Source: Spirochaetia bacterium
GTDB lineage: Bacteria > Spirochaetota > UBA4802 > UBA5550
Length of the DNA: 64,000 nucleotides
Assembly: GCA_009885955.1 (NCBI GenBank)
Contig: VFJS01000003.1
Span: forward strand, 147,086 to 211,085
Reading direction: 5' to 3'
In this document: positions 1 to 64,000 of the stretch, piece by piece
How positions within the stretch are numbered: the stretch's first letter is position 1
How the letters are laid out: every line of letters starts with the position of its first letter
Translations under genes and position numbers: made by a program
The notes under the pieces: generated by a model
Told to the model about the DNA's origin: nothing
The model's database searches: none
What the model saw: the letters and a program-made list of their open reading frames with translations, nothing else

Positions 1-912
1 ATCTTCATTGATTTAAAGTATCATGAAGGTTTAGGTACCAGGTTTTCGGGAGATGAGACCAGGATTAAGCAGATTCTCATGAACCTCCTGGGCAATGCAG
101 TTAAATTCACTGAAAGCGGCGGAGTTACACTATCGGCGGAGCCTTATCATAATGAAGATGGGTTCAGCCCGGGTTCCCCAGGCGGATGGCCGATTTTATT
201 CACGGTCCATGACAGCGGTATGGGGGTTCCTCAGGAAGATATTAAGATCATCTTTGAAAAATACAAGCATGCGGCCAGGAGGGGAAAGAAGGATTTCCGG
301 GGTACGGGACTTGGCCTTGCAATATGCAGAAAACTCGTGGAGCTTATGGACGGTAATATATGGGTTGAAAGCTCACTGTCAAAGGGGAGCAGTTTCAAGT
401 TTACTCTGAAACTCGGGCCATGGAAGGATTCAGATGTCATCAGTTCTCCGGAAACAGGCTTTACTGAGGCCGAAAAGAGGGTGCCTCTCCGGATACTTGT
501 TGCCGAGGATAACCCGGTAAATATAAAACTCATGACCAGGCTTCTCGAAAAAATCGGTGATATGCCGGAGACGGCATTGAACGGCAGGGAAGTGATTGAT
601 ATGCTGCAGAAAAAAACTTATGGCCTGGTCATCATGGATATGGAAATGCCGGTGATGAACGGCATAGAAGCTGCCGGAATGATCAGGAAGGGGGCCGCGG
701 GCGAGGATAACAGTACCATTCCCATTCTTATGATCACCGGGTTCGTGCACCCCGAGGCGGCCAGGCTCTGCAGCGAGGTGGGAATTGACGGGTATCTCAT
801 AAAACCGGTGAGCATAAAAATTCTTACATCAGCCATACACAGGCTCAAGGACAGGCTCGCCAACAGGCATACATGCGATGATTTAAGCGATACAGGAGCC
901 GTGCATGAGTAG
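1..912 (+). CDS. Hybrid sensor histidine kinase, C-terminal part (HATPase_c + REC receiver); 5' end lies outside the window
   Basis: Frame 1 reads ...DETRIKQILMNLLGNAVKFT (N-box), DSGMGVP (G1), GTGLGLAICRKLVELMDG (G2). A receiver domain follows: RILVAEDNPVNIKL...IMDMEMPVMNG. No start codon in-window upstream of the N-box. Confidence 0.85.
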   Translation: MFIDLKYHEGLGTRFSGDETRIKQILMNLLGNAVKFTESGGVTLSAEPYHNEDGFSPGSPGGWPILFTVHDSGMGVPQEDIKIIFEKYKHAARRGKKDFRGTGLGLAICRKLVELMDGNIWVESSLSKGSSFKFTLKLGPWKDSDVISSPETGFTEAEKRVPLRILVAEDNPVNIKLMTRLLEKIGDMPETALNGREVIDMLQKKTYGLVIMDMEMPVMNGIEAAGMIRKGAAGEDNSTIPILMITGFVHPEAARLCSEVGIDGYLIKPVSIKILTSAIHRLKDRLANRHTCDDLSDTGAVHE

Positions 913-1537
913 CATACGGGCATACCTTTTTGACTTTGACGGGACCCTTGTGGATACCATGCAGGGTTTTGCCGATATTGCCGCTGAAACAATTCACCGG
1001 TTCCATCCTGAAATGAGTTTTGAAACGGCAGGGAGGAGATACCTTGAAACATCGGGTGCACCTTTTTTCCAGCAGCTTGAGATACTGTTTCCCGGTGCCG
1101 GTAATAACGGTGATATCGCGGCAATCTTCGAGGAGACCAAGAAGGATGGATTTTTCAGGTCCTCCTTTTCTGAAGATGTGAGGCAGACAATCGGGACAAT
1201 ACGGTCCCGCGGGCAGATCGCCGGAATTGCCTCGAATAATTTTCAGGAGCTCGTCGACCGCTTTGTTGAAAGGGAGGGACTGGCCTTCGACATTGTCCTC
1301 GGGTACAGGGACGGATTTGAAAAAGGGAAAGACCACTTCAGCCATGTAATGGAGAAATTCAGGCTCGATAAGGAGGAGCTTGTTTTTATAGGAGACTCTT
1401 TAAAAGATGCAGAAAAGGCCTTCCACTTCGGCATCGGATTCATAGGGATATGCGGTACTTTCCAAAGGGAGGATTTTATGAAAATCAGAGACGGTATTGT
1501 TACGGTGAATAATATAAAGGAGATACTCTATCTATGA
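905..1537 (+). CDS. HAD-superfamily hydrolase (phosphatase/beta-phosphoglucomutase-like)
   Basis: N-terminal motif I 'YLFDFDGTLVDT' (DxDGT). Start overlaps the upstream stop by 8 nt, suggesting an operon. Confidence 0.8.
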   Translation: MSSIRAYLFDFDGTLVDTMQGFADIAAETIHRFHPEMSFETAGRRYLETSGAPFFQQLEILFPGAGNNGDIAAIFEETKKDGFFRSSFSEDVRQTIGTIRSRGQIAGIASNNFQELVDRFVEREGLAFDIVLGYRDGFEKGKDHFSHVMEKFRLDKEELVFIGDSLKDAEKAFHFGIGFIGICGTFQREDFMKIRDGIVTVNNIKEILYL

Positions 1538-2274
1538 AAGCAGTTGTTCTTGCGGCAGGTACCGGGAGCAGGCTCGGTGAAATTACCAGGGCCAGGACCA
1601 AGGGGATGGTTCCGGTACAGGGAAGGAAATTGATCGATTATCTCCTCGATTTTTTCGGGACAGATTTTTTTGATGAGATTCTTGTGGTAGGGGGTTTCTG
1701 CTATGAGGACCTGAGAGACCACATAACCGGAAGGGGGCAGGGGAACGTCAGGGTGATCCATAACAGCGAATACCTGAAGGGCAATATTTATACCCTGTTT
1801 ACCGCGCTGAAGGAATTTTCCGGGGAATCCTTTCTTATGACAAACGTAGACCACATCTATCCCCGGATCATGTTTGAGAAAATGAAAAAGTCCTTTTCCC
1901 GCATAACTGCCATGTGCGATTTTGACCGGAGCCTCACCGGCGACGACATGAAGGTGAAGCTGAGGAAGCATGGCAGAAGCATAGATACAATCAGCAAGGA
2001 GCTCCATGATTTCGATTGCGGGTATATAGGCATGACCTATGTGGACCAGGAGTTTGATAACACCTACCGCAATGCAGCGCAGGCGGCCCTCAGCCGTTAC
2101 GGGGAAAAGGCCGTTGTTGAGAACATACTTCAGATACTTGCAGCGGAGAGCGACGAGGTGCCTGCAATATGCGACCTTTCGGGCTTCGGGTGGTACGAGG
2201 TTGATAACATGGAGGATTTACAGAAGGCCGAGGAAGGCCTGGCAGCGGACCGGAATTTTAATTTTGACATATAA
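1534..2274 (+). CDS. Sugar-phosphate/choline-phosphate nucleotidyltransferase (NTP_transferase family, LicC-like)
   Basis: N-terminus 'MKAVVLAAGTGSRLGEIT...KGMVPV' is the classic nucleotidyltransferase G-loop. 4-nt ATGA overlap with the HAD gene. Confidence 0.75.
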   Translation: MKAVVLAAGTGSRLGEITRARTKGMVPVQGRKLIDYLLDFFGTDFFDEILVVGGFCYEDLRDHITGRGQGNVRVIHNSEYLKGNIYTLFTALKEFSGESFLMTNVDHIYPRIMFEKMKKSFSRITAMCDFDRSLTGDDMKVKLRKHGRSIDTISKELHDFDCGYIGMTYVDQEFDNTYRNAAQAALSRYGEKAVVENILQILAAESDEVPAICDLSGFGWYEVDNMEDLQKAEEGLAADRNFNFDI

Positions 2275-2425
2275 ATACCGGGGTCTGCCTCCTTTGAGAG
2301 TGTCCAAATAGTAAATAAAGGATTTGCCACAGAGGCCCTGAGACACAGAGAAGTATTAAGAATTATAAGCTCTTTCCGGAATGTTGGGCAATATAGATAT
2401 TTATAGACTTATCTTTGGAAATATT

Positions 2426-2468
2426 GCCCTCACCCCCGGCCCCTCTCCCGGAATAGGGAGAGGGGTGC
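2426..2468. repeat. GC-rich palindromic repeat, module A copy 1 (GCCCTCACCCCCGGCCCCTCTCCCGGAATAGGGAGAGGGG)
   Basis: Perfect hairpin CCCCTCTCCC/GGGAGAGGGG. The same 40-mer recurs reverse-complemented at 5549-5594 and degenerate at 10561-10602. Confidence 0.8.
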
Positions 2469-2577
2469 TAGTTATATATTTGTATGACCTCTTGATGCCA
2501 CTTATTCAGGGTAGAAACTATTTATTGTAAATGTTTTAGAAAAAGATGATTAATAAAAAGTATTAAAGATATATAAA

Positions 2578-2682
2578 ACCCTCGCCCTACTGGGAGAGGC
2601 GACAGGCAGGAGGCCTTAGTGTCGAGCGCGGACAGGATGGCCGAAAAGCGCTCGACGAACGCGCGGAGCGCGGGTGAGGGCA
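2578..2682 (+). repeat. 105-bp structured GC-rich repeat, module B copy 1
   Basis: Near-identical (1 mismatch) to 10629-10733. It has a closing helix CCCTCGCCC/GGGTGAGGG and an internal 9-bp stem GTCGAGCGC...GCGCTCGAC. Confidence 0.85.
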
Positions 2683-2730
2683 TCAGTTTTATAAGGCTGC
2701 TGATGCATTGACAATAACAGTGGTGATAAT

Positions 2731-3630
2731 GTGAAAATAGGATCCATCTCGGACATCCATATCGATATAAACAGATCCAGGGGGTACCCCGATGTTTCCG
2801 CTGACCTTTTACACTACATTGAGGGACTGGGCCTCGATGTCCTCATAATCCCAGGGGACATCTCAGGGACCTCCAGGACAATTGAGAATTTTTTTATTGA
2901 GGCAGATACGCTCTCTGTCCCGGTAAAGATCTTTGTGCCGGGGAACCATGACATCTGGGTTAACGGCAAAACTTCAGACGGCTCCATGATAAAGTATACT
3001 TCAATCCTTCCCGGGATCTGCAGTAACCATGGATGGCATTATCTTCCGGGCAACCCTCTGACACTGGGAAGAACAGCCTTCCTGGGTGCCATGGGATGGT
3101 ACGACTATTCACTGGCAGGGGACAAGGGGAGCCGTCTCTTTTCCAATGACGTGTATGAGAAAAAAATAAGCCCCGGCGGCGCCATGTGGATGGATGGAGA
3201 GTATGCCAGGTTCGGCATGTCAGATACCCGGGCCTCGGCATTGATGGTTGAAAATCTGAACAATGATTTGAAGAAAATAAAAATTCTCACCGATGCCGGC
3301 GGGGCGGATGAAACCTCCAGTCCGGTGAATGTAATTGTTGTGACCCATTTCATACCATACCGGGATTTTGTCTATTCCACCGGAGATCCCGATTATGACT
3401 TTTTCAATGCCTTCATGGGCTCGGCCGGTCTGGGTGAATGTATCAACACACTGCCGCAGCACCTGCGCCGTATAGCGCTTTTCGGGCACACTCACCGGCC
3501 CATGAAAAGGGCCATGGAGAGCGGTGTCGAGGCAGTCTGTGCGCCGCTGGGGTATCCGTCTGACCATGGGATGCTGTCTTTTCATGAAGCCCTGAACCGG
3601 AGGGTCGCTGTTTTCACTGTGGAGAATTGA
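2731..3630 (+). CDS. Calcineurin-like metallophosphoesterase
   Basis: Motifs 'SDIHID', 'IPGDISG', 'PGNHDIW', 'GHTH' fit the D-x-H / GD / GNH(D/E) / GH-x-H signature. Starts with GTG. Confidence 0.8.
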   Translation: MKIGSISDIHIDINRSRGYPDVSADLLHYIEGLGLDVLIIPGDISGTSRTIENFFIEADTLSVPVKIFVPGNHDIWVNGKTSDGSMIKYTSILPGICSNHGWHYLPGNPLTLGRTAFLGAMGWYDYSLAGDKGSRLFSNDVYEKKISPGGAMWMDGEYARFGMSDTRASALMVENLNNDLKKIKILTDAGGADETSSPVNVIVVTHFIPYRDFVYSTGDPDYDFFNAFMGSAGLGECINTLPQHLRRIALFGHTHRPMKRAMESGVEAVCAPLGYPSDHGMLSFHEALNRRVAVFTVEN

Positions 3631-3772
3631 GGGGGAATATCTATTGATAAAAGAAATTTTTTTACTCCGAAAATAACTTGACATACAAAATATTGAATAG
3701 TATTTTTTTTCAGTATTCAGTCACCGGTGTTCTAATTTTATATATTATTAACCTGTTATTTATTGTGAAATA

Positions 3773-3967
3773 ATGACCTATAAGGAAATTTTGAGGATTA
3801 TAGAAGAAGACGGCTGGTACCTTTCCCGGCAGAAAGGAAGCCACCGGCAATATAAACATCATACCAAGAAAGGACTTGTAACTATTGCCCATCACGGGGT
3901 CACGGAAACGATAGGACAGAAGATGCTGAAAAGCATTTTGAAGCAGGCACAGATTAATCTGAAGTGA
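3773..3967 (+). CDS. hicA: HicA-family toxin (mRNA interferase)
   Basis: 64 aa, 'LSRQKGSHRQYKHHTKKGLVTIAHHG...ILKQA' matches the HicA/YcfA fold signature. Immediately followed by hicB. Confidence 0.8.
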   Translation: MTYKEILRIIEEDGWYLSRQKGSHRQYKHHTKKGLVTIAHHGVTETIGQKMLKSILKQAQINLK

Positions 3968-3974
3968 GGAAAAC

Positions 3975-4190
3975 ATGTACAGATATATTGTAATATTTGA
4001 AAAGACAAATGACGGCTACAGCGCATCGGTTCCGGCACTGCCAGGCTGCGTTGCTATGGCAGATACAAAAAAGGAGATCGAAGAGCTTATATATAAGACG
4101 ATTTTATTTCATATCGAGGGCATGAAGGAAGAAGGCCTGGAAATTCCCGAAGAGAACGACATAGAAGTTGAGACCATGGTGTTCGCATGA
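3975..4190 (+). CDS. hicB: HicB-family antitoxin
   Basis: 71 aa, 'YRYIVIFEKTNDGYSASVPALPGCVAMADT' is the HicB/UPF0150 N-terminal motif. 8 nt downstream of hicA. Confidence 0.75.
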   Translation: MYRYIVIFEKTNDGYSASVPALPGCVAMADTKKEIEELIYKTILFHIEGMKEEGLEIPEENDIEVETMVFA

Positions 4191-4332
4191 AATATTTTTT
4201 TTAAATTCCGGTGGTCATACGCCAACCTACGCCCTTGAAACCTTCCAAATATATCAATATATCTTTAAAAAAACAGTTGAAATTAATAACCATTCCGATA
4301 GTTTTATCTAAATCAAAAAATAGAGGTTCACA

Positions 4333-5493
4333 ATGACCACAGGCCATAGGATCTTTTTTGGTATTGCTGTTTCAATCATCCTTATATTAACCGCTATAAT
4401 ATTTTTATCTAATAAAAAAGCCGATACCCATTTCAATTATCTCGATTTTTTCATAGGCAGGGTCGGTATCATTAAAAACAATAGGGCTGTTGAGGCCGCG
4501 GAAATTAAAAAAAAGCTCTTCCCCGGTGATACAGTGAAAACAGGCGCCGAAACAAAGGCCTTCATTCAGTTAGGCGCTGACAACATGGTCCAGGTTAATG
4601 AAAATACCGAAATCTCCATGGCCGGGCTCCCCGGCATGCTGGAATCATCAGACGGCAAAACATCTCTGGAGCTCAGACAGGGTAAAATTTTAATGTTCCT
4701 GAAGAAACTCGGGAAAAACGGCGAATTTTTTGTTAAATACAGGACTACGGTCATAGGTGTCAGAGGGACCGCCTTTTCCATGGAGGGCAGTGATGATGTA
4801 TTGTCCGTAACGGTATTGGAAGGGTCGGTGAGCATAAAGAGCGATAAAAATGATTTTCCCGGATTTATTATTGAAAGCGGGAAAAAGGGAGTGATTAAAG
4901 GAGCTGATGTTAAAATCGGAGAAATGAATCGGAGTGATCTCGATTCATTCAGGGAAATTACCGCGTTAAGGCCTCTGGCAGGGATAAGCTGCATGCCAAA
5001 AGAATATGTTGAGGAGTACTTCATCTGGAGGCTCGATATAAAAAAACATTCAAGGGGCGATGAAAAGGTCCCTGATGAAGAGAAAAAAACATCATCCCTG
5101 GAAAAGGAATCCAAAACAGATTCATTACCCGCGCACACTGATGCCAGGATAAGGATAAAAATCAACCCGCTGACAGCAAACGGGGTGGAGCCCGGGGAAG
5201 CCTCTGACATCACTGAAAAATTATACAACAGGCTGGCTGCATTAAAAGGAGGCGACTCCATAATTTATAATAAATCCGGAGATATATCAAAGAGCGCCAA
5301 CCGGCAGCTCACCGGAAGGATAAGCAAACTTGGAGCAAGCTACATTATCGCGGTCAGCGTCTCTCATGGCGAAACCGGAAGGGTGATGTTCACAAAGACA
5401 GTTACGGTGAAACCGGACCAGGTGGACAATGCCCTTAGTAACCTGGCCTCGCAGGTGAACGCCAGCGATGATATATGGGCAGTGGTGAAATGA
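4333..5493 (+). CDS. Membrane-anchored FecR-domain protein with a CsgG/LpoB-like C-terminal domain
   Basis: N-terminal TM helix, then a FecR-like block (GDTVKTGAETKAFIQLGADNMVQVNENTEI...LELRQGKILM...GTAFSME). The C-terminal ~90 aa resemble the alpha/beta fold of the downstream CsgG-like protein. Confidence 0.55.
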   Translation: MTTGHRIFFGIAVSIILILTAIIFLSNKKADTHFNYLDFFIGRVGIIKNNRAVEAAEIKKKLFPGDTVKTGAETKAFIQLGADNMVQVNENTEISMAGLPGMLESSDGKTSLELRQGKILMFLKKLGKNGEFFVKYRTTVIGVRGTAFSMEGSDDVLSVTVLEGSVSIKSDKNDFPGFIIESGKKGVIKGADVKIGEMNRSDLDSFREITALRPLAGISCMPKEYVEEYFIWRLDIKKHSRGDEKVPDEEKKTSSLEKESKTDSLPAHTDARIRIKINPLTANGVEPGEASDITEKLYNRLAALKGGDSIIYNKSGDISKSANRQLTGRISKLGASYIIAVSVSHGETGRVMFTKTVTVKPDQVDNALSNLASQVNASDDIWAVVK

Positions 5494-5548
5494 TTAAGAA
5501 TATATATTATGTTCTTGATATTAAAATTCCAACATTAGGTATTTAACG

Positions 5549-5594
5549 CCTTCTCCCCTCGCCCTATTCCGGGAGAGGGGCCGGGGGTGAGGGC
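5549..5594. repeat. GC-rich palindromic repeat, module A copy 2 (inverted orientation)
   Basis: Its reverse complement equals GCCCTCACCCCCGGCCCCTCTCCCGGAATAGGGcGAGGGG, nearly identical to 2426-2468. Confidence 0.8.
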
Positions 5595-5631
5595 AGATAG
5601 ATTTGGGCTGTAATCGTTTATCATGATTTGA

Positions 5632-6843
5632 ATGGGGAGATTTGACACAATGAAAAAATGTAACCTGGCGCTTCTTGCCGTAATTTTATTCCTTTCACAA
5701 AAACCATCGCAGGCCGAAACCATGAGGCTTGCCGTAATGGACTTAATAGCCAACAACGTGCCGAGAGTGGAGGCGCGGGCTGTAACAGACCTCATAAGGG
5801 CGGATCTCGTGGATTCGGGCATGTTCACCGTTGTAGAGAGGAGCCAGATGGATGAAATCCTGAAAGAGCAGGCCCTCCAGCAGATGGGCTGTACCGACAA
5901 CGCGTGCGCCGTGAAGGTGGGAAAGCTCCTGTCGGCGAACAAAATTCTCATTGGTGAGATGAGTAAAATAGGGGGCACCATAATATTAACCGTACGGATT
6001 GTAGATGTGGAAAAGGGCGTGGCCGAGGTTTCTTCCACCGAAAGGGTTAAATCCGCCGATGCCCTTGACGTTGCCGTGGGGAGCCTGGTCAAGCGCCTTG
6101 TTGACACACTGGGCGGCAAAAGGATAACTGACCTGGCCGGTGTCCTTGAAATACCGGAGAATTTTTCAGCCACTGACGGGGTTTACAGTGATAAAATTGT
6201 CATTACCTGGAGCCCGGTTAAGGAGGCGGATAAGTATTATGTCTTCAAGGAAATTAAGGGGAAATATGAACTGATTTTTACCACAAAGGAAACGGCCTTC
6301 ACAGACAAAAATGTCAAGTACGGCGAAAGATATTATTACCGGGTCAGGGCCGGGGTTTTTTCCAGGTTCAGCGAACTCAGCTCCACGGTTTCAGGTATGT
6401 GCGGCAAATCGGTCTCAGGATATTATTTGCGGGGGCTCATCCCCGGCTGGGGGCAGTTGTATTATAGAAATGATACAAAAGGATATATATTTCTCACCGG
6501 CTTTGCTGTTTTCACCGGAGCCCTGGGATATTCGCTTTACGATTATAATGCGAAGAAGGATGCTTACGACGGCCTCGATGCCAAATCATCGAAGAGCCGG
6601 TTCGATCCAAAATATAATGATTATAACAAGGCGGCTAACATGGCCATTAATGCAGCCGGAATTTGGGCGCTCTGGTATGCTGCAAACTGGATAGACCTTT
6701 TATGGTTTACTAAACCGGTTTTTGCCGACGATTCAGGGAGCGGTAAGACAGGTGCCAATATCGAAATTAATATATATAACAGGCAGTTGTCCAACGGGAA
6801 GGTTGATACCGTTGGGGTTCTATCGATTAATTGTAAATTCTAG
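5632..6843 (+). CDS. Secreted CsgG-like domain protein with an Fn3 domain and C-terminal TM segments
   Basis: Signal peptide. 'LAVMDL...ARAVTDLIRADLVDSGMFTVVERSQMDEILKEQ...GKLLSANKILIGEMS' matches the CsgG/curli-assembly lipoprotein family pattern. It is followed by an Fn3-like block (ITWSPV...YYYRVRA) and hydrophobic helices. Confidence 0.55.
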   Translation: MGRFDTMKKCNLALLAVILFLSQKPSQAETMRLAVMDLIANNVPRVEARAVTDLIRADLVDSGMFTVVERSQMDEILKEQALQQMGCTDNACAVKVGKLLSANKILIGEMSKIGGTIILTVRIVDVEKGVAEVSSTERVKSADALDVAVGSLVKRLVDTLGGKRITDLAGVLEIPENFSATDGVYSDKIVITWSPVKEADKYYVFKEIKGKYELIFTTKETAFTDKNVKYGERYYYRVRAGVFSRFSELSSTVSGMCGKSVSGYYLRGLIPGWGQLYYRNDTKGYIFLTGFAVFTGALGYSLYDYNAKKDAYDGLDAKSSKSRFDPKYNDYNKAANMAINAAGIWALWYAANWIDLLWFTKPVFADDSGSGKTGANIEINIYNRQLSNGKVDTVGVLSINCKF

Positions 6844-6856
6844 GAAGGAATAATTT

Positions 6857-7590
6857 ATGAAAAGAATTAATATAATGATAATCTTCACGATAATGAATTT
6901 TATGGCATGCTATATGGTATATGATACACCCAGGGACAATAAAAATGATCCCGGGGGAGATAAATATGTTTTAAGTGAAAACCTCCCAACAGTGACAATA
7001 GCTGTTACCGTGAATGTTAACGTAATAACAGTTTTAAGCACTGTCAGTAAAGGTACAACTGCTGTTACAGCTCGCGGTATATGCTGGAGCACCAGTCCAA
7101 ATCCCATTATAAGTAATTCCCATACCACTAATGGTATAGGAACTGGCAGTTTCACCGTTATTATTACAGATCTTTTTACGAGTAGTGCTCTATACTTTAT
7201 TCGGGCTTATGCAACAAATAATGCAGGAACAGCTTATAGTGATCAAATTAGTAGTAATATCTTGGAGTAATGTTGCTGATTTTATAGGAACAGGGCAGGC
7301 GAATGCTGATTTGATTATTAGTCAAACATGTCATTTATACAGTGCTGCAAAACTGTGTGACAATTATACTGACGGCGCCTATATCGACTGGTTTTTGCCG
7401 TCAAAAGATGAACTCAGTTTAATATATGCAAATTTGTATTTAAGCGGTGTTGAAGGTTTCGCTGGTTGCGGCTATTGGAATTCGTGAGGGGACTGGTTAC
7501 CCCGTGTGTTACCAGAATTTCTACGATGGCTTCCAGGGTACCGTCACTAATGACGCCACTTTCTATTTGCATGCTGTCCGGGCTTTTTAA
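6857..7590 (+). pseudogene. Frameshifted lipoprotein gene (Fn3-like 'CWSTSPNP...YFIRAYATNNAGTAYS' domain + DUF1566/Lcl-like domain) split over three frames
   Basis: Frame 2 (6857-7270) carries the lipobox and a Bacteroidetes-type Fn3-like domain. Frame 0 (7185-7487) carries DUF1566 'DWFLPSKDELSLIYANL...GFAGCGYWNS'. Frame 1 (7489-7590) carries the DUF1566 end 'CYQNFYDG...LHAVRAF'. Two +1 shifts near 7262 and 7486. Confidence 0.45.
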
Positions 7591-7654
7591 CAATTTATCT
7601 ATTTAACTATTTACTTTCCCGTGGAGCACCATTGGAGTTGTCCGTTGTGTTTCC

Positions 7655-7736
7655 GGACCGTAGGTTATTTGGTTATTTGCTTATTATGCGGGCTCCGCCC
7701 GCAGGGGATTTTCAATGGATCCTGGATTTGCTTTTA
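7655..7736 (+). repeat. Direct repeat copy 1 (~75 bp, contains palindrome GCGGGCTCCGCCCGC) flanking a two-gene cassette
   Basis: GGACCGTAGGTTATTTG(GTTATTTG)CTTATTATGCGGGCTCCGCCCGCAGGGGAT...GATTTGCT is repeated at 8496-8568 in the same orientation. Confidence 0.8.
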
Positions 7737-7795
7737 ATTGGAGGCATCAATGAGGATCCCCCTCCGATCTGGAGAAGAGTCTGCCTCCTAATCAT

Positions 7796-8134
7796 TCAAA
7801 GTCTGTGATTCGGTATATAGTTCAAAATATCATCAATGGTAATGTCATAATTGGGCATAATTTTTTCACCTTCATGTTTATGATGCGGGAAGGTTATCAC
7901 CTCTTTATGATGCGGTGAATTATCCCATCTTATAATTAAATCACCGTTAACTTTTTGCCAATGATAGGAATATTTTCTATCGAATTCATCTGAAAATTCC
8001 TTGATGAATAATCGGGTATTATTTAATAATTCAGATTCGATTTTTATAAAAAATCCGGTTTTAAAAACCCGGAAGTCCTGAATTGTATATTTTTTAATGA
8101 TTACCGAGGCATTAAGAGATTTGATAATTTCCAT
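7796..8134 (-). CDS. DUF6516/TumE-like small protein (putative toxin of an addiction-type pair)
   Basis: 112 aa with the motif 'RWDNSPHHKEVITFPHHKH'. This resembles the conserved YDNAPHH...FPHHKH signature I recall for the TumE-like family. It overlaps the upstream small gene by 23 nt. Confidence 0.45.
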   Translation of the reverse strand: MEIIKSLNASVIIKKYTIQDFRVFKTGFFIKIESELLNNTRLFIKEFSDEFDRKYSYHWQKVNGDLIIRWDNSPHHKEVITFPHHKHEGEKIMPNYDITIDDILNYIPNHRL

Positions 8135-8378
8135 TGATTATATCTTCTTTTTCTGAAATCAATTCTCTATAACTTTTATCGTATGCTTTCCATTCCATGT
8201 AGTCATCCCATTCGGTATAATTTTCAGTTTTTTCGCTATTTATCAAATTTTCAAATTCTTCAAAAGACATTTTATATTTAGTCTTCATCAAAGCGATTCT
8301 ATCCTCCGCTTTATGCAATTCATACAGGAGATTCATATAAAACAAATCTTTAATGTTATCATTATGTATAATTACCAT
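8112..8378 (-). CDS. Small hypothetical protein, putative partner (antitoxin?) of the TumE-like gene
   Basis: 88-aa acidic protein, co-oriented and overlapping the downstream gene. No recognisable motif. Confidence 0.35.
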   Translation of the reverse strand: MVIIHNDNIKDLFYMNLLYELHKAEDRIALMKTKYKMSFEEFENLINSEKTENYTEWDDYMEWKAYDKSYRELISEKEDIINGNYQIS

Positions 8379-8495
8379 ATTAGAGACCTGCCCGGAATAT
8401 CATATTTTTATATGAAAAAAATTATTATCAATTAATTGTTCTGTCAAGTAAAATATGTTTTTTGGAATCATACCTACTATGACCGCTGCATTTAC

Positions 8496-8568
8496 GGACC
8501 CTTGGTTATTTGCTTATTATGCGGGCTCCGCCCGCAGGGGATGTCCAGGTGAACCTAGATTTGCTAAA
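8496..8568 (+). repeat. Direct repeat copy 2
   Basis: See 7655-7736. Copy 2 lacks the 8-bp internal tandem duplication. Confidence 0.8.
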
Positions 8569-8576
8569 TTAATATA

Positions 8577-8981
8577 TCATTCTATCTTATCAATTAATTT
8601 TTTGATATTTTCCATAAATTTCATTAAATCAGAATAAGACCTGGTTAATTCGCCCTTTGAAAAAACTACAAAATCATCATAATCGCTTTTTGTTCTCAAG
8701 TCATAGGAATTATAAACTATTTCACCAATTTCGTGCGGGACAATGCCGGCCTTTACGAATTCCCTGTTGAACCAGCCGATCAGTTGAAGGTGCTTGGAGG
8801 TTTGGTAATTCTTTTTTAACGCAAACGCCGATAGCAAGTAATAGATACAGTAATATATCCGGTTTGCGGCTGTTTCCAGATAGCCAGTTTTTATTAAGAC
8901 ATCAATTTCAGATATAAGCGCGTCAGCTCTTTTTATGCGATGGGCAATTAAAATACTTTTATCTTCATCACTTAATGTCAT
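8577..8981 (-). CDS. HEPN-domain protein (toxin-like partner of the upstream nucleotidyltransferase)
   Basis: 134-aa all-helical protein. 4-nt ATGA overlap with the MNT gene, the classic HEPN/MNT arrangement. No canonical Rx4-6H motif was seen, so toxicity is uncertain. Confidence 0.6.
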   Translation of the reverse strand: MTLSDEDKSILIAHRIKRADALISEIDVLIKTGYLETAANRIYYCIYYLLSAFALKKNYQTSKHLQLIGWFNREFVKAGIVPHEIGEIVYNSYDLRTKSDYDDFVVFSKGELTRSYSDLMKFMENIKKLIDKIE

Positions 8982-9331
8982 ACGGTAATGCCGCTTTCAA
9001 TGGCCTTTTGAATAAAGGGTTGTTTTCCGCGAATTGTATTAAGCTGGGGTTTCGATATAATTTTTGCGTCAATTATAATATCGTATTTCAAGCTGATATC
9101 ATAACAAATTTTTTTTATATTCGATTCAATAGAAGAGTTAAAGTCTGATAATAATATGATAAGAATATCATAATCTGAATATTCACGGGCAGTTCCGTCA
9201 ATCCTGGATCCGAATAATAAAATATTATCCAGAATGTTTCCAAATGCTTTTAGTAATTCGTTTTTCAGGTCTATTAATAAAATATTATTATCCAATTTTT
9301 TGTTATCCTCGATGATGAATTTCTCTTGCAA
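8978..9331 (-). CDS. Minimal nucleotidyltransferase (MNT/MntA-like antitoxin)
   Basis: 'LLFGSRIDGTAREYSDYDILII' is the GS-x9-DxD polymerase-beta-type NTase motif. Confidence 0.75.
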   Translation of the reverse strand: MQEKFIIEDNKKLDNNILLIDLKNELLKAFGNILDNILLFGSRIDGTAREYSDYDILIILLSDFNSSIESNIKKICYDISLKYDIIIDAKIISKPQLNTIRGKQPFIQKAIESGITV

Positions 9332-9515
9332 TTCCTGTTTTATGCGCTTTCAGCGCCTTTTCGGCGATACTATCAAAGCGATGCTCCTTAATATCTTTTT
9401 CAATCTGCTTGTCCCACTCATCTGAATCATATTTTCTAAACCATTCCCTGAGAGTAGAAAGATCTTTCCGATCAAGCTTTATGATCTCTTGCTCCAATTT
9501 TTGAACTTTTGTCAT
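9303..9515 (-). CDS. Small hypothetical protein (possible addiction-module component)
   Basis: 70-aa charged helical ORF overlapping the MNT start by 29 nt. No motif recognised. Confidence 0.3.
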   Translation of the reverse strand: MTKVQKLEQEIIKLDRKDLSTLREWFRKYDSDEWDKQIEKDIKEHRFDSIAEKALKAHKTGIAREIHHRG

Positions 9516-9804
9516 TATTTTATAGTCTTAAAATTGAATAAATAAATGCTAAATATTAAATAATTATAGTTCAATAATATAAAATTAAAAAAAATACGTC
9601 AATTATTTTAAATGGTGTAAATTGGCAAAGTTCTCTGTTAATATTTAATGATATACAGTAGTTTATGCAAAAGGGTCAAGATTAGCGTCTGATAGGGAAT
9701 GCCTTCTTCCAGCGCTAATTTCCCTAGAACAGCCTGATTCCTGTCTGTAATATTTCTTTTGCAAAGGGATTTTCCCGGTTAAAGTCTTCAGGTAAAAAAA
9801 GGAA

Positions 9805-10200
9805 TTACTTCAAGTTCACTGCCCACTTCCGGATAAATACCGTTATATCCGCCTTGCCAATATCCCCTTTCGTTACTGATAAAACCATTTTCACAAGTTT
9901 ATCCTGTAACACGGTCATATCATATCCATTTGAGATAAGAAATACAAGTGCAGAGGCAACGGCGGTCCGTTTGTTTCCATCGACAAAAGGATGATTTTTA
10001 ACAATATGAAAGAGATATGCCGCAGCAATTTCAAAGAGGTCAGTGTGAAGGAATTCGCCGCCATAGGTGGCAATTGGAATTCCCAGTGCCGATTTAAGCA
10101 ATTCTATATTCCGGATGCCGGGTGAACCTCCATAGCGGGTGACCTGATCTCTATGGATTTCGAGAACTTCAGAAAGACTCAGGAAAGATATCTCTTTCAT
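9805..10200 (-). CDS. doc: Doc/Fic-family toxin (death-on-curing)
   Basis: Fic motif 'HPFVDGNKRTA' (HPFx[DE]GNKR). Confidence 0.85.
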   Translation of the reverse strand: MKEISFLSLSEVLEIHRDQVTRYGGSPGIRNIELLKSALGIPIATYGGEFLHTDLFEIAAAYLFHIVKNHPFVDGNKRTAVASALVFLISNGYDMTVLQDKLVKMVLSVTKGDIGKADITVFIRKWAVNLK

Positions 10201-10202
10201 CC

Positions 10203-10430
10203 CTATTGGGCCAGTTTTTTAAGGGCTCTGGCATATTTATTGTTAACCTTATCCAGGGCTGTTTTGAATGTGGCCTGCCGGTTTACGTCCCTTATTGGTG
10301 TGAGCACCAATGCCTGCCCGTCTGTCGTGACGTCAAAGGGGGTGTCTGCCTCAACCCCGAGAAGATCGAGAATCGGTTTTTCGATAACCAGCGCAAGGCT
10401 GTTCCCATGTTTTGTGAGTGTTTTTATCAT
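10203..10430 (-). CDS. AbrB/MazE/SpoVT-type antitoxin (Phd-like partner of Doc)
   Basis: 75 aa. 'HGNSLALVIEKPILDLLGVEADTPFDV' is a looped-hinge-helix swapped-hairpin motif. Its stop is 2 nt upstream of the doc start. Confidence 0.7.
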   Translation of the reverse strand: MIKTLTKHGNSLALVIEKPILDLLGVEADTPFDVTTDGQALVLTPIRDVNRQATFKTALDKVNNKYARALKKLAQ

Positions 10431-10560
10431 AATGAACCTCGCGCAATGTTAATACTATGTAGTTACAATGTATTAACAAAATATTTTTCTGTCAATATTT
10501 TCATTATTTTTCCTTGAAAAAAGTATTGCAAATCCCGGAAAAGATTATTTTTCAGATAAT

Positions 10561-10602
10561 GCTCCCACCCCCGGCCATCTCCCGGAACAGGTTGAGAGGT
10601 GG
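10561..10602. repeat. GC-rich palindromic repeat, module A copy 3 (degenerate)
   Basis: GCTCCCACCCCCGGCCATCTCCCGGAACAGG..GAGAGGTGG compared with module A. It lies 26 bp upstream of module B copy 2. Confidence 0.6.
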
Positions 10603-10628
10603 TTGTACATATAAGTTTTGTAATTGAA

Positions 10629-10733
10629 ACCCTCGCCCTACCGGGAGAGGCGACAGGCAGGAGGCCTTAGTGTCGAGCGCGGACAGGATGGCCGAAAAGC
10701 GCTCGACGAACGCGCGGAGCGCGGGTGAGGGCA
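10629..10733 (+). repeat. 105-bp structured GC-rich repeat, module B copy 2
   Basis: 1 mismatch relative to 2578-2682. It ends ~35 nt upstream of the SDR gene start. Confidence 0.85.
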
Positions 10734-10757
10734 ATGAGTTTAATTTAATTTTATTCC

Positions 10758-11486
10758 ATGCGAGGCAACATGAAAAAAGCAATAATCATCGGGGCAACAT
10801 CGGGCATCGGTTACGCCCTGGGCAAACTCCTCCTTGAAAAGGGGTTCCACGTTGGCATGTGCGGAAGGAGGACAGGGCTCCTCAATGATCTGAAGAAGGA
10901 ATATGGCGGCAGGCTGCATGTACAGAAGCTTGATCTATCGGATACTGCAAAGTCGATAAAAGGTGTTGCCGGCCTCATCAAAAAGATGGATGGCATGGAC
11001 CTTCTTGTCGTCAGCTCAGGCGTGGGGTTTCTCAATCATGAGATGGATCTGAAAAAGGAAATGGATACCATCAGCATAAATGTTGCCGGATTCACTGCCA
11101 TGGCAAATGCCGCTGTGAAATATTTTGAAAAGAAATGTTCCGGCCACATTGCAGCCATATCATCCATCGCCGCTGTCAGGGGAGGCTCTGAATCCCCGGC
11201 GTATAACGCGTCAAAGGCCTACATGTCCAGTTATATGGAAGGGCTGAGGCAGCGGATGTCCAGGAGGGGGGCTGAAATTTACGTGACCGACATCCAGCCG
11301 GGTTTTGTCAATACCGCCATGGCAAAGGGTGACGGGCTCTTCTGGGTGGCGCCGCCGGAAAAGGCTGCACGGCAGATATTCAGGGCAATACAAAAAAGGA
11401 AAACACATGTCTATATCACAAGGCGGTGGAGGCTCATCGCATGGCTCTTGAAAATAGCGCCGGCGTTTATCTATGACAGGTTTTGA
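10758..11486 (+). CDS. Short-chain dehydrogenase/reductase (SDR)
   Basis: 'IIGATSGIGYAL' (TGxxxGxG), 'NASKAYMSSY' (YxxxK). The likely true start is ATG at 10770 (MKKAIIIG), which has a GAGG RBS. Confidence 0.85.
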   Translation: MRGNMKKAIIIGATSGIGYALGKLLLEKGFHVGMCGRRTGLLNDLKKEYGGRLHVQKLDLSDTAKSIKGVAGLIKKMDGMDLLVVSSGVGFLNHEMDLKKEMDTISINVAGFTAMANAAVKYFEKKCSGHIAAISSIAAVRGGSESPAYNASKAYMSSYMEGLRQRMSRRGAEIYVTDIQPGFVNTAMAKGDGLFWVAPPEKAARQIFRAIQKRKTHVYITRRWRLIAWLLKIAPAFIYDRF

Positions 11487-11492
11487 GGGTTT

Positions 11493-12461
11493 TTACCAGA
11501 TGAGTTTTATCGGATCGATGATAATGCCGTGGTGCATGATAATGAAATGGAGATGGGGGCCCGTGGACCGTCCGGTGGACCCTATGGTGCCTATCTGGCT
11601 CTCCTTTGTGACCCATTCGCCCTTATAGGTATTGATGGTGGCGCAGTGCCCGTAAACCGTTGTGTAGCCGTCATGGTGCTGTATGATGATTGTCCTGCCG
11701 AGGCCGTCGCGCCACCCCGTGAACATTACCATCCCCTCCCTGGCCGGTTTGACGGGCTCTCCGTACCTTGCCATGATGTCGATGCCGTCATGGAAATCGA
11801 TTCCCTGGTTGAAGGGATCTACCCTGTTCCCGTAGAGTGATGAAAAATTCCCTTCTATGGGTGACTGGAAAACCTTTCTGAAATTATAAAGCCTGGCAAT
11901 GTATTCATTCAGAATCGCGGGCTTCGCGTGTTTAAAGAAGACCAGCCGTATGTCGTCGGTGGATATGAGCCTGAAAACAGTGGGGAGGTATTTTCCCTTA
12001 ACTTCCCCGGTATAGCCGAGGAGCTTTTTCATCCGTATGACATCGATGAAGGTGTTAAAGGGCATTAAAACGCCGTCTTCCAGGGGGATGACAATCTCCT
12101 TTCCCTCTTCCGCCGCCAGCGTTGTTATAAAGGGATTTGCCGCAATGAGCGTGTCCAGGGATATGTTATAGGTCTTTGTTATATCCCAGTAGGATTCGCC
12201 GTTTTTCATCTCATGGATGTTCAGCATCACCCCCGGATTTCCGGGATAATGCCTGATAAGATGTATATAGTCCTTTTCCGATGAAAATACAGGGTATCCG
12301 TTTACCAGGGTGTATGCGTTTTTATCAACCCTGATCTTATCCTTGATGAAGGCTGCTATGATGTTCCCTGAAATGATTATGACAAGCAGGGCAAGGCCTG
12401 CGGCTTTTGCGTAATAGGTAAATGTTCTGATCTGGTAATGTGTAATCCGCAAAGGCATTTC
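11493..12461 (-). CDS. M23 family metallopeptidase with N-terminal TM and LysM-like region
   Basis: 'HDGIDI...GYTTVYGH...GSTGRSTGPHLHF' (HxxxD, HxH). I chose the second ATG (12461) as the start to avoid a 47-nt overlap with proC; the longest ORF would start at 12512. Confidence 0.8.
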   Translation of the reverse strand, partial: EMPLRITHYQIRTFTYYAKAAGLALLVIIISGNIIAAFIKDKIRVDKNAYTLVNGYPVFSSEKDYIHLIRHYPGNPGVMLNIHEMKNGESYWDITKTYNISLDTLIAANPFITTLAAEEGKEIVIPLEDGVLMPFNTFIDVIRMKKLLGYTGEVKGKYLPTVFRLISTDDIRLVFFKHAKPAILNEYIARLYNFRKVFQSPIEGNFSSLYGNRVDPFNQGIDFHDGIDIMARYGEPVKPAREGMVMFTGWRDGLGRTIIIQHHDGYTTVYGHCATINTYKGEWVTKESQIGTIGSTGRSTGPHLHFIIMHHGIIIDPIKLIW

Positions 12462-12465
12462 TGTA

Positions 12466-13275
12466 TCATGCTCCAAGCTTTTTTGATTTAAGGGCCGCGG
12501 CTTCAACGGCATCCATGACGATACCTGAAAATCCGCCGTTTTCTAATATGTGAAGTCCCTCGATTGTGGTCCCCCCGGGCGATGCCACCCTGTTCCTGAG
12601 TGTAAAGGGTTCTTCACCGTTTTCCATGAGCATCCTGGCTGACCCGAGAACCGTCTGTGCAGCCAGAATCACGGCCTTGTCCCTCGGAATCCCCATTTTG
12701 ACCCCGCCGTCAGCCAGGGCCTGGATAAAGGTGAAGACAAATGCCGGACCGCTTCCCGAAAGCCCGGTTACCGCATCCATCAGGTCTTCGGATAAAACCA
12801 TCACCTTACCTGTTAGGGAAAAAATCTCCATGGCCATTTCCAGAGATATTTCATCGGCATTGGCGCCCGCTGACAGAACTGTCATCCCCTCTCCAATGAG
12901 AGCAGGGGTATTCGGCATGGCCCTGATAACCTTTTTATCCCGGCCAAGTTTTTTTTCTATTTTTTCTATACTTATACCCGCAGCAATGGATATTATGACT
13001 TTTTCAATCTTAAAATTCCCAAATTGGTCAAGGACAGGATCCATATCCTTCGGCTTAACGGCAATGATTATGATATCAGAGGCATGAACAAGTTCTTCAA
13101 CAGATTGAACGCTTTTTATGCCTGTCTTTTCCTTAAGTTCACCAGTTTTCAGTTTATCACTATCAACCACTTCTATGTTGTCAACTAAAATTTTACCTGC
13201 AAGGCGGCTTAAAATAGCCCCACCCATGTTCCCGGCCCCGATGCACCCGATTTTTTTGTTTAATAAAAGACTCAT
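12466..13275 (-). CDS. proC: Pyrroline-5-carboxylate reductase
   Basis: 'KIGCIGAGNMGGAILSRL' Rossmann motif, ProC-like length and C-terminal dimerisation region. Confidence 0.9.
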   Translation of the reverse strand: MSLLLNKKIGCIGAGNMGGAILSRLAGKILVDNIEVVDSDKLKTGELKEKTGIKSVQSVEELVHASDIIIIAVKPKDMDPVLDQFGNFKIEKVIISIAAGISIEKIEKKLGRDKKVIRAMPNTPALIGEGMTVLSAGANADEISLEMAMEIFSLTGKVMVLSEDLMDAVTGLSGSGPAFVFTFIQALADGGVKMGIPRDKAVILAAQTVLGSARMLMENGEEPFTLRNRVASPGGTTIEGLHILENGGFSGIVMDAVEAAALKSKKLGA

Positions 13276-13994
13276 GTATTATTCCTTTCGCCGAAAATGG
13301 CAGTCCCTATCCTGATCATGGTTGCCCCTTCTTCAATTGCCAGGATATAATCAGAGGACATGCCCATTGACAGTTCCCTGAGATTTGCACCCAGTTTTGC
13401 GTTCAGATTGAGCAATAATTCCCTGGTCAGCCTGAAGGATCTCCTGATTTCCCTGGAATCTTCAGTGAGGGGGCCCATGGTCATAAGGCCCAGTACCTCA
13501 ATATTCCTCATATCGGTCAATTTTTGCATAATATTCAGGCAATTTACAGGGTCTGCGCCGCTTTTTGAGGCTTCCCCGGAGGAATTCACCTGTAACAGTA
13601 CCTTCTGAATTTTACCTGCTTTTTCAGCTTCATGGTTTACCTTCTCCGCGGTCTCTGTTTTATCAATGGAATGGATAAGGTCAAAGAGCCTCACGGCCTC
13701 CCTGGCCTTGTTGGACTGGAGGTGGCCGATCATGTGGAGGATTATGTTTCCCCTGAGCATGGGGGCTTTTCTTTGTGCCTCCTGGATCCGGTTTTCACCG
13801 AAAAGGGTTATGCCCGAGTCAATGGCTTCCTGGATTACCTCGGACGGAAAGTTTTTGCTTACAGCTACTATTTTAATGCTGCCGGGGTCTCTTGAAGATG
13901 AGATTGCAGCTTTCGATACATTTTCCCATATGGTATTATAGTTGTCAATAATTGTCATTTGTGTTGATATCCCGGAATTATAAATATAATTCAT
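13272..13994 (-). CDS. yggS: YggS-family pyridoxal-phosphate homeostasis protein (PLPBP)
   Basis: 'VAVSKNFP...LFGENRIQE...HMIGHLQSNKAR...LGLMTMGP...LSMGMSSDY' are typical of YggS. 4-nt overlap with proC (yggS-proC is a common pair). Confidence 0.85.
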   Translation of the reverse strand: MNYIYNSGISTQMTIIDNYNTIWENVSKAAISSSRDPGSIKIVAVSKNFPSEVIQEAIDSGITLFGENRIQEAQRKAPMLRGNIILHMIGHLQSNKAREAVRLFDLIHSIDKTETAEKVNHEAEKAGKIQKVLLQVNSSGEASKSGADPVNCLNIMQKLTDMRNIEVLGLMTMGPLTEDSREIRRSFRLTRELLLNLNAKLGANLRELSMGMSSDYILAIEEGATMIRIGTAIFGERNNT

Positions 13995-14315
13995 GATAAA
14001 AATGATTTGTCAAGCAACTTATCATGCAGTCTGATAAGTGAGCCGGGCCGATACAGATGGGAGATCTCTTTTGATTGCGTGAAACATGCCATGAATCTGG
14101 TTCTCTGTTGACTGGAGTGGAATGCATCATGTTCTGCACAAGGCGTGAATTTCCATTCATAATGAAAAAATTTTTGACATTGTGCATAAGCTTGTTATTT
14201 TATAAGGGTACAGGTGATGTCAAGGCACCTCGAAAATTTTAATTCTGCAGTGAAAAGGGATTGTAGAATATTTCAAAATGTAAAGTCCCTTTAGTGTATA
14301 TGCCGGGGAGGGTTT

Positions 14316-15620
14316 ATGTCAGAAAAGGTTATCAATAAAGGGGTCAGGGTAGTAATGGCAGGAACCGGGATAAATCTGGCCCTCGGCGTACTTTACACAT
14401 GGAGTATTTTCAAGGGGGCGATAAAGGAATCGATTCAGGCCGGCGGGCCCGATGCCTTTCAATGGGAGCTGTCATCGCTGAACGATCCCTATGCTGTCTG
14501 CTGCATTGTTTTTGCATGTATGATGATTGCTGCAGGGCGTATCCAGGACCGCTTCGGGCCGCGGGTCACGGCTTTCATCGGCGGAGTGCTGGTGGGTATC
14601 GGATTTTTATGGATCTCGCAGACCACCGGTTACCTGAGCTGGGTATTCGGGTTCGGGGTGCTGGCTGGAACAGGAATTGCCTTTGGTTATTCCACTGCCA
14701 CGCCGGCTGCGCTCAAGTGGTTCCATCCGGGAAAAACAGGCATGATCAGCGGCATCGTTGTTGCCGGTTTCGGCCTTGCGTCTGTATACATCGCGCCGCT
14801 GGCTCAATATCTGCTTACGACACGCGGCATTCATGAATCAATGCAGATCTTCGGGATAGCTTTTTTCCTGATCGTGAGTCTGTTTGCTATTTTTCTGAAA
14901 AACCCGCCCGGAGGTTATTGCGCGCCTGGAGACTTTGCGTGCCGGAGGGATTCCGGGAATGATGACAGAAGAAAAAAATTTCAGGATGTAACTGCTCATC
15001 CCGCGGATCTATTCAAGGAACCTTTTTTCTGGATGCTCTGGATACTGTATTTTATCGGCGCAGGCGCAGGTCTCATGGTCATCGGCAGCGTGGCAGGCAT
15101 GGCCAGGGCGAGCATGGGACAGAACGCCTTCATTGCCGTGGCCATTCTTGCTGTCGGCAATGCCGGCGGGCGGATTGCCGCGGGCATGCTCTCTGACAGG
15201 ATCGGGAGAAAGCAGACGCTCCTGGCAATATTCCTGTTTCAGGGCCTGCTCATGTTTGCGGCGATTCCCATTACCGGGTCAGCGCAGACCGAGCCGCTTA
15301 TCCTGATTGTGGTTGCAACTCTCATCGGCTTCAACTACGGCGCGAACCTGGCTCTCTTTCCTTCCTTTACCAAGGACCACTGGGGCATGAGGCACTTCGG
15401 TGTTAACTACGGAGTCCTTTTCACCGCCTGGGGTTTCGGCGGGCTGATCATGGGGAGGGTGTCGGAGTCGCTCTATGCCGGGAGCGCCTCTTTCACCACA
15501 TCGTTTATAAGCGCGGGTGTGCTTTTGATGATTGGGTCTGTCATCATCATATTCATGCACGATAAGAAGGAAAAAATGCGTATCGAAATACGGAACCTGT
15601 CAGCGAAGACCGGAGTTTAG
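14316..15620 (+). CDS. MFS transporter, oxalate/formate antiporter (OFA) family-like
   Basis: 12 predicted TM helices. N-terminus 'GVRVVMAGTGINLALGVLYTWSIFK' is typical of the OFA family. Confidence 0.8.
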   Translation: MSEKVINKGVRVVMAGTGINLALGVLYTWSIFKGAIKESIQAGGPDAFQWELSSLNDPYAVCCIVFACMMIAAGRIQDRFGPRVTAFIGGVLVGIGFLWISQTTGYLSWVFGFGVLAGTGIAFGYSTATPAALKWFHPGKTGMISGIVVAGFGLASVYIAPLAQYLLTTRGIHESMQIFGIAFFLIVSLFAIFLKNPPGGYCAPGDFACRRDSGNDDRRKKFQDVTAHPADLFKEPFFWMLWILYFIGAGAGLMVIGSVAGMARASMGQNAFIAVAILAVGNAGGRIAAGMLSDRIGRKQTLLAIFLFQGLLMFAAIPITGSAQTEPLILIVVATLIGFNYGANLALFPSFTKDHWGMRHFGVNYGVLFTAWGFGGLIMGRVSESLYAGSASFTTSFISAGVLLMIGSVIIIFMHDKKEKMRIEIRNLSAKTGV

Positions 15621-15688
15621 GAATATTTTCTTTTAACTGCATGTTTTTTCGTATTTATACATCAAATAATCAAAAACTTAATAAAAAT

Positions 15689-15717
15689 TTGACATAATGG
15701 GAAACATTGGGTATATT
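15689..15717 (+). promoter_or_regulatory. Sigma70-type promoter of dnaK (TTGACA-17-TATATT)
   Basis: TTGACA at 15689-15694 and TATATT at 15712-15717, with exactly 17 bp spacing. Confidence 0.7.
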
Positions 15718-15718
15718 A

Positions 15719-15745
15719 TTAGCACTCATATGTAGTGAGTGCTAA
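15719..15745 (+). promoter_or_regulatory. CIRCE operator (HrcA binding site)
   Basis: TTAGCACTC-N9-GAGTGCTAA perfect inverted repeat, placed directly after the -10 and ~110 nt upstream of dnaK. Confidence 0.9.
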
Positions 15746-15855
15746 TAATATTGAAAATTGAATTATGGAAGCAATTTTCCATTAAAAGATATTACAGATG
15801 AACAATAATATCTGGTAAATTGCTGATAAACATTTTGAAAATAGAGGTGAATAAA

Positions 15856-17787
15856 ATGAGCAAAATAATAGGTATAGATCTGGGAACAACAAATTCCGTT
15901 GTGTCCATCATGGAAGGCGGAGATGCAAAGGTGATTCAGAACTCCGAGGGGCAGAGGACTACCCCATCAATAGTTGCCTTTACGAATAACGGCGAAAAAC
16001 TTGTGGGACAGGTGGCAAAAAATCAGACAATAACAAATCCTGAAAATACCATACGCTCCATTAAGAGGTTCATGGGGAGGAGGTTTGATGAAATCTCCAA
16101 TGAATCCAGGATGGTGCCGTATAAAATATCCGATGACGGAAAGGGCGGCATAAAGGTTGTCACGGCATCAGGAGATTTTACACCGCCGGAGATTTCGGCA
16201 AGGATCCTCCAGAAGATGAAGGAGACCGCCGAAGATTACCTGGGTGAACCGGTTAAAAAGGCGATCATAACAGTACCTGCATATTTTAATGACCAGCAGA
16301 GGCAGGCAACAAAGGACGCCGGAAGGATCGCCGGCCTTGAGGTTGAAAGGATTATTAATGAGCCCACTGCCGCAGCCCTTGCCTACGGGCTTGATAAAAA
16401 AATGGATAACTTTAAAGTGGCCATTTATGACCTGGGCGGCGGGACATTTGATGTATCGATCCTTGAGCTTGGAGGCGGGGTTTTCGAGGTAAAATCGACA
16501 AACGGCAATACCCATCTCGGCGGGGATGATTTTGACCAGAGGATTATAGAATACCTGGCAGCAGAGTTTAAGAAGCAGACCGGGATTGATGTGACCAGTG
16601 ACAAGATGGCCCTCCAGAGGCTGCAGGAGGCAGCGGAAAAGGCAAAGATTGAGCTCTCAAGCAAGATGCAGACCGATATAAATATCCCTTTCCTGACAGC
16701 AGACCAGGGCGGGCCCAAACATATGCTTCTTACCATGACAAGGTCTAAACTGGAGCAGCTCATCAGGGATCTTGTGGATTCAACCAGGGAGCAATGCCTG
16801 CACGCCCTTGAGGATGCGGGGCTCAACCCCGCCGAGATTGACGAGGTCATTCTTGTGGGCGGTTCAACAAGGATGCCGGCTGTCCAGGAGATTGTAAAAA
16901 GCATTTTTGGAAGGGAGCCGGGGAAAAACGTAAACCCTGATGAGGTTGTTGCGATTGGCGCGGCAATACAGGGTGGGGTACTTTCCGGAGATGTACATGA
17001 CGTGCTTCTCCTCGATGTAACCCCGCTGTCACTGGGGATAGAGACCATGGGCGGGGTAATGACAAAGCTCATAGACAGGAACACAACCATCCCTACAAGG
17101 AAGAGCCAGGTCTTCTCCACGGCAGAGGACAATCAGCCTGCTGTTTCCATACATGTGCTGCAGGGTGAAAGGGAGATGGCCCGGGACAACAGGACACTCG
17201 GGAGGTTCGAACTTGTTGGAATACCTCCGGCGCCCAGGGGCCTGCCGAAAATCGAGGTAACCTTTGACATTGATGCAAACGGCATAGTCCATGTATCGGC
17301 CAGGGACCAGGGTACAGGAATAGAACAAAAGATAAGAATAGAGTCCTCAAGCGGGCTGTCGGAAGATGAAATCAAGAGGATGGTCAGGGAGGCCGAGGCG
17401 AATGCAGGGGAAGACATAAAGGCCAGGGAGCTGGTGGAGGCCAGGAACGAAGGCGACAGCCTGGCATATGCCGGAGAAAAGATGCTGAAGGAAAATAACG
17501 GCGCAATAGGTCAGGCCGAGAGGCTCAGCATTGAAGAGAAAACGGGTAGGCTCAGAAGGGCCATGGAGGCAAACGATATAGATGCCATTCGGAGCGCTAA
17601 ATCAGAGCTTGAAAAGGTACTCCATGAATATGCCGGCAGGGCAGGCCATGCTTCACAGGCAGGAAACGGCCAGGAAGGGGCTGCGGGGAACGGCAGCTTT
17701 AGTGAAGGAGGAAAAAACCCGGGCGACGGAAAGGTCTATGATGCCGAGTATGAGGTGGTTGACGAGGATCAGAAAAAAGCCAGTTAA
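15856..17787 (+). CDS. dnaK: Molecular chaperone DnaK (Hsp70)
   Basis: '[11 protein letters not shown]', 'DLGGGTFD', '[11 protein letters not shown]'. Start chosen at ATG 15856, preceded by a GAGGTG RBS; the ORF track extends to 15820. Confidence 0.95.
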
Positions 17788-17803
17788 TAATTACCATACA
17801 TTC

Positions 17804-17830
17804 CGGGCCGCATACGCAACGTGCGGCCCG
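17804..17830. terminator. Hairpin between convergent dnaK and downstream gene (possible bidirectional terminator)
   Basis: CCGGGCCGCATACGCAACGTGCGGCCCG, a 9-bp GC stem, but with a weak U-tract. Confidence 0.4.
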
Positions 17831-17845
17831 TGAATATAAACCCTC

Positions 17846-18415
17846 CTATTTATGGAATCTCCCCTTGTCCCACACATACTGAACTTCCGAGTTTTTATCA
17901 TTTCTGCATATGATATTCATACCGACTTTGGGCAGGTTACAGAAGATCATACCTCTGATTACAGCATCGGGCCCCTGGAAATCGGATGGGGAAATACCGG
18001 GAAATACCGATTTGGTAACATCGGTAAATGCATTATTCCTGAATTCAAAAAAACGGATGTGATCCATGTAACATGAGCCCTGCCCGCATGTCATGCTGTT
18101 GACGCCGATGATATCCGGTTTGCCCGGCTCAGTCCACAATGCAATCTCCAGGGCGCTGCCGCCGCTCAAGCCCGGGCATTTAAAGTATAAATAGCCATTG
18201 GCCCTGTCAATATCGACAAAGCCGCATTGTCCTTCAGCCGCAGGTTTCCGGTTCAGCGCAGTCTTTCTTGAATCAACACTCCAGTTTAGAGCCTCTTCCG
18301 GAAGGAGCAAAAAGTAGTCCACCACGTCTTTTTTCCGGTTCTGCGCCGTTCCTGTAAGGGAAATGAGCAGTATTAAAACAACAAGTGATTTTTTTGATTT
18401 CATATGCAGGCACAC
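17846..18415 (-). CDS. Secreted hypothetical protein (signal peptide)
   Basis: N-terminal 'MKSKKSLVVLILLISLTGTAQN' signal peptide. No recognised domain. Confidence 0.5.
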   Translation of the reverse strand: MCLHMKSKKSLVVLILLISLTGTAQNRKKDVVDYFLLLPEEALNWSVDSRKTALNRKPAAEGQCGFVDIDRANGYLYFKCPGLSGGSALEIALWTEPGKPDIIGVNSMTCGQGSCYMDHIRFFEFRNNAFTDVTKSVFPGISPSDFQGPDAVIRGMIFCNLPKVGMNIICRNDKNSEVQYVWDKGRFHK

Positions 18416-18751
18416 CTAGTCAATGAATGTATTAGTAATCCTTTTTTACTCTAAAAGATATTTTATTGCAAGTCAATGATTTTTTGAATTTTTTTAATTC
18501 AGAAGATTTACCACGAAAGGCACGAACAACACGAAAGGAAAAATTTTTTTATTTCATGTTTTTCGTGGTTCTATTTTTTTATTGATAAATATATTTAATG
18601 TGCCCGGGGAAGAGTTTAGAATGTCAAATTTCTGATATGGTGGAGCGGAAAATCCCGTCATATTAATATCTTGACTATACTCTATTGCGAAATTTAATGT
18701 CAAATCAAATGGGAAATCCTGATTAATCCGGGATTCACCTGAAAGCGCTAT

Positions 18752-19987
18752 GTGAGGGGTAATGCCGTGAAATCAAGCACAATACCTGAAATAATAGATG
18801 ATATAAGAAACGGAAAAATGGTCATCCTTGTGGACAATGAAGACAGGGAGAATGAAGGCGACCTGATTATTGCAGCGGAGCACTGTACACCGGAGACCAT
18901 AAATTTTATGGCAACCTACGGCAGGGGCCTCATATGCGCGCCTGTTTCCCAGGAGATAGCAGGCCGGTTGGGCCTTGTCCTCATGGTTGCGGACAACAGC
19001 GATAAGTTCGGCACGGCATTTACCGTGACCATCGATGCCAAAGAGGGGACCACAACAGGCATCTCGGCACACGACAGGGCTAAAACCGTCCATGCCATGA
19101 TCGATGAAAAATCCGGCCCCGGGGATTTCCGCAGGCCCGGCCATATATTTCCCCTTGCAGCGAGAAACGGCGGTGTGCTGGTCCGGGCAGGGCATTCGGA
19201 GGGGGCCGTGGACCTTGCAAAACTTGCAGGCCTGAAGCCCGCAGGGGTAATCTGTGAAATACTCAATGATGACGGCACCATGGCCCGCAGGACCGACATT
19301 GACGCCTTTGCATCAAAACATGGAGTCAAGGTGGGAACCATCGCGGACCTCATCAAGCACAGGCAGCACAAGGATAGGCTTGTGAAGAGGATATCATCGG
19401 CAACGCTCCCCACTGACCATGGCGAATTCACCATCATAGCATACGAGACCGAAATCGCAGACACGACCCACGTGGCCATTGTCAAGGGCGATGTGGACAG
19501 TAAAGAGGATGTCCTTGTCCGGGTCCACTCTGAATGCCTCACCGGGGATGTCTTTGCGTCCAGGAGGTGCGACTGCGGAAGCCAGCTCCACCGGGCCATG
19601 GAGATGATCGAGGCCGCAGGTACGGGCGTCATCCTGTACATGAGACAGGAGGGGAGGGGGATTGGACTGGGAAATAAGATAAAGGCCTACTGCCTCCAGG
19701 ATAAGGGGCTCGACACGGTCGAGGCAAACCTTGAGCTGGGCTTTCCAGAAGACCTCCGCGATTACGGAATCGGAGCCCAGATACTCGTTGACCTGGGGCT
19801 CCATAAGATTAAGCTCCTTACAAATAATCCGAAGAAAATCATAGGCCTTGAAGGCTATGGCCTGGAGATAAGCGAAAGGGTTCCCATCGAGATAATCCCT
19901 CAGAGAGATAATTACCGGTATCTTGAAACCAAGCGCGACAAGCTCGGCCATCTGATACTGAACCACACCCCGGGAAAAAAAGGATGA
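18752..19987 (+). CDS. ribBA: Bifunctional 3,4-dihydroxy-2-butanone-4-phosphate synthase / GTP cyclohydrolase II
   Basis: DHBP synthase '[17 protein letters not shown]'. GTP cyclohydrolase II zinc site '[21 protein letters not shown]'. Alternative GTG start at 18767 with a GAGGGG RBS. Confidence 0.9.
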
Positions 19988-20922
19988 ACGAAAGTCACGC
20001 AACAATACTTATTGTTGATGACGAGGACATTATCAGGTATGCTCTTCAGAAGAAGCTTTCAAGGATAGGATACAATGTCATATCCCTTGAAAAAGCGGAG
20101 GATGTCCTCTATCTTGTTAAAAACGGCGGGCAGAAGATAGACCTCATCATCACCGACATCAAACTCAGGAAGATGGACGGCATAGAACTTCTCAGGCGCA
20201 TCAGGAACCTGGATGATCCCATACCGGTGATGATCATAACCGGGCACGGCAATGTCGAGGATGCCATACGGGCTCTCCGTTTCGGGGCCAGCGATTTCAT
20301 TAGAAAGCCCTTTGACATTAACGAGATAGCATCATCGGTGAGGGCCATACTCCGGAGCAGGGATGAGAAGGAGCTGGCCGATAATTTTTCCCAGTATGCC
20401 GACTTTGAAAAAGCTGAATTCAGGATACCGCCCGATATATCTATTATTAATCCGCTGGCATACAGGCTCACGAGAAATCTTGTGGCATCAGGCCTGTGCA
20501 ACAATAATACTTCTGAAAACTTATCCCTTGCCCTTGTAGAGGCTATCAGCAACGCCATGTATCACGGGACCCTTGAGATTTCATCGGATATCAGGGAGGA
20601 AGGGGGAATAAAAAAATTTAATGAAGAAGTGGAGCGCAGGAAAAATGACAGCGCCTACATGAACCGTTTTATAAAAATAAGCTACCACCTCACAAAGGAA
20701 TATGTTGAATACATCATCGAAGACGAGGGCCCGGGCTTTAATTACCATTCACTGCCGGATCCCAGGGACCCTGAAAATTTTTTCAAGGAGAGCGGCAGGG
20801 GGCTCCTTATCATCAGGATCCACATGGATGAAGTTGAATGGGTCGGCAGGGGGAACATCGTGAGGCTGAAAAAGAATAAAATAGAGAGGAACGGTATAAA
20901 GTACCAGGAGGAGATATTATGA
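19984..20922 (+). CDS. Response-regulator receiver fused to an RsbW/SpoIIAB-like HATPase_c_2 (anti-sigma factor-type Ser/Thr kinase) domain
   Basis: REC: '[14 protein letters not shown]...[17 protein letters not shown]'. C-terminal '[12 protein letters not shown]...[18 protein letters not shown]' is a GHKL ATPase of the partner-switching kinase type. It is translationally coupled (ATGA overlaps) to both ribBA and mtnA. Confidence 0.7.
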
Positions 20923-21950
20923 TGTCAATAAAGTGGAATGGAGATTCTGTTAAAATTCTCGACCAGAGGAGGCTTCCTCTTGAAGAGGCATACAACACAT
21001 ATACCAACTACTATGACGTTGCCTCTTCCATACGGGACATGGAGATACGGGGCGCTCCGGCCATCGGAATTGCGGCCGCCATGGGGATAGCCCTTGCCGC
21101 GAAAAGTATGATTGGCGGCAGGGCCGAAGAATTCAGGGAAAAGATGAATTCTGTTTTTACCCTTTTTGCCGGTACCAGGCCCACGGCGGTGAACCTGTTC
21201 TGGGCCATAAACAGGATGAGGGGAATAATTAAAGACAGGTCCGATGTTCCGGGAATGGTTGATCTCCTGGAAAAGGAGGCCATAAAGATGTATGATGAGG
21301 ATATAGATATCAACAGGAGGATCGGCAAAAACGGCAGCAGGTTCCTTAACGATGGGGATGTTGTCATGACACACTGCAACGCAGGAGCCCTTGCCACGGC
21401 CGGATACGGCACTGCCCTTGGAGTCATACGGGCAGCGGTTGAGGAGGGGAAAAAAATCGAGGTCTATGCCTGTGAAACCAGGCCCTATCTTCAGGGCGCC
21501 AGGCTGACGGCATGGGAACTCTTACAGGATAATATTCCGGTGACGCTCATAACAGACAGCATGTCCGGCTATTTCATGAAGTCCGGCGTGATAAAGAAGG
21601 TCATCGTCGGGGCGGACAGGATAGCGGCCAACGGCGACACAGCAAACAAGATCGGGACATACACCCATTCGGTTCTTGCAAAAAACCACCGTATTCCATT
21701 TTACATAGCGGCTCCGCTGTCGACGCTGGATGCAGATACGCCGTCAGGGGACAGTATACCGATTGAAGAGAGGAGCATGGACGAAGTGGTGTACATAGGG
21801 TCATATCAGATCGCTCCCGAGGGGATTTCTGTCCGGAACCCGGCATTTGATGTCACGCCTGCGGCCAATATTACCGCAATCATCACCGAGGCCGGCGTCA
21901 TTGAGAATCCGGGGAGGGACGGAATTTCAGCTGTTCTAAAGAAGAAGTGA
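20919..21950 (+). CDS. mtnA: S-methyl-5-thioribose-1-phosphate isomerase (eIF-2B alpha/beta/delta-like)
   Basis: 'IRGAPAIGIAAAMGIALAA', 'GTRPTAVNLFWAI', 'TDSMSGYFM', 'VGADRIAANGDTANKIGTY' are typical of MtnA/e2B2-family isomerases. Confidence 0.75.
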   Translation: MMSIKWNGDSVKILDQRRLPLEEAYNTYTNYYDVASSIRDMEIRGAPAIGIAAAMGIALAAKSMIGGRAEEFREKMNSVFTLFAGTRPTAVNLFWAINRMRGIIKDRSDVPGMVDLLEKEAIKMYDEDIDINRRIGKNGSRFLNDGDVVMTHCNAGALATAGYGTALGVIRAAVEEGKKIEVYACETRPYLQGARLTAWELLQDNIPVTLITDSMSGYFMKSGVIKKVIVGADRIAANGDTANKIGTYTHSVLAKNHRIPFYIAAPLSTLDADTPSGDSIPIEERSMDEVVYIGSYQIAPEGISVRNPAFDVTPAANITAIITEAGVIENPGRDGISAVLKKK

Positions 21951-22871
21951 TTATTGGGGGTTTCTTTTTTTCGTATAGCTCTCCCGTATCGCTGTATACT
22001 CCGGTCCCTTCTCTTTTTTATAGAAACAGAACCTGTTTTTTCCCTGGTCTTTTGCGTCATAGAGCGCGTCGTCGGCCCTGCACTGCATCTTTATGAAAAT
22101 ATCCTCAATCTCCTGGTCCACAATTTTTTTTCCGTTGTTGAAGATATATTCATATATTGAGGCTCCGGCGCTCACCGTCACCTGTAATTCCTTTCCGTCG
22201 TACATGACACAGGTTTTTCTTATTTTTTCATAGAGGTTGTTTAAAAATATTTTTGCGCCGTCCATGTCCGTGGATGGCAGTAGAACGTCCATTTCCTCCC
22301 CGCCGAAGCGTATGGCATAGTCTGTCGGCCTTGAATTCTCTTTTATAATATCTGCGATACGTTTCAGTACCCTGTCCCCTGCTTCATGGCTATACTTGTT
22401 GTTGAACAGGGAAAAATCGTCAATATCAAGCCTTATCAGGGTGATATGATAGGATGTCACTTTTCCGCCATAGTATATCCTGGACGCAGTCTTGATGATG
22501 TTTGTGAGATAGTCCTTTTTGTATTTTAATAAATTTGTCTTTTCATCAATATTGATTTTCTGCTCCATGAGACTCAGCTTGTCCACGATTGAGAAATAAT
22601 CGAGCTCCGATCTTCTCAAAAGTTCAACGATATCATCATCAATGGCATTGTGAACCAGGAGATGCGATAAGATCCGTATGTTCCGTATCTGGAATTCGTT
22701 AAGGTCTCTGCTGTCTTTTTTATTGTTCATTTTTTCCAATGGTATTTTTTTATTCTTCACCCGTATTTGTTTAACATCATTCAAAGCAAAAATGCAGGCG
22801 AAGATTTTATCCGGAATAATCCCCTGATCCTGGACTTTGACTGTTTCCTGAAATATATAAAAAGTAAACAA
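21951..22871 (-). CDS. GGDEF-domain diguanylate cyclase-like protein
   Basis: 'RLDIDDFSLFNNKYSHEAGDRVLKRIA...RFGGEEMDVLL'. The active-site-like GGEEM differs from canonical GG(D/E)EF. Confidence 0.75.
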   Translation of the reverse strand: MFTFYIFQETVKVQDQGIIPDKIFACIFALNDVKQIRVKNKKIPLEKMNNKKDSRDLNEFQIRNIRILSHLLVHNAIDDDIVELLRRSELDYFSIVDKLSLMEQKINIDEKTNLLKYKKDYLTNIIKTASRIYYGGKVTSYHITLIRLDIDDFSLFNNKYSHEAGDRVLKRIADIIKENSRPTDYAIRFGGEEMDVLLPSTDMDGAKIFLNNLYEKIRKTCVMYDGKELQVTVSAGASIYEYIFNNGKKIVDQEIEDIFIKMQCRADDALYDAKDQGKNRFCFYKKEKGPEYTAIRESYTKKRNPQ

Positions 22872-23022
22872 AAATATAAAATTTTATGATAGTTGTCAAT
22901 AAAAAAAGTGAAACCATGACTTCAGTTGGAAGGATTGAGTAATATCAAAAAATAAGATTTTTAAGCGCATAATGAAAAATTACAGGATACTGATGTAAAT
23001 ATTAATTAATATCTTTATTTAA

Positions 23023-23262
23023 GTGAAAATTCTGCCGAATTCAATATTGGTTATACAAATCTGTTCATGGAGGAACGGAATAACCATGGAGGTTGCTATG
23101 GATAATCTCATGAAAAAGGAGGATCGTGAGATAAAACCGGGTAATGGCAAGGCTGATCAGAAAAAGATTCTTGAATATAGAGAAAAGATTTCAAACAATA
23201 CTTATCTTGATCAAGCAATTTCTAAAATTGCCACTGATTTATCCCATTATCTTACAAAGTAA
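23023..23262 (+). CDS. FlgM-like anti-sigma-28 factor (tentative)
   Basis: C-terminal 'EKISNNTYLDQAISKIATDL' resembles the FlgM 'IANGTYKVDAEKIADKL' helix. The probable start is ATG 23086, after a GGAGGA RBS. No flagellar genes nearby. Confidence 0.35.
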   Translation: MKILPNSILVIQICSWRNGITMEVAMDNLMKKEDREIKPGNGKADQKKILEYREKISNNTYLDQAISKIATDLSHYLTK

Positions 23263-23335
23263 TGTTATTATCTTGATGTCATCATCAATTGTATAATTGA
23301 TGATTGATATTCTTGATCAAACCAAATAAAATAAT

Positions 23336-23390
23336 GGTCTGCCCCTTTTAATTTCAGGGAAATGATAAAGGGGCAGATCATTTTTTTGAT
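23336..23390 (+). terminator. Rho-independent terminator
   Basis: GGTCTGCCCCTTTT-loop-AAAGGGGCAGATC (12-bp stem) followed by ATTTTTTTGATTT. Confidence 0.75.
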
Positions 23391-23535
23391 TTAACATGGC
23401 CCTCATGCCTGTAATCGAATCAATACGTATCCACTCAAGGGAACCGCCTGTATCAGTTATTTAAGGCTCTATTAAAATTTATTATTGCGGATAATAAGAT
23501 GTTGACAGGGGAAAATAAAGTATCAATTTTTATTC

Positions 23536-24615
23536 ATGGTTGAAAAGAGTTCATATTTCGCAATAAGGAACGATAAAAAAATGAAGGTCATTTTCTTTGT
23601 CCTTTTTTTTATCATAACAGCCGGCATACTTTATATTTTCCAATATTTTTTCTGGCCATTTCTCTTCGCCCTGATCCTTTATATTGCTTTGAGGCCGGTT
23701 CAGGAAAAGCTCCTTGCCCATATGAGAAACAGGACATTGAGTACTATTGCAGTAATCGTAATTTTATTTATAATAATTATTGTCCCGTTTTTTTATCTGG
23801 TTATGAACCTCGCCAACCAGAGCTACCAGCTCTATAATATCATCCAGGAGAAGGTGGAGAAGGGCGATTTCAATGACATCGGGATAATTAAACAGGCAAT
23901 GGAATATTTCCAGATCCATAGCACCAATCTCATAAAAAAGGCGGCTGAATTTCTGGAGAAAACGGCTGTCACCGCATTCATGAACCTGACAAAACTGATA
24001 TCTTTCCAGATAAGTTTTACCATGAATTTTCTTTTCATGATTATGATCCTCTTCTTCCTCCTGAAAGACGGGCACAGGCTTGGAGGAGCTTTTTACAGAA
24101 TACTCCCTTTCCCCGACGATATTGAAAAGAAGATCGTTCTGAGGCTCAAAGATGTCATAAAGGTGCTTCTTGCCGGTAACCTTATCATCATGTCCCTCCA
24201 GGGCCTGGGCCTGGGCCTGGGATTTTTCTTAGCCGGCATTGACATGCCTCTTCTATGGGGGAGCTTTGCTGCTGTCCTGTCGCTCATCCCTGTTGTGGGG
24301 ACTACGCTCATCTGGCTCCCCGGCGCACTCTATCTTTTTTTCAAGGGTTATTATATAAGCGCCATATTTGTCGGGATCTGGTCAATGTTGTGGTACCTCC
24401 TTCTGGAAAATATCGTAAAACCTAAGATTTTCGGCAGGAGACTCAACTTTCATCCCATGGTTTTCTTTTTTCTTATTCTCGGAAGCATACAGGCTTTCGG
24501 CATCGCGGGGGTCATCGTCGGCCCGCTGCTCCTGACCCTGTTCTTCTCCTTATGGGAAATTTACAAGTTCATCAATGAATATGAGCTTATGGAGAAGGAT
24601 GAGGGGAGAAGATGA
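23536..24615 (+). CDS. AI-2E family transporter (PerM/YhhT, UPF0118)
   Basis: 8 TM helices. Characteristic 'FFWPFLFALILYIALRP', C-terminal conserved 'GIAGVIVGPLL'. Confidence 0.8.
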   Translation: MVEKSSYFAIRNDKKMKVIFFVLFFIITAGILYIFQYFFWPFLFALILYIALRPVQEKLLAHMRNRTLSTIAVIVILFIIIIVPFFYLVMNLANQSYQLYNIIQEKVEKGDFNDIGIIKQAMEYFQIHSTNLIKKAAEFLEKTAVTAFMNLTKLISFQISFTMNFLFMIMILFFLLKDGHRLGGAFYRILPFPDDIEKKIVLRLKDVIKVLLAGNLIIMSLQGLGLGLGFFLAGIDMPLLWGSFAAVLSLIPVVGTTLIWLPGALYLFFKGYYISAIFVGIWSMLWYLLLENIVKPKIFGRRLNFHPMVFFFLILGSIQAFGIAGVIVGPLLLTLFFSLWEIYKFINEYELMEKDEGRR

Positions 24616-24643
24616 ACGCCGGGATTTTTCTGGAGGATTTTTG

Positions 24644-27625
24644 ATGACTATTACCCGGAGGGATTTCCTTAAAATCACCGGACTGGCATCAACCGCCGCG
24701 CTCTTCGGGAGCCCGTTGCTTTTTACCCGCTGCACGGGTAAAAAGGGGAGGAGCGGCAGTTCCAGCGGGACTTCAGGCATATGCCCCCTGTGCAGCGCAG
24801 GATGCGGGATAGTTGTTTCGGTAAAGGACGGGAGGATCTCAGGGATTGACGGGGACCCGGAACATCCGTTGAACAGGGGAATGCTCTGCGCCGCAGGGAG
24901 TTCCATGTCCGGCCTTTATCAGCCCTCATTTACCGCGCGCATAACCAGGCCGCTTTATAGAAAGCCGGGCGCCGATGCATGGGAGGAGATCACCTGGGAC
25001 GAGGCTTTGAAAAAGATTGCCGACAGGTTTATCAAAACCAGGGAACTCTCACTGCAGAAGATAAAAAAGGACCAGGCGGTCCCTGCATCCATGGATATAG
25101 CCCTTCTCACCGGCGAGGGCCTTAACAACGAGGAATCCTACCTGATTTCAAAATTTGCCGCCCTTACGGGCATAAGCAGGCGTGACCATGAAGGGAGGCT
25201 CGACGATTTTCCATCGAAAACCGCGCTCATGAACAGCCTGGGTTATGGCGGCATGACAAATACATGGCACGACATTTCCAGGTCCAATGCGCTGCTTATA
25301 ATAGGGAGTAACCCGGCCCTTAACCACCCGATGGCCATGAGGCACATCATGGCGGCAAAAGAGAAAGGCTGTAAAATAATTTGCGCAGACCCGCGCTTCA
25401 CCGGGACTGCTGCCGTTTCTGACTATCATATTCCCATCCGGCCGGGCACCGATACGGCTTTTATCCTGGGAATAATAAACCATGCCCTTGGCAGCGGCAG
25501 GGTGAACAGGGAGTATCTTGCAAATTATACAAATGCCCCTTATCTTGTAAACAGCGGTTTCTCGCTGAAAGACGGGCTGTTTTCAGGATATAACAGGGAG
25601 GACAGGGAGTACGACAGCACTACGTGGAGCTATGTCATAGACGCGAAGGGCATCCCGAGAAAGGACCGCGCCATGAACGGGCCCGACACGGTATATCAGC
25701 TGCTGAAAAAACATGCCGCGCGTTATACGCCCGACAGGGTGTCGGAGATAACCGGCTGCCCGAGGGATCTGTTTATCAGCGCCGCGGAAGTTTTTACATC
25801 AACATTCAGCAATGAAAATTCCGGCGCGGTGGTATGCGGAAGGGGGATATTCCAGCATTCAACCGGGACACAGGGGACGAGGGCGCTGATCATACTTCAG
25901 CTCCTTCTCGGCAACATAGGCAGGCCCGGCGGGGGCATCTCTCCCCTGCCTTCGGGGGGAGGCGGGCAGGGCGCCTTTGACCAGGGCCTGTACAGCGGTA
26001 TTCTTCCGGGCTGCCTGCAGGCGCCCGATATTTACAGCGACTCAAACCTTACGGCATACCTGAAAAACAGGACCCCGAAGAGCAATGATCCAATGAGCAT
26101 AAACTGGTTAGGCGCTGACCCGGGAGGCAAGGGCGCGCCTAATACCAGGAGGTACATTGTGAGCCTCCTGAAAGCATGGTTCGGGGGAAATGCCACAGCT
26201 GGAAATAATTTCTGCTATGACTGGCTGCCCAAAAGGGACGATTCCTTCACGTATCCCGCGGTATTCAGGGAGGCGCAGATGGGGAGCATAAAGGGCCTCA
26301 TGCTCTTTCACACTGATCCCCTGGCGCTGCTGCCGAACCAGGGAAAGGCGCTTGATTCTTTGAAAAATCTTGAATGGCTGGTCTGCGCAGATACCTCTGA
26401 GCCGGAAATATCCTCATTCTGGAAGAGGGACGGGATACATCCCAAAGATGTGAAGACCGAGGTATTCCTGCTTCCCATGGCGCTCCCACTGGAAAAGGAC
26501 GGGAGCCTTACGGATGCAGCCAGGACAGTGCAGTGGAGCAGCGGGGCCGTGAGCCCTGCAGGCATGGCCATTTCAGCGCTTGAATATGTGGACAGGCTTT
26601 TTATGCACATAAGAAAAAATCCGGCGATGAACACCGGTGAGTTCCCGGAGCCCATTGCCAGGGCGGAGTGGAATTATAGAGATGCATCACGGGGAGAAGG
26701 GGCAAATCCCCTTGCGGTAGCCAGGGAGATAAACGGGTATTTTACCGGCAGCGGGAAATTTCTCGGCGGCTTCAATTCCCTTGAGCCCGATGGTACTACA
26801 GCCTGCGGCAACTGGCTCTACAGCGGATGCATGGCTTCCGGTGAAAACATGATGACCCGCAGGGATTCCCGGCAGCCTGGCAGTTCCGGAATATTTCCCG
26901 GGTGGGCATGGTCGTGGCCCCAGAACAGACGCATCCTCTACAACAGGGCAGGGACAGACGTGAAAGGGGAACCCTGGGATAAAAAAAAGTACAGTGTCAA
27001 CTGGGACGGGAAAAACTGGACAGGGGATGTACCCGACGGCGACGGGGAACCGGGTGTTAAAAATCCTTTTATCATGCTCGATGAGGGAGTGGCAAGAATT
27101 TTCTGCAGCGCCATGGGAGACGGCCCATTCCCGGAATATTATGAGCCCATGGAGGGGCCTCTGAAGAATATCATGAATTCCGCCGGTTTCAACCCCATTG
27201 GCGTCGCGGCAAAGGAAATGAAAAACAGCGCCGGCAGCACAGAAAAATTTCCCCATGCGGCAACTACATTCAGCTCTGGCCCGGGAGGGAAGCTCCTCAA
27301 TTCCCTGCAGCGCGCCAGGGAGATGTTTCCGCTGATATATTGCGAAATCAGTCCGGGGCTTGCCGCCATGAAGGGGATTGAAAGCGGCGACATGGTTAAA
27401 ATAATATCACGGCGCGGTGCAATTTCAATGAGGGCCCTTGTAACCGCGAGGGTGTTTCCCTGGGAATACAGGGACAGGAAAATTGAACTCGTAGCTATTG
27501 TCGATTTCTGCAATACTGGCGGACCTTCAGGGCTTGCGCATATTTTTACCGATCCTGTCAGCGGCGCGCCTGAATCCAAGGCCTTTCTTGTTAATGTTGA
27601 AAAGGTCAGGGAAAGGAGGGTATAA
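24644..27625 (+). CDS. Tat-exported molybdopterin oxidoreductase catalytic subunit, FdnG/FdhA (formate dehydrogenase alpha)-like
   Basis: Twin-arginine signal 'TRRDFLKITGLASTAALFG' and FeS motif 'CPLCSAGCG...C'. Collinear similarity to E. coli FdnG across the length (LFSGYNREDREYDSTTWSY, WAWSWPQNRRILYNRAGTDVKGEPWD, SKAFLVNVEK). Start set at ATG 24644 after a GGAGG RBS. At the position aligned to Sec-His there is Asp-Asp, with no in-frame TGA. Confidence 0.85.
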   Translation: MTITRRDFLKITGLASTAALFGSPLLFTRCTGKKGRSGSSSGTSGICPLCSAGCGIVVSVKDGRISGIDGDPEHPLNRGMLCAAGSSMSGLYQPSFTARITRPLYRKPGADAWEEITWDEALKKIADRFIKTRELSLQKIKKDQAVPASMDIALLTGEGLNNEESYLISKFAALTGISRRDHEGRLDDFPSKTALMNSLGYGGMTNTWHDISRSNALLIIGSNPALNHPMAMRHIMAAKEKGCKIICADPRFTGTAAVSDYHIPIRPGTDTAFILGIINHALGSGRVNREYLANYTNAPYLVNSGFSLKDGLFSGYNREDREYDSTTWSYVIDAKGIPRKDRAMNGPDTVYQLLKKHAARYTPDRVSEITGCPRDLFISAAEVFTSTFSNENSGAVVCGRGIFQHSTGTQGTRALIILQLLLGNIGRPGGGISPLPSGGGGQGAFDQGLYSGILPGCLQAPDIYSDSNLTAYLKNRTPKSNDPMSINWLGADPGGKGAPNTRRYIVSLLKAWFGGNATAGNNFCYDWLPKRDDSFTYPAVFREAQMGSIKGLMLFHTDPLALLPNQGKALDSLKNLEWLVCADTSEPEISSFWKRDGIHPKDVKTEVFLLPMALPLEKDGSLTDAARTVQWSSGAVSPAGMAISALEYVDRLFMHIRKNPAMNTGEFPEPIARAEWNYRDASRGEGANPLAVAREINGYFTGSGKFLGGFNSLEPDGTTACGNWLYSGCMASGENMMTRRDSRQPGSSGIFPGWAWSWPQNRRILYNRAGTDVKGEPWDKKKYSVNWDGKNWTGDVPDGDGEPGVKNPFIMLDEGVARIFCSAMGDGPFPEYYEPMEGPLKNIMNSAGFNPIGVAAKEMKNSAGSTEKFPHAATTFSSGPGGKLLNSLQRAREMFPLIYCEISPGLAAMKGIESGDMVKIISRRGAISMRALVTARVFPWEYRDRKIELVAIVDFCNTGGPSGLAHIFTDPVSGAPESKAFLVNVEKVRERRV

Positions 27626-27627
27626 TA

Positions 27628-28320
27628 ATGCCTGATAAGGCATTTTTTGTGGATACAACAAAGTGCACCGGATGCAGGTCATGCCAGTCTGCGTGCAAGG
27701 AGTGGAACAGCCTTCCTGGCGAAGCAGTAGATTTTTTCCAGGGGCCCGAAATTACCGGCCCCGGGAAACTGTCTGCGATTACATGGAACCATGTGGTCTT
27801 TTATCCATTTGTGAGGAATATCCCCGGGCGGGACAGCTGGAATATTGTCCATAAAAAGTGCAACCACTGCAAAAAGGCGAAATGTATTGATGTCTGCCCG
27901 GTAAAGGCAATATCAACAGTGGACGGCTGGAATATCATAGACCAGGAAAGATGCATCGGCTGCGGGAAATGCGCTGAGGAATGCCCGTATAAAGTGCCCA
28001 TGGTGAGCATAATATCCCATGATGACAATTCCGGGAAAAAAGTAATTTCAAAGGACAGGGCATATAAATGCAATGCCTGCACCGTCAATACCAGGGATAT
28101 CCCTGCCTGTGTCGGGGCCTGTATAACCGGGGCACTGGATTTCGGATACAGGCTGAAAATCATCAAGGAAGCTGATTTGCATCTGAAAAGAGTGGTAAAA
28201 AATCATCCCGATGCAAGTATTTACGGGATCAGGGAGTTCGGCGGCCTCAGGGTCATCACCCTTTTAAAAGATAAACCGGAAAAATACATGCTCCCGGCCG
28301 GTTATCAGTCCCTGGATTAA
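27628..28320 (+). CDS. 4Fe-4S ferredoxin-type electron-transfer subunit (FdnH/FdhB-like), lacking a C-terminal membrane anchor
   Basis: Four Cys clusters (CTGCRSCQSAC, CNHCKKAKCIDVCP, CIGCGKCAEECP, CNACTV...CVGAC). 230 aa, 2 nt downstream of the alpha subunit. Confidence 0.85.
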   Translation: MPDKAFFVDTTKCTGCRSCQSACKEWNSLPGEAVDFFQGPEITGPGKLSAITWNHVVFYPFVRNIPGRDSWNIVHKKCNHCKKAKCIDVCPVKAISTVDGWNIIDQERCIGCGKCAEECPYKVPMVSIISHDDNSGKKVISKDRAYKCNACTVNTRDIPACVGACITGALDFGYRLKIIKEADLHLKRVVKNHPDASIYGIREFGGLRVITLLKDKPEKYMLPAGYQSLD

Positions 28321-28619
28321 GAGAGTATAAAAAATATTCAATTTTAACTATCCATCCCCGATAATATATGTAGGGGCTTTTTTTGGTGAATAAAAACAGC
28401 GGCCTGATTTTTAAAAGGGTGTTTATATTTTACTTGACGCATATTATTTTAAGTATAATATTAAGGCCGGTACAAAAAATAAGGTTTTTATAATTTGCTT
28501 TGGGGTTTTTTAAGTAAAAACCGGTATTTTCCCATTTCAATTAATTGAAAAATACCGGTTTTTGTGATAGCCCTTAAAAACTGCCGGATAAAATCTGGAA
28601 TTATAACAAGGATGTAAGA

Positions 28620-29852
28620 ATGAAAAACTGGTCGATTTCAGGCGCTTCCATTTTAACGGCTGATTCAAAAATTGATGAAGGGAGTATCCTCATCAATAAG
28701 GATAAAATTGAGAAAGTATCACCCGGGAAGAAGCTGGAAGGGGAAATTTCTATAAATATGGATAATTCCATCATAGTGCCGGGTCTCATCAACAGCCATG
28801 ACCACCTCCTCGGGACCTACTATCCAAAGGTGGGGAACGGCCCTTATGAAAACTGGCTCCCCTGGGACAATGATCTGAAAAGCTCCCCTGTTTACAGGGA
28901 GAGGCAGCAGATTGAGAGCCGCGATCTCTACCTCCTTGGCGGTTACCGGAACCTTATCTCCGGTGTAACCACGGTCTCCGACCATATTCCGCATTTTGTG
29001 GGACAGCCGTTTTACAGCATGCTTCCCATGAAGGCCATATCGAAATATGCGCTTGCCCATTCCATCGGCTCTTTTGCCCTTGCCTGGGGCGATGGCGTTG
29101 AAGCAGAATATAAAAAGGCCCTGAAAGAGGATATTCCTTTTATCACACATATTTCAGAGGGATTTGACGAGGAAACGATAAACGCAATCAGGACAATAGA
29201 TAAATCGGGCGGCCTGGGAGATCATTCTGTTTTAGTCCATGGTATTGCCTTTTCAGAGTCCGACATGAATCTGATAAAGGTGAGAAAGGCCTCTGTTGTC
29301 TGGTGCGCCGATTCAAACTGGTTCATGTTCAATGAGACAACGAATATTAAGATGCTCCTGGACAAGGGAATAAATGTCTGCATCGGAACCGACTCCCCCA
29401 TGTCCGGCGGGCTCAACATTTTAAGTGAGATAAAATTTGACAAGTCCCTCTATGAAGAGATATACGGTGAGGAGCTTTCCGATAAGACAATTTTCAGGAT
29501 GATAACCGATAATCCCGCCAGGGCATTCAGGTTCAAAAACCTCGGGCAGATTAAAGAAAATTTTCAGGCTGATTTTGTGATTTTCAGATACCGGGAGAGT
29601 ACTGCCTACCGCTCAGTGATAAATGCTGAGATGGAGGACATCCTCCTTGTTGTCATAGACGGCAAACCTGTCTACGGGGCCTCGGATTTCTCTGAATTAT
29701 TTGATTATTTTAAAATAGAATACCAGGAGATTACATTAAAAGGCTCGAAAAAAATAATTATAGGCGACCTGATTGGCCTTTTACGCAGAATTAGCAGGGC
29801 GGTTGGTTTTAAGAAAGAATTTCCATTTATTCCAGTTGATTTTGATTTTTAA
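28620..29852 (+). CDS. Amidohydrolase-superfamily metal-dependent hydrolase (deaminase/chlorohydrolase-like)
   Basis: N-terminal metal-binding 'VPGLINSHDHL' (HxH). Also 'CIGTDSP' and 'HGIAFSE' conserved residues of the TIM-barrel amidohydrolases. Confidence 0.7.
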   Translation: MKNWSISGASILTADSKIDEGSILINKDKIEKVSPGKKLEGEISINMDNSIIVPGLINSHDHLLGTYYPKVGNGPYENWLPWDNDLKSSPVYRERQQIESRDLYLLGGYRNLISGVTTVSDHIPHFVGQPFYSMLPMKAISKYALAHSIGSFALAWGDGVEAEYKKALKEDIPFITHISEGFDEETINAIRTIDKSGGLGDHSVLVHGIAFSESDMNLIKVRKASVVWCADSNWFMFNETTNIKMLLDKGINVCIGTDSPMSGGLNILSEIKFDKSLYEEIYGEELSDKTIFRMITDNPARAFRFKNLGQIKENFQADFVIFRYRESTAYRSVINAEMEDILLVVIDGKPVYGASDFSELFDYFKIEYQEITLKGSKKIIIGDLIGLLRRISRAVGFKKEFPFIPVDFDF

Positions 29853-29869
29853 GCTCCGGGGGAAAGAGA

Positions 29870-31114
29870 ATGTCTAATGGGGTTCCAAAAGCGAGCGGCA
29901 TAATTACACGGGTCTATAAATCCGGATCAATAATATATTTTGCCGGCGACAAGAGTGAAAAGATCTATATACTAAAGTCCGGAAGGGTCATCCTTACTTC
30001 AATCAAACCCGATACCGGCGCAGAGATCAAGGAGGATGTGCGCAGAGGTGAATTTTTCGGAGTAAAGTCATCACTGGGCAAATATCCCAGGGAAGAGACC
30101 GCCCAGACCGTAGGCGAAACCATAGTCCTCGTCCTCGGGCTTGTTGATTTCGAAAAGCTTATTTCCAAGAATGTCGAAGTTGTACGGAAAATGCTGAGCG
30201 TATTCAGCAACCAGCTGAGGAGAATCGGGAAAATGGTAAGGTCTGTCCTGGGCGACAGCGACAACCTTAACCCCGATGCTGAGCTTTTCAGGATAGGTGA
30301 ATACTATTACAAGACCGGTGTTTTCCGCCAGGCGCAGTACGCATTCAAGAGGTACATGGAATATTATCCCGACGGAAATTATGCGAAGACAGCCATGCAG
30401 AGGATTAAGGCTATAGATTCAGGTGAAGCCGTCGCCGGGGATACGGGGTTCAACATGAATACCGTATCAAAAAAAGAGGCTCCCAAAGATATTCAAATGG
30501 ACAATGCGCCGATTGATGAGGGCCCGGCTGACCTGGATGATTTCAGCTTTGATGATAAAGAGAGCAAAGACGACAGCCCGGATTTAGCCGGAGGTTCGGG
30601 TCCTGATGATTTTTTCAGTAATGAAAGTTCCGGGTCAAAGTCATCGCTGACGAACGAAATGGATGACTTTCTTTCCGGCGATTCTTCCAGCGCCATGGAT
30701 GATTTTCTTACGGAAGATCCCAAATCGGGAGGAAATAAATTTGAAAAGCTCTATAAACAGGGCGTGAAGAATTTTTCAGATGAAAATTTTGATGATGCAG
30801 TTGAAATGTTCAGCAAAGTGATTGACGGTGCGGACCAGGGAGACAGTCTGGAGGGAAAATTACTGGAGGACTCATATATTGAAAAGGGAAGGTCCTACAT
30901 TAACCTTGGCAAAAACAGGGAGGCCCTGGAGACCCTTTCGTTTTTTATTAAAAATTATCCCAAATCAGCCAATCTGAAAAAGGCGCTGTTTTACATGGGA
31001 ACCGTATTTGAGGCAAGCAGCCAGGATGACAAGGCGCAGACCTATTTTAAAAAGGTTGCCTCAATGCCGCCGAAAGATGCGATAAGCAAAGAGGCTGAAA
31101 ATAAATTAAGCTAA
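29870..31114 (+). CDS. Cyclic-nucleotide-binding domain protein with acidic linker and C-terminal TPR repeats
   Basis: cNMP-binding block 'IYFAGDKSEKIYILKSGRV...GEFFG'. D/E/S-rich low-complexity middle. TPR-like C-terminus (YYKTGVF..AQYAFKRY...). Confidence 0.6.
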   Translation: MSNGVPKASGIITRVYKSGSIIYFAGDKSEKIYILKSGRVILTSIKPDTGAEIKEDVRRGEFFGVKSSLGKYPREETAQTVGETIVLVLGLVDFEKLISKNVEVVRKMLSVFSNQLRRIGKMVRSVLGDSDNLNPDAELFRIGEYYYKTGVFRQAQYAFKRYMEYYPDGNYAKTAMQRIKAIDSGEAVAGDTGFNMNTVSKKEAPKDIQMDNAPIDEGPADLDDFSFDDKESKDDSPDLAGGSGPDDFFSNESSGSKSSLTNEMDDFLSGDSSSAMDDFLTEDPKSGGNKFEKLYKQGVKNFSDENFDDAVEMFSKVIDGADQGDSLEGKLLEDSYIEKGRSYINLGKNREALETLSFFIKNYPKSANLKKALFYMGTVFEASSQDDKAQTYFKKVASMPPKDAISKEAENKLS

Positions 31115-31145
31115 ACAATACAATACAGGTTCAGGAAAACAAAAA

Positions 31146-31790
31146 ATGTTGTTAGATAACAGTTTTTTCGGGAAATTCGGTGTTGAATATTCCCCCAGTG
31201 ATATAATATTCTGTGAATTTGAGCCGGGATATGAATTCTACTTTGTGCAGTCAGGCAAGGTAAAAATTACAAAACTCATTAAGGACAGGGAAAAGACAAT
31301 TGACGTGCTCAGCGACGGAGATGTTTTCGGTGAGATGGCTATTCTTGAGTCCGAGCCCAGGTCCGCCACAGCAATTGCAATGACCCACGTGAAACTTCTG
31401 AAATTTCACAGGGATAATTTCGATACCCTCCTCCTTGGAAACCCCCAGCTTGCATATAAACTCCTCCTCATTTTTTCCAAAAGGATCTATGATGCCAAGA
31501 GGAGGCTCATGATTCTCCTTCTTGACGAGCCTCAGCTCAAGGTTATGGATGTTCTCAACATGCTTGCAGAGCAGGACCCTCACCTCGATTTTCAGGATGA
31601 AATATCACTTTCCATCACCTCGGAGCAGGTGGCCAGCTGGGCCGGTATGGCTGAGCCGGAGGTTCAAAAAGTATTGACACATTTAAACAAGATGAACAAA
31701 ATTGAACTTTATGTTGACAGAATTGTTGTCAGAAATATAAGAGACTTTCAGCGCGTAGTTGCTTCCAAACGCAAAAACATGAGCGCTTAG
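31146..31790 (+). CDS. Crp/Fnr-family transcriptional regulator
   Basis: cNMP-binding 'GDVFGEMAIL...SATAIA' plus C-terminal HTH 'SEQVASWAGMAEPEVQKVLTHL'. Confidence 0.75.
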   Translation: MLLDNSFFGKFGVEYSPSDIIFCEFEPGYEFYFVQSGKVKITKLIKDREKTIDVLSDGDVFGEMAILESEPRSATAIAMTHVKLLKFHRDNFDTLLLGNPQLAYKLLLIFSKRIYDAKRRLMILLLDEPQLKVMDVLNMLAEQDPHLDFQDEISLSITSEQVASWAGMAEPEVQKVLTHLNKMNKIELYVDRIVVRNIRDFQRVVASKRKNMSA

Positions 31791-31800
31791 CCGCAATATT

Positions 31801-31874
31801 GCTCCCGTAGCTCAGGTGGATAGAGCAGTAGTTTCCTAAACTATGTGCCAGAGGTTCGAGTCCTCTCGGGAGCG
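31801..31874 (+). tRNA. tRNA-Arg (anticodon CCT)
   Basis: Cloverleaf folded by hand. Acceptor GCTCCCG/CGGGAGC, D-arm GCTC-AGGTGGATA-GAGC, anticodon stem GTAGT/ACTAT with loop TTCCTAA, T-arm AGAGG-TTCGAGT-CCTCT. Confidence 0.85.
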
Positions 31875-32131
31875 AAGATACAAATAGTATATAATTTGTA
31901 GGCATAAATTGTTAAATGTCGGAATTATGCTTTCTGCCAGCAATTTAATCATTCCAAGCTGAACCAATTTCCTGATATTTTACCCGGCCGGAAAGTTTAC
32001 AAAAGGAATCCGATAAACTGTTACATTAAATTTATTGACTCAAAACCGGTAATGTGCCTCATTGAGTGAAATGGTTGAGTACCGTTTCTTTATATCATAC
32101 CCGATCATTATAGAAAAAAGACCGGAGACAT

Positions 32132-33202
32132 ATGGAAAACAAACTTAATGAAATTTCCGCGAAATTTCATGACATTGAAGAGAGGATGAGCAGGCCCGAG
32201 ATAATTTCGGACGTGAACCAATTCAGAAACCTCACAAAGGAGAGGTCGCTGCTTGCGCCGATCATACACAGCTTTGTCGAATATAAACGCCTGAAAGGGG
32301 AATATAAAAATTCGTCCGGGCTTCTGGAGACCGAGAAGGATGAAGAGATGAAGGAGATGCTCAAGGCCGATGTTGCCGAGCTCCAGAAGAAGATATCCGA
32401 TCTGGAAGAAAAACTTCTTTTCATGCTCCTTCCCAAAGACCCGAATTCAGGGAAGGACCTGCTGATAGAGATACGGGCCGGCACCGGAGGCGAGGAGGCT
32501 GCCCTGTTTGCCGCTGTCCTTTTTAGAATGTACTCCAGGTATGTGGATATCAAGGGGTGGAAGTTTGAATTTATCGATGCCAATTATACCGGCATCGGCG
32601 GGTATAAGGAGGTGGTTTTCTCCATTAAGAACGCCGAAGCCTATGATATGATGAAATATGAATCAGGGGTGCACAGGGTGCAGAGGATCCCCACGACAGA
32701 ATCGGGCGGGAGGATACACACATCGGCCGTTACCGTTGTTGTCCTTGCCGAGGCAGAGGACAACGACGTTGTGATAGATCCCAACGATATCAGGATAGAT
32801 GTCTACAGGTCGTCGGGTCACGGAGGCCAGTCTGTGAATACCACCGATTCTGCGGTGCGGCTTACTCATATTCCATCGGGAATGGTGGTGACATGCCAGG
32901 ACGAAAAGTCGCAGCTGAAGAACAAGGCCAAGGCGCTCCGCGTTCTCAGGGCCCGCCTGTATGAAAAGGAGTTGAAGGAAAAAATGGCCAGGGAATCGGA
33001 ACTCAGAAAAGCGCAGATCGGTTCCGGAGACAGGAGTGAACGGATACGGACATACAATTTTCCCCAGTCAAGGGTGACGGACCACAGGATTGGCCTCACG
33101 CTTTACTCCCTGGATTCAATACTGGACGGCAATATAGATGTTCTCATAGAACCGCTGAAGAAGCATGAGATCGAACAGCTCTTGAAGACAACACAGAAAT
33201 GA
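32132..33202 (+). CDS. prfA: Peptide chain release factor 1
   Basis: GGQ motif 'SSGHGGQSVNTTDSAVRLTHIP' and the RF1-type tripeptide region 'RVQRIPTTESGGRIHTS'. Confidence 0.9.
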   Translation: MENKLNEISAKFHDIEERMSRPEIISDVNQFRNLTKERSLLAPIIHSFVEYKRLKGEYKNSSGLLETEKDEEMKEMLKADVAELQKKISDLEEKLLFMLLPKDPNSGKDLLIEIRAGTGGEEAALFAAVLFRMYSRYVDIKGWKFEFIDANYTGIGGYKEVVFSIKNAEAYDMMKYESGVHRVQRIPTTESGGRIHTSAVTVVVLAEAEDNDVVIDPNDIRIDVYRSSGHGGQSVNTTDSAVRLTHIPSGMVVTCQDEKSQLKNKAKALRVLRARLYEKELKEKMARESELRKAQIGSGDRSERIRTYNFPQSRVTDHRIGLTLYSLDSILDGNIDVLIEPLKKHEIEQLLKTTQK

Positions 33203-33271
33203 GGAAAAAGAGTATGTTTTTTTTATTTTGTTGATGAGACAGTATATTTTATAAATGATGAAGGTAAAGTT

Positions 33272-34102
33272 TTGCAGATATCGGAATTATTATTACACAT
33301 CGTGGACAATTTTAATGTGGCCGGCATAGAGAGCCCGCTCCTCGATGCCAGGATTTTGATTTCCCATGTCCTGGATATGGAGCCCTACCTGGTGGCGGTT
33401 GAAAGGGACCTCAACGTCACACCGCAACAGCTCCGGAAGATTAAAAAGCTCGTCAGCAGGAGGCTGACCCATGAGCCCGTGGCATATATCACCGGCTTCA
33501 AGGAATTTTATTCGCTCCCATTTGCCGTAACCAGGGACGTGCTCATTCCCAGGCCCGAAACCGAACTTGCCGTTGACCTGGCCATTTATTATGCCGACAG
33601 GAACAGCAGGGTCCTGGACCTGGGGACCGGCTCCGGCGCCATCGCTGTGTCAATCAAGCATTGCCGCCCGGATATTGAGATCTTTGCCTCGGACATATCA
33701 CAGGAGGCGCTGAAAGTCGCGAAAAAAAATGCAAAGGCAATCCTGGGCCCCGGGGCAGTCAGATTTTTTCATGGCCCCGGGTTCGAGCCGTTTGATTCAA
33801 ATCATTTTGACGTTATTGTATCCAATCCTCCCTATATTAATCCTGAAATAGCCGGCACGTTACAGAAGGAGCTTGCTTTTGAGCCCCCCATCGCCCTTTT
33901 CTCAATGGACAGGGGGAGGGAGATGATGCGCGGTATAATCGGCGAGGGGAGGAAATACCTGTCGCCCCGGGGTATGATGATAATTGAAATAGGCTATGAC
34001 ATGAAGGATTTTCTGACTGTCACGGCAGGTAAGGCAGGATTCGACATTTCTGTTATGAACGACCATGCCGGACTGCCGAGAATGGCGGTTCTGAAACAAT
34101 AA
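33272..34102 (+). CDS. prmC: Release-factor glutamine N5-methyltransferase (HemK/PrmC)
   Basis: 'VLDLGTGSGAIAV' SAM motif and 'VIVSNPPYI' NPPY motif. Directly downstream of prfA. TTG start. Confidence 0.85.
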   Translation: MQISELLLHIVDNFNVAGIESPLLDARILISHVLDMEPYLVAVERDLNVTPQQLRKIKKLVSRRLTHEPVAYITGFKEFYSLPFAVTRDVLIPRPETELAVDLAIYYADRNSRVLDLGTGSGAIAVSIKHCRPDIEIFASDISQEALKVAKKNAKAILGPGAVRFFHGPGFEPFDSNHFDVIVSNPPYINPEIAGTLQKELAFEPPIALFSMDRGREMMRGIIGEGRKYLSPRGMMIIEIGYDMKDFLTVTAGKAGFDISVMNDHAGLPRMAVLKQ

Positions 34103-34125
34103 AAAAAGAGTACAGGCCGGTCCCC

Positions 34126-35454
34126 ATGAATATTTTTTTTCAACAGCTCAGAAAATTTTCCACGTTTATATATATCCTTATTGCCCTTTTCATCGGCGCA
34201 GTCATTTTTAATTTTAATTTCAGATGGGAGGGAGTATCAATAATCCTCAGGATTTATCTTTTCATTTTTGCTTTCTATATAATTTATACCTTTTCAATGA
34301 TGGACATTGACGGGCTTAAGGCAAAGTACCATGACATGTACGGCCGGAAGGGGATTTTTATACTGTTTTCCCAGGCCAGGGTCTTTCCGTTTCTTTTTAT
34401 TTATTTCACCATAATAATCCTTACATTTATCAATTATATCGGATCCCCTGACTGGCCTGCGGAGCCGATCTTAAATATTCTTAACGGGAGATATTCCAAT
34501 ACGCTTATCTATTCGCTGATCCTGCTTCTGATCCTCAATATGAAGAAGAGCCCCAGGGTAACGGTACCCATGTTTTTGATATTCGCTGTTTTATATTTCA
34601 TTCTTTATAAGGTGGTCTATTTCTATTCCCCGGCCGGAATTCTGACGACGTTGCTTAAAATTCTTAATTTCATCATAGTCATTTTTATTCTCCTGTTCGA
34701 ATTTTTTTATGACAGGAGCAATCTCCTGAAGATTTCAATTCATACGGTCAGTATTGCCCTGGCGCTGCATTTTATTGTCGTGGGCTGTTTATACTCCATA
34801 AACAGGTATTCTAAACCGGCTTCCTATGGAGAGGTCAGGTCCTCAACTTTTCTGCTGAAAATGGGCTTTTCCTTTCCACTGGTGAAGCTCAGGAATGCGA
34901 TTATCAAACATTCGAAATTCCAGCTGATACATCACCTCATATACTATTCCAGGAAATACAACAGAGAGATTGATTTCAGCATAGAGGAGTGGGAGGATCT
35001 TATGTTTTCCGGAACGGTTCAGAGGACAGACCTGATATCCATGTACCTCCTGGACAAGATAAAGAGCGTTTCATATAAAAGCCTCATTGCTTTCGCGGAG
35101 ATGAATTCCAGGACCTCTGGAGAGGAGCTCATAAACGCCGGGCGTTTCATCAAATATTCCTCGAAGTATTTTGAGGAATTCATGGATGATTTTTTTGCAA
35201 GGTATAAAAGGCATAATTTCCATTTCAAGATCTGGGTGCTCAAAGTAATTGGAGATGCCGAGGTGGTAAAGTCAATACCATTCCTCATTGACAAACTTAC
35301 CGATCTTAACCTGAGCATCTCAGAGGAGGCTTTCAGGTCCATTGCAAAGATTACAAAGATGGATGCTGCAAAGAAGTACGGCATTAAGATAAATTCTCCT
35401 GCAGTGGTCAGGGCATATAAGGAGTATTACCAAATGCTTCGCAAAGATGACTGA
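34126..35454 (+). CDS. Polytopic membrane protein with C-terminal HEAT-like repeat region
   Basis: At least 7 hydrophobic helices in the first 220 aa. The C-terminal soluble domain has HEAT/PBS-lyase-like repeats (VIGDAEVVKSIPFLIDKLTDLN...). Confidence 0.5.
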   Translation: MNIFFQQLRKFSTFIYILIALFIGAVIFNFNFRWEGVSIILRIYLFIFAFYIIYTFSMMDIDGLKAKYHDMYGRKGIFILFSQARVFPFLFIYFTIIILTFINYIGSPDWPAEPILNILNGRYSNTLIYSLILLLILNMKKSPRVTVPMFLIFAVLYFILYKVVYFYSPAGILTTLLKILNFIIVIFILLFEFFYDRSNLLKISIHTVSIALALHFIVVGCLYSINRYSKPASYGEVRSSTFLLKMGFSFPLVKLRNAIIKHSKFQLIHHLIYYSRKYNREIDFSIEEWEDLMFSGTVQRTDLISMYLLDKIKSVSYKSLIAFAEMNSRTSGEELINAGRFIKYSSKYFEEFMDDFFARYKRHNFHFKIWVLKVIGDAEVVKSIPFLIDKLTDLNLSISEEAFRSIAKITKMDAAKKYGIKINSPAVVRAYKEYYQMLRKDD

Positions 35455-36049
35455 CCGGGCATTGGCCGCACAGCGGGTTCCTTGCCCTGCAAAGGGTTCT
35501 GCCATGCTTAATGAGGAGGAGGTGGGCCAGGATCCAGTTTTTTGCGGGGATGGCGGACTGGAGCGCCTTCTCTGCTTCAAGGGGGCTGGATGTCCCGGCA
35601 TAACCGAGCCTGTTCGATAACCTGAGAACATGGGTGTCCACTGCCATCGCAGGCCGGTGAAAGCCCATGGAAATAATTACGTTTGCCGATTTTCTGCCCA
35701 CTCCCGGGATGGACATGAGCTCATCAATATTTTCCGGCAGCCTGCCGCCGTGCTTATCCATGATATGTCTGGAGCCGTAAACAATATTCTTCGACTTATT
35801 TCTGAAAAAGCCGGTGCTCCGTATTATTTTTTCAACATCACTGATCCTCGCCTTTGAGAGTTCATGGAAGCCGGGATATTTTTTAAACAGGACCGGAGTA
35901 ACGGTATTGACCTGCCTGTCAGTGGTCTGGGCCGACAGGATAACGGAAATCGTGAGCTGGTAGAGGTCCACGTAGTCCAGTCCCGGCTTGACATCGCCGT
36001 AATAAGACGAGAGGATAGAGATTATTTTTTTTGATCTGGTTTTATCCAT
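35408..36049 (-). CDS. nth: Endonuclease III
   Basis: HhH-GPD 'LMSIPGVGRKSANVI', catalytic 'VDTHVLR', FeS cluster 'CRARNPLCGQCPVSHLC'. Confidence 0.9.
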   Translation of the reverse strand: MDKTRSKKIISILSSYYGDVKPGLDYVDLYQLTISVILSAQTTDRQVNTVTPVLFKKYPGFHELSKARISDVEKIIRSTGFFRNKSKNIVYGSRHIMDKHGGRLPENIDELMSIPGVGRKSANVIISMGFHRPAMAVDTHVLRLSNRLGYAGTSSPLEAEKALQSAIPAKNWILAHLLLIKHGRTLCRARNPLCGQCPVSHLCEAFGNTPYMP

Positions 36050-36101
36050 AATACAATAAGAATATATTTCATTATAATTACAAGTTTTTTTGGTAACTAC
36101 T

Positions 36102-36297
36102 CAGCCAGAAAATAGGAAAAAAATTTTGCTCAGGTCTTAGCACGGATAAACACTGATAAAAATGAGATAATAATGAAAATGTATTATCTCATTAAAAAAA
36201 TAAACCTAAAATGAGAATAAGTTTCTAATAATGATATTAAAAAAATCCGTGAATATCCGCGTGAAGACCTGAGCTATTATTTATAGCTGAGTAGTAA
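36102..36297. repeat. Nested inverted-repeat element with AT-rich core (MITE-like or looped operator region)
   Basis: Outer arms GGTAACTACTCAGC / GCTGAGTAGTAAC (perfect). Middle arms GCTCAGGTCTT / AAGACCTGAGC. Inner CACGGAT / ATCCGTGA + ATCCGCGTGA. ~130 bp AT-rich centre. Lies in the nth / methyltransferase divergent intergenic region. Confidence 0.7.
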
Positions 36298-36428
36298 CTT
36301 TTTTTGTATGGCATTTCTTACTTTTTTCAATGGAAAAATTTTTTAAAATTTGACAGGATGCAGGGGATTATGGAATTACCTATAAGGTGAATAGAGGTAT
36401 CATGCGGTTGATGATAGGGAATTGATAT

Positions 36429-37277
36429 ATGGAAACAGTAGATTGCATAATCTGCGGCAGCGAGGATGCCGGGGCCCTGTTCGCCAAGGCATCGGAAAGG
36501 GGGGAACTGTTTACCCTCATGAAGTGCAGCGGGTGCGGCCTGGAGTATATATCTCCGAGGCCCTCGCTCGAGGAGATGAAGGAGTATTACGGTACGGGCT
36601 ACTTCTGCAAGAGGACCGAACGGGGCTACGACAATTATTTTTCAGGGAAGGTGAGGGGGGAGATTGAACGGGTCTTCCGCATGAACCTTGCCGACCTGGG
36701 ATTTTTTCCCTTTGAGCATGGGCTTCAGCCTGATAAGAGGTGCCTCGACATAGGCTGCGCAGCAGGATACTTTGTCGGCTACATGAAAGACCGGGGCTGG
36801 GATTCCATGGGGATCGATGTGTCAGGGGAATGTGTCGACTTTGCGGTTTCCAACGGGCTTCATGTGATAAACGGGAACTACCTGGATGTGAAATTTGAAA
36901 AAAAGTTCAGCCTCATCACCCTCTGGGCGTCCCTGGAACACCTCCACAGGCCCGATATGTTTCTTGAAAAGATACGTGATGACCTGGATGACGGCGGCAG
37001 GCTATACCTGTCAACATGCAGGACCGGGGGTATGAACTTCAAGTCGCTTTTCGGAAAGGGGTGGAGGTTCTACAATTTTCCCGAGCATCTCTATTTTTTT
37101 TCGATGAAGACAATGGGAAGGCTTTTGTCGATGAAGGGTTTCACCATGACAGGGTACAGGACCTACGGGAGCGGTATCGGGAGCGGGAGGTCCCTTTTAA
37201 AAAAGGGCGCCGATTTTATGGCAAAGGAGTTCTACATGGGCGACATGATGATCATAGGCGCCTGCAAAGCAGGGTAA
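36429..37277 (+). CDS. Class I SAM-dependent methyltransferase with N-terminal zinc-ribbon
   Basis: 'CIICGS...CSGCG' zinc ribbon, then 'CLDIGCAAGYFV' motif I (Methyltransf_11/23-like). Confidence 0.7.
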   Translation: METVDCIICGSEDAGALFAKASERGELFTLMKCSGCGLEYISPRPSLEEMKEYYGTGYFCKRTERGYDNYFSGKVRGEIERVFRMNLADLGFFPFEHGLQPDKRCLDIGCAAGYFVGYMKDRGWDSMGIDVSGECVDFAVSNGLHVINGNYLDVKFEKKFSLITLWASLEHLHRPDMFLEKIRDDLDDGGRLYLSTCRTGGMNFKSLFGKGWRFYNFPEHLYFFSMKTMGRLLSMKGFTMTGYRTYGSGIGSGRSLLKKGADFMAKEFYMGDMMIIGACKAG

Positions 37278-37295
37278 CGTTCGCGGAGGGGGCTG

Positions 37296-38165
37296 ATGAA
37301 AGTAACGGGCAGCATACAAGAGGCAAGGGAATGGATAGGCCTGGCCAGGAGGGAGAACAGGACCGTGGGTTTTGTCCCCACAATGGGGTACCTCCACAGG
37401 GGGCATATCAGCCTTGTAAAGGAGTCGGCACTGCATTCCGATTTCCAGGTAATGAGCATATTCGTCAACAGGAAACAGTTTAACAATATACATGATTTCG
37501 ACACATACCCGAAGGACACCTCAAGGGATCTTGAATTGGCAGAGGCGGGCGGGGTCGATATGGTCTATATGCCCGATGACAGGGAAATGTACCATGAAAG
37601 CCTGACATCAGTCCACCTCAATGTGATCACGGAACATCTCTGCGGCGCACACAGGCCCGGCCATTTCGACGGCGTATTCCTTGTCGTCAGCAAGCTTTTT
37701 AATATCATCCAGCCAGATATTGCAGTTTTCGGCCAGAAGGATATTCAGCAGGCCCTGGGAATAAAAAAAATGGTTCTGGATTTGAACTTCCCTGTTGAAA
37801 TAATAATTTCACCTATTGTGAGGGAAGAGGACGGGCTTGCCATGAGTTCCAGGAACAAGCACCTTGATGCCGGAAACAGGGCAGGAGCTGCACTGATCTG
37901 CAAGAGTCTGAAAAGGTGCGAAGAGCTTATCATGTCCGGGGAGAGGGGCCAGGGAATGATAACTTCAGAGGCCATGGAAATTTTAAGACAGGGATCCCCG
38001 GAAAAGATTGAATATTACACCATGGCCAGGTTCAGCGATCTCTCGCCTGTGGATACGCTCAGGGAAAAATCGGTCCTTGCAGTGGCTGCATATTTCGGGA
38101 CAACGCGGCTTATTGACAATATGATAATTGAGTACATGGACGGTAAGGTAAAATGCATATACTGA
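37296..38165 (+). CDS. panC: Pantoate--beta-alanine ligase
   Basis: 'GFVPTMGYLHRGHISL' (HIGH-like motif of PanC) and 'VFGQKDIQQ'. Confidence 0.9.
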   Translation: MKVTGSIQEAREWIGLARRENRTVGFVPTMGYLHRGHISLVKESALHSDFQVMSIFVNRKQFNNIHDFDTYPKDTSRDLELAEAGGVDMVYMPDDREMYHESLTSVHLNVITEHLCGAHRPGHFDGVFLVVSKLFNIIQPDIAVFGQKDIQQALGIKKMVLDLNFPVEIIISPIVREEDGLAMSSRNKHLDAGNRAGAALICKSLKRCEELIMSGERGQGMITSEAMEILRQGSPEKIEYYTMARFSDLSPVDTLREKSVLAVAAYFGTTRLIDNMIIEYMDGKVKCIY

Positions 38166-38617
38166 GACAATCCCGGTTTTTCTGCGCTGTTTTTGCGGTT
38201 TTTATTTCATGGTCATGCGCGCCAAGGGCTCCCCTTACCCCGGGCGATGCCTTTATGAAAATAAGGGCGGCTTTCGGTTCATCTGATTATGAGGCGGTTT
38301 ACGGTATCCTTTCTTCCGGGAGCAGGGAGAAACTGAAAAAGACTGCTGGTATGGTTTCCGGCATGAATGATGCCCAGCTTTCCTATTCCGCCGGGATTTA
38401 CGGCACAACGCCGGAGAGGTTCAAAAACATCAGCGGCAGGGACTTATTTTTATTATATGCCAGGTCTGATAGGAATGATGTGAGAGCTGCGGTGAAATAT
38501 AATATTTATTCAATTACCGTTTCGGGGAAATTTGCATCAATAGTATCGGAAAACGGTATGAAACTGCTTTTAGTCCAGGAAGGGCCCTACTGGAAACTCG
38601 ATATTTCTGATTTTTAG
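38153..38617 (+). CDS. Hypothetical secreted protein/lipoprotein
   Basis: Signal peptide 'FFCAVFAVFISWSCAP'. No domain recognised. Confidence 0.4.
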   Translation: MHILRQSRFFCAVFAVFISWSCAPRAPLTPGDAFMKIRAAFGSSDYEAVYGILSSGSREKLKKTAGMVSGMNDAQLSYSAGIYGTTPERFKNISGRDLFLLYARSDRNDVRAAVKYNIYSITVSGKFASIVSENGMKLLLVQEGPYWKLDISDF

Positions 38618-38624
38618 AGGCGCT

Positions 38625-39095
38625 TTACATAGTAACCCTGGTCTGTTTAAATAGATCCATGCTTGCAAATATGGGGATGTATTTCTCCATTTCAAAAACC
38701 GAAAACATTTTGTGAATTCTGTCTGACTTGCATACAACTGAAAGTGATTTAAATCTTTTTGAGTGCATTTTATTGAATGAGTAGAGAAAGGTTATCCCTG
38801 CGGAATCAATAGAGTTTAAATCATCCAGGTCCAGTATCAGGTTCAAACCATCCAGGTCTTCCATGTCGGCTTCTATGGATTTCATGAAAACCTGTGAATT
38901 GGAGAGCCCAAGTTCATTTAACAATACCTTGATAACTGCTGTATCACCGGTTTTATAAATTTCAAAATTTTTTGGAAACATAATTAATTCATCCGGGTAA
39001 TCAAAATTTTTTTCTCTTTTCTGTTCATTTTTGTAAAATGTGTTAATCTTTATATCCTTTTCGTTTACAGGATCATTAATTATATATACATGCAT
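38625..39095 (-). CDS. STAS-domain protein (anti-sigma-factor antagonist-like)
   Basis: 'LNLILDLDDLNSIDSAGITFLYSF' is a typical STAS/SpoIIAA motif. Co-oriented immediately downstream of the large sensor kinase. Confidence 0.65.
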   Translation of the reverse strand: MHVYIINDPVNEKDIKINTFYKNEQKREKNFDYPDELIMFPKNFEIYKTGDTAVIKVLLNELGLSNSQVFMKSIEADMEDLDGLNLILDLDDLNSIDSAGITFLYSFNKMHSKRFKSLSVVCKSDRIHKMFSVFEMEKYIPIFASMDLFKQTRVTM

Positions 39096-39228
39096 GAAAG
39101 GGAAAAGAGTAAAAAAAAATCAGAATTAATAACTATTTCATTGAATTTTTTAGGTTTATGATGACCTGTTCCAATACCTCCACCTGGTCGCAACTCGGCT
39201 AAAGCCTTTTTTGCATGCTCCATCTATA

Positions 39229-42144
39229 TTATGCTTCAAATTCCAGGATACAGCTTGTGCCGTCACCCCTCTCAATTCTGAAAGTTCCATTTACCTGCCT
39301 GGCCAGGCTATCCACAAGTACAAGCCCGAAACCTTTTAAGTCATCAATTTGGTAGCCTTCAGGAATTCCGACTCCGTTATCATGAATTGTGAGTGATACC
39401 ATGTTGCCATTTTTTGATCCGATGATCCGGATTAATCCTTTCTTCCTGCCGGCAAAGGCATGTTTCATTATGTTCGTCAGCAATTCATTGACTATGATCC
39501 CCAGCGGGAAGATCAGCCTGGCATGGAGGATAATATCATCAAAACTTTTTTCAATTTTTATTTTTCCATGATCCGGGAACATGGATATAATTTCATCTGC
39601 CAGATCATTGAGATACTCGTTAATGGGTATTTCCCTGTAGTTGTCCGCGCGGTAGAGCTTGTCATAGAGGATTCCCATGCTCTGAATACGGCTCCTGGCT
39701 GTCTGGATCGATTGAAGCGCAGCATGGTCCATGATAGAATCTTCCTGCATCGAAAGTATGTTTTCAATGACATTCATGTTGTTTTTAATCCGGTGGTGCA
39801 CCTCTTTCAGCAGCATTTCCTTCTCATGAAGCAGGGCCAGGACCCTGTCTTCGGCAATTTTACGGCCGGCAATGTTTTCAACCATGGCAAAGTAGTAGAG
39901 GAAGTTTCCCCTGTTGTCCGCCATTTTGCTCACCGTAAGCGAGCCCCATACCAGGGCCCCGTCCTTTTTTATATACTGCTTTTCGGTATGATATATCGGT
40001 AATTCACCGAGGTAAAGTTTCCTGATTGATTCAATGTCCCTGTTTATCCGGTCGGGGAGTGTCACGTCCTTTATGGTGAGCCTGCACAGCTCCTCTTCAT
40101 CATAGCCGAGCATTTCGCAGTATGAATCGTTGACTTGCAGGAACCGGAGGTCAGCTCCCACAATACTCATTCCCATGGGGCTCCTTTCAAAGATATTCCT
40201 GAACTGCTCTTCGCTCTCACGGAGGAGCGCCTCGATTTTTTTTCTTTCTGTGATGTCCCGGATAAATCCCACAATGGAGCCGTTTTGACCGGGAAGGTGC
40301 CTGGCGCTTATCTCCACATCGTAGAGCGTCCCATCCTTTCGGCGGTGCCTGCTTTCAAATCTGTCACTGCCCATTGAAATGATTATTTGAATATGGTTCC
40401 TGGTATCTTTTCTGGTCTCAACTGCTTCCAGGTCATTAATGCTCATTTTCAACAGCTCATATTCACTGTATCCGCTCATTTTTGAGAAGGCTTCGTTCAC
40501 CTGCAGCAGCCCCCCCTTCATGTCCACCTGGAAGAAGCCGTCCATTGCGGATTGAATAAATGATCGGTTTTTATCCTCGCTCCAGCGGAGCACCTCCTCC
40601 ATGAGCCTTCTTTCAGTGATATCCATGACGCTTCCAAGGATCGAAACAGGGTTCCCATCGCTGCTTTTTAAAATTACCGCGTTCAGGGAAATCCAGTAGT
40701 GCATGCCGTCCTTTCTTACCGATTTCACTTCCCTGTTTCTCACATGCCCTTTTGCATTTAAATCAGCAATAAATGATACCCTGTCAACGGCGTCGGCATA
40801 GAGATTGCCGGCCGGCATGGCCATGAATTGCTCTATGTTTTCATAACCGGCCATCTGGGCAATGGCCGAGTTGACGCTTAAAAATTTTCCATCAAATGTG
40901 CTCTGGAAAATTCCTACGTTGATGTTTTCCACCAGTATACGGTATTTTTCTTCACTATCCCGGAGTGATATTTCCGCTCTCTTGCTTTCTGTAATGTCTT
41001 TGACGGCGCCTACCATTGAAAGAGAGCCTTCACTGCTCTTTTTCGGGTTTGCAAAAATTCTGATCCACCTCTCTGTACCTGATTTTCTTATTGATCTGCA
41101 CTCAAATGTTCCTGATTCATCGGACTGCAGCATTTTTTTCATAAATTCGGCAAATAAAGCCCTGTCACCGGGGTGAATGGTTTTATTCCACTCCTCTGGC
41201 CCCGGGATATCATCCACGGTCCGTCCAGTGGCCAGGGACATGTTATCCGAAGCCCACCTCAGTTTCAATCCGCCATCCGGCTGAATATCCACGACAAAAA
41301 TATAGTCCGTGGTAAGCTCGGATATGATTTTGGTCCTCCATTCGCTTTCCTTCAGCGCTTCTCCGGCCTTTATGCGATCGGTGACATCCCTGGCGAGCAC
41401 CACGAACCTTGTATTGCCGGAAATTCTATCTCTCTTTTCGGCTATAGACATTTCAAACCATTTTTTCCCATCAGGCAGATCAAGGGAGTAAACAGAGCCG
41501 GTGTGCCACCCCTTTTGTGCTGCATCGGCGAGGGCTTTGTCTATAACTTCAGCAGCATCGGGCGGCAGCACCTCGCTCATGCGCCTTCCCATGAATGTTT
41601 CCGGCGGCGCATAGAGGTTGCTGTATGTCGGAGCCCGGTAGTCATAGATGCGCCCCTCCCGGTCGACCTCGAACATCAGGTCGGGAATTGCAGCCAGGGT
41701 GGCCTTCATATCCGTGTCTGCCCGGATCAGCTTCTCCTCCCTCTCCTTCAGTCCGGTATGGGCATCGAAAAGTTCAAAGGCCATTTCGATTGATGACTGG
41801 AGCACAAAATTTCCCGAATTTTTTATGATGTATCCGTACCGTGTAATGTGGCGGACTTTTTCCACCATTTCCCGCTCTATATGGGAGGTGAGAAACACTA
41901 TGGGGAGACACCTCTTTTCAAGGATCCTCCTGGCAGCCTCGGTCCCGTCAATCCCCTTTCCCAGATCGATATCCATGAGTATGAGGCTGATAGAGAGGTC
42001 TGTGGAGGCAATGGTGACAGCCTTCTCCCCGGATTCCGTTGTAATCACTTCATATCCGAAACGTTTTATGGCTTTTGACTGGGCCATTGCTATGAACGGC
42101 TCATCTTCTACAAGGAGGATTGTTTTTTTTTCATCAGTTGTCAT
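39229..42144 (-). CDS. Multi-PAS sensor histidine kinase with N-terminal receiver domain (HisKA_2-type H-box)
   Basis: N-terminal REC (ILLVEDEPFIA...LILMDIDLGKGIDG), several PAS/PAC blocks, H-box 'EVHHRIKNNMNVIENIL', HATPase 'HDNGVGIP...GFGLVLVDSLA'. Confidence 0.85.
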   Translation of the reverse strand: MTTDEKKTILLVEDEPFIAMAQSKAIKRFGYEVITTESGEKAVTIASTDLSISLILMDIDLGKGIDGTEAARRILEKRCLPIVFLTSHIEREMVEKVRHITRYGYIIKNSGNFVLQSSIEMAFELFDAHTGLKEREEKLIRADTDMKATLAAIPDLMFEVDREGRIYDYRAPTYSNLYAPPETFMGRRMSEVLPPDAAEVIDKALADAAQKGWHTGSVYSLDLPDGKKWFEMSIAEKRDRISGNTRFVVLARDVTDRIKAGEALKESEWRTKIISELTTDYIFVVDIQPDGGLKLRWASDNMSLATGRTVDDIPGPEEWNKTIHPGDRALFAEFMKKMLQSDESGTFECRSIRKSGTERWIRIFANPKKSSEGSLSMVGAVKDITESKRAEISLRDSEEKYRILVENINVGIFQSTFDGKFLSVNSAIAQMAGYENIEQFMAMPAGNLYADAVDRVSFIADLNAKGHVRNREVKSVRKDGMHYWISLNAVILKSSDGNPVSILGSVMDITERRLMEEVLRWSEDKNRSFIQSAMDGFFQVDMKGGLLQVNEAFSKMSGYSEYELLKMSINDLEAVETRKDTRNHIQIIISMGSDRFESRHRRKDGTLYDVEISARHLPGQNGSIVGFIRDITERKKIEALLRESEEQFRNIFERSPMGMSIVGADLRFLQVNDSYCEMLGYDEEELCRLTIKDVTLPDRINRDIESIRKLYLGELPIYHTEKQYIKKDGALVWGSLTVSKMADNRGNFLYYFAMVENIAGRKIAEDRVLALLHEKEMLLKEVHHRIKNNMNVIENILSMQEDSIMDHAALQSIQTARSRIQSMGILYDKLYRADNYREIPINEYLNDLADEIISMFPDHGKIKIEKSFDDIILHARLIFPLGIIVNELLTNIMKHAFAGRKKGLIRIIGSKNGNMVSLTIHDNGVGIPEGYQIDDLKGFGLVLVDSLARQVNGTFRIERGDGTSCILEFEA

Positions 42145-42814
42145 AGTGTATACCTGGCCAGTATTCTGCCATAAAGTATCGAATTAATGGCAGAATCAAA
42201 TATTTTCCCCCATAACCGAAATATCTATTAATTCTTAGAAGTTGAGATTGATACGTATACTCTATTCATTGTTTTCAAATAGTCAATTACTTTTTAGAAG
42301 AAAATAAGGGATTCAGAAGGACGTGAATTAAAATTCGTCAAGTAAATTGGGAAATACTCCGGCATCCCTGTCAATTTAATAATTGCCCACATCTATTGCA
42401 TTCCGGCCCCCTAAAGTATGTTATTGAGCTCGCCAGAAAAATGAGACTTAATTTGACGCCATCTGAAAAAGTTTTATGGAAAAAATTGAAGAATAAAAAA
42501 TTGGTTGGAATATCTACTTTACGATTTACAAATGAAGGTAGTAATTCACAATATAAACTATGTTTTAGCTGATATTAAAAAGAATTTAATTTTATAACTA
42601 CGTTTCTTCAAGTCCCCCTTTGGGGGATTTAGGGGGCCTTTTTCGGATGGGTAATGGATAGCTTGTCAAGAGGGAGCAATAGAGTTATGGGGAAGGGTTC
42701 TATTTTTCCGAAAAATAATTTACACCCGGCCCGATGGAATTCATGTAACCTGTAAATATATTGACAAAAACCTTCACCGGGGAATATGGTGCTCAAAGAG
42801 ATGTTCATGCTCAG

Positions 42815-42886
42815 GCGCCTGTAGCTCAAAGGATAGAGCACTGGTCTCCGGAACCAGGTGTGCAGGTTCAATTCCTGCCAGGCGCA
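42815..42886 (+). tRNA. tRNA-Arg (anticodon CCG)
   Basis: Acceptor GCGCCTG/CAGGCGC, D-arm GCTC-AAAGGATA-GAGC, anticodon stem CTGGT/ACCAG with loop CTCCGGA, T-arm GCAGG-TTCAATT-CCTGC, discriminator A. Confidence 0.85.
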
Positions 42887-43016
42887 GATAATAGTAGTAT
42901 CGATTTTTTCCATTCACAATGGCAACAGTAAATTGCTTAAAAATTCTCGAATTGTTCTAGTCGATTGAATTACTTCATGATTGTATAAAAGTAACTTAAA
43001 AGAAATTGTTTTTTTT

Positions 43017-44834
43017 TCACGTAATTAAGTCAAATTCAAAAGTAACCTTTGTACCATGTTCCTGTTCAATTTTTATTCTGCCTTTTACTTCCTTTACCAG
43101 AAGATTGACAAGCATAGTGCCAAATCCTGATGATTCATTGATGTTACCCGTATTTGGATACCCTTTTCCGTTATCCTGAATGATAACTGTTACGTGCCCA
43201 TTTTTCTGTGCTGCGGTCACAGTTATTACCCCTTCTGCATCATCAGGAAAGGCATATTTCATAACATTTGTCAGCAGTTCATTAATAATAATTCCGAGAA
43301 GCTGTGTTGTTTTAGCATTAATAACAATATTTTGTATATTTTGTTCAGTCTGCACTGACCCGCTATTTGGGAAGTTACTGAGAATATGTTCAATCAGGGA
43401 AGGGAGATAATCTGCAAGATTTACCGCTGTAACATTTTCTGAACGGTAAATTTTATCATAGAGTATTGACATGCTGAGAACACGTTTTGCAGTATCTTCC
43501 AGGGCTTTGATTGCCAGAGGATCTTTCAGAGTATGTGTCTGAAGATTTAAAATTGCATGCACAGTGGTGAGGTTATTCTTCAGCCGGTGATGGACTTCTT
43601 TGAGAATGAGTTCTTTTTCGTTAAGCAGAGAATGTATTTTTTCTTCAGCTTTTTTTCTATCGGTTATGTCCATTGATATACCAATGATTCCGATTATTTC
43701 ACCTTCATCATTTACAAAGGGAATTTTACTCGTATTCACCCATTTAGTACCGGTTTTGGTTTCCCAGGGTTCTTCAATATTGATTTTCGGTTTACCTGAG
43801 TTTATCACCGATAGATCATCCTGATAATATTTTTCAGCAATCTCTTTAGGATAGAGGTCATAGAGGCTTTTATTTTCCAGTTCTGACTTCTCTTTTTCCT
43901 GTGCAGCAGCCATGAATTTGTTAACCATTATAAAATTATTATTTTTATCTTTATAGAAAATCAGTCCCGGGATATGATCAAGTATTGCTTCAAGCTGTAG
44001 GGATAGCTGTTTATACCTGGTCTCACTAATTTGAATTTTTGTATTTAATCTTGAAACTTCGGCTAACTGAAAATTTAAATCTGAGAATACCGTGGCATAG
44101 GGTTCTTCAATGCTGACAAGAACGATTGATCGATAGATAAAATAAAATGAGATAATTTTTAATAGATGCCCAAAAACATTTGTCAATCCATAATTATCGG
44201 TATAGAGCGTAAAGCAGAATTCACTCAGTATCGTGGTGATGATGGATGCTACTAAATATTTATACGTCTTTTCATTCACAGATTTTTTATATTTTATCAA
44301 AAACCCCAGGGAGAGGAATAATATAAAACATATAATATATTCGGATACTATTTTAAATTGTGTCTGTCCCTGTCCTTCTATGAAGCATAAAGGAAATATT
44401 TTAAAATAGAATACAGACAATAATGCAGAAGCGGTAATGCTGAAATATACGACAAAAATAACATTGGCATGCACTTTAAATTGCCGCTTGATAAATAGGG
44501 TGAATATCAATAAAGATATACTTTCTATTCCCCTGGCGCATATCCATAACTGATTCGCATAAAATATATCCGAACTGAAAATCATCATACCTTTATATGA
44601 TAAGGTATGGAAGAAATCAATGACGCCTACAAAGAGATAGACAACCCCTAAGAAGACAAAATGGTTTTGTCCGGTTTTATTTCTTGAAATCCACGCAATG
44701 ATAAATATACAGCTTGATATTACTACACTGAATAATTCGGCAAATCCGTGAAATAATAAATAATTATTTCTGCTGACAATGTACGATGCTGCGAGTATTA
44801 GAAGTAAGCCTGCATAAGATACATATTTACCCAT
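43017..44834 (-). CDS. Membrane-embedded sensor histidine kinase (multi-TM sensor + PAS + HisKA_2 + HATPase_c)
   Basis: ~7 N-terminal TM helices, PAS block, H-box 'EVHHRLKNNLTTVHAIL', HATPase 'QDNGKGYP...GFGTMLVNLL'. Confidence 0.8.
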   Translation of the reverse strand: MGKYVSYAGLLLILAASYIVSRNNYLLFHGFAELFSVVISSCIFIIAWISRNKTGQNHFVFLGVVYLFVGVIDFFHTLSYKGMMIFSSDIFYANQLWICARGIESISLLIFTLFIKRQFKVHANVIFVVYFSITASALLSVFYFKIFPLCFIEGQGQTQFKIVSEYIICFILFLSLGFLIKYKKSVNEKTYKYLVASIITTILSEFCFTLYTDNYGLTNVFGHLLKIISFYFIYRSIVLVSIEEPYATVFSDLNFQLAEVSRLNTKIQISETRYKQLSLQLEAILDHIPGLIFYKDKNNNFIMVNKFMAAAQEKEKSELENKSLYDLYPKEIAEKYYQDDLSVINSGKPKINIEEPWETKTGTKWVNTSKIPFVNDEGEIIGIIGISMDITDRKKAEEKIHSLLNEKELILKEVHHRLKNNLTTVHAILNLQTHTLKDPLAIKALEDTAKRVLSMSILYDKIYRSENVTAVNLADYLPSLIEHILSNFPNSGSVQTEQNIQNIVINAKTTQLLGIIINELLTNVMKYAFPDDAEGVITVTAAQKNGHVTVIIQDNGKGYPNTGNINESSGFGTMLVNLLVKEVKGRIKIEQEHGTKVTFEFDLIT

Positions 44835-44923
44835 GTTTTTCCCTCAATTTCAGGATTCCCACTTTTTTTTTTCGAATGACTTTTCAATTTTACATTATGT
44901 TTGTTATTGATGCAATCTTATTT

Positions 44924-47900
44924 TCATTTTATAAATGCCTTCATGAATTCCAGTATTTTCCCATCTTTATTCTGCTCAAAGGCGTTTCGGAGCATCAGGT
45001 AGGGCTCGTCCTTTGCGGTGAAGTCGGCATGCTGGATCAGGTAATGGATTGCGTCGGCATAATTTTCCATTTTGGCGCTGATCTGGAAGAGCTTCTGTAA
45101 AATGGCCCTTGGATCAATCTGGCCCGTGTAGTCATTGTTCAGGCTGCCCAGGGCCCTGAGGAGTTCATCCCGCGTTTCCTGGTAATCGTTTTCCATGTAC
45201 GCTATATCGGCAAGGGCAAGATGGGGGAGGATGAGGCCTTTGTCGCTGGCCAGGGCCTTCACAAGGGCTGTTTTCGCAGATTTTACATCTTTTAATTGTA
45301 TTGCGATTTCGGCGATCTGGAGCTGTGTCAGGTGGTTGTCATAGGCCTTTGGATCGGAATTGTTTTTTTCCATAACGGATTTTATCAAACTCATATCCCC
45401 GCCGCTCAGTTCCTTTCTCCTTGAAAGTTCCGCAAGTATCCTCAGGCGGTGGTGAACAAGGAAATCCTCCCTGTCCCTGTCGGGCCCTTTTTTTTCAATT
45501 TCCCCGAGCAAAGCGCGCAGCTTTACGGATTCTGCACCAAGGCTGTTTTGATCAAGATAATTAAAGATGGCCTGCGCCGCACTTGTTTTATCCCATGCGT
45601 ATTCCCCCTCCTTTTTTTTGGGGACTACAGCAAGGAATATGGGCCCGAACTCAAACTGGTATTTTGCCAGGACAGCGCCCTCCATTGAAAGGAAAACCGG
45701 CTTTGATCCTGGTTCGTAGAGGTAAACGGTATCATCCTTTTTATCGTACCCGACCACAGCCGAGATATGCGCCTGGTTCACGCCCGGGAGGCGCAGGAGG
45801 GTGAGCATGGGGACACCCTGCTTCAGGAGGTTAAGGGCAGATGCCATGCTTTCAACCGGGACCGGCATGTACCCTTTGCCTGTGAAATATTCAGTTATCC
45901 TGTTGAGCTGTGTCCCGCCTGCTTCATGGCCGGTGCCCATTGCATCGGCAATATTTTTCTGCGAGGTTGAGTAGTCTCCGTAATGCCTGAGGATAAATTG
46001 GACTGCTATGGGCGCGCAGTAGCTTTTCCCCTGGTAGCCCATACCCGGTTTGAATTTCAGGCGGTAACGCTCCCCGGCATTCTGGTTTTTTACAGAATAG
46101 AAGTTGTTTATTGTTTTAAGGAATTCCCCTGTTCTGTTCAAGGCATTGAGGCCTGAAAACCTGCCGTCGGCAATGACGCTGTTCAGGAGTGTAACTGACT
46201 GCTCCCATTTTCCCGCACGAACTAAAATGTCTGAGATATAAAAGTCCAGGAGGAACTCCCTTTCCCTGTTGTTTGTGACCTTTGCCTGCTGCGCCTTTCT
46301 CCTGGCGAATTTTTCAGCATGTTCCAGGTCCCCAAGGTTGATGAGGGTGTCAATGTACATGTCATCAATTTCATATTCCTTGAACAGTGAAAATTTAAGC
46401 TGATCGGGATTCTCCATGCCCTCCCTGGCGGCAAAATATTTTTCAAGGACCCTTCTGGAATCGCCGAACCTGTATGACCGGGTATGGACATGGGAGGAAA
46501 AGACCAGGTGCCCGGCCAGTTCCGGTTTGGAAAGCCCCTCCTTTTCATACCGTTCTGCCAGCCTGGAAAGTTCATCTGCGCTGAGCCTGGATAGATTCGA
46601 TATCTCTTCAAAGCTCTTTTTCATCACGGAGATGTCCCCTCCGGAGCCTGTCCCTGTATCTCCTTTTTTGTCCTGGCTTGAATAGATATGGGTCAGCATG
46701 GCCCTCTGCATGAGTACGAGGGGGAGGGGATATTCCAGTTCCGGGACAGATGAAACAAGGGTGCCTGTTTTTCCGGCATCGGTTCTGGCAGCGCCTTTCC
46801 CGAATGTAAGGTCCCTGAATGCAAAATGGGTAACGTCTTCCAGGAGGGCCTTCATTGCAACGCCTGACGGGAGTCCGCCTGAAACGGCGATGTCAAAGAT
46901 GTATGATTTAAAGGGGTTGGTGAATGATACCTGGTTGATCCTGCTCACCCCTGATGATTCCATGGAGAGGCCGGGCTGATCAAGTAACATGCGCCACAGA
47001 CCGTCCCAGTTGATGCTGAATTTCCGGGCTGTTCCAAGTGAAAATGAAAAGTCGAGGTTGTTGCCCATGTCGGATTCGCTGAAGGAGATGTTCAGGTTCA
47101 GATAATGGGTTACAGGCCTGTATTCCGAATAGGTCCTCCTGGTCATGAATTTTTTTTCACCGCTTATCCAGAAGATCTGTTCGTTCCTGGACAACATCAC
47201 CGTGGCCCCCCCTATTTTTATGGCTGATGAATTATCCTCGCCGTCCTTCATGTAGGAAATTTCCGTGACAGGGCTGCCGAATATTAATGCCCCCTCCTGG
47301 AAGGCCGGATTGGCAGTGGCCCTGATCCATTCTTTTATTTTTTTCCTTAACTCAATTGTGTTCTTGAATGACATGCCGATATCGGGGAACATATGCTTTA
47401 TTGCACTATGAATGCCCGGATTCGATTTTTTTATATCCGGGAAGAGCAGAGGCAAAGCCGGAATATCCTTTTGGAGTGATGCTGCGCCTGTTTTCTCCAT
47501 ATTTATCAGGGCATCATAACCGATGGCCAGGTCATGGAGCCCGGCCATCACTGAATTGAAGGTGATATTTTTTTTCTCTTTCAGGGGTATTCCTGCCATG
47601 GCACGGGCAAAGAGCCGGGCCGCAGTTTTGTAATCGCCTTTTCTGATGGATTCGCAGCCCAGGAGGTAGTTCAACGGCCCCATGATCCCGGGTATCGTAT
47701 TAATTTCGGAAAAGGATGCAAAGCCAGTCATCCAGAGGACCATTCCCCGGGGAAATAGTTTTTTTGTCTCATCACCGGAACTATCAATATGGTTTTTAAG
47801 GGACCAGCGCCCCCTGTCCAGCGCAGCAAGGAGTATGGAGCCGTAATCGGCATATTTTTTCCCTGCGCCGGCGGACTTGATCCTGCCTTCTGCCGCAGTG

Positions 47901-48112
47901 CGGCCGTTGAGCCAGTAATAGACTATAAGGTCGATGCTGAACTGTTCAATATTCCCATAGGTGAATGTATAATCACTGCCGGGCGGTATCAGGTCTTTTT
48001 TAATCCCGGAGAACAGGCTGTCATTTTCATGTTTCGCTTCTGCGGGTAGAAGGCTTGTATAAAAGATCAGGATGAAAGCCAGGAGGATTGCATGAATTTT
48101 ACAGGGTTTCAT
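44924..48112 (-). CDS. Large secreted TPR-repeat protein with a papain-like (peptidase C39-like) domain
   Basis: Signal peptide. Cys/His catalytic pair context 'GKSYCAPIAVQFILRHYG ... NQAHISAVVGYD' resembles Peptidase_C39_2. Multiple TPR-like helical repeats at the C-terminus. Confidence 0.55.
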   Translation of the reverse strand: MKPCKIHAILLAFILIFYTSLLPAEAKHENDSLFSGIKKDLIPPGSDYTFTYGNIEQFSIDLIVYYWLNGRTAAEGRIKSAGAGKKYADYGSILLAALDRGRWSLKNHIDSSGDETKKLFPRGMVLWMTGFASFSEINTIPGIMGPLNYLLGCESIRKGDYKTAARLFARAMAGIPLKEKKNITFNSVMAGLHDLAIGYDALINMEKTGAASLQKDIPALPLLFPDIKKSNPGIHSAIKHMFPDIGMSFKNTIELRKKIKEWIRATANPAFQEGALIFGSPVTEISYMKDGEDNSSAIKIGGATVMLSRNEQIFWISGEKKFMTRRTYSEYRPVTHYLNLNISFSESDMGNNLDFSFSLGTARKFSINWDGLWRMLLDQPGLSMESSGVSRINQVSFTNPFKSYIFDIAVSGGLPSGVAMKALLEDVTHFAFRDLTFGKGAARTDAGKTGTLVSSVPELEYPLPLVLMQRAMLTHIYSSQDKKGDTGTGSGGDISVMKKSFEEISNLSRLSADELSRLAERYEKEGLSKPELAGHLVFSSHVHTRSYRFGDSRRVLEKYFAAREGMENPDQLKFSLFKEYEIDDMYIDTLINLGDLEHAEKFARRKAQQAKVTNNREREFLLDFYISDILVRAGKWEQSVTLLNSVIADGRFSGLNALNRTGEFLKTINNFYSVKNQNAGERYRLKFKPGMGYQGKSYCAPIAVQFILRHYGDYSTSQKNIADAMGTGHEAGGTQLNRITEYFTGKGYMPVPVESMASALNLLKQGVPMLTLLRLPGVNQAHISAVVGYDKKDDTVYLYEPGSKPVFLSMEGAVLAKYQFEFGPIFLAVVPKKKEGEYAWDKTSAAQAIFNYLDQNSLGAESVKLRALLGEIEKKGPDRDREDFLVHHRLRILAELSRRKELSGGDMSLIKSVMEKNNSDPKAYDNHLTQLQIAEIAIQLKDVKSAKTALVKALASDKGLILPHLALADIAYMENDYQETRDELLRALGSLNNDYTGQIDPRAILQKLFQISAKMENYADAIHYLIQHADFTAKDEPYLMLRNAFEQNKDGKILEFMKAFIK

Positions 48113-48381
48113 AAGGTCTCCTTGTTATCATGCACTTTTATCATGGACTTTGTACAGGCACAAGCTTTTTTTATGGAAGAAGAAGCAGTCTTGAAATATA
48201 TAAAAGAATAGATTGCCACCGGGGATCAGAGACACAGGAGTATTATATTGAATGTGTTAAAGAAGGATCAATATAAGAATTTTACTAAGTATATAGATAC
48301 TATTGATAAATAATCCTAACTTTCTCCGTGCCTCAGTGTCTCTGTGGCTGCTTTTTAATCAGCTCAGATATAATAATATTG

Positions 48382-49059
48382 TTACAGCCCGCTGCCCAGT
48401 TTATACAGCGTCCCTTCTGAAGTGATGTTGCCCTGCGGTTCACTGGTTATTATCATATTTTTTATTTTTTCCGCATTTCCCTCAAGCGCATATTCTTTGC
48501 TCTCGGCATCGGTGGGGTTTCTCGGGGAACAGAGGATCGAATATTTATTATTCATAACCTCAATGCTGTCAATAATGCAGTAGGAGTGGCTGCTCATCGA
48601 GCCCCCGTAGTATTTGGCGATGATTTTTTTATCCAGCTTTATCCTTGAAGGGGCGGACCCTGCCATCACCGGGCCGGTGGCATGATATGTCTTCAACAGG
48701 GCAGCGGGCAATGCCATGCCGCCAGAGGTTTTTACGGCCCCGGACAGGTATCCTCCGAATCCCCAGCCAGTCTTATCCTTCCATTTAATTTTACTCCACC
48801 TGCCGGTTGCTCCGGTTATTGTCATGCTGTTCCCGGTCTCCTCAATGAGGTCCACCCTGTCGCCTTCGGGGATGGTAACAAGAACGGCGCCTGCCGTATC
48901 GGGTTTATCCCTGAGCCGGAGGCCGCCCTTTGCCGTTACATACCTGGAATCGGCTTTCATATCATTTTTATTTGCATCTCCCTGCTGTTTGTCTGACTTG
49001 CCGCATCCGGCAGAGAAAATTATTGAAATGATCAGCAACATACCGGCAATTGATTTCAT
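48382..49059 (-). CDS. Lipoprotein with bacterial SH3 (SH3b) domain
   Basis: Lipobox 'IFSAGCG'. SH3b-like 'YVTAKGGLRLRDKPDTAGAVLVTIPEGDRVDLIEE...WSKIKWKDKTGWGFGGYLS'. Confidence 0.55.
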   Translation of the reverse strand: MKSIAGMLLIISIIFSAGCGKSDKQQGDANKNDMKADSRYVTAKGGLRLRDKPDTAGAVLVTIPEGDRVDLIEETGNSMTITGATGRWSKIKWKDKTGWGFGGYLSGAVKTSGGMALPAALLKTYHATGPVMAGSAPSRIKLDKKIIAKYYGGSMSSHSYCIIDSIEVMNNKYSILCSPRNPTDAESKEYALEGNAEKIKNMIITSEPQGNITSEGTLYKLGSGL

Positions 49060-49228
49060 ATACTGCTCCAGAATTTTTATTATGTCTCACCTGCTGCAAT
49101 ACCCTTTTTATAGATGTTTCCATTTGTCAACAAATTTGTTTGAGGATGTTTTAAAAAATGACATACAGTTTTTTTAATTGACAAATGTTTTTTTGTGTAA
49201 ATGCTTAAATGGGAATAAAAAATTTCGC

Positions 49229-49410
49229 TCACGGATTTGCACGGATAAAAAGGGATAATATTGAATATAAAAGAATTTTTATTTTAATAGGAGAAATAAT
49301 AGGGATTAGTTCACGGTAAAATTTTGAAAATAATCCTTCAATTGATGGGAATATATTTGAGAGTAGCTTTAAGAAATAAATAATCCGTGACTATCCGTGA
49401 AAATCCGTGA
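49229..49410. promoter_or_regulatory. Inverted arrays of TCACGGAT / ATCCGTGA motifs flanking an AT-rich ~135 bp core
   Basis: Left: TCACGGATttgCACGGAT (49229-49246). Right: ATCCGTGActATCCGTGAaaATCCGTGA (49383-49410). Same motif and architecture as 36102-36297. Lies in a divergent intergenic region. Confidence 0.55.
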
Positions 49411-49504
49411 ACAAATATTTGTTTTTGAGCTGAAGCCTTTCAGCAAAATAAAATAATAATGTGAGACGATATGGTGAAGAAGAATATGAAACCGCTGTTT
49501 AAGA

Positions 49505-50848
49505 ATGATTGAATCTGTTGCCGCAGTCCTGGTCCATGGGGACCATCTGTTTCATATCAGGAGGCAGCTGAACCTCAATGCTTTTCCCGGGTACCTGGCA
49601 TTTCCCGGCGGGAAGATCGATGAAGGAGAACAGGAAACGCCATTTCTTAGCCCCATGCTCCAGAGGCATCCCCCCAGGCTGCTCCATGCGCTCTGCAGGG
49701 AGCTGAATGAAGAGCTTCAATTCGACCTCGTCGGCGCTATCCAGGCCGGGGATGTGAAAGATGTCATGTACCTTGGCCTGGCAAAACCGCCGACGCCGGC
49801 AATGGGAAGGTTTTCCTCCCATCATTTCAAGATTCTCCTCAATAGAAAAATTGATTTTACCGTTGACCCCAATGAGGCCTTCAGTTCCGGCTGGGAAAGA
49901 GCCGTAGACCTTTATGAGATGTTTAACCTGGGGAAGTTTCTTGCGGTAATTCCAACAATCAGGGTGATTGAAGAGCTGGCAAGGGATATACATGCCGGGC
50001 CCATTGAAAAGCTCAACGCCGTATGTGATTCCTCTGTGGAGGTCCCCATCCTCGAGCTCATTCGCGGTGTACGCCTGCTCTTCATCGAGTCGCGAACCTT
50101 CAAGCCCGTGCAGAAGACTAACGCACTCATCGTCGGCGACCCTCCCTATCTCATTGACCCTTCGCCGTCGTCGCCGGAAGAGCTGGCACGGGTCCTCTAT
50201 ACCATCAAGCCCTTCGCCCTGAAAGGCATCCTCATCACCCATCATCACCCGGATCACCATGAAAATGCCTTTGCCATCGCCGGGGAACTGGGGCTCCCGG
50301 TAAGGTGCAGCCCGGAAACCATTGTGCTCATGAAGGAACGTTACGGCGCCGGCTGCTTCAGCAATTGTGAAGTCATTCCCATTGACGAGGGGGATGTCCT
50401 CACCATGTGGCTCGGCCAGGCTATTCGCGTTTACAGTCTTCCGGGACATGACCGCGGTCAGATTGGGATAGCGCCTGACGGAATGGAGTGGTTTCTCGTT
50501 GGGGACCTCATTCAGGCATCAAACTGGAATATCCTCGGTGTTGTAATACCTGAAAAGGAAGGGGATATGGGAAGCTACATCTCATCCCTTCAACACGTAA
50601 TTGATCTCAACCCCGGTATCATAATCCCGTCCCATGGGATGCCCCTGGGGACAATCTTTCCAATCAGGGATACTCTGAAGGCCAGGCTGGAGAGGGAGGA
50701 ACTCATGCTGAAGCTCCACCTCGAGGGGAAAGACGAGGACGGTATTCTTTTCAGCGCCTACGGGCAGATTGATGAGTCGATGAAAATTTTTGCACGTTGG
50801 AATATACGGGCCCATCTGAAGAAGCTTGCCCGCGAGGGGAGGATATGA
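49505..50848 (+). CDS. NUDIX hydrolase domain fused to a metallo-beta-lactamase-fold hydrolase
   Basis: NUDIX box 'FPGGKIDEGEQE...ALCRELNEELQ'. MBL motif 'ILITHHHPDHHENA' (HxHxDH). Confidence 0.7.
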   Translation: MIESVAAVLVHGDHLFHIRRQLNLNAFPGYLAFPGGKIDEGEQETPFLSPMLQRHPPRLLHALCRELNEELQFDLVGAIQAGDVKDVMYLGLAKPPTPAMGRFSSHHFKILLNRKIDFTVDPNEAFSSGWERAVDLYEMFNLGKFLAVIPTIRVIEELARDIHAGPIEKLNAVCDSSVEVPILELIRGVRLLFIESRTFKPVQKTNALIVGDPPYLIDPSPSSPEELARVLYTIKPFALKGILITHHHPDHHENAFAIAGELGLPVRCSPETIVLMKERYGAGCFSNCEVIPIDEGDVLTMWLGQAIRVYSLPGHDRGQIGIAPDGMEWFLVGDLIQASNWNILGVVIPEKEGDMGSYISSLQHVIDLNPGIIIPSHGMPLGTIFPIRDTLKARLEREELMLKLHLEGKDEDGILFSAYGQIDESMKIFARWNIRAHLKKLAREGRI

Positions 50849-50898
50849 AAAGGAGGATCGTGAGTTTGAATTTTCATTGTTAATAAAATGTGCCGGTG

Positions 50899-50950
50899 CA
50901 ATGGAATTTGTGTTGACATCACCGGCATAATATATTATTTTTTTTCAAGA
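50899..50950 (+). terminator. Putative rho-independent terminator
   Basis: ATGCCGGTG-22 nt loop-CACCGGCAT followed by AATATATTATTTTTTTT. Confidence 0.4.
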
Positions 50951-51034
50951 GTTGATGCCTCGTGTAATAATTTTGTTCGATATTTTACATTGCATTTTTC
51001 AAGGTGACAGATTATTTTTATATATCATTACTGG

Positions 51035-52684
51035 TTGAACGTATTGAATCAGTTCTGTTTTCAGGTTCCCCCGCGGGAGTATTTGGGTTTCATGCATGAT
51101 ATGCTGCTCAATTATCCGGGGGATCGGTATGATGTTTTATACCTATTTCTGATCGAAGAGGAATGCATGAACAACAGGCGGCCTTCAATTATTGTAACCG
51201 GCGCTTCCGGCTTTATCGGGAGCTATTTTCTCGATTCGGCAAAGGATACATACAGGATATATGCCATTGCCCGGCGGTCACAGAAAGAGGCCGGCATCAA
51301 GCTGCACGACAATATCACCTGGATGCAGATCGATATATCCAACTGGACATCGCTGAAAGTACTGGCACACAAGATAATGAATGACGGGGGGGCTGATTAT
51401 ATTTTCCACCTGGCAGGATATTATGATTTTTCGATGCAGGACAACCCTGAATACGAATTGACCAATGTGGTGGGAACAAAGAATATGCTTCTCCTGGCCA
51501 GGATGCTTTCTATCAAACGCTTCATATTTTCCAGCTCCCTGGCGATATCAAACTTTATCAACATTAAGGAAAAGATAACGGAGTCGACTCCCCCCGATGC
51601 CGACTATCCCTACGCGGTGAGCAAGAGAAAGGGTGAGGAACTGGTAAAGGAATATTCAGCATGGGTCCCGGCGTCCATTGTAAGGTTTGCCGCGGTGTTC
51701 AGCGACTGGTGCCAGTACCCGCCGCTCTATGTTTTTCTCTCGACATGGCTCTCGCAGAGATGGAACGCGAGGATCCTGGGGGGGAGGGGGGAATCGGCAG
51801 TGAGTTATATTTATATCTCGGAACTGATCAGTCTCATTAACACTATCCTGGAAAAAAGTGACTCCCTTTTAAACATCGACACCTATATTGCCAGCCCAAG
51901 CGGCTGTACATCCCATGGAGAACTTTTCAGCCGTGCCACAGAGTATTTTTACGGGGGGAAAATAAAGCCTTTAAAGATTCCTGTGACACTGGCATATCCG
52001 GGAGTGTACTTGAGGAATATCATCGGTTCACTGAAAGGAGTCCCTCCCTTTGAAAAGCCATGGATGCTGAAATATATTGATCACAAGCTGGATGTCGATT
52101 CATCATACACGTCGAAGACCCTGGGTTGGGAACCGAATCCGCGGTCTGACATTTCCAGCAGGCTCCTCTATATGATTGCAAAGCTGAAAACAGAGCCGGA
52201 TACATGGATTGCAAAAAATGAAGCAGCACTTAAGCGGATAGCCCTGAGGCCGAACCTCCTGATTTCAGAAGAAATGGCAATATCAAAAGATATTTTTGTC
52301 AGGGAGATTATCGGGCACATTCTCGGGCCTGGAAACAGGCAGATTTTTAAAACTCTCAACAAAATCAATCCCGGCGAGCTTGAAAATGAGATCAATGAAA
52401 TTTATGATGTACTCATGTCATCGGTGCAGATAAACGACAGGATAATCCTGTTTAATTACATATGCTATTTCTGTTTTCATCATTTTGACAGCGGTATTGA
52501 GCCCGGTGAGGCAAAGCAGCTTGTATCCGCCTTCAATGAAATCCTGGTGAGAAGACTGGCGCCAAAGCTTAAGCACAGGGTAACCCGGCAGGATATCCAT
52601 GATTCATTGACAATGATGCTGGTCATTGTCAATGATGAAATAACCGATATATATGAAAATGTTTTATCCAGGAAAAATGATTAG
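51035..52684 (+). CDS. NAD-dependent epimerase/dehydratase-family protein with ~230-aa C-terminal extension
   Basis: 'IIVTGASGFIGSYF' Rossmann and 'YAVSKRKGE' YxxxK. Probable start ATG 51167 (MNNRRPSII). Confidence 0.75.
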   Translation: MNVLNQFCFQVPPREYLGFMHDMLLNYPGDRYDVLYLFLIEEECMNNRRPSIIVTGASGFIGSYFLDSAKDTYRIYAIARRSQKEAGIKLHDNITWMQIDISNWTSLKVLAHKIMNDGGADYIFHLAGYYDFSMQDNPEYELTNVVGTKNMLLLARMLSIKRFIFSSSLAISNFINIKEKITESTPPDADYPYAVSKRKGEELVKEYSAWVPASIVRFAAVFSDWCQYPPLYVFLSTWLSQRWNARILGGRGESAVSYIYISELISLINTILEKSDSLLNIDTYIASPSGCTSHGELFSRATEYFYGGKIKPLKIPVTLAYPGVYLRNIIGSLKGVPPFEKPWMLKYIDHKLDVDSSYTSKTLGWEPNPRSDISSRLLYMIAKLKTEPDTWIAKNEAALKRIALRPNLLISEEMAISKDIFVREIIGHILGPGNRQIFKTLNKINPGELENEINEIYDVLMSSVQINDRIILFNYICYFCFHHFDSGIEPGEAKQLVSAFNEILVRRLAPKLKHRVTRQDIHDSLTMMLVIVNDEITDIYENVLSRKND

Positions 52685-52814
52685 AATTTTGTATTGTTGA
52701 TAAAATTCTTTGAAGCAATTCATCACAGGGGCCCGCGGCAGTCCCGGCATTCAATTTCCGGTGGCCCCTGCAAATAGCTGCATCACTGTCCAGTACCGTA
52801 ATTTTCCCCTGCTG

Positions 52815-53963
52815 TTACAGCCCCAGCCCCTTGGATATAATCAATTTCATGATTTCCGATGTCCCTGCATAGATGGTCTGTATCCTGGCATCAGCATAAA
52901 ATCTTGAAATAGGATATTCGGCGCAGTATCCGTAGCCTCCGAAGAGCTGCAGACACCTGTCGGTCACCCGTTTCAGCATTTCGCATACCCAGAGTTTGGC
53001 CATGGAGGTCTCCTGAGTCACATCTTTGCCTGCCATGTGATTTTTTATGAGGTCGTCGGTAAAGCTCCTGCCCACGGCGATTTCTGCCGCAGTTTCAGCC
53101 AGGACAAACTGCGTGTTCTGGAACCGGGATAACTTTTTCCCGAAGGCGCTTCTCTCTTTCACGTAGTCCAGGGTAATCTCCAGGCACCTCTCGGCAGCGG
53201 CCTGGGCGCCCATGGCGCATACCAGCCTTTCCTGCTGAAGTTTCTGCATGAGATAGATGAAGCCCATTCCCTCCATGCCGAGGAGGTTTTCCGAAGGGAT
53301 GATGCAGTCATCAAAGAAGAGTTCTGCCGTGTCCTGGGCGTGGAGGCCTATTTTTTTTATGGGGCCATTCCGTGAAAATCCCGGCGCATCCCTCTCCACG
53401 ACAAAGAGGCTCATGGACTTGTGGAGCGGCGTATCACCGGTGCCGGTCTTTGCCGCAACGACAATGATGTCGGAAATGAGGCCGTTTGATATGAAGGTCT
53501 TCTGGCCGTTCAGCACCCATGAATCGCCGTTTTTTACGGCCCGTGTTCTCATTGACGCAAGGTCGGAACCGGTTTCGGGCTCGGTCATGGCCACGGCAAG
53601 GATGGCGTCGCCGCTTGTGCACCGGGGGAGCCAGCGCATCTTCTGCTCTTCCGTTCCATAAGATGCGATATAGGGGGCCACGATGTCATTATGCATTGCA
53701 ATGAAAAGGCTCCCGAAGCCGGACCGTGCGATCTCCTCTGCGATGATGACCGAGTAGAGGAAATCGGCCCCGTTCCCGCCGTAGGTTTCATCGGCCCAGG
53801 GCACCAGGTAGCCGCTGTCGCCGAATTTTTTCCAGATTTCACGCGGGACCATCCCTGCCGATTCCCACGAGCTGTAGTGATCCGCGGCCTCCCGTGCAAT
53901 GAACCTCCTGAATGTTTCGCGGAAGATGACGTGCTCCTCCAGGAAATTAATTGACCTGTCCAT
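52815..53963 (-). CDS. Acyl-CoA dehydrogenase
   Basis: ACAD N/M/C domain signatures: 'YGGNGADFLYSVIIAEEIAR', 'LNGQKTFISNG', 'QLFGGYGYCAEYPISRFYADARIQTIYAGTSEI'. Confidence 0.9.
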   Translation of the reverse strand: MDRSINFLEEHVIFRETFRRFIAREAADHYSSWESAGMVPREIWKKFGDSGYLVPWADETYGGNGADFLYSVIIAEEIARSGFGSLFIAMHNDIVAPYIASYGTEEQKMRWLPRCTSGDAILAVAMTEPETGSDLASMRTRAVKNGDSWVLNGQKTFISNGLISDIIVVAAKTGTGDTPLHKSMSLFVVERDAPGFSRNGPIKKIGLHAQDTAELFFDDCIIPSENLLGMEGMGFIYLMQKLQQERLVCAMGAQAAAERCLEITLDYVKERSAFGKKLSRFQNTQFVLAETAAEIAVGRSFTDDLIKNHMAGKDVTQETSMAKLWVCEMLKRVTDRCLQLFGGYGYCAEYPISRFYADARIQTIYAGTSEIMKLIISKGLGL

Positions 53964-54022
53964 AGTAACTCCTTGTAGTGAATGTCTTTATGCCCTCATC
54001 AACTTCGACAAGCTCAGTGCAC

Positions 54023-54365
54023 CGCCCGGCCCCTTCTCCCGGCAAGGCTGACTTCTACCCACATTTCTGTAAAAGAAGCACTTTAACCTAAGCCCCCGGC
54101 GGATAGAATCAATTCTTGATTATAACATACTGCCGCCACCCCCGGAGGGGGTTTATTACCATTTTTTTCATTCCAGAAAACGTTTTTCACAAACTATTTA
54201 TATAAAAATATCTGAATTAATGTATTTCACTGCATAAAAAATACTTTTTTTATTAACCCCCTCCGGGGGTGGCCGGAAAAGATTAACACATCATAAAAAT
54301 TCCCTCGGCCGGGGGCTGCTACATAAGATGTGGGTAGAAATCAGCCGGCAGGGAGAAGGGGTGTG
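54023..54365. repeat. ~345-bp composite palindrome with three nested GC-rich inverted-repeat pairs around an AT-rich core
   Basis: Pairs: CCCGGCCCCTTCTCCCGG..CTTCTACCCACAT / ATGTGGGTAGAA..CCGGCAGGGAGAAGGGG; GCCCCCGGC / GCCGGGGGC; GCCACCCCCGGAGGGGGTT / AACCCCCTCCGGGGGTGGC. The outer arms share the CCCCTCTCCCGG-type motif of repeat module A. Confidence 0.8.
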
Positions 54366-54378
54366 GAAAATCAGGCTT

Positions 54379-56067
54379 TTATCCTGTTTTTTTATTACCG
54401 GTGATGATTTTATCAACCTTCCACTTTTTTTCGAAATTGAAAAGGCGTATCCCCTTTTTCTCTGCGGATTCCGCAGGCGGGACCATTGACATGGCCCTTT
54501 CGGTGATTGCGGTTATGGAAAGCGAGGGGTTCACGCCCAGGTTGGCAGGGATCATGGACCCGTCGCAGACCCACATGTTTTTGTATCCGTATACCCTGTT
54601 GGACATGTCGATTACCCCTTCATCAACCGTGGGACCAATGGAGCAGCCTCCAAGGATATGGGCCGTGAGGGGGATGTTGAACAGGGCCTCGTTGATGGAA
54701 CTGCCTGGATATCCATCGATATTTTTTGCCAGAGCCCTGGCAAAGGTGTTGGCAACGGGGATGTGCGAGGGAATTTTTTTGAACCCCGGTTCGTCGCCTG
54801 AGGTCAGGGTTTTTTTAAAGGGATTCAGGAATCCGCGCCTCAGCATGAGCCTGATTCTGTTGTCATAGGTCTGCATGACCAGGAGGATTATTGTCCTTCT
54901 GGCAAAGTCCAGGGGGAATATCCACCTGAGCCATCTCACGGGATGTTTCAAAATCCCGGCTAAATATTGAATCCACCTCGGGGTCTTTCTGTCGCCGTCG
55001 GTCATAATCGAGCTTGATATGAATCCCATGGCGTCGGAGCCCTTTGAGAACCTGACAGGCTCTATGTGGGTATGACTGTCGGGGTGGACGCTCGATGTTA
55101 TTGCCGGGCCACGGGAGAAATCGATGGTCCTGTTTTTTGAATATACTCCCAGGAGCGTCTCGCTGTTGGTCCTGGTGCTCAACCCCAGTGCAGGGGAGAT
55201 GCCGGGCATGATCCCCTTACCCTTCATCCTGAGGAGAAGGTTCACCGTGCCCAGTACACCGGCTGAAAGGACAATCCCTTTCGCTCTGAATTTTTTTCTT
55301 TTTATTATCGAAAGGCCCGTTGTGCCTTTTGCCGTCACCTCGTATCCGGCTGAGCCGTCTTCCGACAGGGGCCGAATCCCTGTCACCGTGGTTTCGCTGA
55401 TAACGGCGGCGCCGAGTTTTTCCGCGAAGTAGAGGTAGTTCTTGTCCAGGGTGTTCTTGGCGTCGAACCTGCAGCCCACCATGCACCCTCCGCAGAAGTT
55501 GCATCCTGTCCTGTCGGGCCCGTCGCCCATGAAATAGGGGTCCTTTACCCTGACGTCGGGGTCGCCGGTGAATATGCCGATTTCCGTGGGGGTGAATGTT
55601 TTTTCTGCGCCGAACTCCCCTGCTGTTTTTTTCATGAGTTCATCCACCTCGCTCAGGTGGGGATTCTGAATGGCCCCGAGCATCCGCTTTGCCAGCTCAT
55701 AGTAGGGGAGGAGGCCCTTTTTCCCGCCCATTTTTTTTACCGTAGAATTTTCAAAGAATTCCGGCAACGGTAGGTAGAGGGTGTTGGCGTAGTTCAGGCT
55801 GCCGCCGCCCACACCGGCGCCTGCGAGAATTGCCACGTCCCTGAGAAACTTTATCCTCCACGTGCCGTAGAGAAAGAGTGACGGGACGAAGAGGTACTTT
55901 CGAAGGTTCCAGTTGGTTTTGGGAAAATCTTCAGGCCTGTACCTTCTGCCGGCTTCAAGGACTGCAACTTTGTATCCCTTCTGCGACAGCCTCATTGCTG
56001 AAACGCTCCCGCCGAATCCCGAGCCTATTATTATAAAGTCGTAATCATATTCACTATCGCGGTTCAT
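54379..56067 (-). CDS. GMC-family FAD-dependent oxidoreductase
   Basis: 'DYDFIIIGSGFGGSVSAMRLSQKGYKVAVLEAG' FAD-binding fold. C-terminal GMC_oxred_C-like region 'GGCSIGPTVDEGVIDMSNRVYGYKNMWVCDGSMIPANLGVNPSLSITAI'. Confidence 0.8.
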   Translation of the reverse strand: MNRDSEYDYDFIIIGSGFGGSVSAMRLSQKGYKVAVLEAGRRYRPEDFPKTNWNLRKYLFVPSLFLYGTWRIKFLRDVAILAGAGVGGGSLNYANTLYLPLPEFFENSTVKKMGGKKGLLPYYELAKRMLGAIQNPHLSEVDELMKKTAGEFGAEKTFTPTEIGIFTGDPDVRVKDPYFMGDGPDRTGCNFCGGCMVGCRFDAKNTLDKNYLYFAEKLGAAVISETTVTGIRPLSEDGSAGYEVTAKGTTGLSIIKRKKFRAKGIVLSAGVLGTVNLLLRMKGKGIMPGISPALGLSTRTNSETLLGVYSKNRTIDFSRGPAITSSVHPDSHTHIEPVRFSKGSDAMGFISSSIMTDGDRKTPRWIQYLAGILKHPVRWLRWIFPLDFARRTIILLVMQTYDNRIRLMLRRGFLNPFKKTLTSGDEPGFKKIPSHIPVANTFARALAKNIDGYPGSSINEALFNIPLTAHILGGCSIGPTVDEGVIDMSNRVYGYKNMWVCDGSMIPANLGVNPSLSITAITERAMSMVPPAESAEKKGIRLFNFEKKWKVDKIITGNKKTG

Positions 56068-56213
56068 GTATGCCTGCCTAGTGTTGCAAAATATAAATAT
56101 ATAATCCTTTCTGAAAAGGATTATATATTCTTTATTGAAAATTGCAAGAATAAAATTATGTCCCTCCGCTTGAAAAGCGGTTTTCTGTAAAAAATCATCA
56201 TGTTCAAGAATAG

Positions 56214-56315
56214 AGATAGGGAGATGTGGGGATAAGAAAATGTGATAGGGGGATGAGATAATAATTTAAATTTTTTTATTATCCCCATAATCTCTCTTTC
56301 TTCTCCCCCTATCTC
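56214..56315. promoter_or_regulatory. Inverted repeat with C/G tracts upstream of the csoR-family gene promoter (candidate operator)
   Basis: GAGATAGGGAGATGTGGGGATAA...GATAGGGGGAT...TTATCCCCATAATCTCTC..CTCCCCCTATCTC. Followed by TTGACA (56327-56332) -17- TATGAT (56350-56355) and a leader of under 20 nt. Confidence 0.5.
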
Positions 56316-56370
56316 CACAAAAAAGCTTGACATTCAACCCCTGTTCCTTTATGATACTCTTAGGGAGTAC

Positions 56371-56688
56371 ATGTATATGAATAAAAAGGATACACATGGC
56401 GTGAATGCTGAAAGGACGGCCCATCATTCTGGGGAGCTGAAGGATAACATACTCAAAAGGCTCGGCAGGATAGAGGGTCAGATACGCGGGATCTCGAGGA
56501 TGGTCAATGAGAATACCTACTGCAACGACGTGCTTCAGCAGATATCATCGGTTGAATCGGCGCTGGACGGTGTCAAGACCGTACTCCTCGAGGCCCACCT
56601 GAGGAGCTGCATCATTGAGCAGATCCGCGATGGGAAGGATGATGTCATGGATGAATTGATTGTAACCCTCAGGAAGTTCATGAGGTAG
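56371..56688 (+). CDS. CsoR/RcnR/FrmR-family metal-sensing transcriptional repressor
   Basis: 'LKRLGRIEGQIRGISRMVNENTYCNDVLQQISSVESALDGV...EAHLRSCI' with the C..H..C ligand pattern of DUF156. Confidence 0.8.
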   Translation: MYMNKKDTHGVNAERTAHHSGELKDNILKRLGRIEGQIRGISRMVNENTYCNDVLQQISSVESALDGVKTVLLEAHLRSCIIEQIRDGKDDVMDELIVTLRKFMR

Positions 56689-56835
56689 CGCGGGCCTGTT
56701 CATATTTCAACCCTTTCATTGATTCATATTTTTAAAAGATTTATCATGAATACATATATATTAAAATGTAACAATTTTTTGATTGACCTTTCATAATGTC
56801 AGGCCATGATGACTAATCTATAAAAGATTTGCCTT

Positions 56836-57273
56836 ATGATAAATATATATAATACTAAAATGAAGAGAAACATTTTAACGGCCGCACTGGTGAGCGTAAT
56901 TTTTGTCATATCCATGGGGCATCTCTGTTTCTGTGCTGCTGATTCCGGGATTTCAGAGAAGAAAAACATTCATCACGGCTGTTCCCAATCTGCTCAGAAG
57001 CAGGAGACAAAGAATAATTTTGTTCTTAAAAATTCATGCTGCTGCGGTGAAGGAAAATATGAAATTCAGCTTATCACCAGTCCATCAGGCTCATACTCCC
57101 TTGAGAATAAACAGAAATTTCATGATTCATTTTTTATTTTTTCAGACAGGAATATATTATTATCAGGTACTAAAATACAAAATACCGGAATTTTTAACAT
57201 AAAGTATTATCTCTCATTACGATCGATATTCACTGACGACCTCCATATCAAGCATTCTTCTTTTCTGATTTAA
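56836..57273 (+). CDS. Small secreted Cys-rich protein (CxC, CCCG motifs)
   Basis: Signal peptide, then 'HLCFCAAD', 'HHGCSQS', 'NSCCCGEG'. Paralogous CC(C)G motif in the 58698 gene. Confidence 0.35.
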   Translation: MINIYNTKMKRNILTAALVSVIFVISMGHLCFCAADSGISEKKNIHHGCSQSAQKQETKNNFVLKNSCCCGEGKYEIQLITSPSGSYSLENKQKFHDSFFIFSDRNILLSGTKIQNTGIFNIKYYLSLRSIFTDDLHIKHSSFLI

Positions 57274-57446
57274 ATTCACCTGTAAGATCTATTTATTCTT
57301 TTACATTAGTGTCATGAAGGCATTCATTTCTTTATGGTATGTATTTGCCATATTCAATCAGCCGTGCACTGAAAAGGAGAGTACAACTGATGATAAGAAA
57401 AAATGTTCAGGTTGATTAAAAATTTAATTTTATCTGCGAGAAATAA

Positions 57447-58001
57447 ATGAAAAACTTTAATAAATTAGTGCCGCTGGCAATTCTTCTTTTTGTCCTGGCA
57501 CCCAGTTCAAAAATACTCATGGCACAGCATTCTCACGGCGGGAGCGGTCGTGGAAGTAATAATATGTCGGGTCACGGGAATCATGTCATATCTGATCAGA
57601 AAAACAAGGATGATGTAGATTCCGGTGATGTAAAAATGGTTGTTGTAGATAATATCCAGGCTGCCTTTGAAATCTACAGCAAAGCAAAATATAATGAAAT
57701 GGCGGATTCGATGAAAGTCAGAAAGGTCCATGCAGATAATAATTCCAGCCATTTTATCATCATAAGCCTTATGAACAGGCCGGACATGAAGCAGATAAAA
57801 AATGCTTCAATTGAAGTTGAACTCATGTCTCCCTATACGGGAAGCGCAAAGAAGAAGGCCTATGCAATGGAAGGGGGCGGCATGTTCCATTATGCCGTAG
57901 ACTTTACGATGAATACCAGGGGGACCTATAAGGTGAGCGCAGTGATTAATATCGACGGGAAAGATTTAAAAGCCGAAACGGATTTTACCATAAAAAAATA
58001 A
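57447..58001 (+). CDS. Secreted His-rich protein, putative periplasmic metal-binding
   Basis: Signal peptide, then 'AQHSHGGSGRGSNNMSGHGNH'. C-terminal beta-rich domain with 'MEGGGMFHY'. Confidence 0.4.
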   Translation: MKNFNKLVPLAILLFVLAPSSKILMAQHSHGGSGRGSNNMSGHGNHVISDQKNKDDVDSGDVKMVVVDNIQAAFEIYSKAKYNEMADSMKVRKVHADNNSSHFIIISLMNRPDMKQIKNASIEVELMSPYTGSAKKKAYAMEGGGMFHYAVDFTMNTRGTYKVSAVINIDGKDLKAETDFTIKK

Positions 58002-58123
58002 AAAGATAACTGGGTTCAATTGATACCGGTACATGTCAGATAACTATAAAGTCCTGAGTTGAGTGTTTTAATATATTGATGTATTGAATAAACGTTTTAA
58101 ACCAGAAAAAAAGGAGAAAAAAA

Positions 58124-58651
58124 ATGAGAATCAAATCATGTTTGCTTGTCGCTGCTTTTATTGCGGGAATGAGTGGGAATCTAATGGCTTATGAAGATAT
58201 TCAACATCATCCGAAGTGCAAATATTCCGGGATGGACAGGGAGAAATTCGCCCATAGCAGAATTCTCGTGGTATATGACGATGGGTCGTCTGTGGGGACC
58301 GGAAGCCTCAGGTGCGCTTCAATCGATCTGGCAATCAATTTTACCAGGAAAGTCAAATCCATGAAAGCCGGCGACTATAAGACAAAGAACCTTATTGATG
58401 CCGGGAAAGCGTACTGGGTAATCGGAGGTAAGGTAAAAGGGGTGATGACAAAAAATCCCAAGTGGGCATTTGAAAAAAAAGAGGATGCCCAGGCCTTCAT
58501 TAATGAAAATGGAGGGACTCTTACCTCCTTTGACACAGCATTAAAGACCACATATAATGATATGATGAGCGACACCTCCTATCTTCATGATATGATGAAA
58601 GGAATGAAGGGCAATAATGGCGGTCATGGAGATTCACACCATGGTCATTGA
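58124..58651 (+). CDS. NosL-family-like copper-binding protein with His-rich C-terminal tail
   Basis: Matches P. stutzeri NosL recalled from memory: 'LIDAGKAYWVIGGKVKGVMT...FEKKEDAQAFINENGGTLTSFDTALK' versus NosL 'LIDATSAYYVVGTSLKGAMG...FAEEQDAKALAGMHGGRVLRFEEIDQALL'. His-rich end 'GGHGDSHHGH'. The N-terminal CxxC of NosL is reduced to a single Cys. Confidence 0.5.
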   Translation: MRIKSCLLVAAFIAGMSGNLMAYEDIQHHPKCKYSGMDREKFAHSRILVVYDDGSSVGTGSLRCASIDLAINFTRKVKSMKAGDYKTKNLIDAGKAYWVIGGKVKGVMTKNPKWAFEKKEDAQAFINENGGTLTSFDTALKTTYNDMMSDTSYLHDMMKGMKGNNGGHGDSHHGH

Positions 58652-58697
58652 AAGCCCGGTAAAGACTGATCATAAATATAGATAAGGGGGTTATTCC

Positions 58698-58931
58698 ATG
58701 CGTAAGTACATAATTATAACCGGAGTTGTTGGATTAATCGGGCTGGCATTCGTCTTGTCAGATTTCAAGAGTTCCGTAATGTCAAAAGGCATTGACAGGG
58801 AAAGATTGCAGGGTGTCTGTCCTGGAGCAGGCGGATCTCTGAAAAGCGGCAATGAAAACGGATCAGAGGGAAATAACGGGACGGGTGCTTCATGTTGCGG
58901 GAAGGGGAATCAGTGCTGTAACAGGCGATGA
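58698..58931 (+). CDS. Small membrane-anchored Cys-rich protein (SCCGKGNQCC)
   Basis: N-terminal TM helix. C-terminal 'GVCPGAGG...GASCCGKGNQCCNRR'. Confidence 0.35.
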   Translation: MRKYIIITGVVGLIGLAFVLSDFKSSVMSKGIDRERLQGVCPGAGGSLKSGNENGSEGNNGTGASCCGKGNQCCNRR

Positions 58932-59143
58932 ATGGAGAGAAGGTGATGAGTATGGCTATTTCATTCTGGGCAGCGCCAAAAATGACCGCCGGGCATCTTA
59001 TGTTTTCTGCGGTTATGACCGCTTATATGTTGATAGGGATACAATTTGAGGAACGGGACCTGGTAAAAATTTTTGGTGATGATTACAGGAATTACCGGGA
59101 GCGGGTGCCGATGCTGATCCCAGTGACGGGAAAAAACAAATGA
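58928..59143 (+). pseudogene. Isolated C-terminal fragment of an isoprenylcysteine carboxyl methyltransferase (ICMT/PEMT)-family protein
   Basis: 71 aa: 'GIQFEERDLVKIFGDDYRNYRERVPMLIP' matches the ICMT C-terminal EE..L...FG..Y..Y...VP motif. The upstream in-frame codon is TAA at 58919, so the ~120-aa membrane N-terminus is absent. Confidence 0.45.
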
Positions 59144-59200
59144 AAATTTTTATTCGAGTATATTTTGTAAATAATATATGAAACAAGAAGGAGCCGTTAT

Positions 59201-60175
59201 ATGCGTATAAAATTTCAAATGTCTTATCTTATTAAGATAGTGCCTGACATTCTCTGTGGAATTCTACTCGGCTTTTTCATACTCCACCCTGTGGCCATGC
59301 TCATTACAGGTTCGTCATTTTATGAGCATGGGGAGGGCCATTTTTCCTCAAAGTTTATTTATTTTTTTCTCAGCCCAATGAGCATATATTTTACTCTTTT
59401 GGGTATGTGCATTGGACTTTTGAGCGGAGTTTTTCGCAGCGTATTGAGAGTCCAGAATGTTCAATTAAATGAAAGAATAACTGAACGCAACTCTCTGTTG
59501 CGCATACTGTCGCACGACCTGAATAATAGTGTGGGTGCGGCATCGGGATACGTTCGATTGCTTGGGTACAAAGAAGTTCCTTTTTCTAAATCAAGAGAAT
59601 TTATGTGTATTGCAACTTCTCTAAAACAGGCAATTGCTTTGATGGAAACCGCGAAGAATATTATAGCCCTTCAATCCGGAAAGCTTACATTGGCTATTGA
59701 TAAATCTGACATGATTGCATTAGTAAAAGATGTACTCTTGCTTTTTGAATTTAAGTGTTCTTCAAGGGGTATTGTTATTGATTTGAAAATCCCATCCGAT
59801 GAAACATGTTTTGCGTATGTTGACCCTGTTATTTTTCAGAACTCTATTCTTGGCAATATTCTGAGCAACGCAGTAAAATTTTCAAAATCGAATGAGAGTA
59901 TTGAGATTGTCATTTTTAATGAAAGTTCCAAAGTTATTGTTTCAGTAACTAATACAGGGCCGGAAATTCCAGTGAAAAAAATAGAGAATCTTTTTCAAGA
60001 GGGGGAAAATATTTCATCCGCCGGCGTAACCGGGGAGCGTGGAACTGGTTTCGGACTTCCACTGGCATATACATTCACAAAAATGATGGGTGGGGAAATA
60101 TGGGCCGAATGCGTGAGAACGGAGCGAAAAGATTTATATCGAAATACATTTACCGTGCAGATTTCAGCCGCATGA
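59201..60175 (+). CDS. Membrane sensor histidine kinase (HisKA + HATPase_c)
   Basis: Two N-terminal TM helices, H-box 'LSHDLNNSVGAASGYVRLL', N-box 'GNILSNAVKFS', G2 'GTGFGLPLAYTF'. Confidence 0.8.
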   Translation: MRIKFQMSYLIKIVPDILCGILLGFFILHPVAMLITGSSFYEHGEGHFSSKFIYFFLSPMSIYFTLLGMCIGLLSGVFRSVLRVQNVQLNERITERNSLLRILSHDLNNSVGAASGYVRLLGYKEVPFSKSREFMCIATSLKQAIALMETAKNIIALQSGKLTLAIDKSDMIALVKDVLLLFEFKCSSRGIVIDLKIPSDETCFAYVDPVIFQNSILGNILSNAVKFSKSNESIEIVIFNESSKVIVSVTNTGPEIPVKKIENLFQEGENISSAGVTGERGTGFGLPLAYTFTKMMGGEIWAECVRTERKDLYRNTFTVQISAA

Positions 60176-60437
60176 AATTGCCAGTGTTTTCGTTAGAATT
60201 GTTTAGGAAACCGTGTGCTATGTCAATAAAGTTAGACTTCATAACCGGACTTTCTGTTCAAACTTTTTTTTCAACAGGGGGTAAGCAAGGAGTAAATCAA
60301 TTTTTGATCAAAAAAACAACAGGGATAACGAAAATGATTCATGTTATAAATATTAATACAGATACAATATAACTTATCTCAGCCAAGAAATATGATTACG
60401 TTATGGTAAGGAATATTAAAGAATAGGGGAAAAGAAA

Positions 60438-61160
60438 ATGATAAAATTGAAATACTTAACAGCTGTTATATTCATAATGGGGCTTGTTCACATGGTTTAT
60501 GCAGAAGAGCTGCATACATTCCATGATTCGGATCCGTTTCCGCATTCGTTCTTACTGCCTATGGCGATACCCGGCCCTCCCTGGTCTTATAACGTGCAGC
60601 TAACCCCGTTCCTTCAGCAAAAAGACGGTGAGAATAAACTTGATGCCGGCGCTCATGCGAGCCTGGGACTCTTCGACTGGGGCGGCATTCATTTCAGGAG
60701 TCCTGGAGCGCGCACCGCGCCAACTGCTGAAATCATAGCAATGGTTGGACTTGTTAATGATTCTGCAAAACAGAACGGCCTTTCGCTGCTTGCAATTGCA
60801 GGAATACCCACCAAGCAGCCTGCCGATGGCCACCATGCGGAATTATCATACATACTGGGGGTCTCGTGGCAGCTGACCCCTGCTGACTGGTTCAGGTGGA
60901 CCGCAAACCTGCATTACGATTTCACCGAAAAACACATGATACCTGAGAGTGGAATCCTTATCAGGTTATTCCCGAAATTTTTCGCGGGGCTGGAGGGTCG
61001 CGCAACCATTGGTAAAGAAAAGATAGTGTATCTGCTGCCGTCTTTGAAATATAACCTTATTGAGAACCACTTTATAGGTATCGGTTATGAAGCTCCGGTT
61101 AAGAGAGACAGGGAATACGACTGGAGGATATATTTCCAGATCGAACACGGGAATCATTAA
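60438..61160 (+). CDS. Secreted hypothetical protein (possible outer-membrane protein)
   Basis: Signal peptide 'AVIFIMGLVHMVYA'. Beta-rich alternating pattern, no domain recognised. Confidence 0.4.
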   Translation: MIKLKYLTAVIFIMGLVHMVYAEELHTFHDSDPFPHSFLLPMAIPGPPWSYNVQLTPFLQQKDGENKLDAGAHASLGLFDWGGIHFRSPGARTAPTAEIIAMVGLVNDSAKQNGLSLLAIAGIPTKQPADGHHAELSYILGVSWQLTPADWFRWTANLHYDFTEKHMIPESGILIRLFPKFFAGLEGRATIGKEKIVYLLPSLKYNLIENHFIGIGYEAPVKRDREYDWRIYFQIEHGNH

Positions 61161-61222
61161 AAATTTTCGCATACAGTTAAGTTTAAAGTAACATTATTGG
61201 ATGAAAAGCGACTCTATGTACA

Positions 61223-61981
61223 ATGATTAATAACATCACAACAGTAATATTGATCGATAGTGGATTTTTCGCTATGGTTCGTCCAAAAGCAGCGATTGTA
61301 AATTTCAAGAGGCATAACATGAACGTGATCCCTGATGAGGAAAAAAAGTATTATGACCTGACCAGGAAGGCCTTCGATTTCCTGGCGCCTTTCTACGACG
61401 CGGCGGTGTTCCCTTTTTCCGGACTGAGGGATAGGGTTGCTGAATTAACGGGTGCGGGTAATGCCGCAAAGATACTCGACGTGGCTACAGGGACAGGCAA
61501 ACAGGCTTTCGCATTCGCGAAAAAGGGATACGCGGTGACCGGTGTTGATATCACCGAATCCATGCTCTCTGTCGCTAGAAGGAAAAATAAATTTCCCAAC
61601 GTGAAATTCGAAATCGCGGACGCGACGAAGCTTGAATTTGATTCCGGCAGTTTTGATGTTGTGAGTATATCTTTCGCCCTGCACGATATGCCTTTATCGA
61701 TAAGGGAAAGGGTACTGGCTGAAATGGCCCGTGTTACGAAACCGGAAGGAAACATTGTGATCGTGGATTACTTCCTTCCGAAGAATAAAATTGGAAAATT
61801 TCTGATCTATCATATTATCAGTTTATATGAGGGAGAATATTACAAAAAATTCATTAAAAGCGATCTTCGTGATTTCATCGAAAATTCCGGTATTTATATT
61901 AAAGAGGAAGTGCCTGCTTTGTTCGGCGCAGCAAGGATTATAAAAGGAGTTAAAAATCAAAGAGCCCGGGAAAACAATTAA
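61223..61981 (+). CDS. Class I SAM-dependent methyltransferase (UbiE/COQ5-like)
   Basis: 'ILDVATGTGKQAFAFAKKGYAVTGVDITESML' motif I/post-I, 'FDVVSISFALHDM' motif II. Alternative start at 61313. Confidence 0.75.
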   Translation: MINNITTVILIDSGFFAMVRPKAAIVNFKRHNMNVIPDEEKKYYDLTRKAFDFLAPFYDAAVFPFSGLRDRVAELTGAGNAAKILDVATGTGKQAFAFAKKGYAVTGVDITESMLSVARRKNKFPNVKFEIADATKLEFDSGSFDVVSISFALHDMPLSIRERVLAEMARVTKPEGNIVIVDYFLPKNKIGKFLIYHIISLYEGEYYKKFIKSDLRDFIENSGIYIKEEVPALFGAARIIKGVKNQRARENN

Positions 61982-62104
61982 ATTTTTGAGTGAGATATTT
62001 TTGACAATCTTTTTGCAGCTGAATATATTCAAGTATAATGAAAGTATAATGGACTATAAGCTTATACGTAATTAAAATTTAACATAACAAAAGGAGAAAT
62101 AGTT

Positions 62105-62500
62105 ATGAAAAAAATTCTGGTAATGACTTTGATGGTTTTTGGTATTACAGTGACTGCCGTTTTTTCGCAAATGGGCGGTAGCATGGGTTCTCATCAGTCC
62201 TCAAAGATGATGGGCGGCCAGATGATGAATCAGCAGATGATGCGTGATATGTCCGGAATGATGGGACGAATGAACGACATGATGCAGAAGATGTCCGTCG
62301 GGATGGATCAAAAGCAGGGCATGGACCATTCCAGGATGAAGGACATGTCGAAGATGATGAATGATATGTCCGTAACCATGAAAGAAATGTCCGGGCAGAT
62401 GGACAAGGGAACGGCAGACCCGGCCATGATGACAAAAATGCAGGAGCGGATGAAAACCATGAATCAGATGATGGATAATATGCAGAAAGGCGATAAATAA
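62105..62500 (+). CDS. Secreted methionine-rich protein (MxxM/MMxxM repeats), putative Cu(I)/Ag(I)-binding
   Basis: Signal peptide, then a mature region of roughly 30% Met: 'MMGGQMMNQQMMRDMSGMMGRMNDMMQKM...'. Confidence 0.6.
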   Translation: MKKILVMTLMVFGITVTAVFSQMGGSMGSHQSSKMMGGQMMNQQMMRDMSGMMGRMNDMMQKMSVGMDQKQGMDHSRMKDMSKMMNDMSVTMKEMSGQMDKGTADPAMMTKMQERMKTMNQMMDNMQKGDK

Positions 62501-62545
62501 AATGAAGCATGGAGTAAAAGACTATTTTTTTCGGGCAGGATGTAA

Positions 62546-63337
62546 ATGAGACCAAAAAAAATGAAGATGTTTTCGGGGACCGGTTTTCCGGATCACAGAA
62601 TTTTTAGATTGGCCGTTTATGTTCTGTTCATTTTTTTGTTCAGCGTCATATTGGTTCCTTTGGCTGCTTCGGCAAATATGGGACGCGGGTATATTGACCT
62701 GGGCGGAGGTTATAAAACCGGTGATTTCGGCACTCCAACAACATCGAACCTCTATTATCTCTCATCGATCATTGGATATGGTGAGCCCCGGTACGATATC
62801 AGTGTTAATATACCTTATCTATTAATCATGAATAAAATTAACAGCCAAAATACTTCTGAGTACGGCCTTGGAGATATCATCCTGAGGGGAGGCAGTTCAA
62901 TAGTCCCGGAAGGGGAATCCGGTTTTTCTCTCTATTGGGCTTTGGCAGTCAAGCTGCCGACTGCCGACAATACTAAGGGTCTTGGTACCGGGGAAGCTGA
63001 TTATGGTTCATTCGTAAAGATGAATCAGGTACTAATGAAATTAAAATTTTCGCTTGTAGGCGGGTATATAAAAATTGGCGACACAGCTGATATTAATTAC
63101 AATGATATTTATCTCTATGGATTTGAAATATCAAGGGTCTTCGGGAGCACCGATATTTCAGTATCTTTTGTTGAAAGGAGATCCGCAATCCCTGGCAATC
63201 AAAATGCCCGGGAGATTACCATAGGAATTTTCCATGTATTAAACATGGATTACGCGGTTAGAGGGAGCGCCTTTAAAGGCTTGAACAAAAGCAGTCCGGA
63301 TTTCGGCATTGATCTGGGTATCGTAAAATGGTTTTAA
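62546..63337 (+). CDS. Putative outer-membrane beta-barrel protein
   Basis: Signal peptide, alternating amphipathic beta-strand pattern, C-terminal 'GIVKWF' ending in Phe (OMP signature). Confidence 0.5.
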   Translation: MRPKKMKMFSGTGFPDHRIFRLAVYVLFIFLFSVILVPLAASANMGRGYIDLGGGYKTGDFGTPTTSNLYYLSSIIGYGEPRYDISVNIPYLLIMNKINSQNTSEYGLGDIILRGGSSIVPEGESGFSLYWALAVKLPTADNTKGLGTGEADYGSFVKMNQVLMKLKFSLVGGYIKIGDTADINYNDIYLYGFEISRVFGSTDISVSFVERRSAIPGNQNAREITIGIFHVLNMDYAVRGSAFKGLNKSSPDFGIDLGIVKWF

Positions 63338-63540
63338 TGAATTTGCCGGATACATTGTGTTTTATTCATAAAAATTCATATTTGGCGGTGATAAACAAGT
63401 GGAAAGAATAAAATCGGAGGGAAAATATTTATGCTAAAAAATATTTACTGTTTCAGGTAGGGAGTGTTTGATTGATAATTATAAATCAAAGTATTTTCAG
63501 AATTACTGTATTGATTAATATTAAAATTAAAGGAGATTTC

Positions 63541-64000
63541 GATGAAAAAGAAAATCATACTCGCAACATTTACATTTCTATTCGCAGCCTCATTGCTGCA
63601 TGCTGAACCCGATACCCTGATAAAATCAGAAATTGAAAATGGAGGCTACATAGCCCCGGTATTGAAATTCTCTCAGATCAACAAGGAACTTGGGATATTC
63701 GGCGGTTGGAAACTCGGCTGGATAATAAACCACTCATTTTCGATTGGTTTTAGCGGAAACATGCTATTCAACAGCCCGGATTCAATAAAAGATGAGAACA
63801 ACAACAGGATATACATGGGATACATGGGTGGTCTGATCGAATACATCATAAACCCGGATAAACTGGTCCACTTTTCATTATCAGCGCTCATCGGAGGGGG
63901 CGGAACGGGGACGAATACCAATACCAATACCAATACCAGTGGCAACAGCAATGGTTACATGATGGGAGGAAACTTTAATCGTTTTTTCGTAGCGGAGCCG
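63541..64000 (+). CDS. Secreted hypothetical protein, 3'-truncated by the window end
   Basis: ATG with signal peptide 'ILATFTFLFAASLLHA'. Open to the end of the window. Gly/Asn/Thr-rich region. Confidence 0.4.

Follow-up and report, generated by a model that had tools for sequence, protein, structure and literature searches.

BoxC/PIT/TMECO-class repeats in an uncultured spirochaete, with a probable variant that carries an expanded second loop

Module A, a compact G/C-rich repeat that lies between genes of an uncultured Spirochaetia bacterium, is a new member of a known family, BoxC / PIT / TMECO, which an earlier note on this DNA had missed. The window analysed here, a 64,000-nucleotide stretch of contig VFJS01000003.1, contains five units (Table 1), and we consider it probable that they are DNA repeats of the BoxC/TMECO class that form structures and have no dedicated regulatory role, module B being an expanded-loop variant that was recently duplicated or homogenised. 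The motif comprises a C-rich block, a complementary G-rich block, with which it would form a 9-10-bp hairpin, and a second, mirror-related block rich in G; when the DNA is single-stranded, this block may lie in the groove of the hairpin as a purine-motif triplex. Module A would be the compact form, and module B a form whose second loop has grown from 3 to 72 nt by gaining three hairpins. Module B and other units with second-loop hairpins are a variant that we did not find described in the searchable literature.

Sequence blocks and position of the five units

All copies claimed by the earlier note were recovered by sequence comparison within the window, with ends that shift by a base or two, and its description of the units as intergenic and much richer in G+C than their surroundings was borne out. 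All five units lie between ORFs and have G+C contents of 75%, 70%, 76%, 69%, and 71%, as compared with 23% and 19% in the two spacers. The flanking gene pairs encode an NTP-transferase and a metallophosphoesterase, a FecR-domain protein and a CsgG-like protein, and a Fic toxin and a short-chain dehydrogenase. The NTP-transferase gene stops 152 nt before A copy 1, and the FecR-domain gene 62 nt before A copy 2. Module B ends close upstream of + strand genes, as had been noted: copy 1 ends 48 nt before the GTG (2731) of the metallophosphoesterase gene, and copy 2 ends 24 nt before an ATG at 10758 or 36 nt before the ATG at 10770, the start used in public gene calls.

Table 1 Repeat units in the window and contig ends at positions that were not predicted (positions are those of the window)
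Feature	Position	Strand	Description	Basis	Parts and remarks
Module A copy 1	2425..2465	-	Complete triplex-motif (TM) unit	Sequence, block positions, 10-bp hairpin	In + coordinates: CCCTCACCCC 2427-2436; loop CGG 2437-2439; CCCCTCTCCC 2440-2449; loop GGAATA 2450-2455; GGGAGAGGGG 2456-2465
Module A copy 2	5555..5595	+	Complete TM unit		CCCCTCGCCC 5555-5564; TATTCC; GGGAGAGGGG 5571-5580; CCG; GGGGTGAGGG 5584-5593; CA
Module A'	10560..10602	-	Decayed TM unit		5' part ~79% identical to A
Module B copy 1	2579..2682	+	TM unit, second loop expanded	Sharp boundaries, folds	C block CCCTCGCCC 2579-2587; loop 1 TACT 2588-2591; first G block GGGAGAGG 2592-2599; 72-nt insert 2600-2671 with hairpins ~2604-2616, ~2621-2656, and ~2660-2672 (last one CGCGC-GGA-GCGCG); second G block GGGTGAGGG 2672-2680; CA
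Module B copy 2	10630..10733	+			Same as copy 1 except C10642 (loop 1); 27 nt downstream of A'
Unpredicted contig ends	2419, 2666, 10655			Logan contigs L209-L213, L001, L218, L221	

Holder et al. gave the TMECO consensus as 5'-CCCTCNCCC N3-6 GGGNGAGGG N3 GGGNGAGGG, a motif earlier named BoxC and then PIT element (Holder et al. 2015, PMC4666352). The motif is defined as having no more than one mismatched triplet, and most copies have one; the types differ by the second loop, which is TTA or CCG (type B), and ITxF allows loops of 1-6 nt (PMC4666352). E. coli K-12 harbours 23 copies, all between genes and without strand bias, with inverted pairs at five loci that comprise one unit of each type (PMC4666352). 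The HPGQ quadruplex-hairpin motifs or switch of Kaplan et al. 2016 (PMC5100583) apparently represent the same E. coli motif, and BoxC is listed alongside PU-BIME and ERIC among the E. coli repeat families (PMC2267715).

Both complete copies of module A contain the blocks CCCTCNCCC, GGGNGAGGG, and GGGNGAGGG exactly and in this order. They constitute a 41-nt inverted repeat (2425-2465 and 5555-5595) with 40 of 41 positions complementary (98%), and copy 1 in its G-rich reading on the minus strand is CCCCTCTCCC-TATTCC-GGGAGAGGGG-CCG-GGGGTGAGGG, with CCCCTCTCCC at 2449-2440. The first loop measures 6 nt and the second, CCG, 3 nt with 10-mer blocks or 5 nt with 9-mer blocks; module A does not match the literal published TMECO pattern and is within the ITxF loop range (1-6). 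Copy 2 has a G mismatch in its C block ("mm" type) that most E. coli copies also show, and folding with DNA as well as RNA parameters gave 10-bp G/C stems. The third unit, A', matches the 5' part of A at 79% (10549-10576); its remainder is decayed and its hairpin lost, as the fold is no better than that of shuffles (z ~0). Matches to module A with 80-90% identity are present in 756 of 5426 complete E. coli genomes, the best ones (85% over 46 nt, 90% of the query covered) being intergenic BoxC copies. The one that we inspected belongs to an inverted pair of (+,-) order in the yijF-gldA spacer, whereas the pairs in the window are (-,+).

The earlier note had distinguished two separate modules, a view that we abandon, as module B holds the three sequence blocks of A. 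Module B reads CCCTCGCCC-TACT-GGGAGAGG-[72 nt]-GGGTGAGGG-CA, with a first loop of 4 nt and a second of 72 nt. All 30 block positions are shared with A copy 2 (CCCTCGCCCTA, GGGAGAGG, GGGTGAGGGCA), the identical stretches being the 11 nt at either end of B and the first G block, and the two differ only between the G blocks. Since the blocks are identical, B corresponds to the three-block unit of A in which 72 nt replace the second loop of 3 nt, and A(-)+B(+), an arrangement seen twice in the window, is an inverted pair of one motif in two unit types. Compared with the TMECO blocks, the B copies show CCCTCGCCC, GGGAGAGG(c) with eight of nine positions matching, and GGGTGAGGG; their second loop falls outside the loop length by which TMECO is defined. 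The two B copies are 99% identical (2576-2682 and 10627-10733, 105-107 nt), the single difference being T2591 versus C10642. Their edges are sharp in the alignment of the A-B loci, running from (A)AACCCTCGCCC to GGGTGAGGGCA with at most ~13 nt of weak similarity beyond. The A/T-rich spacer that separates A(-) from B(+) (2466..2578, 23% G+C) shows no relation to that of the second pair, which measures 27 nt.

Likeness to the family concerns the three blocks and their order, the length of the first loop (3-6 nt), the second loop of A if its blocks are read as 10-mers (CCG, as in type B), the frequent G mismatch in the C block, the intergenic location, multiple near-identical copies (98% for A and 99% for B), and inverted pairs of two types. 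The units differ from TMECO by the length of the module A blocks (10 nt versus 9 nt) and by the 72-nt second loop of B with its three hairpins. While TMECO was reported from 262 proteobacterial genomes, the host studied here is uncultured, and the best DnaK matches listed for it reach 58-66% and stem from many phyla. Similarity across such distant bacteria could reflect convergence on structure instead of common descent. The same hairpin core is also found in Enterobacter sp. 638, which has 100 CCCTCTCCCxx(x)GGGAGAGGG palindromes that are presumed terminators and are unevenly spread, many of the intergenic sites having two or three of them; these were described as hairpins only, and a third block or an expanded loop was not noted (PMC2869309).

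It is almost certainly wrong that the modules are a chance duplication with no family behind them. Only two B and three A copies exist within the 64 kb, and a block scan of the remaining 53 kb revealed no further unit. However, 100 dinucleotide-preserving shuffles gave no match to either module, the same motif occurs by the hundreds in unrelated metagenome contigs and also in E. coli, and the contig breaks described below demand more copies or alleles. The 9-nt blocks CCCTCNCCC and GGGNGAGGG were counted 14 times in the window versus 1.07 expected, with ten of the 14 inside the five units.

Folding and expanded second loops

Folded as RNA, module B adopts the closed structure that the earlier note had described, with a 9-bp closing helix (CCCUCGCCC/GGGUGAGGG) that includes one G-U pair and an inner stem that measures 10 bp. 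The predicted energy is -51.3 kcal/mol (z -3.15 versus shuffles) and the opposite strand folds about equally well (z -3.13). With DNA parameters, B instead forms the TM hairpin followed by three more hairpins in succession, i.e., AGGC-AGGAG-GCCT, a 9-11-bp stem (GTCGAGCGC ... GCGCTCGAC), and CGCGC-GGA-GCGCG, and GGGTGAGGG is left unpaired; the last hairpin directly adjoins GGTGAGGG. The insert of B had no relative in 2.1 Mb of fetched loci (blastn, nhmmer), a comparison of B with plasmids gave chance-level fragments only, and a 27-mer from the insert had no exact match among 185,579 species genomes, from which it follows that the host genome is absent from this collection.

Units with expanded second loops are not confined to the window. 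A metagenome scan with the pattern CCCTCGCCC N3-6 GGGAGAGG N55-85 GGGTGAGGG yielded at least 120 loci (L004-L123). The listed loci contain 619 hairpin cores in 713 kb, as compared with two cores and no complete unit in a control of 1.37 Mb around dnaK from 80 diverse genomes, so the motif is strongly lineage-enriched and not universal. Many of the matches listed are tandem units, and many others consist of one unit whose second loop is long. Among these matches, 126 distinct units were discerned, 82 of them with a second loop of more than 8 nt; 44 had loops of up to 8 nt, 15 of 9-20 nt, 26 of 21-54 nt, 39 of 55-86 nt, which is the class selected by the scan pattern, and two had longer ones. 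Expanded second loops of 13 to ~115 nt were thus frequent among the matches listed, and 38 of the 81 inserts of at least 13 nt folded with z < -2, including 20 with z < -3. Small inserts are typically perfect hairpins that adjoin GGGTGAGGG, often with C-GNA-G triloops (e.g., ggcgcGCAgcgcc), which were found in 19 of the 81 inserts among the matches listed. C-GNA-G triloops form very stable DNA mini-hairpins.

One recurrent family of metagenome units carries inserts of 39 nt, with a single hairpin, or of 66 nt, with two, at a shared site. Its stems show compensatory changes, with four pairs changed on both sides, a result that none of 500 shuffles reached, and 89% of the cells are paired versus 46-55% if the partners are slid. 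An Acido-Lenti-1 RNA (RF01687, 54 bits) at L040:5493-5538 is encoded on the same contig as this family in its two-hairpin form, which hints at its occurrence in Acidobacteria or Lentisphaerae. Locus L014 comprises a tandem array with a period of ~81 nt, whose units have A/T-rich second loops of 34-35 nt, and five putatively viral IMG/VR contigs (L204-L208) match the long-gap pattern and may carry expanded units or tandem pairs. An Rfam search of 100 kb of related loci (15 loci) gave no family over TM units.

It is tempting to guess that the second loop grew hairpin by hairpin, by template switching at a stable hairpin. Extending the E. coli work to these units, they would act at the DNA level, where transient hairpins, triplexes, or quadruplexes in single strands could lead to slippage, deletion, and rearrangement, and a role as promoter, terminator, or riboregulator would not be expected. 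The isolated TMECO strand forms a triplex in vitro, but even for the E. coli copies none was seen in vivo (PMC4666352), and the 72-nt second loop of B is far beyond the 1-6 nt used to define or measure triplex folding. TMECO loci are rearranged among E. coli strains more than control spacers are (PMC4666352).

Regulatory and mobile-element explanations

The earlier note had considered a structured 5'-leader RNA, and two observations could be taken to support module B as a cis-acting structured RNA (5' leader, attenuator, or small RNA) for the gene just downstream. Each copy is followed by a co-oriented gene whose start lies 24-48 nt downstream, a leader-like arrangement in which two cases prove nothing, and the 9-bp closing helix with its strand-specific G-U pair (z -3.15) is followed in both copies by a short U-run 6-7 nt after the helix. 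Nevertheless, such a role is very unlikely. Rfam was silent at the units in a search of the whole window at gathering score, gave only noise for 2380-2740 up to E = 10, and was equally silent on the 100 kb of related loci. The features by which cis-regulatory RNAs are curated were not found, as there is no Rfam match and the downstream genes are functionally unrelated (Metallophos, adh_short). Identity of 99% without covariation between only two copies in front of such unrelated genes is the signature of a repeat, and the opposite strand folds comparably (z -3.13). Expanded units elsewhere did not favour positions upstream of co-oriented genes (13 versus 11), although these counts are based on crude ORF calling that is unreliable in G/C-rich DNA and places half of the units inside spurious ORFs. 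The near identity of the B copies would be explained by recent duplication or gene conversion, and not by selection on a regulatory RNA.

The PIT elements of E. coli possess neither promoter nor terminator activity (PMC4666352), which speaks against a leader function and, given that termination was tested there, also against hairpins that serve as terminators or 3' mRNA stabilisers of the upstream genes, by analogy to the CCCTCTCCC..GGGAGAGGG palindromes of Enterobacter sp. 638. The latter explanation is highly improbable. It could draw on the 10-bp G/C stems, on the location of the A copies downstream of genes (152 and 62 nt past the stops), on the termination role that is assumed in the Enterobacter genome paper (PMC2869309), and on expanded units elsewhere, which followed a co-oriented gene in 17 versus 4 cases according to the same crude ORF calls. 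Yet no U-tract directly follows the stems, as the U-runs start only 6-7 nt after B, a scan for terminators was empty at every unit, and B sits upstream of genes instead of downstream. Integron attC sites, retron ncRNA, CRISPR repeats, ribozymes, and group II intron fragments were also considered and rejected, because the hallmark sequence or partner gene is absent and Rfam is silent.

The comparison with REP/BIME-like elements in the earlier note captured the general class, i.e., small G/C-rich structure-forming intergenic repeats in inverted pairs, but the units are not REP itself. REP sequences and PU-BIMEs are likewise short, imperfect G/C-rich palindromes that are intergenic, multi-copy, and of alternating orientation with short linkers, and that cause assembly breaks and local instability. 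Unlike these, the units as read have no GTAG-type tetranucleotide signature, no Y1 or RAYT-type transposase was found among the window ORFs scanned, and it is the third, mirror-related block that defines the units. A classical MITE, which the earlier note had also proposed, is not supported. The 9-nt imperfect terminal inverted repeats and sharp ends of B recall MITEs (Correia/NEMIS, ERIC, RUP), which share a size of ~100-300 nt, terminal inverted sequences, folding, and a location near gene starts. In contrast to MITEs, however, the terminal repeats are very short and imperfect, no target-site duplication was present at either B copy or either composite, no partner transposase was found among the window ORFs scanned, and no IS that could be a related autonomous element was found in the window.

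Adjacent units have a preferred arrangement. Each B copy in the window follows an A-type unit of opposite orientation, so that the third-strand blocks (CCCTCACCC ... GGGTGAGGG) face outward. Among the listed metagenome loci, adjacent inverted pairs were (-,+) in 34 and (+,-) in four cases, and seven of the 34 (-,+) pairs combine a short-loop with a long-loop unit like A and B; same-strand adjacent pairs, i.e., tandem arrays, numbered 75. Given this bias, the position of B downstream of A, which had been pointed out before, is the usual paired form of the family. The near-identical inverted A copies (2425-2465, 5555-5595) also enclose a 3.1-kb segment that contains module B, the metallophosphoesterase gene, hicAB, and the FecR-domain gene.

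A non-autonomous mobile element, either MITE-like or a REP/BIME-like substrate of a trans-acting single-strand DNA transposase, is quite unlikely as an explanation of the modules. In this case A(-)-spacer-B(+), or B alone, would have moved via CCCTC(A/G)CCC ... GGGTGAGGG and the subterminal hairpins. The copies of B are sharp-edged, 99% identical, and surrounded by unrelated flanks; the (-,+) bias puts the same inverted blocks at the outer ends; and C-GNA-G triloops are common among the small second-loop hairpins. The contig breaks at 2419 and 2666 are compatible with another 306-nt unit (2390-2695) or an allele without 2420-2665, and a second element of the window (54135-54273) has the same layout with similar outer ends. 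Against mobility, the lack of target-site duplications and of transposase genes among the ORFs scanned has to be weighed, as well as the partners of B, which are only ~79% alike compared with 99% for B itself and indicate that the composites were not recently copied as units. In addition, the E. coli motif was not found on transposons, phages, or plasmids (PMC4666352). Because of the sharp ends, the orientation bias, and the contig-break pattern, we still allow for some mobility. A more far-reaching proposal, unlikely in our view, is that BoxC/TM is the terminal module of widespread undescribed modular elements, TM(-)-spacer-TM(+), in which hairpins gather in the second loops (13 to >100 nt) and whose composites are copied by a single-strand DNA mechanism. 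One such element, shortly after its duplication, would then be represented by module B and the possible 306-nt unit 2390-2695.

The second element just mentioned is a 22-nt inverted repeat (54135-54156 and 54252-54273, 95% complementary) with a 95-nt A/T-rich spacer, located between an acyl-CoA dehydrogenase gene and a cholesterol-oxidase-like gene. Each arm carries a CCCCC-GGA-GGGGG mini-hairpin, and the outer ends (TGCCGCCACCCCCGG) resemble the outer end of module A (TGCCCTCACCCCCGG) in a layout that mirrors A-spacer-B.

Copy number, genomic setting, and implications

Ends of short-read contigs (Logan) were compared with the k=31 graph branching that is predicted from the copies visible in the window. 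Breaks occurred as predicted at 5591 (5561 + 30), 5566 (5596 - 30), and 10704 (10734 - 30). At three further positions they did not: contigs of five samples all stop at 2419 (expected 2454), the contig to the right of B copy 1 begins at 2666 (expected 2653), and contigs that enter B copy 2 from the left stop at 10655 (expected 10672). The last of these breaks requires a further B copy or allele in which the variable position of loop 1 is C, while those at 2419 and 2666 fit either a further 306-nt composite (2390-2695) or an allele that lacks 2420-2665. The samples hence contain more copies or alleles than the window shows. A 15.5-kb contig extends, unbroken, ~13 kb upstream of the window start, and together with the lack of units in the remaining 53 kb this indicates that the units are clustered.

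All five TM units are situated within or at the edges of a toxin-antitoxin-rich region (3630-10500), whose G+C content is 32-44% between 4 and 10 kb. This region encodes HicA/HicB, a TumE cassette, an MNT/HEPN pair (8577-9331), and a Fic protein with a 75-aa partner (9805-10430). By analogy, such a setting would be compatible with the instability reported at TMECO loci, and the TM units most likely mark an unstable, toxin-antitoxin-rich stretch. Within it, a 64-nt direct repeat (7669-7732 and 8502-8565, 89% identical) with the hairpin GCGGGCTCCGCCCGC brackets a small cassette that contains a gene of the TumE toxin family (7796-8134, -) and an 88-aa partner ORF (8112-8378); this cassette looks like one that was inserted or duplicated at a specific site.

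BoxC / PIT / TMECO elements have been known since the 1990s, but their function and spread are not understood. For the genes of the window, the present results remove one riboswitch candidate and add none. The units fragment short-read assemblies at predictable positions and are consequently under-represented in metagenome-assembled genomes. Their occurrence in an uncultured lineage, a second loop that accepts hairpins, and the preferred orientation of the pairs could provide handles on how the family grows and moves.

Follow-up and report, generated by a model that had tools for sequence, protein, structure and literature searches.

A predicted TumA-TumE toxin-antitoxin operon between diverged direct repeats in a Spirochaetia genome

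In a 64,000-nt stretch of the genome of a Spirochaetia bacterium (contig VFJS01000003.1; this whole stretch is called the window here), two small overlapping genes lie between two copies of a short direct repeat, which we term R. The layout raises the question of what this gene pair is, and whether the repeat had a part in bringing it to its present position. An initial annotation, made by reading the sequence, had taken the locus for an inserted or duplicating cassette with the repeat as its attachment or recombination site. Here, we assign the gene pair to a toxin-antitoxin (TA) family, describe the repeat and its distribution, and weigh the ways in which the two may have come to lie together.

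A predicted TumA-TumE operon in a toxin-antitoxin island

The two minus-strand genes seen initially between the repeats are confirmed at 8378-8112 and 8134-7796. Together with the elements around them and the neighboring operons, they make up the following features:

7735..7794, minus strand: 60-nt GC-rich hairpin immediately past the TumE stop codon, outside R (-24 kcal/mol, z = -1.9; no U-run)
7796..8134, minus strand: predicted tumE toxin gene, 112 aa, Pfam PF20126; carries the motif RWDNSPHH...FPHHKH (IIRWDNSPHHKEVITFPHHKH)
8112..8378, minus strand: predicted tumA-type antitoxin partner gene, 88 aa; overlaps tumE by 23 nt
8379..8479, minus strand: AT-rich leader/promoter region of tumA-tumE, outside R; consensus matches only
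8452-8424 and 8431-8404, minus strand: promoter-like sites of tumA-tumE; consensus matches only
8577..9515, minus strand: MNT-HEPN TA operon, with a 70-aa ORF (9515-9303), an MNT nucleotidyltransferase gene (9331-8978) and a HEPN gene (8981-8577)
9805..10430, minus strand: Doc TA operon, with the Doc-partner antitoxin gene (10430-10203) and the Doc/Fic toxin gene (10200-9805)

The 112-aa protein matches Pfam family PF20126 (formerly DUF6516) with 76.1 bits against a cutoff of 23.4 (E = 2.2e-21), over profile positions 3-76 of 81, and all 344 of its homologs in our protein collection carry the PF20126 domain. Its score against the NCBIfam equivalog model NF045777 is 45.2 bits, below the cutoff of 90. 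These matches place the toxin within the TumE superfamily, and outside the subcluster whose members have been examined by experiment. The 88-aa partner has no match in our local copy of Pfam, and it shows 31-80% identity to the ORFs that occupy the same position at four other TumE loci (L008, L011, L013 and L014), where the partner is of the same length and overlaps tumE by 23-29 nt. A WDDYxEWKAY motif is invariant in this comparison, and partners in homologous loci carry the PF27273 (MJ0235) domain. The DUF6516/TumE-like identity that the initial annotation had suggested is thus borne out, both by the Pfam TumE match and by a conserved cognate partner.

The closest relative of the pair that we found is an 82%-identical copy of both genes on contigs L008 and L009 from the same samples, located between a glyoxalase gene and a convergent ORF. 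Between the window and L008 copies dS is ~1 and dN/dS is ~0.11-0.12 (0.12 for tumE), values that show purifying selection on both tumA and tumE; judged by these substitution patterns, both copies are functional and the split between them is old.

The 746-bp unit between the two repeats consists of the promoter region, the antitoxin gene, the toxin gene and the hairpin, and since the promoter-like sites fall outside R this unit appears complete in itself. We therefore read the segment, from its gene content and gene order, as a self-contained TumA-TumE type II TA operon with the antitoxin gene first and an AT-rich promoter region of its own.

The TumE-TumA family goes back to Durairaj et al. 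(2023, Nature; PMC10584680), who defined it and established by experiment that it is a TA system directed at translation: six gammaproteobacterial TumE toxins arrested growth of E. coli and were neutralized by their partners, one of the toxins lowered methionine incorporation, and the partner families proved diverse and unrelated. The present pair resembles these systems in its above-threshold PF20126 toxin, its bicistronic layout with a small upstream overlapping partner from a recurrent family, and its purifying selection, but differs in that its toxin falls below the NF045777 cutoff, its partner is MJ0235-like (PF27273), which is one of several unrelated partner families, and it is known here from sequence. 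We conclude that it is one more divergent member, with an MJ0235-like partner, of this recently defined family. By analogy with the tested members, the toxin would block translation and the partner would neutralize it.

The pair stands at the left end of an island with a GC content of 25-33%, as against ~45% for the window, in which the MNT-HEPN operon and Doc with its partner are encoded on the same strand; the TA-dense, AT-rich island of the initial annotation is real. The tumA-tumE module, at 30% GC, is compositionally foreign to the window. To its left lies a convergent plus-strand DUF1566/Lcl_C-like gene, whose stop codon (7588-7590) is 48 nt before the first copy of R.

The repeat and its distribution

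R occurs twice in the window, and each copy was delimited by reading of the sequence, a repeat finder, alignment and an nhmmer profile:

7639..7732, plus strand: repeat R copy 1, 94 nt
7663..7678, plus strand: 8-bp tandem duplication, GGTTATTT twice, in copy 1 alone (a single unit in copy 2)
7669..7709, plus strand: copy 1 core, 41 nt identical to copy 2, with the 7-bp GC hairpin TGCGGGC-TCC-GCCCGCA at 7687-7703
8480..8565, plus strand: repeat R copy 2, 86 nt
8502-8542, plus strand: copy 2 core, with its hairpin at 8520-8536

The same-orientation repeats reported initially are present, with a unit of 86 nt rather than ~75 bp, and the extra 8-bp duplication reported for copy 1 was likewise found and accounts for the 8 bases by which that copy is longer. 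With the extra unit removed, 72 of the 86 aligned positions are identical, so that the repeat as a whole is 16% diverged. Every one of the 14 mismatches falls within the outermost 24 bases on one side or 23 on the other; these flanks are ~31% diverged between copies, whereas the central block of ~40 nt, TTGGTTATTTGCTTATTATGCGGGCTCCGCCCGCAGGGGAT, is identical (7669-7709 = 8502-8542). Random placement of the 14 mismatches yields an unbroken match of this length in ~0.1% of cases (permutation P ~0.001). A 29-nt stretch of the core occurs twice in the window as against zero occurrences expected from shuffled sequence, and neither an nhmmer profile built from both copies nor blastn-short detected a third copy in the 64 kb.

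The two copies are 833 bp apart and occupy adjacent intergenic spaces; being just two in 64 kb at this distance, they are local rather than randomly scattered. With flanks that differ at ~31% of positions they are not a fresh duplication made by insertion. Either the copies are old and their core has been kept by selection or gene conversion, or already-diverged members of a repeat family have recombined within the core.

Both copies hold the same orientation and position relative to the 3' ends of minus-strand TA operons. Copy 2 ends 11 nt from the HEPN stop codon and thus, read on the minus strand, lies 3' of the MNT-HEPN operon, and copy 1 ends 63 nt from the TumE stop codon, with the hairpin at 7735-7794 filling the gap. 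Searches with blastn-short and nhmmer within the 64 kb detected no R after the Doc operon.

The stem in the R core is a perfect 7-bp GC helix closed by a 3-nt loop. It is predicted for copy 1 on both strands and for copy 2 on the plus strand, and is the sole helix to recur among the folds computed for both strands of both copies. The fold of copy 2 as a whole is no better than those of shuffled sequences (z = -1.3 and -0.5), and no covariance model in Rfam 15 matches either copy at the gathering score or at any E value up to 10. These properties bear on an explanation in which R is a selected cis-acting element, either an RNA 3'-end hairpin or a protein-binding site, left in two places by an old local duplication; its place at the ends of two operons would then be a matter of function and not of mobility. 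The identical core within strongly diverged flanks, the predicted GC stem and the shared placement of both copies relative to the upstream operon would fit such an element, but the lack of a U-run after the hairpin on either strand, a negative terminator scan, the unremarkable whole-repeat folds of copy 2, the absence of an Rfam match and the Doc operon without R all speak against it. We regard this explanation as unlikely, though it is compatible with the other readings considered below.

Several familiar classes of element were rejected for R. It is not an intrinsic terminator: the bases after the stem are UAAUAAGCAAAU on the minus strand and GGGGAU on the plus strand, with no U-run on either, and a terminator scan calls neither copy. 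As a MITE it fails because its ends (TGACCG... and ...ATTTGCT) do not complement each other and no target-site duplication is shared by the bases next to the two copies, and a dif-like site was rejected on sequence features. ORFs of 38 aa are open in both copies, but these lose their frame upstream of the 8-bp indel, so that R is not coding, and of eight variants of the ORFs across R none is on record as a called gene. An attC site was also rejected: both strands of R read GTT...AAC rather than RYYYAAC...GTTRRRY, and in place of a long imperfect hairpin only the local 7-bp stem is stable.

The attC comparison bears directly on a further explanation, that the locus is an integron-type cassette array in which R serves as the attC site for an integron integrase. 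The succession of ORFs and repeat, ORFs and repeat, in one orientation and with TA cargo, recalls chromosomal integron arrays, and an integron exists in the spirochete Treponema denticola. Against this stand the wrong order of the attC ends and the absent fold, the presence of two R copies only with none after the Doc operon, the cassette's own promoter region, and the absence of an integrase among the 37 window ORFs that we scanned. Taken together, these observations make an integron array extremely improbable. The 37 ORFs, which take in all ORFs of the other AT-rich stretches, were scanned against Pfam, and no recombinase of any kind (integrase or transposase), nor a REP-associated transposase, was detected among them.

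Outside the window, R was sought in several collections. An exact scan with a 24-mer of the core gave no match among genomes representing each species in GTDB, exact scans with two different halves of the core gave none in JGI metagenomes, and a scan of IMG/VR viral contigs with the exact core was also negative; searching plasmids and phages by blastn with the repeat in full returned chance matches of 26 nt only. The best reading of these results is that R is specific to a poorly sampled Spirochaetota-like lineage. A search for the orthologous locus by way of the adjacent M23 peptidase gene led to a sole relative, Spirochaetes bacterium RA.bin95, in which the peptidase is 47% identical and the island is absent. 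Synteny with the window is limited to proC-M23 in this genome, and it is thus too distant for an empty-site comparison. The nearest HEPN homolog, at 51% identity, is likewise of no use for comparing non-coding DNA. Among the sequences retrieved we saw no empty site, no excised circle and no third copy of R.

The window also contains short repeats of other kinds. A GC-rich structured element of 107-118 nt, 97-99% identical depending on the span compared, is found at 2576-2692 and 10627-10744 (fold z of -3.3 to -4.9); a 41-nt GC palindrome occurs at 2425-2465 and, inverted, at 5555-5595; and a family of ~40 nt has members at 36245, at 49383 and at the start of L008, which has a 46-nt repeat family of its own. 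The three strongest repeat pairs of the window all fall within 2.4-10.7 kb.

Assembly support for the layout

Any account of this locus depends on the order of R, tumA-tumE and R, and this order rests on the assembly of the metagenome-assembled genome (MAG), with independent contigs confirming only the junction between copy 2 and HEPN. Those contigs come from Logan, which assembles runs SRR8670873-78 on a graph with k=31. Those that carry HEPN (L001-L004, from four sequencing runs) match the window with 100% identity as they come in from HEPN and all end at 8513, and they independently confirm the right part of copy 2 together with its junction to HEPN. Position 8513 is exactly where a graph with k=31 has to fork as it runs into the core common to both copies, which shows that the R core stands in at least two contexts in those samples. 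Logan contigs from two runs end at 7602, a stop that implies a fork at 7603 or a shared block with its start at 7573. Copy 1 and the junctions of the TumA-TumE segment lie outside all independent contigs retrieved.

The layout could in principle be an assembly artefact, in which the inter-repeat segment of ~850 bp belongs elsewhere and was threaded between the two copies of R. It is in keeping with such an error that the sole recorded source of the exact TumE and TumA proteins is the 408-kb NCBI MAG contig and that they are absent from Logan assemblies of the same runs, in which HEPN is present as it is in the MAG, and that among the independent contigs retrieved none spans copy 1 or extends through the left side of copy 2. 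Yet distinct flanks anchor each of the two copies, and at 41 nt the identical core is much shorter than the reads and than the larger k values that common assemblers use. The absence from Logan may itself have a simple cause: the smallest Logan contigs that we saw are 921-939 nt long, and an inter-repeat unitig, with an expected length of 852 nt, would fall below an apparent length floor of ~900 nt. We consider an artefact very unlikely.

How the layout may have arisen

Comparison with other TumA-TumE loci indicates that the module moves, since it is present in the different genomic contexts of L008, L011, L013 and L014. R is absent from the L008 locus, where homology to the window sets in a single base upstream of the tumA start codon and gives out ~15 nt short of the tumE stop codon. 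This absence is weak evidence, as at a dS of ~1 a loss of similarity in neutral flanks is to be expected. The more distant loci L011 and L014 have no flanking direct repeats. At L013 (Desulfoscipio sp. XC116), direct repeats with 100% identity over at least 300 nt stand on both sides of the pair and extend into the 3' ends of two Transposase_31-family genes, which have the same length and lie on one strand. Flanking direct repeats are thus not general for TumA-TumE loci, nor does the module require R.

These comparisons leave part of the original cassette reading standing. The module is indeed foreign by its GC content, occurs in other contexts, and sits between direct repeats whose clustering and conservation are non-random; the part that does not hold is a duplication made by a fresh insertion, given the divergence of the R flanks, and a role of R as attachment or recombination site is conjectural.

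We tentatively propose, as a possibility that we rate somewhat below an even chance, that R is a lineage-specific element that ends TA modules, and that the TumA-TumE and MNT-HEPN modules were joined through R by homologous recombination across its core, leaving a unit that can be deleted. In this model R would mark the end of TA modules, and its core of ~40 nt with the 7-bp GC hairpin would be kept identical by function or by gene conversion while the flanks drift. The arrangement of two R copies around tumA-tumE would then have come about when recombination within the core common to both joined the TumA-TumE and MNT-HEPN modules, possibly by ordinary homologous recombination between an R on incoming or neighboring DNA and a resident R. 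The same homology would expose the 833-bp unit to loss through recombination between the two copies. Homologous recombination in E. coli usually needs ~25 bp, a length that the 41 identical bases of the core exceed. We infer from the placement of the copies that R took part in joining the modules, and it would have done so with no dedicated recombinase; the hairpin core, for its part, may have a function. With flanks ~31% diverged, the joining event, if there was one, was either old or took place among already-diverged members of the family. Counting against the proposal are the lack of an empty site, an excised circle or a third R copy among the sequences retrieved, the dependence of the layout on the MAG assembly, the absence of R after the Doc operon and from the 82%-identical module of L008, and the presence of other short repeat families that are unrelated to TA genes.

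The last of these observations leads to an ordinary alternative, in which R is a dispersed REP-like intergenic repeat that landed independently behind the 3' ends of two operons, in neighboring spaces. The module would then lie between the copies by coincidence, and R would have no role in its gain or loss. The window and L008 both contain several other short interspersed families, none of them related to TA genes; such repeats are thus common in the organism, which favors this explanation. So do the nature of R as a GC hairpin in AT-rich intergenic DNA at 3' ends, where REP elements typically sit, and its absence from the nearest relative of the module (L008). On the other hand, both copies known from 64 kb fall in adjacent spaces 833 bp apart, which for two random placements in the window has a chance of ~2.6%; the sequence reveals neither terminal inverted repeats nor target duplications; and no REP-associated transposase is encoded by the scanned ORFs. 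The confinement of the strongest repeat pairs to 2.4-10.7 kb, together with the short distance between the R copies, also points to local processes over random scatter. On balance, we judge an ordinary dispersed repeat rather unlikely, if still a serious competitor to our proposal.

Comparison with known systems sharpens what is particular about the locus. R shares with REP/BIME elements a short GC hairpin, an intergenic position at operon 3' ends, lineage specificity and the company of other short repeat families in the window; unlike them, it is built on an 86-nt unit that includes, 5' of the hairpin, a long conserved stretch that is not palindromic (GGTTATTTGCTTATTA), and it has just two copies in 64 kb. 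With integron cassettes the locus has in common promoter-proximal ORFs with a repeat behind them that closes the cassette at its 3' end, a single orientation and TA cargo, yet R lacks the sequence and fold of attC, the scanned ORFs include no integrase, the repeats number two and the unit has its own promoter region, and we do not count it as a member of that class. Att-like islets and IS composite units offer the same topology of repeat, cargo and repeat, again with TA cargo, and the L013 pair is likewise bracketed; R differs from their boundaries in being 86 nt of non-coding DNA that is 16% diverged, and no enzyme can be named for it. A more far-reaching idea is that an unsampled Spirochaetota lineage possesses an undescribed system for stacking cassettes, with R as its recombination site. 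Each TA module would end in an R element, and an enzyme whose gene lies elsewhere in the genome would recognize the hairpin core and add or remove modules serially, in the manner of an integron but without attC or IntI features. We regard this idea as speculative and quite improbable.

As it stands, our analysis adds one divergent pair to the TumE-TumA family and documents a lineage-specific repeat, and its practical value is limited for now. If R does mediate the gain and loss of TA modules, the locus would provide a small and clean example of how a TA island can be assembled without an integron, and R would serve as a sequence tag for finding other modules in this lineage.

GC-rich repeats around the toxin-antitoxin island

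Two families of short, GC-rich repeats lie around the AT-rich toxin-antitoxin island that contains the TumA-TumE, MNT-HEPN and Doc units:

2425-2465, plus strand: 41-nt palindrome TGCCCTCACCCCCGGCCCCTCTCCCGGAATAGGGAGAGGGG
5555-5595, minus strand: second copy of the palindrome
about 10560-10602: degenerate third copy of the palindrome
2576-2692: 107-118-nt structured element, about 65% GC
10627-10744: second copy of the structured element, direct orientation, 8 kb from the first

The two copies of the larger element are 99% identical over 107 nt and 97% identical over 118 nt, and their ends form an imperfect inverted pair, CCCTCGCCC ... GGGTGAGGG. Both fold far better than shuffled sequences (z = -3.3 and -4.9), and a search of Rfam returned no match. 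Each copy is followed within 13-38 nt by the start of a plus-strand gene, encoding a metallophosphoesterase at 2731 and a short-chain dehydrogenase at 10758. The whole region, with the island, is enclosed between the two copies.

The copies of the 41-nt palindrome at 2425-2465 and 5555-5595 form an inverted pair with 98% identity. Reverse-complemented, the first 11 bases of the palindrome give the end of the 107-nt element. Since the degenerate third copy lies shortly before the 107-nt element at 10627, the two elements form a composite, the 41-nt followed by the 107-nt sequence, that occurs both at 2.4 kb and at 10.6 kb.

The left edge of the island and the MNT-HEPN operon

Three further features lie at the left edge of the island and within it:

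7185-7590: DUF1566/Lcl_C-like gene left of the island, split by a frameshift near 7485
7735-7794: 60-nt GC-rich hairpin
9303-9515, minus strand: 70-aa open reading frame sharing 29 nt with the beginning of the MNT gene

One frame of the DUF1566/Lcl_C-like gene ends in GCGYWNS and a stop at 7487, and the +1 frame runs on as EGTGYPVCYQNFYDGFQGTVTNDATFYLHAVRAF to a stop at 7590. Across this frameshift the window agrees at 100% identity with Logan contigs from two further runs, so the shift is not the error of a single assembly. Two Logan contigs that match the window from the left stop close to the end of this gene: L005 (5566-7602), which recurs as one contig in two samples, and L006 (5566-7529). 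Both end before position ~7699, where contigs would be predicted to stop had they been broken solely by R, the 86-nt direct repeat that brackets the TumA-TumE pair. The stop of L005 instead implies either a variant at 7603 or a block, beginning at 7573, that is common to another locus. Lying 12 nt past the DUF1566 stop, position 7602 could be a strain-level boundary.

The hairpin (-24 kcal/mol) fills the interval that separates the TumE stop from R copy 1; in it, GGAGGCA...TGCCTCC encloses a CUCUUCUCC/GGAGGGGG helix. It is followed by no U-run and has no counterpart at R copy 2.

The 70-aa open reading frame matches no known family. It occurs in all Logan contigs, so the MNT-HEPN unit may be a three-gene operon.

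Repeats at other TumA-TumE loci

L008, a Logan contig from the same samples that carries a second TumA-TumE copy, contains two repeats:

window 36245-36293 and 49383-49420 (both intergenic) and L008 1-48: short repeat family ATCCGTGAATATCCGCGTAAATCCGTGAGCAAATATTTA
L008 625-670 and 3940-3985: 46-nt direct repeat, 91% identical

Since the ATCCGTGAATATCCGCGTAAATCCGTGAGCAAATATTTA family occurs both in the window and at the very start of L008, this contig derives from the genome of the window or from a close relative of it. The 46-nt repeat is unrelated in sequence to R; one copy is intergenic, upstream of tumA, and the other lies at the contig end.

A pair in Desulfoscipio sp. XC116 (CP156660.1; toxin 53% identical) is enclosed by direct repeats at 2277-2576 and 4511-4810 of the retrieved locus, L013, with 100% identity across 300 nt or more. 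These extend into two Transposase_31-family genes at their 3′ ends; both genes encode 323 aa and lie on the same strand (L013 2331-3302 and 4565-5536). The layout resembles a composite transposon, and there is a YoeB/Phd pair in the vicinity.

Clustering of repeats in the window

The 107-nt, 41-nt and R pairs are the three strongest in the 64 kb, and all of their copies fall within 8.3 kb (2425-10744). Self-comparison by blastn (E < 1e-4) found no such repeat pair in the other 53 kb of the window. This clustering suggests that the region is locally rearranging or accreting.

Follow-up and report, generated by a model that had tools for sequence, protein, structure and literature searches.

It is among the formate dehydrogenases that the gene pair described here finds its closest described relatives. 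The periplasmic W/Mo formate dehydrogenase FdhAB of Desulfovibrio (Nitratidesulfovibrio) vulgaris (PDB 6SDR, 8CM4 and others) and its counterpart from D. gigas (1H0H) are Tat-exported alpha-beta pairs with no membrane subunit, an organisation shared by our locus. On the contrary, Escherichia coli FdnGHI (PDB 1KQF) combines the Sec/His/Arg active site with a transmembrane anchor on the beta subunit and a cytochrome b, FdnI. None of these is present in the pair considered here. Catalysis has been lost elsewhere in the superfamily: the C-terminal domain of NuoG/Nqo3, QrcB and ActB keep the MopB fold without catalysis, as scaffolds beside FeS subunits, and NuoG keeps a relic FS0-type cluster. In Dehalococcoides, the FDH-like OmeA (CISM) has Ser for Sec/Cys and is predicted to be inactive as a formate dehydrogenase, and it is retained, expressed and at work with FeS subunits in an electron-transfer complex, its Mo cofactor being unconfirmed (PMC5736913; PMC6005880).

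The locus lies in a window of 64,000 nucleotides from a Spirochaetia bacterium (GCA_009885955.1, VFJS01000003.1:147086-211085), and all features given below are on the + strand. The alpha reading frame is open over 24575..27625, with ATG 24644, preceded 7 nt upstream by a GGAGG Shine-Dalgarno sequence, as the probable start of a 993-aa protein (24644..27625) with the N-terminus MTITRRDFLK. The Tat motif TRRDFLK (24653..24673), kept in all orthologues, is matched weakly by Pfam TAT_signal (18 bits), and the lipobox L-x-G-C that relatives carry after the Tat signal reads FTRC here. The beta gene (27628..28320; ORF, Pfam/NCBIfam) encodes 230 aa, without a signal peptide, whose 16 Cys form four groups for [4Fe-4S] clusters; as originally predicted, its product is an FeS subunit lacking a membrane anchor, and there is no cytochrome b gene downstream. 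The subunit also lacks a C-terminal tail of ~40 aa that all 15 relatives examined keep. An AI-2E family transporter gene (23536..24615; Pfam PF01594, 162 bits) precedes alpha by a 28-nt gap, and 3' of beta a CCCC...GGGG hairpin with C and then T7 after it, read from the sequence (28356..28384), is a possible weak terminator that a consensus terminator scan did not call. The GC3 of alpha, 0.63, is native, like that of housekeeping neighbours.

The assignment of alpha to the FdnG/FdhA clade, with a Tat signal and an FS0 motif, holds. Three Pfam domains are found, namely Molybdop_Fe4S4 (53 bits), Molybdopterin and Molydop_binding, and the score against NCBIfam TIGR01553 (FDH-N alpha), 838 bits over profile positions 2-1009, is just above the cutoff of 814.2. 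The full-length likeness to D. vulgaris FdhA (DvFdhA; phmmer E = 3e-198) amounts to about 36% identity, E. coli FdnG follows at E = 3e-189, and the AF2 model (pLDDT 88.5) reaches TM 0.91 to both 1kqf_A and DvFdhA. Beta is a relative of FdnH, though at 94 bits far under the TIGR01582 cutoff of 335, and shares its multi-[4Fe-4S] nature with the D. vulgaris beta subunit. Profiles of the type II (NarG-like) clade all fall far under cutoff on alpha (TIGR03479, 104 vs 985; EbdA, 47 vs 2000; NarG, 22.6 vs 1084), as do the models of cofactor-less MopB subunits (QrcB, 93 vs 440 bits; NuoG, 61 vs 470), and in Foldseek, PcrA and EbdA reach a TM of 0.52-0.56. The pair thus has the full-length sequence and fold likeness, the Tat signal and the FeS beta partner of the FdnG/FdhA type; the Sec/Cys ligand, the adjacent His and the catalytic Arg of that type are missing.

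In DvFdhA, His193 is described as a second-sphere His beside the ligand, and Arg441 as the catalytic Arg (PMC13532692). The phmmer alignment is ungapped at the active site (dhegrlddfpskt over ehqarixhsptvp of DvFdhA), so that D187 pairs with Sec192 and D188 with His193, and independent MAFFT alignments, first with 41 and later with about 100 homologues, gave the identical register. The original prediction had placed Asp at both positions and found no in-frame TGA, and it was right in both: the codons of Asp187-Asp188 (25202..25207) are GAC GAT. Beyond what had been predicted, three further elements are lost. Pro436 occupies the position of Arg441 in PLPSGGGGQG (25943..25972), which replaces ALRGESNVQG, its Gly run standing for Glu443, Ser, Asn and Val of the canonical LRGESNVQG. 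Ala84 (24893..24895; ungapped alignment) takes the place of the conserved Lys of LCxKG, the putative electron relay from FS0 to the pterin, a role that a literature look-up did not confirm. The pterin-binding motif of domain IV is deleted: TTFSSG---PGGKLLNS (27263..27304) aligns with TTYRxxEHWQxGxMTRN, the degraded stretch spans the position of Gln890, which adjoins MGD2 in DvFdhA, and AF2 confidence drops here to a pLDDT of 64-77. Molydop_binding scores 33 bits and covers only positions 29-71 of its 110-position profile, whereas canonical relatives score 55-67 bits over positions 2-109. Around the retention site and MGD2 of DvFdhA, Lys stands for Val197, Phe for Thr450, Gly for Glu443 and Arg for Met405, and Gln890 is deleted. 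Other features are kept. The FS0 [4Fe-4S] motif C47-x2-C50-x3-C54 ... C82 (24782..24889; Molybdop_Fe4S4) is intact, its four Cys being present in canonical enzymes and in every non-Cys orthologue; the Rossmann-type dinucleotide-binding motifs of domains II/III (GSNPA.N.P, DPRFT, RPGTD, WLV..D) are largely kept, and both cofactor-domain Pfam thresholds are still passed.

Comparison across genomes places these changes in an evolutionary frame. The gene order mtnA, GGDEF, AI-2E, alpha, beta, amidohydrolase, cNMP/TPR, Crp, prfA is common to three orthologous loci, L162 (P0002), L163 (P0010) and L166 (P0122), and a fourth, L167 (P0123), has AI-2E, alpha and beta in common with the window. At the Sec-His/Arg/Lys positions these four read, in the same order, S-S/S/K, Y-S/G/G, Y-S/G/R and G-D/N/K; in the wider non-Cys clade the Sec-His positions read K-K, P-N, S-H, S-N and S-Y, and a sister group, N2, retains Ser-His and often Arg too. 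Of the closest relatives that came back from searches of 5.8 billion proteins, 1.84 billion representatives, GTDB genomes and JGI metagenomes, none has Asp-Asp. The closest canonical relatives (42-45% identity) are Sec/Cys FdhAB pairs of uncultured Spirochaetota (the ADurb.Bin218-like L001, L083, L004, L006 and L018), with the same neighbourhood and two-gene architecture; unlike the window pair, they have TGA/Cys-His-Arg-Lys, a lipobox after the Tat signal and the beta C-terminal tail. In L083, L082 and L001, an FdhA with TGA(Sec)-CAC(His)-Arg and its FdhB sit in the same synteny, from AI-2E through fdhAB to amidohydrolase, cNMP/TPR, Crp and prfA (amidohydrolase 66% identical, Crp 75%, prfA 68%). 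The AI-2E gene lies 5' of alpha in all four orthologous loci and 5' of the Sec-fdhA in L004, L006, L018 and L083, a conserved syntenic neighbour of degenerate and canonical fdhAB alike in the spirochaete group. A neighbour-joining tree, the sole method used and one in which long branches invite attraction artefacts, unites all non-Cys forms with 100% bootstrap and joins them with the spirochaete Sec/Cys FdhAs at 99%. From gene order and phylogeny, the alpha-beta pair has evidently arisen at this locus from a Sec-containing formate dehydrogenase of Spirochaetota.

Canonical spirochaete FdhA pairs are 69-84% identical and their beta subunits 57-98%; among the non-Cys orthologues, the figures are 44-45% for alpha and 51-57% for beta. 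With a dN of 0.51, alpha is the highest of 11 syntenic genes at a divergence where dS is saturated, and between L163 and L166 alpha has a dN/dS of 0.11-0.15 and beta one of 0.08-0.12, the purifying selection on alpha being similar to that on neighbouring genes. As judged from these alignments, the evolution of alpha has clearly accelerated under continuing purifying selection. Over 177 canonical columns, each at least 95% conserved across 77 canonical enzymes, alpha retains 138-139 (canonical mean 175.6/178); 96 are kept by all five orthologues, 79 are variable and one carries a fixed new residue (N558 to D). Pocket positions differing in every orthologue include Val197, Tyr403, Met405, Thr408, Arg441, Glu443 and Thr450 in DvFdhA numbering. 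Alpha ORFs of ~1000 aa are intact in five lineages, and the FS0 Cys and all 16 beta Cys are invariant across orthologues. Given the intact frames, the kept FeS Cys and Tat motif and the dN/dS of ~0.11-0.15 in a close orthologue pair, the alpha and beta genes are not pseudogenes.

The reading that best accommodates these observations, to which we assign a probability of roughly 60%, is that of a formate dehydrogenase-derived, catalytically degenerate alpha-beta module kept for a role other than formate turnover. The catalytic residues are evidently lost and, in the alignments, not conserved among orthologues. Since the orthologues differ at the same sites, the Asp-Asp pair appears as the leftover of a dismantled active site and not as a new metal ligand; and since Arg and Lys are also lost or variable, with no new constellation conserved, the site looks dismantled rather than re-tooled. 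Asp-Asp is, on this comparative evidence, a lineage-specific occupant of a site free of selection for metal ligation, not a conserved ligand pair. The formate-oxidising site has been lost (Asp now stands for Sec/Cys and again for His, Pro for Arg and Ala for the relay Lys, and the pterin-proximal domain-IV motif is eroded); the MopB fold, FS0 cluster, Tat signal and 16 beta Cys are intact, and purifying selection on the proteins continues. The retained role would then be non-catalytic, or at least unrelated to formate. By analogy with OmeA, NuoG and QrcB, alpha would most likely act as a Tat carrier and scaffold for the FeS electron-transfer subunit, and the retained function is probably FeS electron transfer or scaffolding. 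It is very unlikely, going by its residues, that alpha is a conventional formate dehydrogenase, and formate oxidation or CO2 reduction would almost certainly be beyond its capacity.

Two counterpoints attach to the scaffold idea. For a protein of 1000 aa that only serves as a scaffold, an omega of about 0.1 is strong purifying selection, and without a catalytic entry point an FeS wire must exchange electrons with some other donor or acceptor, none of which is encoded nearby.

Arsenite oxidase is a Mo-bisPGD enzyme that works without any protein ligand. Binding of bis-MGD by alpha is possible to judge from its motifs, and some catalysis would therefore be possible too. An AI-2E-linked non-Cys clade that binds Mo/W-bisPGD with no (essential) protein ligand and performs another periplasmic redox reaction, passing electrons through FS0 and beta, is a rather unlikely alternative, although it draws on the neighbour-like selection on alpha, the retained domain II/III motifs and full FeS chain, the two cofactor Pfam domains above threshold, and the Ser-His and frequent Arg of N2. 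It is hard to square a shared substrate with positions lining the DvFdhA active and retention sites that differ in every orthologue; the relay Lys position is likewise variable (A/K/G/R/K), and the pterin-flanking domain-IV motifs are deleted or scrambled, with the Molydop_binding score halved. A broader version, in which the AI-2E-linked non-Cys FdhAB-like family of Spirochaetota would be functional, using either Mo/W-bisPGD with no fixed ligand or the FeS chain only, for an undescribed periplasmic redox task possibly involving the AI-2E protein, and in which Asp187 could be a ligand in this lineage, appears unlikely to a somewhat greater degree.

That the pair is, in the window genome, a functionless remnant heading to a pseudogene is improbable. 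Losses specific to the window (Lys84 to Ala, the missing beta tail and the altered lipobox) and the fastest-evolving alpha of the neighbourhood would fit such decay, but both ORFs are intact over 3.7 kb with a good Shine-Dalgarno sequence, native GC3, all 20 FeS Cys and the Tat motif. At a divergence where dS is saturated, neutral sequence would have gained stop codons, and the orthologues are at omega about 0.1.

Asp ligation of the metal occurs elsewhere in the superfamily, and the original prediction had proposed a NarG-type arrangement, Asp187 ligating Mo/W and Asp188 replacing His in a new FDH-clade enzyme with a non-formate substrate; its residue identities and architecture hold, but this enzymatic reading is not supported and is highly improbable, for despite the robustly aligned Asp and the intact fold, FS0, beta FeS clusters and Tat signal, the Asp-Asp pair it had suggested seeking in orthologues occurs in 0/4 positional orthologues (S-S, Y-S, Y-S, G-D) and in none of the wider-clade combinations or database relatives above, the losses extend to Arg441, the relay Lys and the pterin motif of domain IV with no new residue set conserved, and the NarG-like profiles score far below threshold.

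The preferred reading of a degenerate, retained module has practical and evolutionary consequences. Because alpha passes the NCBIfam cutoff, it receives the automatic label 'formate dehydrogenase-N subunit alpha', and metabolic reconstructions would consequently credit these anaerobic-digester spirochaetes with formate oxidation or CO2 reduction. The clade further offers a natural series on the dismantling of a Mo/W enzyme, in which the Sec enzyme and its stripped descendants share one locus and selection acts throughout on the fold, the Tat export and the FeS wire; this series bears on the origin of OmeA, NuoG and QrcB. Should cofactor binding and activity be found in the clade, it would define a reaction type new to the FDH branch.

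Finally, it is worth setting the pair beside the non-catalytic members of the superfamily. NuoG, QrcB and ActB are distant relatives of alpha and sit in large membrane complexes, whereas no membrane partner is evident here, the neighbouring AI-2E-family gene being a speculative candidate only. OmeA, from the organohalide-respiration complex of Dehalococcoides/Dehalogenimonas, belongs to Chloroflexi, has the membrane anchor OmeB and HupX as partners and has no adjacent FdnH-type gene; in the window and the orthologue loci inspected, no OmeB- or NrfD-like gene adjoins alpha-beta. The Ser of OmeA is conserved, whereas the corresponding position of alpha is variable across orthologues, with His and Arg gone too. 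The likeness, drawn by description, lies in the overall design: alpha, like OmeA, has an FdnG-like fold in which the Sec/Cys ligand is replaced, and the purifying selection expected of an OmeA-like pseudo-formate dehydrogenase is found in it as well.

The two genes at issue lie side by side on the plus strand. The alpha open frame spans 24575..27625 (+), and its probable start, an ATG at 24644 with a GGAGG 7 nt 5' of it, gives a product of 993 aa that opens with a twin-arginine motif (MTITRRDFLK); the beta frame (27628..28320, +; 230 aa) starts two bases past alpha. Alpha carries the three molybdopterin oxidoreductase domains of Pfam (Fe4S4, Molybdopterin and Molydop_binding), and its AlphaFold2 model (pLDDT 88.5, pTM 0.91) reaches a TM of 0.91 on both E. 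coli FdnG and D. vulgaris FdhA (DvFdhA). Against the NCBIfam model TIGR01553 ('formate dehydrogenase-N subunit alpha'), it scores 838 bits, narrowly above the cutoff of 814. Beta is FdnH/HybA-like, with four cysteine groups and no signal peptide of its own, and the consensus terminator scan called no terminator 3' of it.

A phmmer search against all PDB sequences aligned alpha end to end with DvFdhA (E = 3e-198), and because the critical stretch is gap-free ('dhegrlddfpskt' over 'ehqarixhsptvp'), Asp187 falls on Sec192 and Asp188 on His193. MAFFT gives the same register, first with 41 homologues and then with about 100, and the codons are GAC GAT (25202-25207), bearing out the original prediction of an Asp-Asp pair at the Sec-His positions. 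The active-site loss extends further than was seen at that time. Pro436 occupies the position of the catalytic Arg441, with 'PLPSGGGGQG' in place of 'ALRGESNVQG', and Ala84 that of the conserved Lys after the fourth FS0 cysteine (LCxKG), which we take to be the electron-relay Lys and for whose role the literature look-up found no citation. Further, Val197, Thr450, Glu443 and Met405 of DvFdhA are replaced by Lys, Phe, Gly and Arg, and the domain-IV segment 'TYRxxEHWQxGxMTRN', which holds Gln890, has shrunk to 'TFSSG---PGGKLLNS'; all five residues belong to the retention site or the MGD2 neighbourhood of DvFdhA (residue roles: PMC13532692). All FS0 cysteines are kept. As regards bis-MGD, which alpha may still bind, the nucleotide-binding motifs of domains II/III mostly survive, whereas those of domain IV and next to the pterin do not. 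Cys398 (Tyr403 position) and Arg400 (Met405 position) were considered as stand-ins for the lost Cys or Arg and rejected because they are unconserved in the orthologues (C/C/F/F/F and R/G/S/S/A).

The window and the loci of P0002 (L162), P0010 (L163) and P0122 (L166) have in common the order ribBA, response regulator, mtnA, GGDEF (minus strand), AI-2E transporter, alpha, beta, amidohydrolase, cNMP/TPR protein, Crp, prfA and prmC, and that of P0123 (L167) has AI-2E, alpha and beta in common with the window; these four proteins are positional orthologues of the window alpha. At the Sec, His, Arg and Lys positions, in that order, the window reads D, D, P, A; P0002 S, S, S, K; P0010 Y, S, G, G; P0122 Y, S, G, R; and P0123 G, D, N, K. 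The Asp-Asp pair is thus not conserved even among positional orthologues. A related, ADurb.Bin218-like spirochaete (L083, L082 and L001) encodes, in a window-like neighbourhood, an FdhA with TGA-CAC (Sec-His) and Arg, along with FdhB; AI-2E lies upstream and the amidohydrolase (66% identity), cNMP/TPR, Crp (75%) and prfA (68%) downstream. Since a genuine Sec FdhA occupies the same neighbourhood in a related spirochaete, the window gene descended in situ from a selenocysteine formate dehydrogenase. The higher GC at 24-28 kb raised the idea of a recent horizontal transfer, which was rejected because alpha has the same GC3 (0.63) as its housekeeping neighbours ribBA, mtnA and prfA, and because synteny of the locus holds from genome to genome.

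Several neighbours deserve mention in their own right. The AI-2E family (PF01594) membrane protein gene (23536-24615) precedes fdhA in Sec-type as well as degenerate loci (L004, L006, L018, L083, L162, L163, L166 and L167 compared). In the degenerate loci its distance from alpha is only 25-50 nt, or 164 nt in the case of L167; the arrangement suggests co-transcription with alpha, and a functional link of the AI-2E protein to the FdhAB-like pair is possible. The amidohydrolase (28620-29852) best matches profiles of 5'-deoxyadenosine/MTA-type deaminases, below cutoffs, shares one conserved block with mtnA (methylthioribose-1-phosphate isomerase, 20919-21950), and is probably tied to methionine/SAM salvage and not to the FdhAB-like genes. 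In L162 (14166-16671, GCA_024276015.1), the amidohydrolase (311+83 aa) and cNMP/TPR (218+160 aa) are each called as two ORFs, through either assembly-error frameshifts in the MAG or real pseudogenisation. A 442-aa protein with no Pfam domain (34126-35454, +), which follows prmC in L162 and L163 too, shows 45-51% identity and a dN of 0.49, a pace similar to that of the degenerate alpha. One tRNA gene (31801-31874, +) sits between the Crp-family regulator and prfA, and the second of the two at 42815-42886 (+). Accessory or partner genes for an FDH, such as fdhD/E, cytochrome, Moco or Sec genes, were found near neither the degenerate nor the canonical loci, an absence that is uninformative because canonical loci do without them as well. 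The only NTP_transf_3 'MobA-like' match in the window (1534-2274) was set aside as a generic nucleotidyltransferase beside a HAD hydrolase. Elsewhere, a low-GC island (about 0.32; 7796-10200, minus strand) holds short genes resembling stacked toxin-antitoxin modules: TumE, a toxin (7796-8134), and its 88-aa partner (8112-8378), HEPN (8577-8981) paired with an MNT nucleotidyltransferase (8978-9331), and a Fic/Doc protein (9805-10200), all on the minus strand. A NosL-domain protein (58124-58651, +) belongs to a family of copper chaperones of N2O reductase systems; no nosZ was seen among the window ORFs examined.

The best match to the window alpha among 5.8 billion proteins has 46% identity, and neither a closer relative nor, among the closest matches listed, a D-D form was found there, in GTDB representative genomes, in JGI metagenomes or among 1.84 billion cluster representatives searched with a clade profile; an exact look-up of P0001 gave no record. 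In sequence terms the protein is a singleton: its sole identical copy is in a Logan assembly, on a contig (L081) that matches window 14600-36121 at 100% identity and therefore represents the same genome. The closest canonical relatives (42-45% identity) come from uncultured Spirochaetota; they are FdhAs with Sec or Cys, many having an in-frame TGA. In neighbour-joining trees all non-Cys forms group together (bootstrap 100%), including a sister group with Ser-His, Ser-Asn, Ser-Tyr or Pro-Asn (N2) and a Lys-Lys form, and join the spirochaete Sec/Cys enzymes at 99%. This topology suggests that the thiol/selenol ligand was lost once, in an ancestor, and that the descendants then eroded along separate paths. 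The data also suggest that Sec gave way to Cys, then to Ser as in N2, and then to D, Y or G. Other FdnG-like clades in public data also have non-canonical residues at the Sec/His/Arg positions: S/D-Q (P0037, P0046, P0050, P0088), C-V (P0041, P0048, P0061, P0097), C-Q (P0087, P0095), C-C (P0125), K-K (P0128), N-C (L095) and G-P (P0119). Some of these are clade-conserved (for instance Cys-Val with 'GIAGAVNGLG' and Ser-Gln with 'AISVEANGQG'), and as possible re-tooled enzymes these clades may be more promising than the window protein.

Of 177-178 alignment columns at least 95% conserved in 77 canonical enzymes, those enzymes keep a mean of 98.7%, the window alpha 78% and its orthologues 68-82%. 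Among the five orthologues, 96 such columns are kept by all and 79 are variable, only one (Asn558->Asp) being fixed to a single new residue; no new active-site constellation is conserved. Degenerate forms match Pfam Molydop_binding at 31-37 bits and mid-profile only, against 55-67 bits over the whole profile in canonical relatives. Canonical spirochaete pairs share 69-84% identity in FdhA and 57-98% in beta; among the degenerate orthologues alpha shares only 44-45%, beta 51-57% and neighbouring genes 52-86%, and the alpha dN of 0.51 is the highest among eleven syntenic genes. Yet the degenerate genes are not pseudogenes. Alpha ORFs of ~1000 aa are intact in five lineages, the four FS0 and 16 beta cysteines do not vary, and the Tat motif persists. 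For the closest orthologue pair (L163 vs L166, 73% identity; dS is saturated between the window and its nearest orthologue), dN/dS is 0.11-0.15 for alpha, 0.08-0.12 for beta and 0.09-0.14 for the AI-2E gene. The strength of this purifying selection and the retained FeS wire would suit a clade-wide catalytic Mo/W enzyme whose metal lacks a protein ligand, as in arsenite oxidase, although with every pocket residue and even the relay Lys variable we consider this unlikely.

Canonical and degenerate spirochaete FdhAs carry a lipobox-like L-x-G-C after the Tat signal (LLEGC, LLTGC, FLGGC, LITGC; N-termini of L004, L083, L162, L163, L166 and L167), which suggests that they are Tat-exported lipoproteins; the N-terminus of the window alpha (24644-24790) has 'LLFTRC' there, with no fit to a lipobox. 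Likewise, 15/15 related betas (L002-L018, L083, L162-L166), whether their alpha is canonical or non-Cys, share a C-terminal tail of ~40 aa with a short hydrophobic segment and basic residues (consensus ..Y.LLS.FTFGLP.LKR.AYRIS..). The window beta ends ahead of it (stop 28318-28320), and no remnant is seen downstream. Together with Lys84->Ala, peculiar to the window copy, the spoiled lipobox and missing tail could mark a lineage sliding toward pseudogenisation, but the intact ORFs, Shine-Dalgarno sequence and codon usage make this distinctly improbable. The original proposal of Asp187 as the metal ligand of an enzyme with a new substrate fares worst and is very improbable, since in the orthologue check that it set for itself the orthologues bear S-S, Y-S, Y-S and G-D, and no new pocket is conserved.

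Best supported is a reading in which the alpha-beta module derives from an FDH and is catalytically degenerate. Its formate site would have been dismantled, with selection still acting on the MopB fold, FS0, Tat export and the FeS chain of beta, and alpha would now act mainly as a Tat carrier and scaffold for the FeS electron-transfer subunit. It is an annotation trap, since the window alpha passes the FDH-N equivalog threshold, and it offers a natural series from a Mo/W enzyme to a non-catalytic redox or scaffold subunit. NuoG, QrcB and ActB are more distant analogues than OmeA/CISM. A documented precedent is the FDH-like OmeA/CISM of Dehalococcoides, which has Ser for Sec/Cys, shows no FDH activity and works within an FeS electron-transfer complex, its Mo cofactor never having been confirmed (PMC5736913; PMC6005880). 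Since FDH-like proteins without Sec/Cys are already known, this is no new kind of protein. Neither an Asp-ligated enzyme of the FDH clade nor these spirochaete proteins turned up in literature searches. Here, in a distinct clade of spirochaetes, the whole catalytic triad has gone and the ligand position drifts among orthologues, and a relative still has the canonical Sec ancestor type at the same locus.

Follow-up and report, generated by a model that had tools for sequence, protein, structure and literature searches.

Two intergenic loci in a 64,000-nucleotide stretch of DNA from a Spirochaetia bacterium (hereafter the window) belong to a family of inverted-repeat elements that is dispersed over more than ten bacterial phyla. 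Each locus consists of two arrays of short tandem units that face outward from an AT-rich centre. Elsewhere in the family the arrays recurrently bracket a gene for a small protein of the GxxExxY family and, reciprocally, GxxExxY genes chosen by their protein sequence alone are commonly bracketed by arrays of the same design. One of the two window loci also carries the signature of a multi-copy unit with a target-site duplication. We interpret both loci as non-autonomous, gene-less members of the family, in which the arrays would serve as protein-binding ends and the copies with a GxxExxY gene would be the masters, and we assign this interpretation a probability of about 0.6.

At both loci an array of CACGGAT-type units is followed by the AT-rich centre and then by an array of ATCCGTG-type units. 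All four arms hold three units with an exact 10-bp period, in register. Locus 1 is composed of a left array on the minus strand (36128-36157; ATCAGTGTTT, ATCCGTGCTA and AGACCTGAGC), a centre of 87 bp with 85% A+T (36158-36244) that includes a perfect 12-bp hairpin (36161-36172 / 36182-36193), and a right array on the plus strand (36245-36274; ATCCGTGAAT, ATCCGCGTGA and AGACCTGAGC). The corresponding parts of locus 2 are a left array on the minus strand (49227-49256; ATCCCTTTTT, ATCCGTGCAA and ATCCGTGAGC), a centre of 126-136 bp with 79% A+T (49257-49382) and a right array on the plus strand (49383-49412; ATCCGTGACT, ATCCGTGAAA and ATCCGTGAAC). All three cores are perfect in the right arm of locus 2, and the other window arms have 0-3 mismatches per core. 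Direct reading of the sequence thus confirms the motif clusters that a preliminary description of this DNA had reported at these positions. Its counts of 1-3 copies of CACGGAT on one side and 2-3 copies on the other are too high for locus 1, where CACGGAT is present in exact form only once per side. Likewise, the spacing of ~130-135 bp that it gave for both loci is appropriate for locus 2 but not for the shorter centre of locus 1.

The two loci resemble each other beyond their arrays. The left linker of locus 1 (36106-36127, plus strand, AAATAGGAAAAAAATTTTGC) is homologous to 49207-49228 at locus 2, where the left linker itself occupies 49207-49226 on the plus strand (AAATGGGAATAAAAAATTTC) and the homology continues to ~49228; 18 of 20 bases are identical in a local alignment (AAATRGGA..AAAAAATTTYGC). 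The best non-self match of the locus 1 left flank within the window is the left flank of locus 2, which scores ~4.5 standard deviations over AT-rich controls with the runner-up control close to it, and the right flanks gave no similarity signal when compared with AT-rich controls. A likeness of the flanks past the linkers is therefore suggestive only. The centres are unrelated, as previously described, since the score of the two centres is equalled or exceeded by 22% of AT-rich control windows. The preliminary description took this as an argument against a mobile element, a conclusion that fails because variable centres are typical of the whole family, whose members have mutually unrelated centres of 15-140 bp.

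Membership of the four window arms in the family was assessed with a profile HMM built from 189 arms, all from other genomes, and searched against the 64-kb window. Only the four arms were matched, each in the correct orientation and with E values of 1e-7 to 4e-3; the next best match had E > 1. The matches lie at 36137-36159 (minus strand, E = 3.6e-3) and 36244-36264 (plus strand, E = 1.6e-3) in locus 1, and at 49230-49248 (minus strand, E = 3e-4) and in the right array (E = 1.3e-7) in locus 2. The arrays in the window terminate in ATCCGTGAAC, ATCCGTGAGC or AGACCTGAGC, and the canonical terminus, ...ATCCGTGG(T/C), is absent from the window arms.

Both loci are located in divergent 5′ regions. 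The flanking genes are those named previously, encoding an HhH-GPD/EndIII protein (nth) and a methyltransferase followed by pantoate ligase (panC) at locus 1, and an SH3_3 lipoprotein and a NUDIX/Lactamase_B protein at locus 2. Scans for sigma-70 promoters and terminators in both window regions yielded no excess over shuffles. An HMM search of six-frame ORFs detected no GxxExxY gene in the 64-kb window, the annotated window ORFs include no transposase, and Rfam searches of the window and of 18 canonical loci returned tRNAs only at gathering score.

The wider family was recovered with a degenerate pattern fitted to the four window arms (arm form (ATCCGTGNNN)x3) and scanned on one genome per GTDB species. 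This pattern is present in at least 119 GTDB genome stretches from more than ten bacterial phyla, where by our own estimate ~35 would be expected by chance. Carriers include Acidobacteriota, Verrucomicrobiota, Planctomycetota, Nitrospirota and Beta-, Gamma-, Delta- and Alphaproteobacteria and, among the matches listed, Chloroflexota, Bacteroidota, Gemmatimonadota, Omnitrophota and others. The perfect triple array is also found in 67 viral-contig stretches, where chance would give fewer than one if the collection is of the size that we roughly estimate. Canonical arms have the form (A/G)(A/C)CCACGGATGRACACGGATGRACACGGAT; read in the ATCCGTG orientation, their core is nearly invariant and three spacer positions vary. 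Family arms typically contain three units, and rarely 4-5, arranged as a tandem array and not as a palindrome.

Of 175 arrays among the matches listed, 92 face an inverted partner no more than 250 bp away on their inner side and 4 have one on their outer side, so that the polarity of the window loci is that of 92 of the 96 partnered arrays elsewhere. About 40% of genomic arrays and ~70% of viral arrays in the same set are without a partner within 250 bp. Additional strict elements occur in array-bearing genomes at a density of ~1 per 61 kb, and the window holds two in 64 kb. Some elements are shared between species: a murG-murC element is present in three Acidobacteria and a pyrH-frr element in two. 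The arms of these orthologous-site elements are conserved and their centres differ completely (~20, 33 and 140 nt). Such retention across species fits a host function as well as it fits mobility. Related phage contigs carry either one or two tandem copies of an element, with different centres. No target-site duplication was found at 50 canonical pairs. Our search of full-text literature, subscription literature and database comments aside, returned no description of the array element or of an association with GxxExxY/PF13366/TIGR04256.

All-against-all clustering of the ORFs from the 119 matches listed identified a single recurrent linked gene, and no recurrent transposase, recombinase or regulator near the arrays. 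This gene encodes a GxxExxY protein of ~125 amino acids (TIGR04256/PF13366 PDDEXK_3) and is positioned exactly between the arms at four loci (L009, L037, L051 and L076). Other cargo situated between arms (L013, L029, L086 and others) does not form a second recurrent family.

The association was also assessed in reverse, using 80 metagenomic loci picked by the GxxExxY protein alone, 73 of which have both flanks. Arrays, defined as at least three units with a 10-bp period no more than 160 nt upstream, accompany a majority of these genes. Specifically, a 10-bp-period array is present upstream of 45 of the 73 genes, downstream of 41 and on both sides of 34, compared with 5 of 344 control windows (1.5%). 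The ACGGAT core accounts for about one third of the array-flanked GxxExxY loci; the others carry ACGAAT, ACAGAT, GCAGAT, GCGAAT and further cores in the same architecture, and upstream and downstream heptamer types agree. GxxExxY proteins are more similar within a heptamer type (identity 0.513) than between types (0.470), a difference that none of 2000 permutations reached, although this association could come from shared host phylogeny.

Traces of the arrays are visible even in the GxxExxY proteins themselves. Among the 120 best database proteins, 86 have the C-terminus IRxNPCxSV, the peptide that an ATCCGTG array encodes (ATC CGT Gxx AAT CCG TGx xxT CCG TG), and 30 begin with peptides of the M(N/D)(T/A)D(E/Q)HG type. 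The family is very large, with all 8000 scored candidates at E <= 1e-10. The D...E-x-K residues are conserved. An AlphaFold model (pLDDT 95.6) displays a minimal PD-(D/E)XK core, and the closest structures in a fold search are Cas4 SSO0001, lambda exonuclease and the nuclease domain of AddAB. A sequence search of the PDB with GxxExxY produced no match, so the fold search alone was informative.

Locus 1 is embedded in a larger unit (36093-36298). Its outer terminal inverted repeats of 13 bp, on the plus strand at 36093-36105 (GTAACTACTCAGC) and on the minus strand at 36286-36298 (GCTGAGTAGTAAC), match at 12 of 13 bases and form the left and right boundaries of a multi-copy unit. The octamer TTTTTTTG abuts the element on the left (36085-36092), and the sequence reads an identical octamer on the right (36299-36306), making this pair of direct repeats a putative target-site duplication. 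An inner inverted repeat of 11 bp, GCTCAGGTCTT, is perfect and coincides with the outermost array unit. The preliminary description listed two further perfect inverted-repeat pairs at this locus, of which the 11-bp pair is indeed perfect but the outer pair is not.

Evidence for additional copies comes from Logan short-read contigs of the same strain, which were recovered via the flanking proteins (SRR9952633 and SRR8670876-8). None of these contigs crosses the locus 1 element: L001 and L002, which come from the nth side, reach 29 and 30 nt into the element from 36093 before they stop, and on the methyltransferase side contigs from four runs (L273-L276) all start 30 nt inside 36298. We take Logan contigs to be assembled at k = 31, in which case contigs at a repeat keep k-1 flank-anchored bases. 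Breaks k-1 nt inside both ends therefore place the boundaries of the repeat exactly at 36093 and 36298. They also argue against a presence/absence or inversion polymorphism, whose breaks would fall elsewhere. The breakpoints imply at least one further copy of locus 1 with identical ends. Given its terminal repeats, 8-bp duplication and contig breaks, locus 1 behaves as a 206-bp multi-copy MITE. These features, together with a dispersed cross-phylum family of the same outward polarity, support the suggestion of the preliminary description that the two loci carry related terminal inverted repeats.

The terminal inverted repeats and target-site duplication that characterize MITEs are found at locus 1 but not at locus 2, where the outer inverted repeat is degenerate and a duplication is absent. 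Locus 2 assembles cleanly, being 100% identical and in a single orientation in three independent short-read assemblies. We read locus 1 as a young copy of the 206-bp unit and locus 2 as an older, decayed relative. Because a target duplication is present at locus 1 and in none of the canonical family members, locus 1 may be a composite, in which a MITE, presumably of the DDE type, either captured an array doublet or received one by insertion. Its empty target site is predicted to read …ACAAGTTTTTTTG joined directly to TATGGC…. The orthologous NUDIX-MBL locus of the closest relative (L125) differs in synteny and lacks the element, and is uninformative on the empty site.

The arrays might instead be operators or nucleoid-protein sites, where a ring-forming or tandem-binding regulator recognizes 10-bp-phased repeats and regulates or insulates adjacent genes, in which case loci 1 and 2 would be control regions of divergent gene pairs. 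Exact 10-bp phasing, conserved cores with variable spacers and core deviations left uncompensated between arms would all be expected of such sites. The divergent 5′ location of both window copies and the retention of elements at orthologous sites across species are equally compatible with this explanation, as are two Mu-like phage contigs, L131 (with Mu-type transposase domains) and L181 (with an AAA_22 ATPase domain), in which 7-9 co-oriented arrays lie just upstream of gene starts. However, the family occupies every intergenic context, with inverted pairs between 20 tandem, 5 convergent and 4 divergent gene pairs according to crude gene calls, and is also found inside operons, including those of murG-murC and pyrH-frr. 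Solo genomic arrays lie on the two strands about equally often (14 versus 16), no linked regulator gene was found, and the sole linked gene encodes a nuclease and sits between the arms. Moreover, no element is present upstream of the NUDIX-MBL gene in the relative represented by L125 (61% protein identity), and locus 1 has the boundaries and target duplication of a repeat element. On balance we consider regulation by such sites unlikely. The same gene contexts, the lack of a linked regulator and promoter matches at background level do not support the looping operator at divergent promoters that had been proposed for the two loci, and the family is not confined to promoter regions.

A role as an RNA hairpin is less probable again. 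Paired arms could stabilize a transcript, terminate it or be cleaved, for example by RNase III, as with REP/BIME, Correia elements and 23S rRNA intervening sequences. The predicted fold of locus 1 is a three-tier hairpin with an energy of -65 kcal/mol (z = -9.0), that of locus 2 has z = -3.6, canonical pairs give stems of ~28 bp, many of them within operons, and spacers are more alike from arm to arm than at random (3.68 versus 2.84 identities in 6 positions). Against this, only 3 of 56 core deviations are common to both arms of an element, and it is for this shortage of compensation that we rejected an RNA stem as the main constraint. Pairing alone would not require one heptamer to be conserved across phyla, nor is it easily reconciled with the many partnerless arrays noted above or the lack of an Rfam match, and read-through transcription is not expected for the two window elements, which are upstream of divergent genes. 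Invertible promoter switches, in which a site-specific recombinase flips the AT-rich centre and thereby switches the divergent genes, are very improbable. The AT-rich centres (87-126 bp) do lie between divergent genes, are surrounded by inverted repeats and contain weak promoter-like hexamers, but the counts of these hexamers are at shuffle level, locus 2 has one orientation in all three assemblies, and the contigs at locus 1 break 30 nt inside the outer ends and not at the inner arm edges. Furthermore, the shortest family centres measure 15 bp, and of the called genes at ~29.8-40.2 kb and 43.0-54.0 kb, none with a Pfam match is a recombinase, while two (34126-35454 and 38153-38617) are without a Pfam match. 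Finally, a chance likeness of two loci in AT-rich intergenic DNA is scarcely credible. Taken alone, the 7- and 8-mers show no more than a mild excess in the window (TCACGGAT is observed 6 times versus 2.0 expected, a count that 1 of 100 shuffles attains), but chance would have to produce four arms with three-unit 10-bp phasing and correct polarity, profile matches at these arms only, homologous linkers, and an architecture that is identical to one seen hundreds of times elsewhere.

Several known protein-binding sites were also considered. The canonical unit ACACGGAUGA resembles the ANGGA consensus of CsrA/RsmE. RNA sites of this type were dropped as candidates because solo genomic arrays have no sense-strand bias (14 versus 16) and paired arms would bury the GGA. 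MraZ and DnaA boxes probably fit the array sequences too poorly.

If the two loci are gene-less members of a family with GxxExxY masters, then the gene-carrying copies would be the autonomous or ‘master’ form and supply the GxxExxY nuclease. The gene-less doublets, which are much more numerous, would depend on it in trans for their maintenance or spread, as REPINs do on RAYTs and MITEs on insertion sequences (IS). With the 10-bp phasing, all conserved heptamers lie on the same side of the helix. Combined with the uncompensated core deviations and the constancy of the heptamer across phyla, this phasing favours sequence-specific protein recognition of each unit. Judging from these sequence patterns, the arms are most likely DNA sites at which protein binds in multimeric fashion, and base pairing into an RNA stem would not be their main role. 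The data show the family membership, architecture and distribution of the elements, their reciprocal linkage with GxxExxY and the repeat boundaries and target duplication of locus 1, whereas binding of the arms by a protein, the identity of this protein with GxxExxY and its role in mobilization are inferred. A master GxxExxY gene would be expected to be bracketed by ATCCGTGA-type arrays. For the genome studied here, the array doublet would have been packaged in DDE-type MITE ends, or would have acquired them, at locus 1. If the neighbouring genes (nth and the methyltransferase-panC operon at locus 1, the SH3 lipoprotein and NUDIX-MBL genes at locus 2) are affected at all, this would be a side effect of insertion. 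A broader and distinctly more tentative proposal is that ATCCGTG-type arrays and their ACGAAT, ACAGAT, GCAGAT and GCGAAT variants might all be the ends of undescribed cross-phylum elements, selfish or domesticated, with GxxExxY as the enzyme and thousands of gene-less doublets acted on in trans. To our knowledge, there is no precedent for a 125-residue nuclease as the sole mobilizing enzyme.

By analogy, the array family would appear to work most like the REPIN-RAYT system, which comprises REP doublets and REP-associated tyrosine transposases (PMC3116915, PMC3337134). Both consist of short extragenic repeats, mostly in inverted doublets with a variable spacer. Gene-less copies are numerous in either system, and only a few copies flank a small gene that resembles one for a nuclease or transposase. 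Long persistence at orthologous sites and the lack of a target duplication, the latter in canonical array members, are also shared. However, two defining features of REPIN-RAYT are missing. The array arm is a direct tandem of three 10-bp units whereas a REP is a small imperfect palindrome, and the bracketed gene encodes a PD-(D/E)XK protein (Cas4/RecB-like) rather than an HUH Y1 transposase. In addition, the core heptamer of the arrays is common to many phyla, unlike REP sequences, which are lineage-specific.

Other systems offer partial parallels. MITEs such as the Correia elements of Neisseria and the ERIC/IRU sequences of enterobacteria share with locus 1 an AT-rich, non-coding and promoter-adjacent unit of ~200 bp, terminal inverted repeats, a target duplication and evidence of multiple copies. 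Unlike in MITEs, an array doublet lies internal to the 13-bp terminal repeats of locus 1, no parent IS with matching ends is known for this locus, target duplications are lacking at locus 2 and in canonical members, and centres are not conserved between copies. The ends of Mu and Tn7, and iteron or centromere arrays such as the ParR/parC system of plasmids, have direct protein-binding repeats at helical-turn spacing that are inverted at two ends or around an AT-rich segment. The arrays, with their putative sites, are similarly repeated, spaced and inverted, but their units are much shorter, with a 7-bp core, they have no linked DDE transposase, Rep or Par protein, and their copy number per genome is high. 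Some 23S rRNA intervening sequences carry a small ORF within inverted repeats that form a long stem, and the encoded protein is a four-helix bundle. GxxExxY elements likewise have a small ORF tightly bracketed by stem-capable inverted repeats and many paralogous copies, but they are not located in rRNA, the ORF encodes GxxExxY and the arms are 10-bp arrays.

The reciprocal linkage between repeat and gene provides a testable hypothesis, that of a nuclease acting with array ends, for GxxExxY/PDDEXK_3, a large family without known function. If the broader proposal is correct, the elements would be functionally analogous to REPIN-RAYT but based on another nuclease fold, and a very large group of ‘hypothetical’ proteins would gain a function. 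The motif in the window should not be taken for the operator of a regulon. Arrays are common among phyla of soil and fresh water as well as in Mu-like phage contigs, and these repeats break short-read assemblies. They also leak into protein annotation as spurious termini (MNTDEHG... and ...IRENPCKSV). Among the genes next to the two loci, the NUDIX-MBL gene encodes a protein whose nearest named homologues come from proteobacterial MAGs, with identities of at most 44%.

The same array doublet, in which two inverted arms of tandem 10-bp ATCCGTG units surround a variable centre, is kept at orthologous intra-operon sites in different species of Acidobacteria. One such site is murG-murC (genome loci L024, L025 and L079) and another is pyrH-frr (L040 and L061). 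At both, the arms are conserved, whereas the centres are wholly unlike in length and sequence. Two related viral contigs (L130, positions 3900-4560, and L176, positions 6650-7190) are ∼81-85% identical in their flanks. These contigs differ by the tandem duplication of one entire array element of ∼200 bp, and the centres of their array elements are unrelated.

Two other viral contigs from IMG/VR carry multiple arrays, with nine in L131 (1-9585) and seven in L181 (1-11438), all of which lie on one strand throughout each contig. The majority of these arrays are located directly 5′ of gene starts, and in L131 the array strand remains unchanged where the gene direction flips. Both contigs encode Mu-type transposition proteins, represented by Mu-type transposase domains in L131 and an AAA_22 ATPase domain in L181.

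Further array types were seen in the flanks of metagenomic genes for GxxExxY proteins, which are small Cas4/RecB-like nucleases (L193-L272), and in L032, L131 and L144. Sister types share the 10-bp arrangement of the ATCCGTG arrays and differ from them in core (ACGAAT, ACAGAT, GCAGAT and GCGAAT). A few arrays have a 9-bp period (L229 and L232), and CTCTGTG/CTCTGCG arrays form a separate family that frequently adjoins ATCCGTG arrays. Array sequence also appears in translated form among the 120 best-matching GxxExxY proteins of the public collection (P0121-P0240), as a C-terminal IRENPCKSV-type peptide in 86 and as an N-terminal MNTDEHG-type peptide in 30. These termini probably reflect open reading frames that gene callers have run into the repeats.

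Several other features of the window were observed. Another nested inverted-repeat element of ∼320 bp (54030-54360) has three tiers, the outer at 54046-54064/54328-54346, the middle at 54091-54109/54299-54317 and the inner, GCCACCCCCGGAGGGGGTTTAT, at 54135-54156/54252-54273, which together enclose an AT-rich centre of 95 nt. This element has a minus-strand gene on each side, contains no CACGGAT units and has no match in Rfam.

Toxin-antitoxin-type genes occupy a low-GC island (6850-10520) that encodes a TumE toxin, a HEPN and nucleotidyltransferase pair, and Fic/Doc. The copies of a 107-nt direct repeat, 99% identical, lie ∼4 kb upstream of this island (2576-2682) and just downstream of it (10627-10733), and there is an additional 64-nt repeat (7669-7732/8502-8565). 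A 16-bp perfect inverted repeat at 15713-15751 includes TTAGCACTC-N9-GAGTGCTAA, which we take to be a CIRCE-like HrcA operator, and a 655-aa open reading frame (15820-17787) starts shortly downstream. Finally, the centre of locus 1 contains a perfect 12-bp hairpin (36161-36193) that has the 13-mer ATGAGATAATAAT in common with an AT-rich hairpin at 56246-56289.
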